In this document: positions 1 to 64,000 of the stretch, piece by piece
How positions within the stretch are numbered: the stretch's first letter is position 1
Layout: every line of letters starts with the position of its first letter
Assembly: GCA_050084515.1 (NCBI GenBank)
Contig: CM114271.1
Coordinates: forward strand, 45,074,001 to 45,138,000
Length of the DNA: 64,000 bases
Direction: 5' to 3'
Source of the DNA: Blasia pusilla
Lineage: Eukaryota
Notes under the pieces: generated by a model
Database searches by the model: none
What the model was told of the DNA's origin: nothing
The model's input: the letters and a program-made list of their open reading frames with translations, nothing else
Program-made: the position numbers and the translations under genes

Positions 1-2207
1 TCTTCATCCCATTTCTAAACTTGAGTATAAATAGTGGATTGATATCATCCACATTCTCCGGATACATGTTGACATCAATCTTGGGTTGGATCCAAAATGC
101 AAAGATCTATGTAATGCAAACATGCTCCGAACTCCCTCCGTCTATGAGTCTGAAACCAACACTTGTAAGATTGTTCACTTCCTCGTGAGTGCAATTGATC
201 CCTACAGCAATACGCCTAATCGTGGGGGTATTCCCTGGAGCTCCAATGGTAGTTGGATAAGATGTTCCCAAAGCGCATGATTCATTTGGGCAGAATAAGT
301 ACTTCAATTGAACCCCGGTTCTCGTAAAATGATCAAAAGTTTTCAGCCCCAAGAAGCCTGGCACTGATCGTCCTGTCCTTGTAAAATTCTTATTTAGGAT
401 AGTGCCACATGCTCTCCTAAATCCATTTGATCCTGCTCTGCAAGTGGAGCCACGTCCAGGGTTGCTTCGAGAAATATGCCTCCGCTTGAGGTTGCAATCA
501 ACCTCAATGACCGGAATCCCATACTTTTGAACTTCCACCGAGACTGTCTGTTGGGAAGTTCTAGCAAAAGAGGCATTTTGAAATAAAACATTCATTAATT
601 TTGAAGGATTTCTTGAATTTGGGAGCAATTCGGTGTCTTCGAATACCTGGGCAGGGTAATTTCATCATCCGAATAAACCACCGGATTCTTTCCTTGATGT
701 TGACGCTTGACTTGCTTGAAGTCAATATACTATTTTGGTCTCCAAGAGTCTCGCTCAGACTGCTCTACCACCATCTGTATGGGACATCTCAAAACACATC
801 CACGAATGTCCCCACCAATGTGGACATCTTTCTCGAGAGGAGTTCCACCTACGCATCGGTTGAAGGCTTCCACATACAGTTTTTCATAGATCTTACAGCG
901 GCTCTAACATAGAGCTCATAAATTGAAGGGCCCTTTCCCTTGGTTATGCCTTTTGTGAGGAAGATGTGGAATACTGCAGATTGTAGGATTGCTCTTGCTT
1001 GGTCTTGTTGGCATGCCTCAACGAGAGATATTTTTTGACATGTTTGTGATGAACTCTAGGAGGAATGGACACTCTTGGCTCCATTTGTGTTGGGGCAGAG
1101 GGCATTTTTGTGAATGTTCAGTCCCTGCATAGGAGAACTTGTCAATTGAAGGAGGGAACGCCTAAGTGTTCAACCCTTGCAACCTGTCGCAATCTGACGG
1201 GTTGCAAGCAAGATACAACTATAGGGACCAAAATCTAGCTGCAAGAAGCATTTAGTTGTAAACAACCAACCCGTCAATAAGAAGTATGAACAGAAATTGC
1301 AACCTCCATGTTGCTGACAACTACCAACGCGGGAGTGGTTCGACGGGTTGCAGCATGTAATTTGCAGGACAAGCAGCAATCCGTCGGAATCTGACGGGTA
1401 GCAAGCAGCTTTTTTCCGAAATGTTCTACTTGCAACCCATCCGAATGGGACGGGTTGCAAGTTGAACTTTTTTCACAAAAAATTACTTGCAACCCATAAG
1501 ATTGAAAGATGATTTTTTTTTGCAAAAAAGTTACTTGCAACCTGTCGGATTCCGATGGGTCGCACCTATATGTTTTTCGCAAAAAATCTGCTTGCAACAT
1601 GTTGGAATCTGACGGGTTGCAACCCGTCGGATTCGACGGGTTTCTTAACTCTGATGCAACCTGTTGGTTCCGATGGGTTGCTTAACCTACCTATTTTTCA
1701 ACCCATAGGATTCCGACGTATTGCAACCTCACACTTGGACTGCATACTTGGAGAAAATGGAGAAAACTCAACTGCCGCATGAAGTTTCCCCATTGCCTCA
1801 TGCGAATGGTCCACCAACTAAGCCACAAACACAACTCTTTGTATTTTACCTCAATCGCATGCTTCCTCCACCACACATGAAGCTCTTCTTGGCACTCCAT
1901 GGCTTGTTTCAAGATTTTGCTATCCTTGCAATGTTGAAGTAGAGCTACATGCTCAGTTCTCTTAGTCTACTTGATGCAAGATTTTGTGTAGCGAGTCATG
2001 GACTGCTGCCAATGGCAAGCATCGGAACTTCCCACCCCCCCACCCCCAGAAACACTTCCTTGATAGCGATCCATCCCGGTTGGGCATTGTCCGCCATGAA
2101 GCCATATATTTCAAGAGGAGGTTTTTTTTTTTTTTTTTTTTCCTTCACCACCTCCAATTAGAGTAACCATCACATCTTCAAGCTGTCAACATCTTCCGCT
2201 TTCACCT
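1..2207 (-). pseudogene. MULE (Mutator-like) DDE transposase, 3' portion, degenerate; predicted intron ~1125-1771
   Basis: Manual minus-strand translation: EVKAEDVDSLKM..LEVVKE..PLEIYGFMADNAQPGWIAIKEVF..SDACHWQQS..WLSWWTIRMRQWGNFMRQ | GLNIHKNALCPNTNGAKSVHSS. This contains the MULE second Asp, a CxxH-type motif and an N-x-x-E-S-x-H motif with E mutated to K. The acceptor is ttctcctatgcag at 1125 and the donor is degenerate (cag|ttgagt). Bases 1-330 are homologous to the SWIM-containing fragment at 25.4-26.1 kb. Confidence 0.75.
1177..1728. repeat. Array 1 of ~10-12 degenerate 29-bp palindromes TGCAACCCGTCGGA-N-TCCGACGGGTTGCA, inside the predicted transposase intron
   Basis: Copies seen at ~1177, 1340, 1376, 1430, 1536, 1593, 1618, 1655 and 1697, separated by mostly non-repetitive A/T-rich spacers. 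Confidence 0.9.
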
Positions 2208-2880
2208 CTCGAGGGGGACACTCTACGTATACCTCCTACATCACCTACGACGTTTTGGGGTCGGAAACCCCTAACTTATCAGTGAAATTTTTTTTTCCTC
2301 CCACTTACTTACTTTATGACCCCTACATTTTGTTAAGTAAATTTGTGTCCTTGATTTGTTTAGGGGTTTGAAAGTAAAGATAAGTACGCCTTCACGCGGC
2401 GGTCTTGTATTTTTGCACTTGATAATAGGCTATTAAAAGCTTTCAGAAATACCCAAGCCACTGCCAAACATAGTAATGATATGTAAGGTGGAATTATATG
2501 TATGTTTCCATTTAATCAATATTTAGTGCAACTTCCACTTTCCCTGTTACTTTGACACGTATGACGGAGAGGAATTGAACCTCAGTATGGTTAGGATGCT
2601 CATATGGCCACGCCGTCATCCCCCTAACATATCCCCTCCCAAAACTAGCCTATCATAAACTCATAAAATGACTTCACACTATAACATGCACATCACTTGG
2701 CAAAAGACGATACGTTGCGGATATAATCATTGATCACTCGTAAATCACTGTTATCCAATTCATATATCCTGGATATAAGACTTGGCTTCATGGACAAGCT
2801 CACATTTGAAATCACCATTTCAATGCCAATATATTGGCCATCACATGCATCATATGTGAACAAGGTGTTGCTCTTACCAA

Positions 2881-4520
2881 TTAAGGTATTGCTTTGTGCG
2901 CCGATACCAATTGCACAATATCTGACAAACTTGTCTGTCCATCTTTTAGGAGAGGTCGGTCCAAAAGATCAATAGGAGATCTACATCTACCCCATTGACT
3001 ACCATATTTTTTTTTTATGAATAGAATGCGACCTAACCAAAACCCTTTTGTAGGGACTATTCTGTTCTCATCTAAGTCTTTTTTTTTTCTCTTCTTTGAC
3101 TTACTTGATCTAGTAGAAGGTCCAACTTGTGTAGTAGACTCAAACAAAACACCTACATCACTTCCAATGTCAACATAAAAAGTTGGGCAATCTGGATTAC
3201 TTGGTTCTTTTACCTTACCTGTAGTGTAATATGTTTTCTGTGACATCCGTGTTAGTCTATCTTTAGAAATGAAAGGATTGCAGGCCCAATCACTCACCAA
3301 AGTGGACTTGTAGTATATTCTGCCCTCAAATGTCACAGTAGGCACAACTTTATAAGGAACTCCATGTGTGCACTCCTGCAAAATTGAACTGAAAACATGC
3401 CTTACCTCATGTCTCAATATTTTTGTCTCTGTGGATGGATTATTATCTGCATCCTCAGCCAAGTCCTCACCAATCACTCTAGACTCAAGAAAGGTTGGTG
3501 CATCACTTTCCCAAGCATCAAGACTATTGAAATCCCTCTGCATTGGGTCATCAATTTATGTTTCATCAACACTAGACTCCTCGGGTGGGCAAGGGCCTAC
3601 TGTTGGTCTATGTTCAACAAAATCCTCAAAGTCATCACATGCAACTGTCTCATTTATAACAGCAGAATCAGGCCACGTCTGTGCCTTCACATCTGATGGA
3701 TGCAACCACCATTGCCTTTGACCTGTAGGCAAAGAGGACCTAGGAGACATACTTAACCTACTCAATATAGATTTTGCTTCATCCAAACCCTCTTTAAGGG
3801 CATGAACTACTAGCTCATTAGTCTGAATTAATGAATATTCAAACAAGTTATGAGCATCTTCTCCTATACCTAACGGATGGAGAGTTCCCCACACATGATC
3901 TTGCTTTGGGTGAGACTAGTCAATCTTTAATCCTTCTGGTCCAAATTCCAAGCCAGCCAGTCTATTCAATCCCACCGCACTCTCCAACAAAGAACCAAAA
4001 TCATAGTTCCGTTCATAGGCATTCATTCCACCTACCTTGCTGAAGAAGATCTCACAACAATCAGATCCTAGGAGGTGAAATGGAACTTGCAAGTATGGAT
4101 ACTTGTCACGGAAAGCACACATTAGTAATACAATAAAATGGCAAGACATGTTGATATCATGGAAAGCTTGCACTGATATCATGTTCTTCTTTGTCACAGA
4201 TCCTACACTCCTTGTCATAGAATGATCACCATATCTCAGCCAAAGTGTCTAGAGTTGAAAGAACCACGACACTTTAGATGCCAAAACTACACGACTCTTC
4301 AGGTCATACTTACATGAGAAGAAAATATCAATGTAATTACCACAAAACTCCAAGTATAGTTGGGTCCCGAGGCTTCTGTCATGGCGAACATCCATTCTCT
4401 CAAACATATCCTACAAACAAGATAATATTCTCTTTGAAGAAATTCCTTGAGGCCCATCCCAATTATGTCTGCCAGTCCTATTCACATCATCCCACTTCAA
4501 GCCATGCTCATGGATTTTGT
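2881..4520 (-). pseudogene. P-element/THAP9-like transposase, 3' half
   Basis: KIHEHGLKWDDVNRTGRHNW..GTQLYLEFC..PFHLLGSDCCEIFFSKVGG (resembles the D-x-x-E-x-x-F catalytic Glu region), then ORFs 3556-3894 and 2881-3543. It continues the protein that stops at 8466 on the opposite strand. Confidence 0.6.
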
Positions 4521-5097
4521 CTATATGCTTTGAATTTTGTACAGGAGACCAAGTAGGAGGAGGAGTTTTCAGATAGAGACTGTGTAGTTAATTGGGAGCG
4601 GCATGATAGTTGCCAAAGAGTAACTATCAAGGGAAGCTACTTCTATTCTTTGCTTTAGAGCATGGATCCCGAGCTACCAATGCATATGATTGTTTGGTAG
4701 CCACAGTATACCTCTACTGCAAGCCTCAATGAGATAAGGCTACCACTCTCAAGGAGCTGGTATTTCCCCCTAATGATACTTTTAGATGAATTCACTTGCA
4801 ATAGTCTTTGTAATGATCACAAAGAGCTTTCATCCTAGATTTCCCTCTACAACAAAAAATTGAGTTGTAACATGTTATCGCCTCAAGCAAGGCTTTTGCT
4901 CACTCCTCTTCAATGTGGGGAAAATTTCTTCAAATACCCCGGAATCGAGCGACATGTCCTAGAGTTTTGGCCTGGAATTCTCCAATAACCGCATCTGATA
5001 CTCTAGGGGTAATTGCACACAAAATGTTTTAACACCTTTAGTAAACTATTCAAAATATATAATAGCATGGATAAGATTGTAAGATACAAATTGAGAC

Positions 5098-5410
5098 CAC
5101 TACGTTTCTGCTTGTGTTTGCACAAGCATAAACGTGGTTGATACAATGCACAACCCTTATGTTGCTCCTGATGCACTCATCTTCTTGCATCACTATTGTG
5201 ATGGATGCAAGGTATATCATGCTAGCATATACGACTTAGTGTAGTGTCGTAGATGTCCCCGTGCTTGGTGTTATGTTCAGACCCCAGGAGGCAAGAGACA
5301 CTTGCACAAAGGCTGTGATGATAATGGCAGGTGGAATTTTGGTGAGTGGCGACTTGTGTATTGCCGTCATCATACAATTCCAAAGGGCTAGTGTGTGCCT
5401 ACTCGCGAGT
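5098..5410 (+). pseudogene. EDM2/NSD-type PHD zinc-finger remnant
   Basis: Single frame from 5188: HHYCDGCKVYHASIYDLV*CRRCPRAWCY..HKGC..WRLVYCRHHTIPKG, i.e. an H-x-C-x2-C ... C-R-R-C-P ... Y-C-x2-H pattern. Confidence 0.5.
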
Positions 5411-6000
5411 GAACCTACCATGGCACTAGCCCCTCAACCTTCTTTCTAAGATACTCCACTTGGGTAATAGATGAAAGTTAGGCCACTAGATTTTGGGATT
5501 TAGGACTGAGTATTTAAAAGAAAATGTTTGCCCCGTGGTGGCTTTAAACGGAATGTCTTAAATTAAGGAGATGACATGACTATATATACAAATTTATGCT
5601 AAGTGAGATTGAATGCAAAGTAGCATTTAATTCTAGAATTGCTTTGAATCTTATCTATGGTGTTGTATTCTCTGTTGTGGTTTGTATAATAGGTTTATAT
5701 GTGTATCCTCATAGTTTCCAAAGTTGACTTGTAGTAGAGCTAATTTCAGATTGGTTGAAAAGAGGGGTGAAGGAGAGAATGATGAGAGTATTTGTATTTT
5801 AGGTTACTTAGATGGGCAGACACTAGCAGACATGTGCTTGAAATGTTCTACAATTGTGGAATTTGATTTTGATTTCTGGGACTTCAAGCTCCCTTGTAGA
5901 ACGCACAGGGATGCAGAGAAGGTCATTCTGCTGATGGAATTGGATGGTATAGTAGGCCTATGTTATTCAACAATTACCTGTAGGCCCTTGTGGGAGGACA

Positions 6001-8466
6001 ATGCAAGTGTCCTCCCAATCTTCTTCAACCACCTTGTCTATTATAGCCGAGACTGTAGCAGGTTCAGCTCCAGTGTCTAAGAACCATATTGAAATTGAGG
6101 CACATCCGGTGGGTTTAATTGATATCACAAACCAAGGTTCCGTCCGGACCTCATTTGAGTCAGTGGTGATGGCAGATCCAGCTGCAAAATGCTATAATGA
6201 TGAGATAATGAGATTAGGGAAGTGGGTTGAGAAGAATGGATACAAGGATCACAATTGGAGGGTGAGGACATGGGATGATGGAACATATGTCAGTGGACAT
6301 CTAGAGTGTTTGGAGTGTAGAGTGAACTATGGGAATGCAGAGAATTCCCAAAATGTGAAAGCTATTGCAAATTGCTTTAGCAATTTTAGGACAAAGCATC
6401 TAGTTAACTCGAAACATAAGGATAGCTTCTCTAAGAGAAGGAAATTTCCTACATCATTGATGCAGCCTAGTGACATTGTTCACAGACCTGAATTTGATCA
6501 TGGTGAGGCCATTTCTAGAGGACTAGAGATTGTCTCCCACCTGAATGATGATGTTGGGGGTGATAGGGAGGTATGCCAATATGTCATACCTGTTTAAGGT
6601 CAGGTGTAGGGTGTGTGGAAAGTTGCATACAGACATGTGCCCAAAGAAATTGAATTTGGATCATAATTTGAGACAACACATGGTTAGTCGGGATCACTTG
6701 GATGCCTCTTACGTCAAGGAGGCTTCTGTGGAGATTGCATTGAGGTGCAGGAAGAGAGCGGACCAAGGAAAGCAGATACAAGGGATCAACACCTATCACA
6801 GGGATCAATCTTGAAGTTCTTCACAAGAGATAAGTCCAACGTTGGGAGCTCTTCTGAGAAAGGTGGGTGAGATCGAGCAATAGATCCAGGACTAAGTTTG
6901 CTTTGTTGGGGATTGTGGGATGAAATGGTGAAGTCGAGAGGAGATCGAATGGATGTCAAGGCTGTTCTTGATGATCAAGAGGGAGGAGCCTTGTGGGATT
7001 TTCAGTTAACCTGTTGTGCACATGTTTACAATCCTACTCTAGAGTCTCTAGTGACCATTCAAGGTTGTTTTAGACACAAGCAATGTGAAAGGTTGTCTTA
7101 CAATGGTGGCGGGTTTATGAACCTAACGTGTAGTAAATGTGAGTTAGTAAAGCGATTGGATGATTTCCTTGGTCAGGTGCACAGGGAACCAGAAGCTTTA
7201 GTGCCAAGAGGAGCTAGAGATACCAGGGGGGGGGATATGGTTGGATTGTCTCACCAAGATAGAGCACAGAATGCACGTTGCAAATGTGACTTCCAAATTC
7301 AGAAAGTAACGATGGCTTCTATCAGAGTATGCTGCCAAAGTAGTTGCCTTGAGTACTAGGCGGAGGAAACTAGAGGAATTATTAGGAGTAGCTACAGATA
7401 GGAAGGATCTGAGACTGTTCCTTAGGAATATAGTGAATGGGCATAGGATTGGGGTATTTGGTGGCAAAGAAGGGTTATGGGATTTCATGACAGATGTTGC
7501 TAGAAATCTAACTAGGGCTGCCAAGGGTTTTAGGTACGGTAAAAGAACCATAGCCATAGCCCAAGCATCCTTAGCCCACTGCTTTTAGAAGAACTTAGGT
7601 GGTCCAAGTCTAAAAACATTGAAGTGAGACAGAGCCAAGTTACCATCCTTGAGTTGGATTATGCAAAGAGATATTCATGGAGGTTGGCATAATTTTATAC
7701 GCATCAAAGCAAACTCTTGGAATTGAAGGAGATGTCCTTGTAATATTTGTAGAGGATGAAACAAGGATTAAGGAGAGGCCTAGGTGAGTGTTTTGAGATT
7801 CAATACAACAAATTATAAGCCATCAAGAATTTTCTGCTTGTGAATATAACCTAACATTACAAAGTCATGTCGGACAGATGGGAGGCCAAGTATGATATCC
7901 TGATTGGGTTTTGTGGGCCCAAAGAGGCACACCAATGTTCATATGGAATGGAAGTACTGGTCGGGGAGGGTGATGAGGACTACCATAAGATTGTAAGTAC
8001 TTTCCAAGGTTACTGTAAAGGCATGTATGCTAGAGTTATCATTGTAAATCCTCTTCATGAGTCTATGCCTAAATTGGCCATCTGTGTTACTGCCACATGT
8101 AACAAGTTCACTGCAGATTGGGTGAGACAACATCGGGTGCAGCTGAAAGCAATGTGGGATGAGTATTGTCGAGGTGATGTCGGGCCTTTATTAGGACATG
8201 CCATTGATGGGGATGCTTGTCGTAGAAAACTAATGATGGAGGATTTTAGGGGTGTTAACTCTACTACACCTAGGTATAGTGTGGGGTGGGAAGGATGGCA
8301 GTATTCTGTCTCTATTCTTCCTAATGGTGATTTGTATGGCTTTGGAGACCAAGATGCACCTCACAATGGGAAAAAAAAATTTAATCCGTCGGATAGATGC
8401 TCGCCTACTTGTGTCCTTGGAGATCAACACGCATCTTTGTCATATGTGACAAATGTCTATAACCAC
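6001..8466 (+). pseudogene. P-element/THAP9-like transposase, 5' half (zinc fingers plus catalytic core), predicted intron 7784-7877
   Basis: Two C2H2-like fingers (CLEC..KHLVNSKH; CRVC..QHMVSRDH). Core motifs: VIFVEDETR | WEAKYDILIGFCG, GHAIDGDACRRKLM and DQDAPHNGKKKFNP (P-type D-x-P-H-x-x-K). A GT..AG intron joins the frames. Confidence 0.6.
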
Positions 8467-8469
8467 TAG

Positions 8470-8960
8470 GAAGTGCAGATACGGACACAAGTAGTTCAAC
8501 TGATCATTTGCCGATTCTGACTATACTGATTACACAATTACACAGTTAAAAACTCATCCCACTACTTGGTCTCCTACACAAAATTCACAACACAAAGCAA
8601 GAAAGGATTCTGATATTGCTAAGCTACTCACTTGCCATAATTGTTCCACACATTTAGTCCTCTTCATCCATTGCCCAGATCTATTGCACTGCTAAATAAT
8701 GTCTATTGAGATCCCAATCGCCTCACAGTCTCTATCTCGGCTGAAAACTCCTCCCCTACTTAGTCTCCTATAAAAATTCACAAAGACACAAAAGGAAGAG
8801 CAGATCACGGACACAAGTAGTTCAGCTGGTCACTTGCCAGAATAGTTCAACACATTCATTCCTCTTGATTCATTGCCTCAATGTGTTGCACTGGTAAGTA
8901 ATGTCTATTGGAGATCCCAATCAGTTGAAGTAGATGGTATGATGAAGAGTTATAGCAAAT
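8470..8960 (+). repeat. Tandem degenerate copies derived from the LINE 3' region; an inverted copy lies at ~4521-4610
   Basis: Shares tacttggtctc..aaaattcacaa, gattcattgcc, actggtaagtaatgtctattgg and aagtagatggt with 13890-14090. Confidence 0.7.
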
Positions 8961-9303
8961 CAACATCACCTACCCAACCACTACCCTGCTCTGAGCTTGA
9001 AACACAGACATAGCAAAGCTTCTCTAGCAGAAAATGTCTACTCCTTGATTGTAAACGGATATGCAAGTGAAGTTCATTACTTTGCCTTTTCATTGTTCTC
9101 ACAAAACAATGAAAAGAAGTGTGTTTATACATACACAATATAAACACACTTCTGTGTATTTATATTGTGTGTGTGTTTATATTATATACATACACTCAGT
9201 AGTGTGTGTATAAACATACTCCCCATGAGACGGTCTAATACATGCTGAAGATGGACTATCATGTGCATCTGAGTTTGAAGAAGCCCCGCCCACTTCATTT
9301 GGA

Positions 9304-14413
<5,110 letters not shown>

Positions 14414-15500
14414 GAAGCTCTCTTTATGTTGCATACTTTGTCTTGTTTCTCTCTGCCATGTTGGATCATGTTGCGCGATCATGTCTATTTGCATTTCACT
14501 TATTATTCAAACGCATACGAGTGGCAGTCGAACATTCTGTCTCACGAGATCTTCTAATAATTAGGAGTGACAAATGTCGCTTGATCTTGATCTCTTCATC
14601 TGAGTGTGAGAGAGAGAGAGGACAACGGAGGCACTCACCGTGATAAGAGATACATGAGCAGCGAAGACGGTAAAGATGAGCAGCTCCAAGCTCTTTCCTT
14701 TCTCGTTTGGAGGGGGATCAGCAGACTTTGGAAAAGATCATCGCCTGCGAGGGAGAGCAAGAGAGGGGCAGGTGAAGCTCAAAGTTTGCAACGAGGGAGA
14801 GAGCAGCAAAGAGGGGGCGGAGGGAGATGAGGGTTTAGGCGAGGGGGGTGGTAGTTTTCGAATCAAAACATCTTCCGTCTAGGGCAAGAGCAAGAGAGGG
14901 GCGGGTGAAGCTCGTTAGCAACGAGAGGAGACGAGAGAGCAGCAAAGCGGGGGAGAAAGACAAGGGTTTAGGCGGGGGTGGCCATTTTGAATTGAAATGT
15001 CTTCCGATTTTCTGATCAGGCCAATCGTGTGCGATATTTCTAGGGAAAAGTGATACACTTCAATAAAAATGTTTGAGATTTCTAGGGCAGGGAGTGAAGA
15101 CTTCGTGATCAGTCTCATTTTGAAAGTTTCAGGTCGATCATAGTGTCGTGCTAGCTCTCTCTATGTCTATGGGGAGTGACTTGGTAAGATTTCTTGAAAA
15201 GAGTTGAGGTGGGCAATATGGGTTTAGGGTTTAGGCGAGGAGGGGTGTGTCGTGAAAATGATTAAAAAATAAAACATACCACTCTCCAAAAACAGTAAGT
15301 GCCCAAAGTCACATACCTTGCCAATTCAAATTCAACATAAGTTAGGATAAAAAATCATCCTATTTTTTTGAACTGAAAAATTAATGCTAGCCTAAATTTT
15401 TTTTTCCAAAAGAAGCAATCCAATCATACGAATATAGAGACTTCAAATCTGAACCTAAAAATCGTCTCCCATTTCTTCTTTGACTATGGAAGCGATAATG

Positions 15501-16880
15501 GCAGATCTAAACCGTTGAAAATTGCAACGCATTTAATTCAAACACATGTTCCAAGTTTCAACACCATCCAATGGTTGGAACAAAACATACCTCGATGTCA
15601 ACATGAAAATGAAACAAACCCTTGAAACAAATACTTGAAACATTCCTACTCGGAGCCATCCTCTTCCGTCTTGACCCCTCATTTTCTTCCCTCCCCCTCA
15701 ACCAGGGTTCCAAAAATCATGTAAATTTTCCCAAAGACGCACTCCAAGCCCAGTAACACAGGGGAAAAATCAAAACTTAAAATGACCATCCGCACATGAA
15801 AATAAAAATCGTAAACCCTAGAAATGGTCTCTTAATTTTTATTTTAGTATAGAAGCCAATAAAGCAGATCTGAACCGTTGAAGTTTGCAAGAGATTTAAT
15901 TCAAAGGCATGTGCCACGTTTCAACACCATCCAATGGTTGGGACAAAAGATACCTCAATATGAGCATGAAAATGAAACAAACACTTGAAACATTCCTACT
16001 CGAAGCCATCCTCTCTCGTCTTGACCCATTGTTTTCTTCCCTCCCCTCAACCAGGGTTCCAAAAATCATGAAACTTTTTCCAAAGAGGAAATCCAAGCCC
16101 AAGAACACAAGGGAAAAATCAAAACTTAAAATGACCATCCACACATGAAAATAAAAATCGTAGACCCTAAAAATGGTCTCTTAATTTTTATTTAAGTATA
16201 GAAGCCAATAGAGCAGATCTAAATCGTTGAAATTTGCAAGAGATTTAATTCAAAGGCATGTGCCACGTTTCAACACCATCCAATGGTTGGGACAAAAGAT
16301 ACCACAATATGAACATGAAAATGAAACAAACATTTGAAACATTCCTACTCGGAGCCATCCTCTTCCGTCTTGACCCCTCATTTTCTTCCCTTCCCCTCAA
16401 CCAGGGTTCCAAAAATCATGTAAATTTTCCCGAAGACGCACTCCAAGCCCAGTAACACAAGGGAAAAATCAAAACTTAAAATGACCATCCGCACATGAAA
16501 ATAAAAATCGTAAACCCTAGAAATGGTCTCTTAATTTTTATTTTAGTATAGAAGCCAATAAAGCAGATCTGAACCGTTGAAGTTTGCAAGAGATTTAATT
16601 CAAAGGCATGTGCCACGTTTCAACACCATCAAATGGTTGGGACAAAAGATACCTCAATATGAACATGAAATTGAAACAAACACTTGAAACATTCCTACTC
16701 GAAGCCATCCTCTCTCGTCTTGACCCCTCGTTTTCTTCCTTACCCCTCAACCAGGGTTCAAAAAATCATAAAGTTTTTTCCCAAAAAGGCACTCCAAGCC
16801 CAAGAACACAAGAGAAAAATCAAAACTTAAAATGACCACCCACTCATGAAAATAAAAACCGTAAACCCTAATTTTGGTCT
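15501..16880. repeat. ~350-bp tandem repeat x4, subterminal in the P-like element
   Basis: Unit anchor gcagatct(a/g)aa at ~15501, 15864, 16214 and 16563. Repeated MCHVSTPSNGWDKRY pseudo-ORFs. Confidence 0.95.
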
Positions 16881-17096
16881 CCTATTTTTTTATCTGTCCC
16901 TTACTTCCTTGAACATCTTCCATGAACAAACGAATAATTAATAATGCCCTTTTATTATTATAAGTGTTACCCTATATTAAAAAATACCCTTAAGTTCTTC
17001 CACAAAACTTTATAAGTCTTCCCTAAAATCGAATTAAAAAACCCTATACTTTGTCGTACGTGATAGGTCTCTTCCGTGGAAGTGAGACCCCCCGAG

Positions 17097-18680
17097 TTTC
17101 ACCTCACACACAAAGATGGTTTTGAGACCCTTCTCCACATGGTCGTAAACGTGTGCACCCATGGTCAACCATCCATTTAACACCCTGTAGCAAATACCAA
17201 AGCTAACCTAGCTCCCAAATAGATCTTCTCTCTTCCTCATTCTGTCAATAAGATCGAGGCCGCTAGACGGCCTTGTAATAGATATTTTGAAGATAAAATC
17301 TCTAGATCCCTCACCTCCTTGGCCCATGAACTGCCATCTCTGAATGAATGGAAACAGTGAGTTGGCCTTGATCTTGGCAATGACATTCACCTTCGCGGTC
17401 TTTCCATCAAGTATTCGTATTTGACGCAAAGAGTTCTTGAAGCTTTGAGGATCTGCCAAGAATGCTAGATTTTCCCACAGTTGTTTCTCCTCAACTGCCG
17501 TGATCTCCCCTTGGTCAGGAATACCCAATAATTGTTCATAAATTTGTGATGCAGTTGTCAATTTGATCACTCTGGGCTTTGATCGTGGAGAATATTTGTA
17601 CACCTGGCCACTTTGTTTGCCACATCCTCCTTGATGTGGCTTTGAATTGCACCCGTGACAAGATGAGTTTGAGACCCAACATGAATTTCCAACCTTGTGT
17701 ACTCGGACGTAGAACTGTAGTGGTGCATTATGAAAAAATATAATCTTGACACGCTCTAACACAAAAAGGGAGGCTTGATAATGAGGACATCGATGGCTAC
17801 CCGACGGTATGGTCGTATCCACGGCGTAAAGAGTTTCTGAAATTTTGGGGGGGAATTATGACGTATTCACTACTCCGTTCCGCTCAAGGAAGGGGCATCC
17901 TGGACCTCTATACTCTAAGGCTCCAATGCATTGGCGACGAGATACAATCCAAGGACCATCTGGGATTGAAGCGCTCGTCTGCTGTAGTCTGCACCATTGG
18001 TGACAACCCGATTTTTGGTCCATACCCTTCAAGCGCCCTCCATCTTTCTTCTAAGCAGGACCCATAAGAGGAGGCAACTAAAAAATGCAGTTTCCATCAT
18101 ACCTTGCTTGAAGCTCATCCACGAGAATGTGCTTGAACAATTTCAAGTGAAGAGAAGAAAGCGAAGAATTCCCCGATACTCGAAGCAAGAATGAGTAAGC
18201 AGATGTTGGGTCTAACAGGTTTCCAACAAATCCTATGAGATCGACGACATCCAAAATGTCCACATCTTCAACCGTATTGTTGGTAGCTTGTGAGTTTGGA
18301 GTTGATGTTGGATCGGCCAAAGCAGCCGTGCCAAACGTGGAGCATGGAGCACTCAAAGTTTTCAGACCATCTTTATGAGTTGGAGAAGGCCTCAGAGGTA
18401 GGCCATAATTAAACTCTGAATTGTCCATTGGAGTAGGGTAAGAGGTTCCACACTTTGGACCCTCCAATCTCTGGTTGGATAGTTTCATCAATGAGGTCAT
18501 CCATTCCATCAGCCTTGACATCCTTGGATACAAAGATGGATCCAATCTTGAGCAGAAATCGGAGTGTTCTTCAACAATTACATGAGTTTCACAAGGTTGG
18601 GCTCAAAATTATCTCCAATTGAGGAAGGGCCGCTAGATGACTGCCACATGTGAGCTTCACATAATTGTCCATTTGGGTGA
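17097..18680 (-). pseudogene. MULE transposase, 5' portion, degenerate
   Basis: RYDGNCIF*LPP..GMDQKSGCHQW..CIGALEY..CPF; FIFKISITRPSSGLDLIDRMRKREDLFGS*VSFGICYRVLNGWLTMGAHVYDHVEKGLKTIFVCEVK (first catalytic Asp region, D mutated to G). Joins in frame to 2207 across the TSD. Confidence 0.75.
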
Positions 18681-18885
18681 GAGACCACAGATATGATTCG
18701 CCGAGATAGGAGAATAAGAATAAGAATGTTGAATTTATAGTGAACAATGTCCTTTATACTCTAACAAAATATCTCTGACATACAATTGGTAGTTAGGTTG
18801 AACCATCGCCAGTTGACTAGACTTGCCAGAAAGGAATATTTGGACATCCTTGCTCATGACATGGGAAAGATCTGCTAGGGGTCCT

Positions 18886-19544
18886 TCAACCCGTCAGAAT
18901 CCGACGGTTTGAATAGCTAGAGAGCCCGAAGGGGCTGACAGGGAAATCTGCAACCCCCTCTAAATTGGAAGGGTTGGAAGGGATAATTTAGGAAATTGCA
19001 ACCCGTTGAAGTCCGACGGGTTGGAAATCCTGAAGTAGGATGTCGATGGTATGACCCGTCGAGTTGAATTGACGTGAGTTTGGCCCGTCGGATTTCGTCC
19101 GGTCATTTTGCAATCCGTCGGACTCGACGGGTTGCCATTGCAAAGGTCCAAATGTCTTGGTCGGATTCGAGGCCGTGGGAGCGGCACATGGAATCGTGCA
19201 ACCCGTGGGGTCCGACGGGTTGCAAAATGACCAGACGGTATTTCAAGATACTCGTGTAAGCCGTTGGAGTCGAGGGGTTGCACAGGACCATTCTCGTCGA
19301 CTCTTGCAACTCATCAAACTTCGACGCTTTGCAGGAGTTGGGTAGGATTGGCCCCTGTCGGACTCGATAGCTTGCACCGATTTAGCGAGTTGGGTCTGTA
19401 CAACCCGTTGGAGTCCAAAGGGTTGCACGAACTAGGTAGGATGGACCTCGTGCAACCCTTCAGAGTCTGACGGGTTGCAAGTAGAGTCTCGAGCATATTG
19501 CCAAAGCGATGCTGTCGCAACCCGTCAAGCTCTGACGGGTTGCA
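18886..19544. repeat. Array 2 of ~12 copies of the 29-bp palindrome, between the two divergent MULE genes
   Basis: For example tgcaacccgtggggtccgacgggttgca (~19197), tgcaacccttcagagtctgacgggttgca (~19451) and gcaacccgtcaagctctgacgggttgca (~19517). Confidence 0.9.
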
Positions 19545-19915
19545 GCCGGCCCACGTGAAACATGCACCGTAACGGTCCACTGTCATACAACGGGTCGACG
19601 GTCGTTGTTACACCATCGGTTCACCGTCGCACCAACGGTCGAATCCAACGACTCCAAAAGTATATAAGGACCAATTTCGAGGCTTTTCATTTTTTTACAT
19701 TCTATGGTTTTCAGCTCTGCTTTCAACTCCCTTGTTCAGGTGCCTACCAAAATTGACTTTCTAGTTCCTCAGACATTTTGATGGTTGGTCTTTGTCTCTT
19801 CATTTGCGGGCTACTACGGTTGGTGGCGATGGTTCGGATTGAATTGATTTCCTTTAGAGGTAATGACGATTCAAGACTAAACCACTCGCGCAATGTTCGA
19901 TTATCGACTCTTTTC

Positions 19916-21109
19916 ATGATGACTCGCAAAAAATCCCAATCCAGCAAGGTTGGAAGCTTCTCTCCCAAGCCCGGTGGAACTCCCTCTTTAGGTGCGCGAC
20001 GCTCAGCCACAGATATACGGCGCGAGGAAATCGAGGAGCGCGACAGGGAAATCGAGATGAGGAAGTAGGAAATGGTAGTGAAGCAAGCTTTGTAGAAGCT
20101 CGGAAAGCAAGAGGCAAAGCGGGAAGCAAAATTGCTTGCGGAGGCGGAGAAGGCCGAGAAGAAACGCATGGAGGTTGAGATCAAGTAGAAGAAGAGGCAG
20201 GACGCGGCCTACCGAAAAGCCGAATTGGCAAAAGCTAGGAAGGAAAAGGTAGTGACTGTCAAAGAAGAACCCTCCCAACACCCATCGAGAGTGTCGAAAT
20301 GGAGAATGTTTCATCCATGAGGTCGAGTGGTCCTATGCAGGAGACCAACACCGACGAGCTTCTAGAGATCAACAAGGAAGCTCTTAGAATCCCATGTGTT
20401 GAGATCATGGAGATCTCGGAAGGAGAAGGAGAAGAGTCTTTTGCGTCTCAAAACCTTGTTGAAGAATTTGAATTGCTCGCAATTGAAGAGTTTCCAATGG
20501 ACTTGCCGGATGAGGCTCAGAACAGCTCGCTGGACTTGACACATACCCAATTTTTGAGCGGGTAAGCATTGTTCTACAGTTCTCTTTGAATTGCATTGCT
20601 TCCAATTGTAATGAAAATTAGAATTGACAATGGTGACATCCGCGTAGGTGATGAAGTAGATGGCAATGGTGGATGGCCCGAATGCCCCAAGGATTCCTCT
20701 CTGCTCACTCCAAACGATGGAATACGTTCAAGAAATCCAATCCGAGTAAGACATTGATAAGTTGAAGCAATATGTGGCAACTTCATATGTGGATAGCTTC
20801 CCACCTTTCTATGTTCAACCATATGATGAGCATGGAACCCAGGCTTTGGTAACCGAGGAAGACTTGGAGAGTCTGGATGCTTTTTGAAGACTGAGGGTCG
20901 TGGATTTCTAGAAGGCAATAGCAAGAATGCAGTACAAGTGGATGCAAAACTTGTACTTCTTCATCTAGGATGGCAACCACAGATTCATGGCGTGGTCACA
21001 GTTTGTAGCCAAACTCCCTCGAGGCTCATTTTTGCGTGAGGGAGGTGGTCCTCCATCCCTACCCAAATCACATGGCCACGGTGGAAATGGGCATGCACTC
21101 AATGAACAT
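19916..21109 (+). pseudogene. Accessory gene: N-terminal coiled coil and acidic linker plus a ParB/Sulfiredoxin-like (DGNHR) domain; predicted intron 20562-20647 and donor at 21110
   Basis: Frame from 20651: MVDGPNAPRIPLCSLQTMEYVQEIQSE*DIDKLKQYVATSYVDSFPPFYVQPYD..NLYFFI*DGNHRFMAWSQF (DGNHR at 20969-20983). After a frameshift it reads HFCVREVVLHPYPNHMATVEMGMHSMN|gtaagt. The upstream E/K/R/A-rich helix is interrupted only by TAG codons. The ORF track misses the ParB-like exon because of the stops. Confidence 0.6.
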
Positions 21110-21149
21110 GTAAGTATCCTGAAACTTTATTCCCGAATATATTACGGCT

Positions 21150-21778
21150 TCAACCCGTCGGACTCCCACGGGTTGATTCTTTAGTATTTAAAAAAAAAAT
21201 CATTAGCGAGATCATGATCAGTAACCCGTCGGAATCCGACGGGTTGCAAGAGAAAGACTTCCCTGCCGTATTTGCAATCCGTCGGACTTCCACGGATTGC
21301 ATTTGACTTCCTTAATTGAGTTGTCTGGCAACTCGTCAGAGCCCAAAGGGTTGCACATACTCGAGTGGAGCCAACCCAATATGACTGCACCTGCAACCCG
21401 TTGGAGTCCGACGTGTTGCATATTTGGTGGGAAAGGCCCTCATTTGAGTGGCCTTGCAACCCGTCAGAGTCCGACGGATTGCATGGCCACCCAAACAAGG
21501 AGTCATTCCTTAAAGATCATTCGAACCCGTCGGACTCTGACCGTTTGCAAAGCCCCTCAAACCAGCACCTTTCCTTCCCAATATGCAAGGTGTCCGCTCC
21601 AACGAGTTGCAAGGGTAGTCATAATGGGTTGGCTACACTCGAGTATGTGCAACGGTCGGACTCCCCACAGTCGCAAGAGTGGGGATGTCTTGCAACCCGT
21701 CGGACTCCAACGGGTAACAAATCCATGCAAATCGGGACCTTTCGTACAGAATATGCAACCCGTCTGACTCCGACGGGA
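21150..21778. repeat. Array 3 of ~11 copies of the 29-bp palindrome, just after the splice donor of the ParB-like exon
   Basis: Perfect core AACCCGTCGGAATCCGACGGGTT at 21223-21245. Other copies at ~21150, 21272, 21327, 21392, 21455, 21523, 21647, 21690 and 21754. Confidence 0.9.
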
Positions 21779-22460
21779 CTTGGAAGAGAGGGTATAAATT
21801 TTGATTAGGCCAAAATATAAGGAGGAAATAACCATTTAGGGTTGGTAGAGTCTCATGAAGGAAATGAAAATTGAGGATGGAGTTGCCAAAATTAGTCTAC
21901 GAAAATTGAAATGGACTTTGGTAAATAAGAGACCCTTAAAGTCATCCTTGAAACTCATTGGAGTCCCACACGTTGCAAGACATGAGAAGGGAAGCTAAGG
22001 CAAAGAAGCAACATCTCATGAAATCAGATCTTAATAAAGTATGGTTTGAATTCAATGGAGGAATGAGAGGGAACGCTTCTAATCTCATTTTTAGAAAGCA
22101 AGTGATCCATCTTTAGTATCCATTTATTATAGTTCTCCAATGAAGAAATTTCCTCCTTATGATACCCTAAACCCTAAAATACCCTCATGCTTTAGTAAAT
22201 CTGGCTTCCATAGAGAGTGATTTAAGCATGTCAGAAATGGTCTTCACATTTTCAAATAAGTTTCCTAGTCGGAAAAAATGATTATAGTTTGAGCCCCAAC
22301 CCGGTTGACTAGTAACTCTCTTTTAAATATTTCTTCCATTTCAAGTATTGGAGAATATTAAAAAATAGAAGAAGGGTTTGAAGAGAGGTTACGGATTTTT
22401 TCCTTTGCTTTGGAGAGAGACTCTACTCTCTTCATCTCTCCTACTAGAATACCAACCCCC

Positions 22461-24400
22461 GAGAGGCTGGCACATGGCATGTTTGACGCCACCTCTTACT
22501 AGTGTTCCTCGATGACAATGGATGTGCCCCAGATGTATATAGATCAAGTGGATACTAGGTAGTGATAGATCCAGACTTGTGTTTGTGACATGGATGATAA
22601 GAAGGTAACTAACGATGAGGCCACATGAGCACCCGACCTTTTTGCTCTTAGCGTCCTCGAGATGTGTGTTATGATAGATAGAGAAAGATGGCTATCTTGA
22701 GTTTGAGGGATCTAACCAACAGCTAGGGGGGCGATGGGAGATATTTTATTACTCGATCATCTTGATGTTTGGATGCTATGAGTTAGTATGATATCTTGTC
22801 TGTTTCTGTGAGCATTTAGTGACGGTAATGTATGTTGTGCATCATGTTAGGATTTAGAGTATGTGCACAATAATTGTCTCGTCTTTTATGATGGATCAAC
22901 GAGTTCACTGTAAGATGCGTTCAAGGATATTGGAGGACAACCTCAAAAGATCAAGGATAACCTATTTAGGCCTCCGGTAATCTGAAAGAGCAGGTTTTCC
23001 CTTTGTTTCAACTCGTTTCGAGCTAAATAGAAAAACTTGTTATTTTGGGTAAGTTATTGTTATAAGTAGAGTTGAATTTCCATTTTGGGAAGTTTTCGTT
23101 TATCCCCCCTATAGTAGATCAAGAGCCAAGGAGGTGACTTGGCACCATAGGTTACTATGGAGAGAGTTTGGGATAGGGAACGAGGTATACCCAAGGAGAG
23201 AGAGCTTTGGAGCTCATTCTCTTTTTGTTGAACCTCTTGGCATGGGGCAGAGGAACTATGGTCCTTCTTGCCCTGTGAGTTATCCAAGCCTCTCATTAGA
23301 AGAGTGGGTTTGGTTTGACATGAGAAAGACAAAGAGATGGATTTGTGAGCATATTGTGAAATATCATGATTTATTGGAGAAATTTTGGTACTCGATTGTC
23401 TCGATGTTTGGATATCATGAATAAGTATGGTATCTTGTGTTTATATGTATATTCAATAACAACGATGTATGTTGTGTAGTTGGCAATGTGCATGCGTACG
23501 ACAAATGGATGACAAGAAGGCGATTGACAATGAAGCCACTCGAGCACTTGGCCTTTTTGCTCTTAGCATCCTAGATATATGTGTCATAGTAGGTAGGGAT
23601 ATATGGGTATTTAGAGTTAGAGGGATCTAACCACCAACTAGGGGAATGATTGGAGATATTTTGGTATTCGATCATCTCAATGTTTAGGTGACCTGAGTTA
23701 GTATGGCATCTTGTATGTTTGTGTATTGGGTGACAACGATATATAATGTGTTGTGATATGTATTTGCACGACAATTGTCACATGTTTTGGGATGGATTGA
23801 CGAGTTTATAGTAGGTTTACTTTGAGGATATTGGAGGAGAGCCTCAAGACATAAAAAAATAACATACTTAGGCCTCACATAACTTGAGAGAGTAGGTTTC
23901 CCCTTCATTTCGGCTCGTTTGGAGCTAAATAGAGAAACTTAATTTTTCCGGTAAGCTATCATTATGAATAGAGTTGAATTTCCAATTTGGAGAGTAGCCC
24001 TTGACCCCCTATAGAAGGTCAAGAGCCAAGGAGGGGACTTGCGAGCATAGATTATGATGGAAAGAGCTTGGAAGAGGGAACAAGGTATACTCGAGGAGAA
24101 AGAACGTTGGAGCTCATTCTCTCTTTGTTGAACCTCTTGGCATGAGACGGAGGAGATATGGTCCTCCTTGCCTAGCCTCTCATTAGGAGAATGGGTTTGG
24201 TTTGACATAAGAGAGAGACATGGATTTATGTGCCCATTGAGAGAGATCTTGAATTGATCTTGGGGCGATTGGAGATATTTCTTTACTCAATCGTCTCGAT
24301 GTTTACATGCCATGAGTTAGTATGGTATCTTGTATTTTTTTTTTGTGTATTCGGTAAAACGATGTATGTTGTGTAGCAATGTGTATGCACACGACATCAT
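22461..24400 (+). mobile_element. Tandem remnants of the PHD-bearing Ty3/gypsy family (PHD tail, polypurine tract and 2-3 LTR-like units)
   Basis: 22461-22750 is homologous to 58990-59280 (GWHMACLTPPL..CPRC; agctaggggggcga). Units starting ~22736, ~23650 and ~24270 are similar to each other. Confidence 0.7.
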
Positions 24401-25381
24401 AGCTAGGACTCGGCATCGGTCTCTATTGCCGTGGCTTGCACCACGTACTCATTTGATAGATGTCTTGGTTGAATCCTCACCACAACTTCATGTCGGGTGA
24501 TAAATTAAGTAAGTCTTACTTGCTCCATCCAAGGATGTGTGTATCTTGAATGGGCAGTGCTCTACATCGCCCTTGTTAGGTCCAATCTTGTAAACATCGC
24601 GTTCTCCAACATGAATGGTTTTGCTCCCAAATCCAACAAGAGCTACCTCCATCCATGCAGCCCCACACATCCAACCATGATCCTCCATGTCCTTAGCTAC
24701 TTCATATGAGATCAATGCCACTGATTTGGCATAAGATAATGTCAATGTCATTTTGGCAATCTGATGTTGCAATTTCTCTATTTACGCATCCATCCCAACC
24801 TCACACCTAAAGTCTCTCTGAACTTATCTAGGTGGCGGACCTCTACCTCCTCCACAAGCATATCCACCATCTCCATAAGCAAACCCAACTCCTCGTTTCC
24901 CTACAAGACCAACAAGGAGCCGTAGGAAGAGAGGGAGAGAGGAGAGAGGAAAGAGGAAGAGGGGAAGAGAGGAAAATATTGTCAATCCAATTGCAAAGAG
25001 ATCACTTTTTTGGAGAGATGTTCTTGTGATTTGAAGAGAATTTCCTATAGGTTGAAGAGAGGGAGGATTTTGTTTTCATATTTTACATTTATGTTCCCTT
25101 TTCTTAGTCACTTCCTCAACATACTTTTTTCCTCTTCCCCACTATGGAAATCTTTCTTTATCCGACAGGTTGCACCATACATGAAACAGTCCTGTATCCA
25201 ATCATCACTCAGTATATAGTTACAAAATTGGAAACTTTATTGGAAGCACAAATGTGGAACAATTCATTCTTTCAATCCAAGGTCTGAAAAAATATTATGT
25301 TAAGCACACTGATGAAAGTTCAAGTTCATAGTGAACAACTTGGGATTTCCAAACTACACTATTAAACCTAATGTTGCATCC

Positions 25382-26070
25382 TCATAGTGGCTTGTTTAAG
25401 ATACTACGCACTTCCTTCACGGAAAAAATCGGTTGGTGGATTCCTACACTTAGGGGTGACTCTCTTAAAGCTACGAGCAAAACATAATACATGTGCTTAC
25501 AAGGGAAATACCTTTTCCCACTTGTCTCTCTTTGGACAAAGTCATCACACGAACATGTGAGAAAGCAACAAATGTATACAACATACATCTAAAAAACACT
25601 CCAATTTATGGTGTTATTGCTAACCCAATACATTCTTCCTATTCCATTCCCAACATGCACATCTCTTGCGACAATGACTTCCATGTTAGGCTTCGGAGAT
25701 GATATGATTTGCTTTGCCCTCTCCACCGATGGTCTACACATTCTGTTTCTCTTCACTCCATTTCTTGTTTCAAACAGAAATAGTGGATTGAGATCACCCA
25801 TCTTTTCAAGATACAAGTTGATATCAATCTTAGGTTGGATCCGAAATGCGAAGGACTTTGTAATACGAACGTGTTTTGAACTCCCTCCATCTACCAACCT
25901 AAACCCTGCACTTACAAGGAATCAAGGATGTCCACATCATCCTGAGTACAATTGGAACTTATAGCAATGGGCCAAATTGTGGGGGTTATTCCTTGAGCTC
26001 CAATGGCAAATGGGTAGGATTTTCTGAATGGGCATGATTCATTTGGACAAAAGAACTACATCAATTGATT
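25382..26070 (-). pseudogene. MULE transposase C-terminal fragment with SWIM zinc finger
   Basis: LTCSCDDF..PCKHMYYV (CxC..CxH). DGGSSKHVRITKSFAFRIQPKIDIN and the nucleotide sequence match 1-330. Confidence 0.75.
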
Positions 26071-26139
26071 CTGTCACGTCTTTACTCACTACCATAATTA
26101 TTGCCATTGTCCGCCTATATTTTGGGCCTTGTTGGCACT

Positions 26140-26600
26140 CTTGCTGTCCACTTTGCCTTTGCAATAGCAATTAAAGGTGACCCTCAATCCATCTCTTACT
26201 AGTATACGTGCCTCAAGGATGCAAAAGTCATAGTTATTGATGAGAGTTAAATGTTGACATCCCGTTTGCTACAAATAGTTTCCATGAGGTTACATCAAGT
26301 GCCTCTATTGCCAAATTTAAATTTGTTCCCAAAAAGGCTTCTCATGTTGGTTGGTGACCTTTCTCAAGTGCCTCAAGTTTTCCGGCAGATCATATGGACT
26401 ATCTTCACCATTCTAAACTACCATAGACGAATATTATTTATCGGAAACCATGAGAAATACTTATGATCCTATCTTTATGAGATTCCTTTCACATGTAAGG
26501 CATATAAGGCCAACACATCGTGATATAAATTCTCATTTGGGACATTGCTTCGTTGACGAAAATGATGTTGTCTACTTTTTGGATGGGAATTCACAAATTA
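26140..26600 (+). pseudogene. PIF1-type helicase fragment (Helitron remnant)
   Basis: TVHFAFAI..AKVIVIDES*MLTSRLL..LMLVGDLSQVPQV, matching SF1B motifs II and III. Confidence 0.65.
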
Positions 26601-29600
26601 CACCATTGCTCTCACGTCCATCTCCTTAATATTATTTATCGTTACGAAAAAAATATTTTTTATAAAATGCCCGAATAAAAAATTAGTGATGAATTTTCTT
26701 GAATTTATTTAAACTTGATTGATTAGTTACGATCTTTACGAATTCTCCATGTAACCTACCTACCCACTTATAATTACTTTCTCCCCACCCGCACACTCTT
26801 AAACAAGACGATTGTCATAATAGATATGGAATGCTGACAGGGGATCCATTCAAAACCTGATAAAGGGATAAAGTAATCGGAAACAACTAGATAGATGAAG
26901 CCGTGCAAAGAGGTGAGGCCAGAGAGTACGGACTACGGAGGCATCATCCTGATACTAAGTTAAGCGACTGAGTATTGAGCGACATATAGCACCACTCCGT
27001 ATTTCTGCGAACGCAGGAAGTAAGCAACTAAGCAGGAAAAAGCGGTAACTTTTGCGCTGATGTTTGCGAACCATCCAGAGTTTGTTGTGGACGGCATAAG
27101 GCCGTCATAGACAGGGTGATCAGTGGAGTGAATCCAGGACAAGCCTAATATAGTAGCCTTGGCGACGGAATTCCCATCGATCCTGCAGCCGCAGTATTAT
27201 CTCGACTCTTACAACCAGTGTGCGGCCCTATGAGAGGTTCCCTTCTGTCTCTTCTGGGCCGGTTTTGGCCCCGAATGGGAGCCATAAATGCTCTGTATTC
27301 TTTCTCTATTGTGAGGCCGAAGAGAGAGGGGTGGGACGGTAGTAACTATCACGGAGTTTGCGAACCATCCAGAGCAAGTTGTGGACGGCATCAGTGCCAC
27401 GGTGGATCCAGGACACTGCAGCCGAAGTATTATCTCGACTCTTAAACCTTGAGTGGCCTTTAAGAGGGGTGGGGAGGTAGTGGTTATCAAACACGTGTGG
27501 GGAGGTAGTGGTTATAAAAAACGTGGATAGACTAGATGGAAAGAAATCACATTTTCCGTCTGCAGAAGACTTTCTTTTGAGGCACTTGCGTATGCAGAAG
27601 ACTTTCTTTTGAGGTAAGGGAGAGTAAGGGACGTAATCAAACACGTGGATAACTAGGTAAAGAGGAAAAAACCAGGGAGAACGTAAGCGTGTAAGCGCCG
27701 TAACGAGGAGAATGAATCTTTAAAAGTTTTAGCTGCAACTAAAATCAGAATAAAAATCTCACTAAAATTGACCAAATAGCAGCCTGGTCATTTGCTGTTG
27801 GTGAGTTTCGTCGTTAGGGGGAATGCCCCTTCTTCCTTTTCTGGTCATGTTGGCTTCCAGTCCCCCCAAGAAGTGAGGCCAGGAGCGAGACTCGGTCAGG
27901 GTCAATTGCAGACCAGAGACAGCCAAAGTCTATGACAGAGGAGACCATTCCAAGAAAGAGCGTTTCCTCGTCGGAGGAAGAGAAGCGTCAACGCAGAGCC
28001 TAGGGCCCTAGACTCCGGTTCTTGGTCAGACCACTGGCTCTGTAGATCGTGACTTTCCACCCCTACATTTGCTGTGATCAATACCCGACAGAAGAACATT
28101 CCGTTCTTCCAAACTGTGTCCCTTCAGCAGTAATGGAACCTTTCCGAGAACGCATCGCCGATTCGCCGTCCGTTTGAGCCGAACTTGGCGTACGGACCTT
28201 CATTGAACGACGACGGTTAATTCTAGCCCGCAGTGCCGGAAACGAAGGATGGATAGATGCACTCAGACTTTAGCAGATCGATTTGGGACGAACGAATGGA
28301 TGCCGCGTGTCAGGATCAGGATCTTCCAGTGAGAAGAAAGTTCTTTTCCCAAGACTTGATTAAAAAAAACTTATTATTCATCTCAGGGAAATAACACCTA
28401 GTTTCCTTCAAAACTATCGAAATATTTTTCAATGATTAAATTTGAAAACGCCTCGTCAATAGAGTTCGTTACTTTCTTTTTCATTCTTTTCTCTCCTGCT
28501 CTCAAACCAAACAAAATGAACCCCAAGTTATATGATCGGTTTTCGGCTGCAACTGTCCGTTCTATGATCCTCCATGAAGCAGCAGCGCTGCAGCACTTGA
28601 TGGTAGGAAATCGTTAATGCCCTGACTTCCGATGCAAGTGTCGTCTCTGTGCTAACGACTTCCTGAGGGGAATGAATGAGCTCACATCCTTCGATTTTCG
28701 ATGGGTACAAATGTCGAGGAGCAGTGATCGAACATTTCAACTGGGAGTGCAATTCCTACGAACACCATTTACGAAAGGAGAATATTTGCGAGACTAACTA
28801 AGTGTTAAGCGTGAACTCGCACTCGGATTTTTGGTCTTCAGGAATTGCTTATCCTGGATCATTTGGTGCCATCTGTAATCAAGCTCCCCTCTGACAGAAT
28901 ACAGTCATAATGACGCTTCTGAGATTGCCTGTCTTGATCGAGACAGTGTTATGCGGTCGATCGAGATAGCGGTCTTTGCATCGCCAGAAATTGAATGGGT
29001 CAGAGTTTGGGGCATGACATGCACACCGTTTGTAAAAGTTAACTTTAGCAGATGAGTACATCCTAGAAACTGTAGAGCTCGGACGATGGTCCACCTATCG
29101 TGGAAAGAAAAGAAATTATCGCTAAGTACTGTGGCACATGACCATATCTCTGTAGCTAGATGTGCTTCAGCTGGCCAAACCCGAGACAAATTGAGGACAT
29201 CCACCCACATCCACTCACAGAGCAAAGCACTGATCAAATGTCAGCTGACCCGGCTTTTGGATGTCCGGGTTAGCTTTGAATATAGACCGATCAGTCAATA
29301 TCATATCTTTGGTGTTGAAGTTTGGTGTTGAAGTGTGGGACTGATGATGCTGTCCATAACTTCCTTAGGGTGTCTCAAACTAGTTTCGGACGTCCATGTC
29401 TGTATTAGGGCCACTCACTGCCGGAGTTGGGAGGGCCCCGGGAGTCGTGGCAACGGCAAATGAAGAAACGGGTACCTACACACGGCTCCCGTTTCCGGAA
29501 CGGCAATTTTTAGGGACGTCTTTCGGACGATACCAATTTTTAAATTATTGTTTAAAAAATTTATTATTATTATTCAATAAAGTCCATTCGTGTGGACTAC

Positions 29601-30714
29601 ACGGGAATTTCCTCCGTCCCCGTATTTGTTCCCGTCGGGAGGAAATGAGTGGCCCTATTCCTTTTTACGGTTTTCTGCCCTGCCGTTGAGGCAGAGGCAC
29701 ACCCGGCTGCCTCGGGTAAAATGTAGAAAAACCAGAGGTAGTTCGGAACGTAACAGCAAGGACGTAAATTTTGGAAGTGGCAACTTACGAGATAGGATTT
29801 CGTAAGGATGTCGCTACACCTACGTCGCGCTCTATGAGACGTCCGGTTGCATAGATCGTCACTTTGTCCTCCCTCCTTTGGAATCAGCTTTATCAGCTAA
29901 GGGTGCCGCGTCCACATGGTTGTTTAGGGTTACGCTCGGTCCGTGCCCACTCAGGCCCCAGGTGACTCCAGTCACTCCACTACGACATGTCCTGTCTATG
30001 CTAGTAGTTACCATTAGTTATTGCTTTGGACCTAGTAGACTATCCCATTTCTTGAAGTTGGTTGACCTTGAAATCTATCTCGTTCCATCCATTGGTCTGT
30101 CAAGGGATCTGTGAAGTGTGAATATCAGGATCCCAGTTTCTTGATCGCCGAAGGTCTGCACCGACTGCCCAGGACTTCCGTGTTGACAACAGTATCCATG
30201 GGCACAAAGTCGTGAGCGTAAGACCTATGAAAAAGGAAAATAATTCCAATAAATTTGAAGAACTTTTGTTAGAATATAATCCGTGAAGTGACTAATGTTC
30301 CTCCACAGAAATTCAATTTTATTTTATTTTTTGAGTTTGTGTTTGCAAATCAATAGAACACTCCCCGTGAAAACCCTGGGGCCAAAACCGGCCCGGCTAT
30401 CCTCTCGCCCCGGCGACCGGGCCATGCTATCGCGCAGGACCGTCCCTCCTCGCGCGCGGGAACGGAGAAGGCCTATGATGGTTGTGGTGATTTACAGCTT
30501 TCCGCTTTTAAGGGGAAAGCTTCCTCAAGCTTCGTACACAAAGACTACGGTAACGGCACACAAGTCTTGTGACGTTTTGACTGGTCAGGTAGAGCATCTA
30601 AACCCGAGATTCCTAGACGTTGTGTTTTCCCGACACAGGGCTCCGCGGTGGCGATGTCCTTAACTTATCAAATGCCCTACTTTACTTGTGGTTGGACGTC
30701 CGTGAGGTGCGTAT

Positions 30715-30928
30715 CAATGCTCGGCAAGAACCGGCATTCTTTGTTAAAAAGCCGGTTGAGAACGTGCGATTCCCGGTTCAAATCTGAAAGTTTTGGAAAT
30801 TCTCGACGAGAAAAGTGAGTTTTCTTTGTTAAATTAAAAAAGACCGGCTAGAATGGAGAAATTGCCGACTACCTTGAGAGTTCTCTCGGAAAGCTACCGG
30901 TATGCATAAAAATCCTTGCCGAGCACTG
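30715..30928. mobile_element. 214-bp hAT-type MITE
   Basis: TIRs CAATGCTCGGCAAG and CTTGCCGAGCACTG (13/14 match). Perfect 8-bp TSD GTGCGTAT at 30707-30714 and 30929-30936. Confidence 0.9.
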
Positions 30929-31421
30929 GTGCGTATCCACCTCCGGCTGACGGGATTCCACCATAAAAATAACTAGAATGATACCAGTCTTATGCACGTG
31001 CATCCTTCTAGTTCTCGCCGGTGGACGGGCGACAGGAAAAGAATTTCTTGCACGCGGTCAAGTTTTGGGCTTTTCATTTGACTATTTATCACACGTGTAA
31101 GGACGGACTAGCGAGAGAAAAACTTTTCTTCTCCGAGAGAAAAACTTTTCTTCTCCGAGAGAAAAATGTTTTTGCACGAGTCTTTGGTCCTCCTTTGGTG
31201 TTAAATATTAAAAGTAAAGCAGAATTTTAAATTACCTATCCAAAATATGTAATTGAATTTGTATGGAATTGTTGAATGGGATGAGTTCAATTATATACTA
31301 TCCTATTCAATAAAATAGCAAAGGATTCTATTGGCTAAGAAGGACATGTGACTAAAGAGGGGAGATATTTGAAAAATAAAGAGGCACTCTTCTATAATGA
31401 TATAGATTTCTCATATCTAAC

Positions 31422-31563
31422 ACTTGTAAACAACATAAGAACTTTCAACATGGGAGGAGGATATAAATTACTAACTTTGAAATCAGACCTAACTTGTAAA
31501 CAACATAAGAACTTTCAACATGGGAGGAGGATATAAATTACGAACTTTGAAATCATACCTAAC
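31422..31563. repeat. 70-bp tandem duplication
   Basis: acttgtaaacaacataagaactttcaacatgggaggaggatataaattac.. at 31422 and 31492. Confidence 0.9.
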
Positions 31564-33899
31564 CTTTTTGAGACACACTATTAGAAAAGCCTAGGATAAT
31601 TGTTAACCCTAGAAGCAATACAACTTGGCAGGGCGATCTATATTTGTAATTGAGGATTACTTCCATGATAACACGTGGTATAAATCATGTCTCAAAAAAA
31701 AAGTGATAACTAGTGTGTTGCCTTGGCATGAGATGAGTTAGGCAAGGTGCAGGATACTCGGATGGAAGGTATGCCAATTGATTATGGAGCAGGCCGGAAG
31801 TTGCGTTGAAGTTGCATTCTCACGGGCAGATGTAGAATGGGTGAGAGATACTGGTTTATGTGCAATGAAGTGTGTGGCAGCCTATTGTGGAAAAAATTTG
31901 CATTCGAACATTATAAGATTTTAAGATGAGTAGGATAGTCATTCAATTCACACGAACCACGACATCATAAAGGAGGTTGTGGCACAATTTCAACACATAG
32001 TGGCGCTAGGGACCACTCCACATCGTGGTCCGGGAGTTTTTTCGTGACAACGGGTACATTTCGGTCTCTACAAAACCAGCGGCAATTTTGAAGATTTCGT
32101 CATTCCGGCCCGGCTAAACAGATATCTGAATACAAAACACACCCTCCCTGAACCCTCGGTTTTTAGCGGTAAATGACAAACTGAATCGGAAATTCTCAAA
32201 TTCTTCCGCCAGCTCAACACCAACGCCCGGTTCTCCGGACATTGCTCCACATACTGAAGACAACAAACAAACTCGCGCAATGGATATGAAGGCAAGGGCC
32301 ACTCGTGCTGAAATGTAGTCCGTTTGCCGATATCTAAGTGTGAAGATGACAATGGACATATGCAAAGTCAGATATTCTAACGTGGACATAAAACGGGCAG
32401 AGGCAAGAATTTAAAACGGAGGCTGCACATAATGGCAATGATATTTAAATAAAATAAAAATCGGATGGTGTATTTGCACCGGCATCGCAAAACTTGTTTT
32501 CAGCATCCTAAACCTTACTGAATGATGTCAAGAAAGCGGCGGTAAGTTCTAATCCGAGGATGCGTGCGTGCCAAGAGGGTCGGTAACCGTGGGCTAGAGG
32601 CACTTCTATGTGTACTACTCTTCAGTTTAGAGCTCCTCCATTTGTCTACTGCCTGCTACGGAGACTTTCTAAAGTTGCGTGGTTTGAATAGCATATTCGA
32701 CGACCAGTATCACGAAAGGGTTGGATGTTTATAAGATCCCGGGTTTAATCGGACCGAAAACGTCGGCCTGGGTTGGCTTTTCTAGTGTAATGTTAGATCT
32801 TCCCCAACAACGTCGATGATAACCAAACCAGGGGTTATGTGTTGACTTGGCCGGGTAAATTACCGATTCAATCTTTCAGTCAAAAACCAACGGAGTATAG
32901 GTTCTCTTTTCTATAAAAATAGCCGACCCGAATCAAGAAAACGTTAAAATTTATTCTGTTTTGTTTTGAAAAATCCATCCGAATCCTGGATGAGTAAGGG
33001 GAGTGAGAGTGGACAGAGTCGGGAGCTTTTCCAAGGCATTTGAAAATTTTCTAATCCTGGCTAAGATAAGGGAGATTTTTTTAATCTCTCAGCCGATTAC
33101 TGCTATTTAGATTATCATGCGGTTTTTCCCTTCTAGCCAGTCCTGGTTGGTATAATTTGAACGAGTGTGAGGCCCTCTCATCTCATCCAAAATAGAATAG
33201 TGAGAGTTTTTATTTCTAAAATGCTAAAAATATAAAATTTTGATATTTTTAGAATAAATGTGTTATTTGCCATATGTTCATTCCTTCTAAAGAGGTGTTG
33301 TGGCAATGCTGAATTTTTATTTAAAACAATACACTATATTTGGAGCCCTAACAAGACAATTAAAAAATGGTTTTATTTTTTAAAACGGTTTTAATCCGAA
33401 TGTTAAAAATCGTAGCCACTCTATTTATGGTATTTTGAAATGGGCGCATCAATTTTGAGTTGTTTTATCGGCCGACGGAAAATTTCCGGCACATGTGTTT
33501 TCTCGGACGTCTGCCAATTTTTGCACATATGTAACAAGCCTTTTTTATCTTTCCCCTATGTTTTCTCTCTTTACCTTCACCTCATCATCTACCTTGCTCC
33601 TTTTACACAGGAGCAAACCTCCCTTCCAAAATCTTCCCTTCAAAATTTGCATGGAGGAAATCTTCTACTCTCTACCTTGAGGTATCATGGCGTGAGCCAT
33701 GCCTCCCCCACCATTTGAAGCCAAGGATCATACCCTCTATAATACTTGGAGCTCCTGAGCTCCAAGTGTTCTAGAAGGGCTCTAAGTCCTACAAAACAAA
33801 ACACACATCAAACTAACAAGTCAAGAGATGGGGCAACACATTCCGTTTCTACTTGAGAGTTCATGTATCGATCGGGATTAGAATACAAGGACCTAAAAT

Positions 33900-35900
33900 C
33901 AGCAGATGTTTTCCACAATATGATAGATTCACACAACATGTCGTCGTAGTCACTTGCAGGTCCTTCTAAAGCAATCATTAGTACAACATCTAGATGTTTA
34001 GTACCTAGTTTTTACAAGTCTTAGTCTTAATCAAATTCTGAATTGGGAAAGCCCTCTCACATATGGCAGTGCTAACATATTGAACCCTTGCAACATTAGC
34101 CAAAACAAGAAAGTTGGAAAACTTACATTCTAAAGTGGGGCTCCAACTCACCATTGCCCATAAATCTCTGAAATTACGATCTTTCCACCCAGTTGTAGCC
34201 ATCAACTTGAATGATTCAAATTCCTCCATCACTATGACAGAGGGTTGGAGATATCCCTTGAATGGTAACTCACACCCAAAATGTGCACACAAGTCTTCCA
34301 AGTCCTTAGATCCCCAGCTATTTAACCCAATCTGTTGGGAGCGCATGTGCAATGGGTTCAAAATTCTCATTGCACCAATAAGATTGTTATCCGTAAATCT
34401 TTTCTGCAATTCTAAACAAACACTTTCAGCATATGACTTTTCAAATAAGAGAGTGGCTTCCAAATCCTTGCATGAACGGTCTCTCAACATATCTATGCTA
34501 TGAAACTTATTATCCATGATCTCGGATTGCAAACGTCTAAGATATCGATTTAGGGGGGCGAAAATCAGGTAGGATATGATAACCTGTTTCTTCCGAAAAT
34601 CTAGATGCATTGAAATGTAGACTCTCCATCACAAAATTCATGGTAATAGAAGCAATCTCAAAAGTAACAATGTTGCCAATAGTACTAACGTCAAAAGACT
34701 TGTATTGGAAGATCTTAGTCAAGTTAGCAAGGCTGGAAAGAATATCAGCTAAAAAAAAAGTGATAAGTGATTTGGAATGACCTTAACTTGTTGTATAAAT
34801 TTGAGGCATTTCGTCATCTTATGAAGGGAAAATATCTCTGAAAATGTCAATATAGAGTCAAGCGAATCACACAATGTACATACAGCCTGCCAATGTGACA
34901 ACCATCTTATTTTATGATATCTCTTCTTGACTCGTTGAGAGTCATTCAACTTCTCTTGAAGTGATGCTAGGTTAGCTTTCCTCTTTGATGACCTTTTGAA
35001 ATACCCTCCTATGACATTCAAAATAGAATCAATTTCTGTTGAAATGACTTTACAATAAGATGCTCTCGCTGATGTTAAAGCCGCAAGATTGGTTTTTTGC
35101 GCTATATAATGCACCGAGAGCAGAAACTGGTTAACCTTTTGCTTCAATTGAGAAGCTACCCCAATTTGGCTACCTACCATTGTAAAGGCCCCATCTGAAC
35201 CAAATCCAACCATTTTGGAATGCTCTAGTCCTCCATCTTTCATAAACTCCAACAAAGTATTAGTGATAGCATTAAAACATTTAGATTCACAAAAAATAAA
35301 CCCTAGAAAACAACACTCAACGTGTTCCTCTTCTATGAATGTTGCAAACACAACTAAATTCTGTGTCACCCAGATATCAGTAGACTCATCGATCAGAATC
35401 CCAAAGAAACGAGATGATTGAACTCTATCTAGAGTCCTCTTTATCAAAATTTGGCAAATGAAAAACACATCTTACTACAACTCTTTTCATCTTGATAAAG
35501 GTCCCTGGTGATAGATGCATTCATAGCAAGCAAAAATTTACATCGAGCGATGAATTTTGAGAAGGGCATGGCCTCCTTTGCAAGAAAATATGCACACTTT
35601 AGAGTCAAGAGTGCGACCTCACAGTTTCGGTTGGATGTGGCGATGGCCTTTGCCATAGATTTCTTACCCCAATTGGATGCCCAAGCAAGCTTTACATGCT
35701 CGTTCGATTTTGCATGATCTATGAATGCGAAACTTTACAATTGATTGCACCATCCATAGCAAATACACTCTTGCCCCTACCCTTTCTCTGAGACATTATA
35801 ATGGATCCTCCCACTTGTTCTATCAAATCTTATCCAATCATACATTGTATATCACACATCCTTCCAAGTTACACGATTTTTCTCAGATATGGATGAATTT
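33900..35900 (-). pseudogene. hAT-family (ZNF862-like) transposase, degenerate
   Basis: FFGILIDESTD, GFGSDGAFTMVG, LSVHYIAQKTNLA, IRWLS, VSTAICERAF and LDVVLMIALEGP (hAT dimerisation domain). Frameshifted. Confidence 0.85.
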
Positions 35901-38900
35901 CTCCCTAGCGTACTTTGGTCTTCCCTCTCATCGGATGATCCCGACAAGCTATGACATCGGACTGTTCCTTCCAAAGCAATTCATTCATAGTTTGCTGGCG
36001 GTTAGCCATACCAAACACAAGCCAAAGTAGAGCAAAGTTGGGAAGTCTTGAGTCGGAAGTACATAGGTCGTGCATGAGAGTACTCTAAATAGCACTATGA
36101 GTAAGAGGTGTGGGATGCATAATCTGTCCTAAATTTTGGAACGCCGGTCGTCAAGCATAGGAAACTACGGCTCTAAACATCTAAAACTAATGGAGTCAAG
36201 ACGCAGAGGATGCAATGAGGCACATGCAGGTCCCTGCTGGAAATTCATGTTGAAGGTAAAAATATTTACATTCATCACGAAGAACAAGTTGGAAAACACA
36301 TGGAAGTTCAAACCTAAAACTAAACCTCCATAAGACTTAAGTTTTTCGGGCACAACCTATGCTGCCCCAATGCACAAGTATGAGCTACAATAGGACCTTT
36401 GATGTAGCACATCAAAAGCTACAACACTAGTGAGCAATCGCCTCAATCGATGCCATAATCAAGCTCGACCATACTGATCATCAAGGAGAGATCGGGTGAG
36501 GACATTCGGCCATGACCAGGGCTTTGCAGCATGACCATGACGCAACAATTGCTAGCAGCGTGGCTACAAGGCAGCAAGAGCAGAGATCTTGCAGCGCGAA
36601 CTAGGGAACCGCAATAAGAGGATAGCGTGGCTAAAAGGCAGCAAGAGAGCTATGAACGCGACTACCAGGATTCATGGAATAGCACCAAGACTCCAGAGCG
36701 GCGTGTCACCAAAGCGAGAAATACAACTATGAGTTCCAATAGGAAGGAAAGCGGCGAACTAAATAGGCAAGAAAAGACACATGTCGAAAGCGGAGGCTCT
36801 GGCGCACCGGCAAGCAAGAGTGCACTCAACGAGCAAGAGCTTCCCAAAGCGGGCAGAAGCCAACCACAACAGCAAGCAAGCAAGAGCGCACAAATCTCTT
36901 GCTCTTGCTTAGTCGAAGGCTACAACAGCGAGCAAGAGTGTACAACCGCTTAGCGTAGCAACAACCAAAGCGCGCGATGGGCAAGAGTATCAAGCGGTTC
37001 AGTCAACAAAAGGGCACCCTAAAATGTAAAACCCTTTAGTGTGCTTGCCAGGAGAAAATAGGCTGGAGCCATATCCCCCTACCCTTCTCAGCCCTCCAAT
37101 CTCCTGTCCCTGTCAGAACCCTAGTACTCTGTCCCACCGATGTATCTCTTCCCGTGATAGGTGGTTTGATTGCAAAGGTTTCAGGAAACGACTGCCCGAT
37201 TTCCTAGAACTCACTCAAGAGTATCAGATCTTCCGGAGGGGAATTTTAAAGTCAACTTCTGGTTTTACTTATTAGTATGAGCTACAATAGGACCTTGAGA
37301 TTCAAAAGGGCACCCTACATTGAAAGTTTGTAAAAGAACTTTAACCAATGGATTCTAAGTTATTCAGAATTTGAATCAGTAATTTTCAACCTGCCAAAAC
37401 TAGGCACATAATCCCAGTTCTCCCTGACATTGGAGTGGACGTTTATCTCTAGACTTTTGTTCGGAGGAGTCATATCGAAAATCGAGCAGGAATATACTTT
37501 CAAACCTCACATGGGTATGTTTTAAAAATTATAAAAAAACACTACTGATTTATATTGAAATTATAAATCAGTAGTGGGTGTCAATAATGATATGTGGATT
37601 AATGGTGTGTAATCATCCATCATTGATATAAAAATATTACCACTCCTTTTATTCACTGCTGAAATTATATGTGATCACTTTAATCCTATTGGCTCAACAG
37701 GAGAGGAATTTGAAAATGGAAGGGACACTCTTAGAGCACGATTAACATATCAAACCATCATGCTACTCCAATGTACGTTAACTTTAACTCCCCATATGCT
37801 TCATGGAAAAGGACTATAAAACATGCTCTCTCCAAGCGGTTCTAATTAACGTATTTTTTGGACCGTGAACAGTCAAATAATTACATCCTAGTTTCATAAA
37901 CTAGAGCTCAACTTGGAATCTTTTTGTATCAGGGAGGAATTGTGGGGATGCTAGTTTCCTGAAATGATTTCCAGCATTTCGAAACTATGACGTGCAGCTT
38001 GAATGTCAGAGGAAGAGAAGATTTTGTCGTGACCATTTTGTTCTCCTAAATTGATATTCAAGCACATCCACTTCTGACTAGCTTACTCTAAGCGACATAT
38101 TATCTGTCACGGACTATCCAGCCTGAACATAGGATCTAGAGTCCCAAAGCAAAGACAGGCAATACTTAATGACTAGTCTCCGAGAATTTGACGAGGAGCC
38201 ACAAAGCTGAATCAACTCCTACTAACGACACTCGACATTGGTGCCTACACACAATGATCCTGTCGAGCCTCTGTCAAATGTGGTGTGCTCCTTTGAGCCT
38301 TCATAATCGGAACCAGTTAAATGTTAAAACTCCGAAACCACGAGCACATGTTACAGAAGGATCGCTGCTAGTGCATAAATTCAACACTTAGATATACCAC
38401 TGGTATGAGCTTCTGTCCATGTGGTAATACCTGTAGCACCGTCATACAAAGTCAGATAGATACAGAAACTTGATGAGTACAGCTGAAATTCATCAACACA
38501 TTTTCTATTATGGGTTGGATCCTGATCTTCACCAACACCCATATGAGAAAAGACGCCTATGAGAGGCTTTTGGTTGTGACAAGTGCTTAGATGACATCTC
38601 ACCAAATTTCAAACTATCACATAAGTCAAGGATTTAGAGAAACACTCACCAGCATCTGGCCCTTTCCAGTATGTCAAGCACACGAGAGCTACCTCCATCA
38701 GGTCCGTCACATGGTATGTTAGATTTTTTAAGGCATGAAATCAGAACCTGTCGCTTCCTTCCAGGTAGCCCCAGATAAACCTGCACGTCAATTGATCATG
38801 TTTGTGATCCAAGTTCCTCATAATATTACCATTATATCTAGACAATGATGCATAAAAATTTGCAGACTGGGAGGAGGATGGTTAACTAAGGAATGTGTAA

Positions 38901-39325
38901 AGATAGAGACATTACAGAAGAAAACATGATCCATGGTCTAGTCACACTACAACCATGTTTCACTTTAACTCAGGACAACTCAGATGTTCAAACAAAAGGG
39001 TCCCAGCATTCTGAAAAAGAGTCTATGGAGCCACCAAAGATCTCAATACACAGATAGATAAGCAAACATCCGAGCGAGGTTATTTATAACAGTTTAGTGG
39101 GCAAGTATCTTAGTAACAGAAAGCAGATGAGAGAAGGGTATGATGAATGCACCGCTTCTTCAATCAAAGCTTTTAAAACGAAATTCCTTTGTTTCAAGTT
39201 AGATCCACGGCAATAACGAAAATAAAGGGCCCGTTTACCTCAAGAGTTCGGACTGAGAATGAAAAGGTCGAGGTTCAGTGGCTTTTTGCAATTTCTTCTG
39301 AAAAAAGACTTCTTTTGAAACAAAT

Positions 39326-41927
39326 TCATGGCCTCAAATCACTTTGGTAGTACTCATTGGGAGTCCCAGCCAAAACTTGAATGCTTCAACTGCCTTCCGC
39401 TTTCTCAGCTGATTTGGCACGTCTTCTAGCTGATACATGCTTGCTAGTGTACAAATTTGAGTAAAGCTCGATGAACATACGTTTGTATTTGGTCTTGTCT
39501 GCCAAGATACCCTCCTGCTCCATACAAGAGACCACTTCCAAAGCTTTCTGGAAATACCCAGCTCTAACGCAAGTGTCGACTAGGCAATCTAACAACCCAC
39601 CATCTGGAGCAAGCGGCTCAATTTCACTTCCTTTCTTTGCCATTGTCCTTTCTTGTATTTCCTTCCAAATGACAAGAGCATCACCAGCTTTACCAGCTGT
39701 AGCATATCCTTTCACCAGACTTCCATAAGTGGCCACACTAGGTGTAACCCTGCTCCTTCATCTCAGTGAAACCTCTCTTTGCTTCATCCATCAGTCCAGC
39801 CCTACAGTAGCCATCAATTAGCACATTCCACGCAATCACATCCACTCTCATCCATGGATCCTGCTGCATTTCTTCGAACACTTCAGCCACCAATCTCAGT
39901 TGCCCATTCCTTGCAAACGCCTTCATTAGAGTGGAATAACTCACCTCGGATGGGGCGATACCAGCAAACCTCATTTCCCGAAAAACTTCCAACGCAACCA
40001 CATTGTCATCCCTATGAATGCACCCGTTGATTAAAGTGTTGTACGACACTACGTCGGTGCAATGCCTGCAGCTTTCATCTCTTTAATCAGCTCGTAAGCC
40101 ACAGAGAGTCGACCCGCATTGCAGTAACCCTTCAGCAAAATATTGTAGGTTACCAGATTAGCAGGTACTTTCTGAGCAGCCATCTCATGAAGAACACTTC
40201 TTGCTTCGTCCATCAATCCCTACTTCACACATGCGCTTAAGACTGTTGTGTAAGTGACCTCATTAGGTTGACTGCTCGCGTCTTCCTCTTTCTGCATAGC
40301 TATAAGAAGCTGAACCCATCTTTCATTCGGCCTTTCTTCACATAGCCATTCATCAATGTCGTGTAAGTGCGCACGTCAGGTTTCACGCGGCATCTCCAAA
40401 CCGAATTCACCGTTGTCCTCTCCGCACTCTTCTTCATGGCCCGCTCTGGGACCTTTTCTTTCCTCATAATTTTCTCCAGCCATTGGGATGATTTCGTGGA
40501 CTTCCGCTGTCCTACTTCACGCGAACGCTCCGTTGGGAAGGGTTCAAATCCTTCAAAATTGCGATTGCCTCGAACCCTGCTGCATTGCCTGCACCACTTT
40601 CTCTGCCTCATCCAGTTCTCCCAAGCTCACATATGCATGAACTAACGAATTGTAAGTGGACAAATCAGGCATGATCCCCACCTCCATCTGCTGAACGACG
40701 ATGGGGAGTTGACATATTTCCTCGGCTTTGGCAAATAAGCTTAATCAAAACGTTGAAAGTGACAAGGTCTGGTTCCACTTTGAAAATTTCCATGCGCTCC
40801 AAAAAAATCTCTGCTTCCTTAACTAGTCCAGCTGTGGCGCATGCATTGAGCACCGCATTGAATGCACCGGTGTCCGGTCCCATCTTTCCACGCTGTGCAA
40901 TAGACCCTTCTCCATGCATGGGACCAACAGAGGTTTCCTTTTCTGATTCCCTCGCAGAATTCCGGGAGTTTGAGTCGACCATGACTAAGTTACAAATTTC
41001 GTCGAACAGCTCCAGAGCTAAAGGTGCATCGTATGGGTGCTTTCCGAGACGACTGACTACTGCGCTCCAGACTTTCACAGGTGGATATGTCCCCATATGC
41101 AACATGACTCTTGTGATACTGAGGGCGTAACGTGCCGCTCCCCACGCGCAGAGGCCATAACAACCAGACCCAGTGCATCTGTGTCTAAGAGACACACCTT
41201 CTCTACGTTTTGGAGATCGACCAATATACTCTGTGCTCGTGAAAGGGCAGAAGGGCTGCCCTTGTGAGAAAGCTGTGCTACCAATCTACTGCAGCACACT
41301 TGGGATGGCAGCATACCAACTCTTCTCAATTCTTGATGCAACTGCCATGCATCCTCTGTTCTTCTTTCCTGAAGAGCTCTCAGCAACCTTTCTTCAATTG
41401 TGTCACTGTCAAATCTTAAAGGCAAGGACTGAGAACCAACACAATGCACGCCAATTCCTCGAGCTCCAGGAGGTCGAATTCTCAGTTGTTTGACTGTTCT
41501 ACCTGGCTGCAGAGAACCAAATGAGCACTCTCAACATACCATGGCTTACGGCAACAACTTGAAGGCTTGGTGATGATTAAACCCTGCTACCATTCTTGTT
41601 ACCACATTCCAATACAGACCCGTGTGCACATATTGGCAGTAGAAATGCCTAAAACTGGAAAGAAAAACAGAGTTGAGAGAAAGGGCGGTGGTCCGTTGAC
41701 GCCATTTGCGTACGGAGGATGGCGAGGAACACCAGGTCTCCGAGAATGACTGAACCAGCTAGATTCGAGGCAATGTCATACCTTAGGAGCTACAAAAGAG
41801 AACGACCGTCGCATACGCCGGGAAGACAAGACACCATATAGTGTGAGCTTCACGAAGGGACAAGTGCCCTGCACAGGGCCAGAGACAGTGCATCCACTCG
41901 CATCTGGAAGTGCGATGTAGATCCCAT
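39326..41927 (-). pseudogene. HCF152: P-class chloroplast PPR protein, HCF152 (At3g09650)-like; reading frame disrupted in this sequence; predicted intron 41507-41781
   Basis: CSRLVAQLSH..LSRAQSIL, PPVKVWSAVV, PDTGAFNAVLNACA, successive PPR motifs, and the characteristic C-terminus KTKYKRMFIELYSNLYTSKH..KAVEAFKFWLGLP(NEYY). Several frameshifts and an in-frame TAG near 40221. The start codon is tentative. Confidence 0.85.
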
Positions 41928-43261
41928 AACCTTTCTTCTGCCTCGTCCTCCCAAAACCAAAGGTCTACAGGACACGCGGATAGCATAACTCGCGGACGTG
42001 AGCTGCGATGAGGCAGGCGTCTCTGGCGAACATGAATTACAACCTCCGCCCGTCTGCAACCCCAGTGCAAACATCTCCGCTTCCTGCCTCTGGCAATCCA
42101 ATCCGGGCAGCGAAATCCTCTGTCGGCGCACCCGCAGGTTCCTGATCACACACTCCCGACAATTTTCCGCTCACCAATCCTTCAGACACCCTGTCCTTCT
42201 CCTGGACGCCTCTCCCTTCCGTCTCAGGAATCTTCTCCTCCCATCCTCGCTCTGCACAATTTTGAAGGTTCTGCGTGCCATGGCCCCTCCGCGAGCCTCG
42301 TGGCCCAATTCAAAGTCTCACAAACCTGCCGAAGCGGCTCGCAACACACTCTCTATCATTCCCCACTTCCCCCGGCTCTCACCAGCAATACGTCTCTACT
42401 CCTAGTCTCCTCCTCCTATGCTCTTTTCACACGCCCGCCACTGGTTTGCTTACGTGTGTTCGTCTGAACACAACTCAACCCCATCCACCAGGCGATTCGA
42501 AACTGTCAATTTACACCCGCGATGGTGATACGTGTCGTCACAGGAGAATGACACGCACGTTGCTCGCATTCAGAGTTGCATCCTATCGGCCCGGCTTGCG
42601 GGCTTTCAATTTCGAACAGAAATTCGCTTAAGCGGCTCCTGCAGATACATCCCTCTTTCGATGGCCCCTCGGTAATTTCGTAGGTCAATGGCCCCTGGCC
42701 GTGCCACGTAGGATCTGCAAACCGGCCACGGAGATCTTGATACCGAAATTCACCCCGACGCACTTGAATATACATCACCTTCCAAATGGATGGTTGTTAA
42801 CGTAGAGTTCCGCTTATATGTAAATCCACTTTATTATAAAATAAATCTCAGAAGATGACAAAGAAAGGTAATAACATTTCAAAAGAGGAGTCAAAAAATG
42901 TATAAAAGAATGCAAAAAGAAAATGGCAACAAGCCAATGCAAACATCGGCTCAACGAACTTCACGATTGATAACCTGAAACAAATCGACAAGAACACGAA
43001 TGGTTGGTTAGATGTGAATGGAATGACGGCGTAGTGACCCCCACCACCTCCATACGACATATCAATGCCAAGGCTTGTGCACATTGTAAGGCCACTGAGA
43101 TGCATTGCCGAAAATAAGTTGTAACTAGCGAGAGAGAAGGACTACGGGAAGGGGCAAGGTGATGATTCTCGAGGGAGTGGTGAGCACATGTTTTCAGGAA
43201 AGTATCAAAAAACACATGTAAATGACCGGTGCAAAAGGAATAAATCCATCCGCCGTAAGTC

Positions 43262-46100
43262 TCAAAGATAACTTAACTCCTTGATTCTTGCTGCGGCTTG
43301 GCCTGCAAACCTTTGGTATGCGGCTCGACACACCAAATTAGAACGTGTTGGATCAGCAATTACCACATCACCTAGTGTACAAAATCCACCTCGAGACATA
43401 ACAAGATCCACTCTCCGACGAGAGGTTGCTTGTGTGGTTGAAGGTAGTACATGGAGTTGCTCTTGCCCAACAAAGTGTATCTGTGATTGAGCCACCGATC
43501 TACCGCCTCTCTAATGACATCATGTGTGGCCGTTCGTTTCTCCACCATGTGCACATCGGAGAATATGGATACCCTTGGCATCAATGGGATCCCCCCCATA
43601 CACAGTCGGCACACCTAAGAGAGAAGGATGAGGAAGTCTAAGGCGTAACGCAAAGTATCGAGAATATACTTGAGGAAGACGAAATGGAAGAATAAGAGGA
43701 TTTGCAATAAGCCACACCCCCGCTCCGGTACCCGCACATGAACGTAGACAAGCTCGATTAGCGTCGGAGGATGCCTCGGAGAGAATGTTGGAAAAGTTGA
43801 TTTGATGCAGATTCTGGGAGATATGCTCTTGAAGTCGATCGAGCCCTTGCGTAATCAATTGATTGAAAGGAGGTAGAATTGCTTGTGTAGCAAGAGGAAG
43901 AAGAGCTTGTATAGATCTCAATTGTTGTTAAAATAACAAGTCCTCCTCCTCTACATAAGCGATATGATCCATTAAGATAGGTGTATCTTCTTGGAGAAAC
44001 CTTGAAGCCATAATCGATGCTACCAATGCCTAACTCCCTAAAAAGGCTGCATGGGAGCATATGGGATTTGTGGAGGACAGTCCCACCCTCAAAAGAAGTA
44101 GGCAAGATAGCTTGTCGTGGAGAAAAGAAACCATCCTCTCCTTCAAAGGTATTCGGGCCAAGAAGTTGACCAAAAGTTACCATGATAGAAGCGTCAAAAT
44201 AGGCCAACCGATGTAAGAATCTTGAAGTGGAAGGACAAGTGCAAAGAAGTTAGGAAGGACGTCATAGAAAACATTGGAAGAGAATCCCATAAGCCATTTG
44301 GGGATCCCCAAGAAGAGGTAACAAATGAAGCCATTCCACGTCTTTCAAAAGGGCCTCATCCAAGAACTTTGAGACATAGTCGATGAAGCCATTGGGACCC
44401 CAAGAACTCTAAACCCTTCAATGTAGATGGGAAAATCAGGAGTAGGTGGGGTGAATGTTGAGGGAAGGCATGAAGGCGACCATACTCCACATTTACTAGG
44501 TTGGACTTTAAGGTTCAAGAAAGAGAGTTGCTCCACGAAATGGGTATAAGCAGGAACCACTTCAAAAGGAGGACCTATAATGTGAGTGTCATCAGCAATA
44601 GATGGGAAAAGGCAATATGGAAATGCTTTGATGCTGGAGTGCGAAAATGGGCAATGGCAAAAAGTGGGCCCCATGGGATCACCTTGACGTGTGCCACAAG
44701 CTGATTGTAGAATACTATATTCCCGAAATAGCATGATGGGATTCGATAATGGGCATATCATAGGCATAGAAGGAGCGAACAAATGGAATGAGGCTTTGAG
44801 TTGTCCTCCTGGCGTAACTCCTCAAAGATGGCGCACGAGAAACTAAATTGAATCGTTAGCCACATCGACTTGAATTGCTACCCAATCTTGATGAATATCA
44901 AAGTGGAGCGAATCCCATGCACCATAGCCTCACAACCTCTAGGAGTTGCCACTCCAAATTGATGAGGAAATAAGTGGGCACTAAAGTGAGGACGAAATTG
45001 CAAGCATAGGGATCGTGACCAAAGCAAAGATATAAAACCTCTCCAATAGCCAAAGGGCACACACTGAATGAGGCTTATCCATAGCCAACAAACAACAAGC
45101 CCCTAAGAGCCTAGAGATAGAGAATGGGAGACGACCGCCGCCATATGTGCACACCTTACATAGAGAGACAAAGCCACTTGCTGAATCTTTTGGGATAAAG
45201 CAATCGCGGAGATGCTCAAAAACCATCCACGATAGCCCGCTTGCTAATAAGCGAGGAGTATGCAGAAAAGCCCTCGTGAAAACCTCCAAGTCAAGCTCCA
45301 AGTCAAGGTCCGTTGTATAGTCTTCCACAAAAGTTGGAGCATCGCCACTTGAAGGAGGATGAAGAGCTTCTAAGAGAGCCAATGTTTCGCACTTGGAACC
45401 TCCGGAGAAAAGAGGACCCAATGCTCATTTTGACGTAAAACTCACCAACTGCCCCAAAATTAGACTTCGTCAAATGCGTTGTTGTATTGAAGGCCTCCAT
45501 GATTGCAGGCATGTTGAGTGGGATGAGCCGCATCTAAGGCCTCTGCTCGAAGTACATGCTCATTCTGAAGATTCTCCCAATCCCCAGACATAAAGCGTTG
45601 AATACGTGTGGAGGTTTCATGATGACCCGTTGCACCACCCCTTGGAGGGGGGACTAAAACCCATTGTGGGAAGAGTAATAGGAGATACCAAGCATTTATA
45701 TCTGTGGGGTCACGCGCTAACCTTTCTAATGGGAAAAGAAAAGCTTGTTGGGTGATGGGGCGAAGAGCAATAGGAATGCGAGTGTAGAGTCTAGGACGAG
45801 GAAGACCTGGATGGAAAGAGCGAAGGAGATCAATTTGGCTTAACCAAGTCCAAGTAGTTGTTGTGGGGAGTGCAGTAGGAGGTGGTATTGGGTTAGGGAT
45901 TGAAGGCCCATGCATGGATCGACAGTACCGCTGATGTCTTTTGATTCCATTAGGAGCAAACTCCTTACCACAAGGTATGCAACGAACCTTTGGTACAAAT
46001 GGAGAAGTAGAAGAATAACAAGGAGAGGAGGTGGGAGGTGCAAGAGGTGGTGATGGCCGACGATGAGGGGGTAAGTAGGTTGGGAAGGAGGAGGAGGAAG
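43262..46100 (-). mobile_element. Non-LTR retrotransposon with RT and restriction-like endonuclease (CRE-like clade), degenerate
   Basis: N-terminal CIPCGKEF..IKRHQRYC finger. RT: PHQFGVATPRGCEAMVH, RQGDPMGP, SIADDTHIIG. C-terminal C..HILRC..THDVIR finger and RRVDLV..GDVVIADP..K (PD-(D/E)xK). Confidence 0.85.
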
Positions 46101-46499
46101 AGGGAGATTCGGGTAGAATAGATGGGAGTTGGAAGCAAGGGCATAGATGAGATATGTGGGGATGGCAAAGTAGAAGGATTCGGTAATAATGGATCAAGAT
46201 TAGGCTGAATAGGACAAGGCAAAGAAGGGAGAAGAGGAGAACCGGAAGAAAATTAGCGAGTGTAATGGGTGTATTAGCATCGGAGGAAAATGGCGAGATC
46301 TCACGATGAGGAGGTGAACCAGGGGAGAGGTTACGGGCCAGTAGGGGCGTGTAAAACCGGATAAGCGAGTAGATGGAGAATCCAAATCCATCTCGATGAC
46401 ATAGAAGTAAAGGTAGGCAAGTCTTGAAGACAAGAAAAGACATATGAAACGTGGTTTGGAGAAAGCATGAGGATAACGAGCAAAGCAAAAGTAGTGAAA

Positions 46500-47300
46500 T
46501 CCGTCCAAAAGAAATGTAAGTGTTGATAAAGCCTCTGTCACCCCCTGAGTAATGTTGATAAACCAGCGCAAGCGAGTGTAAGCCTCACGCAAACTCTCAC
46601 CTGGGCGCCTCTAGAAGTCGTGGATGCTCTGCAACTTCTCCGTCCGTACCCCCTGGTAGCTCGCCCTCAACTCAGCAAAGAACTCAACCACAGGGTTGAA
46701 CTTGGGACGAACCCGACTAGACGGTGCAACTGCTCCCATGCGAGTGATCCCTCCTAAAACGTCACTAGTGGAAGAGGAAGTAGCCTCTCCTGAATCCTCC
46801 TCCTCATCTGGGAACAACTCCGTCCATAACACATAATGTGGGTCATAGTAGAGCCTCCACGCCTCAATCTCACATGCATATCTCTGAGAGAACTCATGGT
46901 AATCGTCCATGGGTGCCCCTTCTAAATGTTGGAACATACCGTTCCATGCTATAAATGGGTTGAGTTCTCTAGAGTTCCTGGCCCATTGAGAGTCGCACCA
47001 ACTCCTAAAATCTACTATGAAATCGTGTAACTCAATCGTGCCTACTGCACCTGAAAACCTACACGGTCCTCTACCCCGGTTGTCCATCTCGTACGCCCAC
47101 CTAGTAGGACCACTCACAATGTGTGGCGATGTGCTCACAAACTCCTCTACACCCTCCCCCTCGTCTGACGATCACACAGAAGGAGGTCGAGGTGGTCCCT
47201 CACGTGGAGACCCTCAGAACCTCGCGCCACTCTGCGTAAAACCTCTAGAGCTACTCTCGAGTTCACCACCTGCCTCTCAAAGTCCCGAATGGACGCCATA
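46500..47300 (-). pseudogene. Ty3/gypsy gag-like fragment
   Basis: RFSGAVGTIELHDFIVDFRSWCD..FFAELRASYQGVRTEKLQSIHDF*RRPGESLREAYTRLR resembles a retrotransposon gag capsid. Confidence 0.55.
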
Positions 47301-48879
47301 ATGACCCTCGTGCTCCTCTCACTCGATCACTCTCGCGTCGCGAGAAATCCCTCAATCACTCATCCCAAACATGCGGCACTCGATCTACACTCTCCCTCCT
47401 CGAGATGTGTAACGTGCAGCAGCAAGCGGCGTGGTGAGGCAAATCGACCAGGCTATCATCTCATCGACAACCTACCCTCAACTTCGGACATCCCACATAG
47501 GTCTTTGTCCCCTAAACGACAAACATAAATGATGCTCTTAGCATCCACACACCTAATATCCCTAAATAAACTACCCAAATCCCGGAATCCCTCACGCGTG
47601 CAGGGTAAAGGACCAGAATGGATAACTTGAACACCTGTTAATGTCGCTCCTCAGCAACAAAAAATCTCAACCCCAACTCAGTCGTGGAGACAGCTCCTCC
47701 AATCAGCAAGTCATCCTCCTCCCATACTGACGTTGCTCAAAACTCCTCGATAGAGAGTGCGGTTCCAACGGAACAGTGCGGCGTTGCAAGCGGCACGGAA
47801 CGGCTATAAACGGCACGGCCCTCGATGGTGGGATGCGCCACTTGGCGACATACCCTCCTCAATAAAAAATAAACATACACTTTTCTTCACAATGATGGAG
47901 CGGCTCCGTGATTGAGACGGTGCGGTGCGGCCACGAGCGGCACGACGCGGCAATTGGCGGCGCGTTGCGGATACATGCGTCACGACATGGTACTCGATCT
48001 TCGTCGAGCGGCTACCAATCACAATATAGCAACATGAAATCAAAAATCAAACACCATAACCAGAGGTCATCTTCCATCACTAGTTGATGACGAAACTGCG
48101 ATGACGGTGGCGGCCAAAACAAAGTACGTGGTGGCGACGCAAGTCAGAGAATCAACGAACGTCGTGGAAGACCCTCCACTCTGTAACCGCGGAAATGGCA
48201 ACCAAAGGGCGGAAAATGGACGGTGGACCATTGACGGTGATGGTTGACCGTTGATAGTGACGGCCGACCGGTGACGGTGACGGTTTTGCAAGACGGTGAT
48301 GGCAGTTTTGCAAGATTGAAAGTTTTGCAATGGCAGTTTTGCAAAATTGACCATAACTTTTTGCTCGCAACTCCAAATTGCGCACTGTTTGTTGCATAAC
48401 GTGCATGATCTACGACAATGTCAAAAAATATTTAGAATCAAACATTCTAGTAAAAAATTATGGGGACTGTCGTAAATCCCAATGTCTCTTTCTCCTACAT
48501 AAAATTTAGTAGCGCTTCCGCGCTGATTTCTCCCAACAAAAATGTAAAACCTGTAAAAATAAAAATCAGCAAGCTACATGGTGCTCTTGAGACTACCGGC
48601 ATGGGGAAACCTGCCCCCCTAATCAATCCCTATCAGAAATTGGGCAGCGCTTCCGCGCGCCACTCTTCCACATAAAAAATCGGCAAATGCAAAGAACAAT
48701 CAAAGCAGCCCTTACTCCGGTAAGCACGCCCATGAGCCGCTGAATGGGGAATATGGTCCGCAACCTGCCTAAATAGCAAGTGACAAGCAAGCTCCCCCAT
48801 GAAGCTCTCTCACTCTCTCATTCTCTCTTTGTAAAGTAAGATCCAATCTCTCTCTACACCATCTCACACCATAGCTCTC

Positions 48880-49330
48880 AAAGGTGTGCACTCTCTCTCA
48901 TGTCAAACCAAACCCACTGTCCTAATGAGAGGCTTGGGTTACACTCACAAGGCAAGGGACCATAACTCCGCCGCCTCATGCCAAGAGGTTCAACAAAGAG
49001 AGAATGAGCTCTCAAGCTCTCTCTCTTGGAGGTATACCCCCTTCCCTCCCCAAGCCCTCTCAACGGTAATCTATGCTCGCAGGTCACCTCCTTGGCTCTT
49101 TTCCTGTTGTAGCGGGTCAAGGGCCACTTCCCAAAGTGGAAAGTCAACCATCCCCAATATGGAAACTTTCCCAAAATAGTAAGTTTCTCTATATGGCTCC
49201 AAATGAGCCGAAACGAAGGGGAAACCTGCTCTCTCAAGTTTCCTAGGGCCTCAGCAGGTCATTATCGACCTCTTGGGCGTGTCCTCCACTAATTGTGAAG
49301 ATGCTCTGCTAGATCCCTCTGATCTATCCT
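48880..49330 (-). repeat. Inverted copy of the LTR-like unit of the PHD-gypsy family (a further inverted piece lies at ~51850-52036)
   Basis: Reverse complement of 22980-23330 and 59420-59590 (tgtcaaaccaaacccac, ccaagaggttcaacaaagagagaatgagct). Confidence 0.75.
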
Positions 49331-49337
49331 AACAGTC

Positions 49338-49460
<123 letters not shown>

Positions 49461-49584
49461 GATTGAAGTCTCGGCTCGGGCTCATTCATATTGCTTGGAG
49501 TGCATTGCTTGGTCGAGAAGTTTTTGATCATTTTTGTGGCGGACACCATTTGGATTGGCAGTATTTCATTTCACCGGTGAGCAC

Positions 49585-49625
49585 GCCTTATACACACCGC
49601 CCGTCACACTATGGGAGTTGGCCAT
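49585..49625 (+). other. 41-bp plastid-type 16S rRNA fragment (micro-NUPT)
   Basis: GCCTTATACACACCGCCCGTCACACTATGGGAGTTGGCCAT matches, from memory, the plastid 16S 3' region (GCCTTGTACACACCGCCCGTCACACTATGGGAGCTGGCCAT) with 2 transitions. Confidence 0.75.
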
Positions 49626-49883
49626 AGTTCCAGATTGGAGCTTCGGGATCATAGTGCGAGTTCTTAGATTCCAGATTGGAGCTTGGGGATCGTTGTGCAA
49701 GCTGTTTGGTTCCAAGTTGGAACTCAGGCATTTCCGCACGAGTTTTCTCCACTTGCTTGTAGATTTCGGATTGGGGTACGGGAATTTCCTTGCTCTCAGT
49801 TCGAGATTGGACTTGGAGTTCTGAGACCACTCTGATTTTGCTTTGCTTCTTGATGCCAGATTCTTGACACCTTCTGTGATAAT

Positions 49884-50250
49884 GGGGATGAAACATCTAG
49901 CCATTACTTGGTCTCCTGCGCAAAATTCACATCACATAGAGCAATAGCATATGATGATATTGCTAAGCTGGTAGCACGAGAATTTTTCAAGGTACCTTCT
50001 TCACTTGCTTCTCTCTCTATACCCATCCCAATCTCAAGCACCGTCCAACCAGGGTGCGGGGTCTATGGTCGCAAGGCTACGACAGTCACTACTTAATAGT
50101 ACAGTCTTTCTCTCTCTTATTCTGGTAGCACAAGAATTGTTCGACAAATTCAGTAGCCTTGATTCATTGCCCAAAGTTGCTGCATTGGTAAGTAATTTCT
50201 ATTGGGAATCCCAATCAGGTGAAGTAGATGGTGTGGTGAATAGTTTCTTG
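49884..50250 (+). mobile_element. Rearranged 3' fragments of the LINE family seen at 9.5-14.3 kb
   Basis: acccatcccaatctcaagcaccgtccaaccaggg..ggtcgcaaggctacgacag..actacttaat is nearly identical to 14200-14277. The segment equivalent to 13965-14090 follows it, out of order. Confidence 0.85.
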
Positions 50251-52409
50251 GATGACTGTTGCAGTCGAGGAGCGAAGCTCCCCGAGTAGTTCTCATGATG
50301 TTAATGTCCAATTATCTTGAAGAAAGGTCGCCATCGATCGCTCCTCGAGCGCTTCGACTAATTCCGGTGACAACTTGATCAGGGGCATGGCCGCACTTCG
50401 CAGGATGGGCGTAGAGTCATCACAAGGCATGGCCGTAAATCTATCCTAGTGTGCTCCGCACTTCGGTCTGCTACACAACTTTGTGGTGACTCTGTCCATG
50501 AAAATAACCGTCTGGATAATCAGGGGATGTTTATATAGTCAAGGCACTATGCCGTTTCTTGGTCGTGTCGGCGTGATTGTTACAATCCAGCCGCAGCAGT
50601 CAGGGTCGTCGCTTCGCGCTTTGCCGAAGCTCCCATACCTCTAATATAGTAGTTCTTGCTAATTTGGTTGAAGGTGGAATTTTTTTTAAATCAATTAAGA
50701 TTTAAGTGATATATAAATATATACTTATACTTATATTTATATTTTTGTTACATTCATTGATGCAATAATGCATGGGTTGGTTGTGGAAGAATCCAATGTG
50801 GGACTAATGGTACAGGCTTGAAACTTGCCTAATGCATGTTTTGGCATATTACCAAGATGACAAAAAACGTTGATGGATGGACACATGGGATTACATGATG
50901 AATCATGGTAAGATAGAGTTGATGGATGAACGGATAGGATTGATGGATAAAGTGTGGATGGAGATGGGGTTGACGGATAGAAACTGTTAAGTACAAAGGT
51001 TAGGTTGTAGCCGTCTAGGTTGGCTAGAGTAAGGTCACGACGCTCGAAGCTGAAGTTGGGGTTCGAGTTGTAGTAGCGCGAGGACCGCAGGGCAAAGGCT
51101 CTCCCGTGCATCGGGCAGTTGAAGGGTATAATAAAGGTCAGGCAAGGGAGCTTCGAGGTTGTGGGGAGCCCGCATAGCGCCGCGTGGCCTTAGATGCAGA
51201 GAAAAATGAAGAGAGAGGATGTCCGAGCAGTGCATAGGGGCATAGACCATGCCTGCCCCAAGCCGTGGGTGTGGGCTCATCCGCATAGGGATGCGCACCC
51301 CATGCGGAGTAGGGAGATGTGAAGTGGGAAAGCGTGAGGAAAGGAGAGCAAAGGGTTGGTCGAAGGCCGGAGGACGTGTGGACCCTAAGTGGAGGGTGGT
51401 GAGTTCGGAAGAAGAAGAAGATTTATGGCAGAAAGGCTAGAATGGGAGTCGTGCGGGCCTAAGGCCACAGTGCATAGGAAGTGCGAGTGAAGGTAGGGCC
51501 AGAGTGAGGGGTTGACGGAAAGTTGTCCGGCCGCATGCTAATCGAGCTGGGTCGGGACGGAGTACATAAGCGTTGGCCTAAAGTCAGCCGGTACCCAACG
51601 GAAGTAGTAAGGGGGAGCGGCAAGGTTAGGAGTGGCGTGGAGAGCGTAAGGGTTGACATGGTTAGCGCCAGACCTGGTAGATGGGCTACATGGTTGGGCA
51701 GCAGATGTGGTAAATTTGGGTTATGCAGTAGGAGAGAATTTTTGCGAGCATGGATGGCATTGGCAATGGGAGTTGGTCGACTTGCTAGTACGTTGGCGAT
51801 AGGGGCCGAGATTAGTGTGTCGTGCCCATACACATCCCTACACAACATACATCGCTGTCACCAAACACACACACACAAACACGCACGATCCCATGCTAAC
51901 TCATGGCATCCAAACAATGAGACAAGAAGTACTAAAATATCTCCAATCGTCCCTCTAGCTAGTGGTTAGGTCCCTCTAACTCCAGATACCCATCTATCCC
52001 TACCTACCACAACAAACATCTCTATGACGCTAAGAGATGTTCCAAGTCTTGAAGGACTTGCCATGTTTTGGAAACTAGGAAGTAAGGAAGGTTGAGCTTG
52101 ATGAGATGCCGAGTTGAGAACTCGGTGGGTTGGAACGCTGGTTGGACCAGACTCGACTAACGAGAGTGCGTGTTTGGGTGCAGATCGGCGATGAGATCGT
52201 GTCCTACTGAACGTACGCTTCCGCAACAATAAAGACTGACGTTCAAGGAGAGTAGGAGCACGACAACTGGTATCAGAGCTAATCCTTGGTGAGCGAGAAC
52301 TTGGGGTTGTGGGGATCAACCGGACGCTTGGGAAAACTCAAGGTAGCGGCTAGACTCAAACGCTCGAGGAGGGACGCAAGAAACAAGGAGGAGATCTGAG
52401 TGAGTTGGC

Positions 52410-55400
52410 TTGAAAATGGCGATCGAGGGAGAACAACCCAAGAAGCGCCGAATCAAGCGACGTGAATCAAGCGAGGAACCAATGCTGGACCGTGATGCTA
52501 TGGAGGAGACGGAGACTCCCGAAGAGCTGAACGCCAGAAGCGTGAGGACGTTCCAGAGGCGAATCCTTCCGCGGGGCCATCGGGCCCAAACCCAGGGGAA
52601 CCGACCGAGTCAAGGAAGACGTTGGACTTGTTGAAGTTGTTGGTAGAGCAGATGTCCCAGCAAAGCAAGCGGATTGCAGAGTTTGAGGCCATCCGAACTC
52701 TGGGTGCGGGCAAAAAGCTCTGCAAGACAAACCTGCCCATGCCATTCACTGGGGTGGGGCGCTCGCGAAAAGTGAAGGATTTCCTTACGGAATTGGAAAT
52801 GTACTTCAAGGCGCAGAGGGCAGCTGAGCAGGAAAAGTTGACGATCATGCGCTACAATGGTGGACAGCTCAACGAGAGGAATATTTGGCCGGCGAGTCAC
52901 CTCTAAGTTGGGAGGAGTTTAAGGTGTTGATTGGTGATCGATTCACTCCGGAGGAATGCGTGCGGATGCGGCAGAGTGGTTCCTTAAGCGCGTATGTGAG
53001 GGAGTTTAGTGCAAAATTGACTTCTCTTCCAAAGATGGATGAGCACGTGAAGAAGGCTATCTTCATTAGTGGACTCAAGCGGAGCGCTGAAAAGGCCCTT
53101 TACCGAATGCCGACGTTGCCAGATACCTGCGTGGATCTTCTGAAGCTAGCGGAGCGGATTGGGGACAATGAAGTCCAAACCCAGAAACCCTTTGAGCCAA
53201 AAGGTTTTTTGAAGAAGTCAAAAAATAAGGAAACGTTCAAAAGAGTTTGGAGTGGGGGCCTGCACGATCTAGGAGAGTCGTCTGCCCTGGCAGCAAAACA
53301 AGTGGAACTTCATGCGAAGCCGAGAGGAGGACAGCACTCAAAGTCAGGGAACGGCTAGGTCATATGCTACAACTGTGGCAAACCGGGGCACCTGGAAAAA
53401 GTGTGTTCAAAACCGAAGGTTAGTAATGGGAGTATGATTGCGTTTGCTACTAAGCATCTATTGGCGGTGATCTCGAGACATCCCTTTAGGTCACCAAGAG
53501 GACGCACATTTTGGTGTACCTAAGATCCAAGATTGTTGATCGCGAGGTGTTGTTGCTCGTGGATACAGGTGCTTTGCACTCCTTCCTAAGCCCGAGAATC
53601 GTGAAGGAACTGGGGTTGTCTACCTCTAAGGCGGATGAGCCCATTCGAGTAGGATTTGCAGGAGACAAGTCTCATTAGACTTTTGAGTTGGTCTTGGGGT
53701 TGACCGTAGGATGCGGGGTATTCGAGTTGAAGGAGAATTTCACTGTGTGCGAAATGGATGGCATTGAGGGAGTCTTGGGGAATACATTCCTAGATGCGTA
53801 TGAGATGGAGTTAAGACGTAGACCCTTGAGGTTGAGCATCTTGCTAAAAGGCAAACGGTTGCAGGTGCGGTTGGTCCGTGAGGTTCAGGCGAAAAAGGAG
53901 TTAGTGAACTCAATTACAAGGAGAAGCATGACCGAGTTGGAGAATGGGTTTCTCTGGTTGTTGAGACAAGTGGAGGAGGCTAGAAGCAGAATACGCAGAG
54001 ATCAGGACACTGCTTCAATGGGAATCCTAGAACCACTCCAAGAGGTGGTCAAGGAGTTTGAGGATGTCTTGTTAAATGAGCTTCCGATTGAGTTGCCGCC
54101 ACATAGAGTTGTCGACCATAAGATAGAGATCATACCTGGTTCCCAACCACCTTCAAAAGCACCATATAGGTTGAATCACGAGGAACTTCTTGAGTTGAAA
54201 AGGCAGTTAAGTGAGCTCTTGGAAAAGGGTTACATTAGGACTAGCAAGTCACCTTATGGAGCACCAGTTCTTTTTGTGAAGAAGAAGGTTGGAAAGATGA
54301 GGCTATGTGTTGATTACCGTGCGCTGAATAAAGTGACAGTTTAGAACAATTATCCTCTTCCAAGGATAGATGATCCCTTCGATAGGCTAGCACACGCGAG
54401 ATATTTCAGTAGGATTGACTTGAAGTTAGGATATTACCAGATCCGGATTGTCGAGGCAGATGTGGAGAAGATTGCGTGTAGGACAAGATACGGTTCCTTT
54501 GAGTTTGTAGTGATGCCTTTCCGACTGTGTAATGCGCCTCCGACGTTCACCACATTGATGAACTCCATTTTTCACAAGGAAATGGATGAGTATGTTATTA
54601 TCTATATTTGATGACATACTTATCTATTCGAAGTCCCTAGAGGAGCACGTTTGACATGTGAGAGCGGTTTTGTCAAAGCTAAGGGTGAATCAGCTGTATG
54701 CAGATTCACCCTTAGCTTTGACAGAGAAGAGTTAATTCGGGTTGAGCAAGATCAAATTCTTGGGTCACGTGGTTAGCGCAGATGGCGTCAGTCCGGAAAT
54801 GGAGAAGGTGAAAGCGATTATCGAGTGGGAACCCCCATCCACCGTAAAGGGGATGAGGAAGTTCATAGGTGCGGTGCAGTTCTATCACACTTATGTGAAA
54901 AAAATTTCGGGAATTGTGAGACCTCTCACGGATTGGACAGCAAAGTTTGCCAACACGACTTGGACCCAGGAAGTTAATGAGACATTCAGCCGAGTGAAGC
55001 AGATTCTATTGCAGGAACCAGTATTGAAGCTGCCGAAGTTTGACAAACCTTTCGAAGTGCATACCGATGCTAGTGATTTCGCGGTTGCAGGAATGTTGGT
55101 GCAAGAAGGGAGACCTGTAGCATACGAGAGCAACAAGCTTAGCGATATTGAAAGGAGATGGCCCACTCACGAGAAAGAGTTGTTCGCGGTGGTCCATTGC
55201 TTGAGGAGGTGGCGGCATTATTTAGGGCTCCACAAGACTCGAGTATTCACCGAAAATATATCACTCAAGTATTTTGAGACCCAGGATCGAGTGACACCGA
55301 AACAACTGCGATGGCATGATACCTTGGCGCTGATGGATGTTGAGTTGATTCACAAGCCAGGTAAAGATAATGTGATTCTAGATGCGTTGAGTCGCAAGGA

Positions 55401-56821
55401 GGAACACATGCCATCGACGACAAAGGTCTTGAGAGCAATGTTCCCTAAAGAAATAGACGTGGAAAGAAGGATTCGTGAAGGATATATGAAGGACGCTCAC
55501 GCAGGGGAGTACCTGAGGAAGTTGAAGCAGGGTGAGAAGGTGGCCAACATAAGTTTGAGGCACGGTTTACTAAGGTTCAAGCAGAGTAGGATCTATGTGG
55601 GGCAAGGGAGGATGCGAACCAAAGTGTTAGCGGAGTGTCACAACGGACCCTTGGCAGGACATAAAGGAGAGAAATCTACGCTGGCTGTTCTATCGAAGCG
55701 GTTTTTTTGGCCCAACATGAAAGAGGATGTTGCTCAATATGTGAAGACCAGTGTGACCTGCCAAGCGAACAGAGTTTCTTATGATAAGAAACAAGGCTTG
55801 CTGCATCCCTTGCCGATCCCAAAAGGACCCTTGCAAAGTGTGAGTATGGATTTGATCACGAGTCTTCCGGAATGTGAGGGATACAACGCTATACTTGTGA
55901 TTGTTGATCGGTTTAGCAAGTTGGCGAGATTCGTGCCGACAGTGGATTCCGCAACGGCTTATACGACGTCGTAACTATTTCTGGATAATTGGTGGCATGC
56001 TCACGGTTTGCCGAGGAGCATTGTTTCAGATTGGGATCCAAAATTTACCAGTGCTTTCTGGAAGCACTTGTTCATGAGGTTTCAGACCAAGCTGAGTTTC
56101 AGTATGGCTTTCCACCCACAGACGGATGGACAGATTGAAAAGGTAAACTCAATCGTGAATCAATACTTAAGGAATTATGTCAGTGCTGATCAACGAGATT
56201 GGGTCAAGTGGCTGAGCATGGCGGAGTACTGCTACAACTCGACCAAGCATTTTGCAACTGGAGAATCTCCGTTTCTCCTAGTGAATGGACAAGAGCGAGA
56301 AGGGCCTCTTGACCTAGCCCTTTCGAAGGGTACTACATTGGTACGAACACGACAAGCGACGGAAAAAGGTTTGTTGGTAGAAATGCGAGAACGGGAAGAG
56401 CGAGCAAGGCGAAGTCTTGCAAAGGCTCAAATGCGGTACGTTAAGCATGCTAACAAGAGTCGGCGCCAAGTACAATTCCAAGTTGGAGAGCAAGTGTGGT
56501 TGAGTGTGAAGAATTTCACTCTTCCGAAAGAGTTGTCTACAAAGCTGTATGCCAAGTAATGGACGTTTCGAGCGGAGATAGGTGGTGAGACCGCACCCGG
56601 TGATCATAAATGAAGAGCCGGAGTTTGAGGTGGAGACCATCTTACGTTCGAGGCGTCGGGCCAACAAGTACAAATACTTGGTTAAATGGAAGGGCTACCA
56701 TGTGAAGGAGGCGACTTGGATTGCGAAGGCGGATTTGGAACACGCGCAAGAGTTGTTGCGAGACTTCAAGCAAACACAAGCAAAGCACATATGTTTGTAC
56801 GAGGAGAAGCTAGAGACATGA
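52410..56821 (+). pseudogene. gag-pol: gag, zinc knuckle, protease, RT, RNase H, integrase, chromodomain (disrupted)
   Basis: [114 protein letters not shown]. Confidence 0.92.
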
Positions 56822-57485
56822 CTGTACCCATTGGAATCTTGGGCCGAAGGCGGTTGTAACTAGAATATGCTAGTGTTGCAATAAAGGAGTGTATGGATTT
56901 GGAGATTTGATGCCAGAATTGATTGCAATTTGTATGTGGTAGTGCATGGCTATGAGTCGTTCATCATAGGCTTAGGATGTAAGTCAAGAGGACAGACAAG
57001 GAGTATTTGAGGTGAGAGCTCGTATGTGGATAAGCACCTAGAACAGGAGTTTGTGTTGGATTACACTCGAGCTCGCCCTAGTGTCGGCGGGGCAGATGAA
57101 TTTGTCTTGGGGCTTGGGGTGATCTTACTTGTGGCTACATAAGTAAACTTAGTGACGCGCCTAAGTCGAATGCGAGAGCGACCCAATAATAGTACGATTT
57201 TTAGACCATGTAAACAGGTGTGATGTTTACAAGAATGAGCCAGAAGAGTCTAAGGTTGCACACTTAGTTAGCTTAATTGATAGGTTAGTTCTTTGGAACG
57301 AGTCCAGGCTTATCAAAGAGGAGAGGCTAATAATTCTAAGTGGTGCAAAGCGACAACTGTAGACTAAGAGGAATTGCAGGTTAGCCACCAGAACGCAATT
57401 CAATGTCAAGGGGTAGCATGCCCAGGAGACTTGACATAACAAAGGTTTGCGTTGATGAGGGCATCAACCTTTAAAGAGGGGTGAG

Positions 57486-58449
57486 TGTCGCGACCCTCAT
57501 GACCAAACAAGTGCCAAAGCGGAACATCCGAACATTAGCGGGCTCACGCTAAGATGGTTTGCGTGTTGGAGTGGTCTCGAAGAAGAGACAAGAGACGAGA
57601 CGCAAGCGGGGCTTCGCGTTTTCAGATGTTATGGTCACGACTGAGAAACCTGGACCAAATGCGAACAAGACTTGAAAGGAATTGAGTCTATAAAGTGGGT
57701 TGCCAAAGGAAGAATCCGGATTTGGAATGCCACTAGCGTTTGAGAGTTTCTGAATGTATTTATGGCCATATCTTTTAGCGCCAAGATGCGTTTGGATCAG
57801 ACAAGGGTGCGTTGGAATACTTATGGAAAGACGGTTCAAATGCACTAAATATCTTTGCAAACGCATAAGCAGCAGCTGAGAAACAACCCAGAAACGACTG
57901 TAAGTAGAGTCGGGTTGAGGGCCACAACGAAGGGCCCGACCCTCCTTTTCCAAAGGGGGGGTTATTGGAGAACCCCAGAAGTACTAGTAAGGGGGAAGGT
58001 CTCCCAGAGTGCTTGGAACTCGAACCCCACTTTGGGTGCCACGGGGCGGCTCAAGGGCATGGAACGGATCGAGAGTTTGGGGTTGGGTGGGAAAACCTGA
58101 ACCAAGTCTATGGAGGCGATTTTAGACATCCCTCTTGGATTTCACCCCGCGACTCAATTACTTGGGTCTCGGTTTGGAACTCACACGAGAGTTGGGATTG
58201 CTAGGCGCGCAAGTGCCATTTTAGGTTCCTGGACTAATCAGGAAGTATGTTCCAAGTCTTGAAGGACTTGCCATGTTTTGGAAACTAGGAAGTAAGGAAG
58301 GTTGAGCTTGATGAGACGCCGAGTTGAGAACTCGGTGGGTTGGAACGCTGGTTGGACCAGACTCGACTAACGAGAGTGCGTGTTTGGGTGCAGAACGTAC
58401 GCTTCCGCAACAATAAAGACTAACGTTCAAGGAGAGTAGGGGCACGACA
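57486..58449 (+). repeat. 3' LTR (964 bp), TGTCG...CGACA
   Basis: 5-bp inverted termini, directly after the PPT. Confidence 0.88.
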
Positions 58450-59590
58450 CTTGGAGCGGTGCTCACCCAGTATGATGATGAGGGTAGAGAGTTCGTGGTG
58501 GCTTACGCTAGCCACTCGAACAACCTGCAGAGGCAAAGTATAGCTCGTATGAGGGTGATACGAGCATGTTCTCATAGGGCTTAGTTGTTTCAGAGAGTGA
58601 TGCCCATGGCGTTCGAGAATTTGGCGATTGTGCAGCATCGGGATACGTTGAGGTATGCAATTATTCGGGGTGGTGGTTATCAACCAACTATCATGAGGTT
58701 TCATCAGGGAGATTATGTCTACTTGAAGTAGACGGCGCCGACGACGTTGGATGTGACTTCAGGGCGCACTATCTTGATAGTGCGTGACGTTTTGCCATCT
58801 CGTGTTCTTTTGGTGGAGGGACGCGATGGTATGGTATGGAAGAACCATGTGCGTAATTGTGCATCATGTCACCTTCCTAACATTGATGATACAATAGATC
58901 CGAGCTTAGTAGTAGTTCCTGCAGGCTTGTGTTGTATGTTGTGTGGTTCTGCTCGTGGTGCGGCCAGGATGCTAGTCTGTGATTGATGTTCGAGAGGTTG
59001 GCATATGGCATGTCTGACGCCACCTCTGACTAGGGTTCCTCGAGGATGATAGATGTGTCCCAGATGTACATAGAGGAGATACTAGGTAGGTTTCGATTAC
59101 GACTTTTTCTGTGACATGGATGACAGGAAGGCGACTAACGATAAGGCCACATGAGCACCCGGCCTTTCTGCTCTTAGCGTCGTAGAGATGTATGTTGTGG
59201 TAGGTAGGGATAGATGGGTATCTGAAGTTAGAGGGACCTAACCACTAGCTAGGGGGGCGATTGGAGATATTTTGGTACTTCTTGCCTCTATGTATGGATG
59301 CCATGAGTTAGCATGGGATCGTGTGTGTTCTCGATGATAGCGATCTGTATGCGCATGACAACTATCACGACTGTTAGGATAGATTGATGGGATCTTACAA
59401 AGCGTCTGCACGAGTAGTGGAGGACAAGCCCAAGATATCGAGGATGACTTTCTAAGGCGCCGGGAAATCTGAGAGAGCAGGTTTCCCCTTCATTTCGGCT
59501 CATTTGGAGCCAGATAGAGAAACTTACTATTTCGGGTAAGTTTCCATATTGGGGATAGTTGAATTTATACTTTGGGAAGTTACCCTTGAA
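58450..59590 (+). mobile_element. Second Ty3/gypsy family: RNase H fragment fused to an integrase C-terminus with a PHD finger (58933-59073), then PPT and LTR-like sequence
   Basis: [63 protein letters not shown] (C4HC3). Confidence 0.8.
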
Positions 59591-60530
59591 GTGCAGTACG
59601 CCTCCGCTGATTTTTAGAGGGTCTTGGATAGGGTCTTGGTTGATCTAGATTTTGCTAGGTGTTATATTGATGATATCGTAGTCTTTAGTGCCACGGTTGA
59701 GGAGCATGAGCGACATCTAGAGGAGGTGTTTCGACGATTGCAATTACATGAGCTGAAGCTACATCCAGGCAAGTGCAAGTTCTTCTACGACCACATTGAT
59801 TACTTGGGTCATACAATATACCCAGGGGGCCTTGGTGTTCAACAGACAAAGGTAGAGGCTATCTCACGCATTCCACGCCCTACAGATGTGAGTCGTGTTC
59901 GCGCATTCATGGGATTGGCAAACTTCTATCCGCAGTACGTCAAGGGATTCAGTTCGATTGCGAGCCTCTAACCTTGCTGACAAAGGTGGATCACAAGTGG
60001 CACTAGGGAGATGAGCAAGAGCGAGCATTTCAGTTGCTCAAGGACAAGTTGACGTCCGCGCCCATCTTGAGGAGACCAATCAGGGGGCGTCCTTTCCAGT
60101 TGCACACAGATTGGAGCATGTTGGGGCTTGGAACGATGCTCACCCAACATGATGATGAGGGTAGAGAGTTCGTGGTGGCTTACGCTAGCCGCTCGAACAA
60201 TGCTACAGAGGCGAAGTACAACTCGTATGAGGGTGAGTGCTTGGCTACAGTGTGGGCTGTCGCGTATTTCATGTGTTACTTATTCAGCAACCCCTTTACC
60301 ATCATCACTGATCATCAACCACTGAAGTGGTTGATGGAGTCCGACAAGTTTCTAGGGAAGCTTGCGAGATGGGCTTTGTTGTTGCAGGAGTATGATTTTC
60401 AGGTGGTACATAGACTTGGGACACTCATCAGGATGCAGATGGGTTGAGTCGTAATCCATGTCCAAGTTAGCGAGATGCGACTGGATCTCGATGGCATGGA
60501 GAGAGTGATGAGGAGTCAGTGCTAGGATGA
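59590..60530 (+). pseudogene. Ty3/gypsy RT-RNase H fragment (same family as 58450)
   Basis: CYIDDIVVFS, KCKFFYDHIDYLGH, LHTDWSMLGLG, YEGECLA, TDHQPLKWL. Confidence 0.9.
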
Positions 60531-60680
60531 CATGCGTAAGTACGAAGCAGTCTCCCAACCCCCCTTCCTCAACTTTAGTCAGGGTATGGTTGCAGCTCGT
60601 GATATCTTCGAACATGCATGCCATTGAGACGAGTGGATAATGCGGTAGTTATGATTTGATCCGGGTTTGAGATATAGCCC

Positions 60681-63600
60681 TCATGAGTCGGGGGCATTTC
60701 TCCTTAAGGTGGTCGTGATTTTCCATGAAAGCTTGATGAGTCTTTTTGGGACCTGGTCCAGAGCTTGGAATGTGAACCGTCTCCTTTTCCAGTCGGTGGT
60801 CACTCGCGCACCGTAGAGCCAGGGCCTTCCAATCAGCAAGGGGTATCCTGTGGTCGTCAAGGGTTGCAGCGCTAAGTAATCTAGCAGAAATAAGACACCT
60901 CCCACCATCGTTGGAATATGAGTGAGTTGTCCGAGGGGTCGCTTCCGGGACTGATCTGCAAACCGCATATATTTGTCGGTGGGCTCGTACTTCGTGTACC
61001 CCAAAGCCTGGGCTGTTTGTGCTGTCATAATATTGATGGCACTCCCCGAGTCAATGGGCACTTTCTCAATGGTGTCCCCGTCGATCTCGACTTCGACTTT
61101 CGAGGCTCCCAAATCTTCTACTTCAATACGGAATAAGTCCATCATCAGAAGACCCATTGACAGCTTCTTGGTTTTTCTTCGGCTCATCTTCCACTGCTAT
61201 AGGATTTCACCATAAACCGGGTTATCCATTAGCAGCTGTAATGAGGTGATATTTTCCGGGGTTGATGCCAAATCCAGGAGTAAGTTGTAGGCCTCTAAAA
61301 CCACCGGCGACATCACAATGACTTGTACTGCTGGCGCTTTTCCTGCCCTCGAGGTCTCTGAGGGTGGCTGTGATCCCCGTTCTTGGTGTGGGTCCTCGCA
61401 GACCTGAGTCCGAACCTATTTCTCGATGTCTTGATGGAAGTACTTGGGATGAATTCGGTCGAAAGCAGGGTCAAAATCTCCTTTGAGAATGGCCTTTCCG
61501 GCGCGATGTCGTGTTGAGAGCCTTTCTTCGAGTAAGGGCATGCCTTCTAGCTGCAGCATACATGGTCGATGCAAGGTGAACTCTCTAAGAAGTTTTCCTT
61601 TTTCAATACAAAATTATTATGTATACTCTCCATTCTCTCACGACAGATATCACAAATGGAAGTGCCGAGACGATCACTTCTTCGTAACATTGAACCCAAA
61701 ATTCTTAACTATAAAATCCCTATAAACTACTTTATACTTATACACGAGGAAGATAGCACAACTAGTGTTAAACCCTACTTGAGCAGTCCTATTGACGTCC
61801 ATGGATCGCAATATAAGGACATACAAAGTACAATCCCATGTCCTTCCATATGTGAAGATAAGAAGAATCACCGGAGTTGGAGATAGAATCACCTGATTCA
61901 TGAACGCCTCCCCAAAGTGATAAACTAAATAGCAAGTGAACCAGTGCCTATCTTCAAAGAGTACCTTGACATGGTATGGATTGAGGAAAGGAAAGTCGGG
62001 CACAACTCGTGCTCCACCCCTATCCATGCTTGACAGACATTCTCTACTCTCCTCAAGAATGGGTTTTGGCGGAGTTATTCTCCCAAAAGGGGTAATCAAC
62101 TTTCATTGGGAAAGTAACAAGCCAAAACATTCAGTATTTTAATATGACTAAACTCCTCTAAGGTGACAAACCTCTCATCTCCACACACACACCACACTGT
62201 AGAAACCTCTCGAAGAATAGAACATGGTCAAGTTACTCTCCCAAGAAGGGTGATCCACTCTCATTGGAAGAGCAAGCAATCCCAAAGTCATACACTCAAG
62301 AGTGACACGAGAGACTCAAGATGTGGAATAGAAGGTGATGAACCCTTGAAGGTCCCTCCTCTTTATAAACTCACAAGTGATCCACAAGAGTATGAAATAT
62401 AACTAATCTTATCTTGTGCCACATGGCTTCCTCTCAAGGCTTAGCCAATCACATTTTGACACAAATAGATTTCGTCTTATCTCTTCCAAAATATCTTCTT
62501 TTATCCACTTGATATTTTCCAAATTATCCGAACTAACCTAGCCACCAACCAAGCCTAATTTTGCTTTTCATTAAAGCACCAACCTCACTACTTTACTTTT
62601 ATAAAGTCATCTTTTATTTATTACCTCTTTTCCTAAAGTTAGGCCCGCATAAAAGAGGCACCATAAAGAGGTTTAAACATGGGAATTTCCTTTTCCTAAG
62701 CTAATTTACTTAATATTAATAAAACTCTAAACTCTTACACACTGGCTGATTTTACTATACGACTACGGAAGGTATCACTGCCTTTGGTCTTCTTGGGGTC
62801 TTTGACTTCGCGCGAAGACGAAGCCCCTATCTGGGTTTTGGTTGTCCCTCCGGTCTGGGTTTTGGACCTCGTGGTGACCACGAGAGCTTCGTTCAGGAGT
62901 TCCTCCGGCCACTTTGAGGAGTCTTAAGTTTCCGTCCTATCGGACTCCGCTTCCTTGATGGTAACTCGCCTTGCTTTAGGGGATAACAACTCCTCCACTC
63001 GGACGAGCTGAACATTTACTTCATTTTGAGACTCTGTTGGTATCACTGGGGTAGTTACATACTTGACCAGCAACCGCGGAACCTTGGGCTCCGGGCACTC
63101 CACAACAATGTGCCCGCCTTTCTTACAATTCCCACACATTGGATTGAGTCCTACGGGCCTCTTGGGGTTTGGGCAATTGTTGGCCCAATGGTCGGCCGCC
63201 CCGCAGTTATAACAGCAGTTCCTTTTTATTGGCAGCGTGAAGGCCGCCGTGCCCATAATCTGTTTGAGGGGTCGCTGCTCCCCGTACTCCGGGGGCACAT
63301 ATCTTGGGATCCAACTTCGTCCAGGATTAGGGGTAAGCATGGCTTGGATTGCATAACATCCTTCCCATTGTTCGGCTTCATGCCACCCTTCTTCCGCGGT
63401 TAGTACTTCCTGGATCCAACGTAAATCTCTCTGAATGTGACACCCCTGAGCAGTATGTCCTTGGGTTCCACAGGCACTACACCACACGTTGGGTCTCACC
63501 AAACCCGGTCTTCTACTGGGGTCCTTCTGAGACGCCAAATTTACTTTTAACTCCGCAATTTTTTTACTTAACTCCTCCATGGCAGACTTGCCTGACTTCT

Positions 63601-63900
63601 TCGATGTCCCTTGTACTGGACTGACAGATCTTCGGGGGCCATGCTTGGTAGGCTTGCCTTTCCTTCCCCGCTTGGGAGTGCGGTGGCATGTACGTCTCTT
63701 CCGTTTGGATTTTGGGTCCTCTTCGAAGTCTGTGGACCCCGTCGTGCCATCCGTGGAGGCTTCGGTGTCTGTAGAGGACGCTTCGTCCTCTCAGGAAGAA
63801 CTAGTGTGCGAAGAGCCTCATCGTTGATGACATCGTCTTCGCGTTTTTTGGGACTTCTCGGAGGCTTTGTACGCCTGTACTGATGCAATGACTGCTTCTA
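60681..63900 (-). pseudogene. Ty3/gypsy gag (three zinc knuckles) and aspartic protease, interrupted at ~61567-62777
   Basis: CSACGTQGHTAQGC, CYNCGAADHWANNC, CGNCKKGGHIVVEC; PIDSGSAINIM..LLIGRPWL. Confidence 0.8.
61567..62777 (-). repeat. Probable solo-LTR-like insertion (~1.2 kb)
   Basis: Abrupt AT-rich non-coding block inside GC-rich gag-protease coding sequence. On the minus strand it starts TGATACC. No clear TSD was found. Confidence 0.45.
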
Positions 63901-64000
63901 GAGAGTCTCATTGGCCCTGGCGGCAATACCGGTCCACCTCCTTGGATAGTCCTGACACAAACCAGTCTACCAATTGTGAGGTAGTTGTGGGTTCGAGTTT

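Follow-up and report, generated by a model that had tools for sequence, protein, structure and literature searches.

A decayed transposon copy in Blasia pusilla, probably of a THAP-less, two-gene P-superfamily lineage of land plants

Animal P transposons of the THAP type (P, 1360, Galileo, THAP9) combine CA..TG termini with a THAP domain and a single gene, and the family described here differs from them in all three respects. According to PMC7776569, THAP is restricted to animals, and P transposase uses GTP as a cofactor and cleaves the element ends with a 17-nt stagger. Drosophila P transposase (6P5A/6PE2; PMC7776569) has a split RNase H core, a helical insertion domain, D-D-E residues and the D(2)H motif of P transposases named in PMC3698922; the element makes 8-bp target-site duplications (TSDs) and carries an outer repeat and an inner site, unequally spaced at the two ends. 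The present family resembles it in each of these traits. Outside animals, P elements are described from rust fungi (P-1_PSt, P-1/2_MLP, with an 8-bp TSD in Melampsora; PMC3164196) and Allomyces (PMC5751038), and distant homologs from Polysphondylium and Aureococcus (PMC3985635). The present family likewise lies outside animals; compared by description, the covered parts of those papers mention neither a PHD accessory gene nor CTCG ends. The earlier note on this DNA held that the superfamily is seldom described in land plants. Two recent plant transposon reviews indeed omit it, but one survey lists P-element among the superfamilies of land plants (PMC4438587, Table 2; the cells of its supplement gave no match to 'P-element'). 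A liverwort genome paper gives 0 P-element bases and 26% unclassified repeats. Our literature search, with most subscription journals and Repbase outside its scope, found no description of the present lineage and none of an accessory gene for P elements. The two-gene plant transposons PIF/Harbinger, MuDR and CACTA carry an accessory gene beside the transposase, as here, and the VANDAL anti-silencing factors are accessory proteins of plant transposons.

The window analyzed is a 64,000-nt stretch of Blasia pusilla (GCA_050084515.1, CM114271.1:45,074,001-45,138,000, forward strand), to which all element coordinates refer. It contains a transposon at 2208-17096 with bipartite ends, flanked by the 8-bp TSD TTTCACCT. 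Our reading, with a probability of about 0.82, is that this decayed copy belongs to a cut-and-paste family of high copy number, that the family falls in the P superfamily broadly understood, and that it represents a lineage of land plants with two genes and no THAP domain. The family's ends are fixed and its TSDs 8 bp long; the modeled transposase relative has a P-type fold, and the family also has a separate PHD ORF (ORF1) and a spliced sense ORF1 transcript. The features are as follows.

2200..2207, plus strand: left 8-bp TSD TTTCACCT, occurring once in 13/13 empty host paralogs, 11 of them exact
2208..2217, plus: left outer terminal inverted repeat (TIR), the 3' end relative to the transposase; CTCGGGGG is the common form, also in subfamily 2
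2240..2251, plus: left inner terminal motif ATCACCTACGAC, a likely transposase binding site
2693..4520, minus: C-terminal half of the transposase (rest of the insertion domain, BAH-like barrel), with stops and frameshifts
4051-4053, minus: codon of the catalytic E, in the C-terminal half
4521..8468, plus: internal inversion, 3,948 bp, 1-bp ambiguity, joints without loss; other copies are colinear
5133..5420, plus: 3' remnant of ORF1, its start lost in a deletion of about 660 bp; intact in other copies
5715..8468, plus: N-terminal half of the transposase (N-terminal domain, C2H2-like fingers, coiled coil/HTH region), with stops and frameshifts
7755-7757, 8206-8208 and 8350-8364, plus: codons of D, D and QDxxH in the N-terminal half
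7784..7877, plus: predicted 94-nt GT..AG intron joining EDETRIKERPR to WEAKYD, with no spliced reads
9516..13800 (ends approximate), plus: nested LINE (reverse transcriptase, PF00078, E 3.4e-14) after a (CT)n tract
15454..16890, plus: subterminal tandem array near the 5' end, 4.1 copies of 350 bp, 88% matches
17053..17064, minus: right counterpart of ATCACCTACGAC, a sequence match 32 bp in
17087..17096, minus: right outer TIR, the 5' end relative to both genes; its 18-nt common terminus recurs genome-wide
17097..17104, plus: right 8-bp TSD TTTCACCT
17105..18602, resuming at 2207 and below, minus: interrupted host transposase-like frame, MULE-like by motif only, no Pfam match

The TSD lies at 2200-2207 and 17097-17104, as previously claimed, and in-silico excision of 2208-17096 re-forms the host reading ..TIFVCEVKAEDVDSLKM on the minus strand; host-element paralogs are empty sites in 13/13 cases. 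This proves the junction within the host, which the earlier note had presented as a single MULE made of 1-2207 and 17097-21778; the outer limits 1 and 21778 and the MULE label, which rests on motifs only, are not established by it. MULEs have a transposase profile of their own, long TIRs and TSDs of 9-11 bp. The host frame is presumably that of a MULE-like transposase, judging from its motifs; it matched no Pfam family, and a search for matching terminal repeats of the host element found none.

The ends of the element are CTCGAGGGGG (left) and CTCGGGGGGT (right, reverse complement). The 18-nt common right terminus has 127 exact matches in the genome and 0 in the control. Twenty-six left ends were taken for pairing, 8 of which had no right end in range; 16 of the 18 paired copies carry an 8-bp TSD with 0-1 mismatch (13 perfect, 3 at 7/8, 2 with none), compared with 4/2352 unpaired 8-mer pairs within 1 mismatch. 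A genome search for the termini with 8-bp TSDs, set beforehand as a test, thus finds them recurring, and the CTCG..CGAG form, noticed at this site as unlike the usual CA ends of P, holds across the family. The outer repeat is 9 bp from CTCG, against the 31-bp TIR of Drosophila P. The direct repeat at the window site can also be read as 9 bp; the paired copies fix it at 8. An inner motif at 32 bp from both ends, as had been reported, is accurate for the window copy but not typical of the family, where the offset is 31 bp at 28/29 scored right ends and 32 bp at 18/23 left ends. Subfamily 2 keeps motif and spacing with a different spacer sequence. Folding of four ends gave no significant hairpin (z -0.9 to +0.7).

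Copies with intact order encode a transposase of about 1,500 aa, with zinc fingers and a BAH-like tail, in elements of 10-13 kb; the corresponding values for Drosophila P are 751 aa and 2.9 kb. Unlike that enzyme it has an extra N-terminal domain and no THAP, for which neither the full-length relative P0218 nor the family's own N-terminal pieces gave a match at E<=1. EDET, SDGD, QDxxH and CExFFS are conserved in the lineage, and QDxxH is invariant in 25 aligned rows. The motifs first picked out in the window are all present, but EDET (7752-7763), DGD (8206-8214) and DAPHNGKK (8353-8376) lie on the plus strand and SDCCEIFFS (about 4039-4065) on the minus strand, a disagreement that went unmentioned and that stems from the inversion of 4521-8468 in the window copy. 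The predicted intron recurs in subfamily 2 at the same position with a different sequence, and homologs are colinear without the interruption. RNA reads are nearly absent from the transposase and absent from its intron. In the modeled relative P0003 the BAH-like call comes from matches to residues 664-816 (Z 5.8-7.1, a middling range); 13/15 structure rows on these residues are BAH-bearing proteins (7/13 so named in their titles) and 2/15 are chromodomains. An Atlas search with the C-terminal domain returned only unnamed clusters.

The second gene, another difference from Drosophila P, is a separate ORF1 upstream of the transposase with an NSD-type PHD cassette. In each of two subfamilies, which are only 24% identical, it opens with an ATG and closes with a stop of its own. 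An ORF1 profile hits NSD2 at E 1.3e-10, and ORF1 matches NSD2 residues 667-838 at E 2.7e-9; compared with the NSD2/NSD3 cassette, ORF1 stands alone at 215-240 aa and has no SET domain. Six stand-alone homologs measure 215-239 aa. In three raw RNA runs from the same species, sense depth is about 5-16 over ORF1 and 13 reads cross a GT..AG joint from ORF1 into a leader exon. None of the 18 loci compared fits these reads in full, the best having 27/34 read variants. Reading ORF1 as a 5' exon belonging to the transposase gene is unsupported: it has its own stop, reads stop near L157:5350, and P0218 (1,492 aa) is a transposase without ORF1. Three close metagenome contigs carry ORF1 without a transposase but, at just 1.1-1.9 kb, are too short to tell; three further metagenome matches are unrelated chromatin proteins.

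The window copy is a dead member of an abundant transposon family. Its transposase is split by the inversion 4521-8468, which is limited to this copy and a twin; across the left joint, copies B, C, D, F, G and H keep a colinear order. An origin between inverted SINE-like repeats was rejected, the joints being blunt (ambiguity of 1 bp) and the repeat having just been carried along inside. The deletion of about 660 bp, upstream of 5133, takes the start of ORF1. Among other full copies the nested LINE is found in the twin only, and arrays related to the 350-bp repeat occur in other copies. The twinned duplication spans at least 35 kb, the alignment running through all sequence compared; the host element traveling together with its insert was rejected as an account, since that alignment covers the whole 35 kb compared. 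Insertion into the host transposase gene would have been followed by inversion, deletion and LINE insertion, and then by the duplication of at least 35 kb. The earlier note is silent on the inversion, the LINE, the PHD gene and the twin.

The placement of the enzyme as P-type, though Pfam misses it, is supported by a model not of the window protein but of the Riccia relative P0003 (pLDDT 86.6; 49% identical to family copy L121), because this matches Drosophila P transposase far better than anything else: VIA gives Z 24.3 (rmsd 3.0 over 339 residues of 6P5A 199-566) and next 9.1, and Foldseek gives 6P5A E 6.4e-9 and the next family 2.7e-3. The alignment takes in the helical insertion domain between strand 5 and helix 4, which is of the GTP-binding type, a likeness at fold level only. 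The proposed P superfamily assignment is thereby upheld, the relative's fold being much nearer to Drosophila P than to RAG, Transib or Hermes and the TSD, at 8 bp, agreeing with the 7-8 bp of the superfamily. In sequence the likeness is faint: identity to 6P5A is only 11-14%, PDB sequence and profile searches with the transposase gave no significant match, and own-genome pieces (window fragments and long ORFs of other copies) matched none of the P profiles in Pfam (PF21787-9, PF12017), only weak zinc-finger and AT-hook families apart from the LINE reverse transcriptase. Among relatives, PF21787 appeared in 4/80 (best E 0.0022) and PF12017 in 1/80, all weak and below cut-off. These values, the CTCG..CGAG ends, the missing THAP, the second ORF and the range of the relatives, a wide and coherent set that makes 417 clusters at 50% identity, animals among them, would suit a superfamily of its own, sister to P, sharing fold and TSD length and deserving a separate name. 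We consider this improbable, as the alignment at 3.0 A takes in 339 of about 368 P-core residues and extends over the insertion domain, the D(2)H motif and TSD length are those of P, and Atlas neighbors under 0.9 carry P-type Pfam families, a lead only. A hAT transposon would also make an 8-bp TSD and have a short outer TIR, and P and hAT transposases fall in one clade (PMC3985635). The fold contradicts it (Z is 7.5 for Hermes and 24.3 for P, Foldseek E 0.057 and 6.4e-9 respectively), no hAT dimerization domain occurs in the Pfam listing of 80 members, which comprises 22 families, and we regard a hAT identity as extremely remote.

The rearranged order in the window could in principle reflect misassembly, the twin being an uncollapsed haplotype, since the two copies differ mostly by indels. 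That the same clean inversion stands in two copies 3.7 Mb apart and 97-98% identical, and that other family copies bear different inversions, makes an artifact very improbable. More weight attaches to the reading of ORF1 as captured passenger DNA without a role in transposition, which we still hold to be unlikely. Variable cargo, Copia and SINE-like pieces among it, fills the stretch from ORF1 to the right end; stops occur in ORF1 copies as in the transposase, and the transcript may derive from a single locus. Speaking against a passenger, at least 25 of 150 listed ORF1 matches are followed on the same strand, after about 3 kb, by a listed core match (counted by eye), a linkage that among the matches listed persists down to 44-52% identity; the zinc ligands are invariant in 8 aligned sequences, and ORF1 has its own spliced leader.

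The genome, of 390 Mb, holds at least 150 transposase-core matches. Relatives 34-62% identical occur in Riccia sorocarpa, R. fluitans, Calypogeia fissa, Adiantum nelumboides and Amphiura filiformis; their database entries are mostly hypothetical or uncharacterized, two from R. fluitans being named 'Transposase'. In a quick tree of 32 rows, covering the present lineage only with canonical P sequences outside it, the plant relatives (Riccia, Calypogeia, Adiantum) and the own-genome copies form one branch (SH-aLRT 100). Because of these core matches and the liverwort and fern relatives, part of the unclassified repeats in non-seed plants may belong to this P-type lineage.

Within the P-superfamily reading, the zinc fingers of the roughly 1,500-aa transposase, in place of THAP, would bind the inner ATCAC(C/G)TACGAC motif and its HTH region the outer CTCGGGGG. 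The D-D-E RNase H core would cut, probably with GTP used in the helical insertion domain by analogy with Drosophila P. Transcription of ORF1 would start near the right end, splicing skipping the variable cargo. ORF1 would most likely act in trans as a reader of chromatin and, together with the BAH-like tail, either direct insertion or protect the element against silencing, a proposal we rate somewhat short of even. More tentative still is the wider picture of an old land-plant P-type lineage in which zinc fingers replaced THAP, ORF1 and the BAH-like domain read histone marks to target insertion or counter silencing, and ORF1 is transcribed while the transposase is quiet, abundant in non-seed plants and invisible to Pfam and routine annotation. 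In the PHD gene there is a concrete candidate for a chromatin reader encoded by a transposon. The lineage also provides a natural comparison for telling general P features, such as the GTP cofactor and the long staggered cut, from animal additions, such as THAP and the CA ends. The transposase would join the element to its target with an 8-bp stagger; target-site preference is weak, with T at positions 2-3 and A at 6-7 in 49 symmetrized 8-mers.

The element at window 2208-17096 is a genuine, now dead member of a P-type family whose mode of action is probably that of P. It lies inside a host repeat, with the 8-mer TTTCACCT on each side; its two ends have 9 of their first 10 bases in common, and in-silico excision together with one target-site duplication (TSD) gives ..VCEVKAEDVDSLKM. 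Of the host-repeat copies, 40 were scored and 15 fetched, two of these being the window copy and its twin; each of the other 13 examined continues through the site without interruption and has the 8-mer a single time, exactly in 11. The insertion is thus real and precise, and the claim that the transposon splits its host cleanly holds. The MULE label and the outer limits that the earlier note gave the host are not confirmed; this host family (about 2,000 candidate matches in the genome) has no Pfam match. Palindromic GCAACCCGTCGGA-type repeats cluster around the host element (window 1165-1730, 18870-19550, and 21130-21980).

Genome searches with each element end returned 304 and 435 candidates, 40 of which were scored for each. 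The family has a common terminus, CTCGGGGG, left (3′ of both genes) and right (5′) alike; an 18-nt pattern for the right end is found at 127 places, its control at none. Left ends were tested in 26 cases and the right end fell within the fetched range for 18; among these paired copies the TSD is a perfect 8 bp in 13, matches at 7/8 in 3, and is absent in 2, equally good 8-mer agreement arising in 4 of 2,352 unpaired comparisons. The termini therefore recur with 8-bp TSDs (16/18 at 8/8 or 7/8), the check that had been proposed. The inner 12-mer of the window copy does start 32 bp in at both ends, as noted earlier, but this symmetry is due to one extra G; the family pattern is 32 bp on the left (18/23 scored) and 31 bp on the right (28/29). 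In subfamily 2, a diverged second subfamily, the spacer differs while the outer repeat, inner motif, and spacing are all kept, which argues that both terminal parts matter. Two right termini in opposite orientation, 127 bp apart (G000:C5:3377953-3378097), are a possible miniature element built from two right ends. Copies F (C5:7.71 Mb), L019, and L011 are inserted in an own-family transposase fragment, TTAGGG-like repeats, and the short dispersed repeat described below.

Sequence methods (Pfam; PDB sequence and profile searches) left the transposase unclassified. Its relatives, within 417 clusters, come from Riccia, Calypogeia, Adiantum, Amphiura, and Nymphon as hypothetical proteins. The motifs EDET, SDGD, QDxxH, and CExFFS are conserved. 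With the predicted structure of the Riccia relative P0003 (80 sequences in the alignment, pLDDT 86.6), the only Foldseek match at E<0.001 is Drosophila P transposase. VIA-align superposes the two over 339 residues (Z 24.3, rmsd 3.0), ahead of RAG (Z 9.1) and Hermes (Z 7.5), and the match takes in the insertion domain, which in P binds GTP (PMC7776569). No THAP domain was found by Pfam in the N-terminal pieces or the full-length relative, and THAP is given as absent from plants (PMC7776569). The N-terminal half shows C2H2-like fingers and a weak zf-BED match, and the C-terminal barrel of the model aligns mostly to BAH domains, at just Z 5.8-7.1. A predicted 94-nt GT..AG intron follows the first Asp, a position common with subfamily 2. 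In a quick tree (70 rows, none dropped), the Blasia pusilla copies are sister to Riccia (support 98). Both fall in a 32-row branch (support 100), 22 of whose rows have no taxon name; it holds 6/6 named plant proteins and 0/3 named animal ones. Together with the Riccia sisterhood, this suggests that the host is liverwort-like and that the lineage has long resided in plants.

The family shows the tested features of the broad P superfamily and lacks those of animal THAP-type P elements. The ends, TSDs, and fold imply cut-and-paste transposition with an 8-bp stagger; the zinc fingers may bind the inner motif, and the enzyme presumably uses GTP. P is not among the plant TIR superfamilies given in PMC9033089 (including its Table 1), nor in the list in PMC10741241; PMC4438587 gives P-element as present in all groups including land plants, its supplement not making evident in which plant. 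P is known in rust fungi, Allomyces, and protists (PMC3164196, PMC5751038, PMC3985635). No description of this transposase lineage was found in the literature; Repbase, beyond the search, may have an entry.

The new part is the two-gene plan. In intact-order copies a separate ORF (ORF1, about 220-240 aa) lies upstream of the transposase and has a start and a stop of its own. Its Pfam matches, to NSD-type PHD, are weak; its profile matches NSD2 (E 1.3e-10). Between the two subfamilies ORF1 is 24% identical, the zinc ligands nonetheless being kept, and six stand-alone homologues of equal length exist elsewhere. By-eye reading of two lists places ORF1 about 3 kb upstream of a listed core match in at least 25 of the 150 ORF1 matches listed. 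Tentatively, ORF1 and the C-terminal barrel might act as readers, although we consider this somewhat doubtful. One cluster of look-alike proteins, 1,258 aa long (PHD_NSD in 16%, one cnidarian record), is a lead toward a PHD cassette fused to similar proteins in animals.

In three same-species RNA runs (a sample of 6-12% from each, at 88% likeness), sense coverage of ORF1 reaches a depth of about 5-16, and the transposase is nearly empty. Thirteen reads from one run exit ORF1 on the 5′ side into a leader sequence present at four loci. At one of these the leader is 0.96 kb in from the right end and GT comes next, with the CAG acceptor roughly 4 kb farther along; the variable cargo region between ORF1 and the right end is therefore an intron in that sub-lineage. 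The window copy's own lineage is without that leader. The ORF1 reads share one variant set, whose source locus was sought among 18 loci and not found.

Of 641 candidates for the transposase core, 150 were scored and gave 151 matches (identity 65-100%). Full copies are ~10-13 kb long. Thirty close copies have a median identity of 92.8% (maximum 98.9%, twin aside), and no family copy translated has an unbroken gene. The window copy retains only the 3′ part of ORF1 and is rearranged as follows:

4521-8468: inverted, joints blunt
near 5125: deletion of about 660 bp
about 9516-13800: nested LINE, filling this stretch
near the right end: 350-bp array

Across the left joint of the inversion, the sequence is colinear in six other full copies, and it is because of this inversion that the transposase motifs first reported lie on two strands. 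Inversion, deletion, LINE, and array are all common to the twin, 3.7 Mb away, whose flanks are also alike (97.9% over all 35 kb fetched). Since flanks and rearrangements are shared over that length, the twin represents either a later (recent segmental) duplication or a haplotype left uncollapsed, rather than the product of a second jump. The duplicated block (at least 35 kb; window 1-30000 against G000:C1:41325000-41360300) has many small indels. With E (C5:19.86 Mb), I (C6:3.06 Mb), and L088, which are also of mixed orientation, the separate cases number four in a set of 55 stretches that overlap in part. These three and C4:41.13 Mb carry inversions, internal or terminal, with different joints each time.

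The LINE has endonuclease- and RT-like frames, immediately follows a (CT)n tract of 209 bp, and is possibly microsatellite-targeting. A short dispersed repeat, SINE-like or a TE end, occurs in several copies (window 8470-8950, 13865-14300, and 49872-50256) and attracts many RNA reads whose ends are loose. A further transposase-like ORF without Pfam match (L116:851-1816) adjoins a subfamily-2 copy. Several dozen ORF1-like matches at 33-41% identity, far beyond the divergence of the two subfamilies studied, are probably further families with a PHD ORF.
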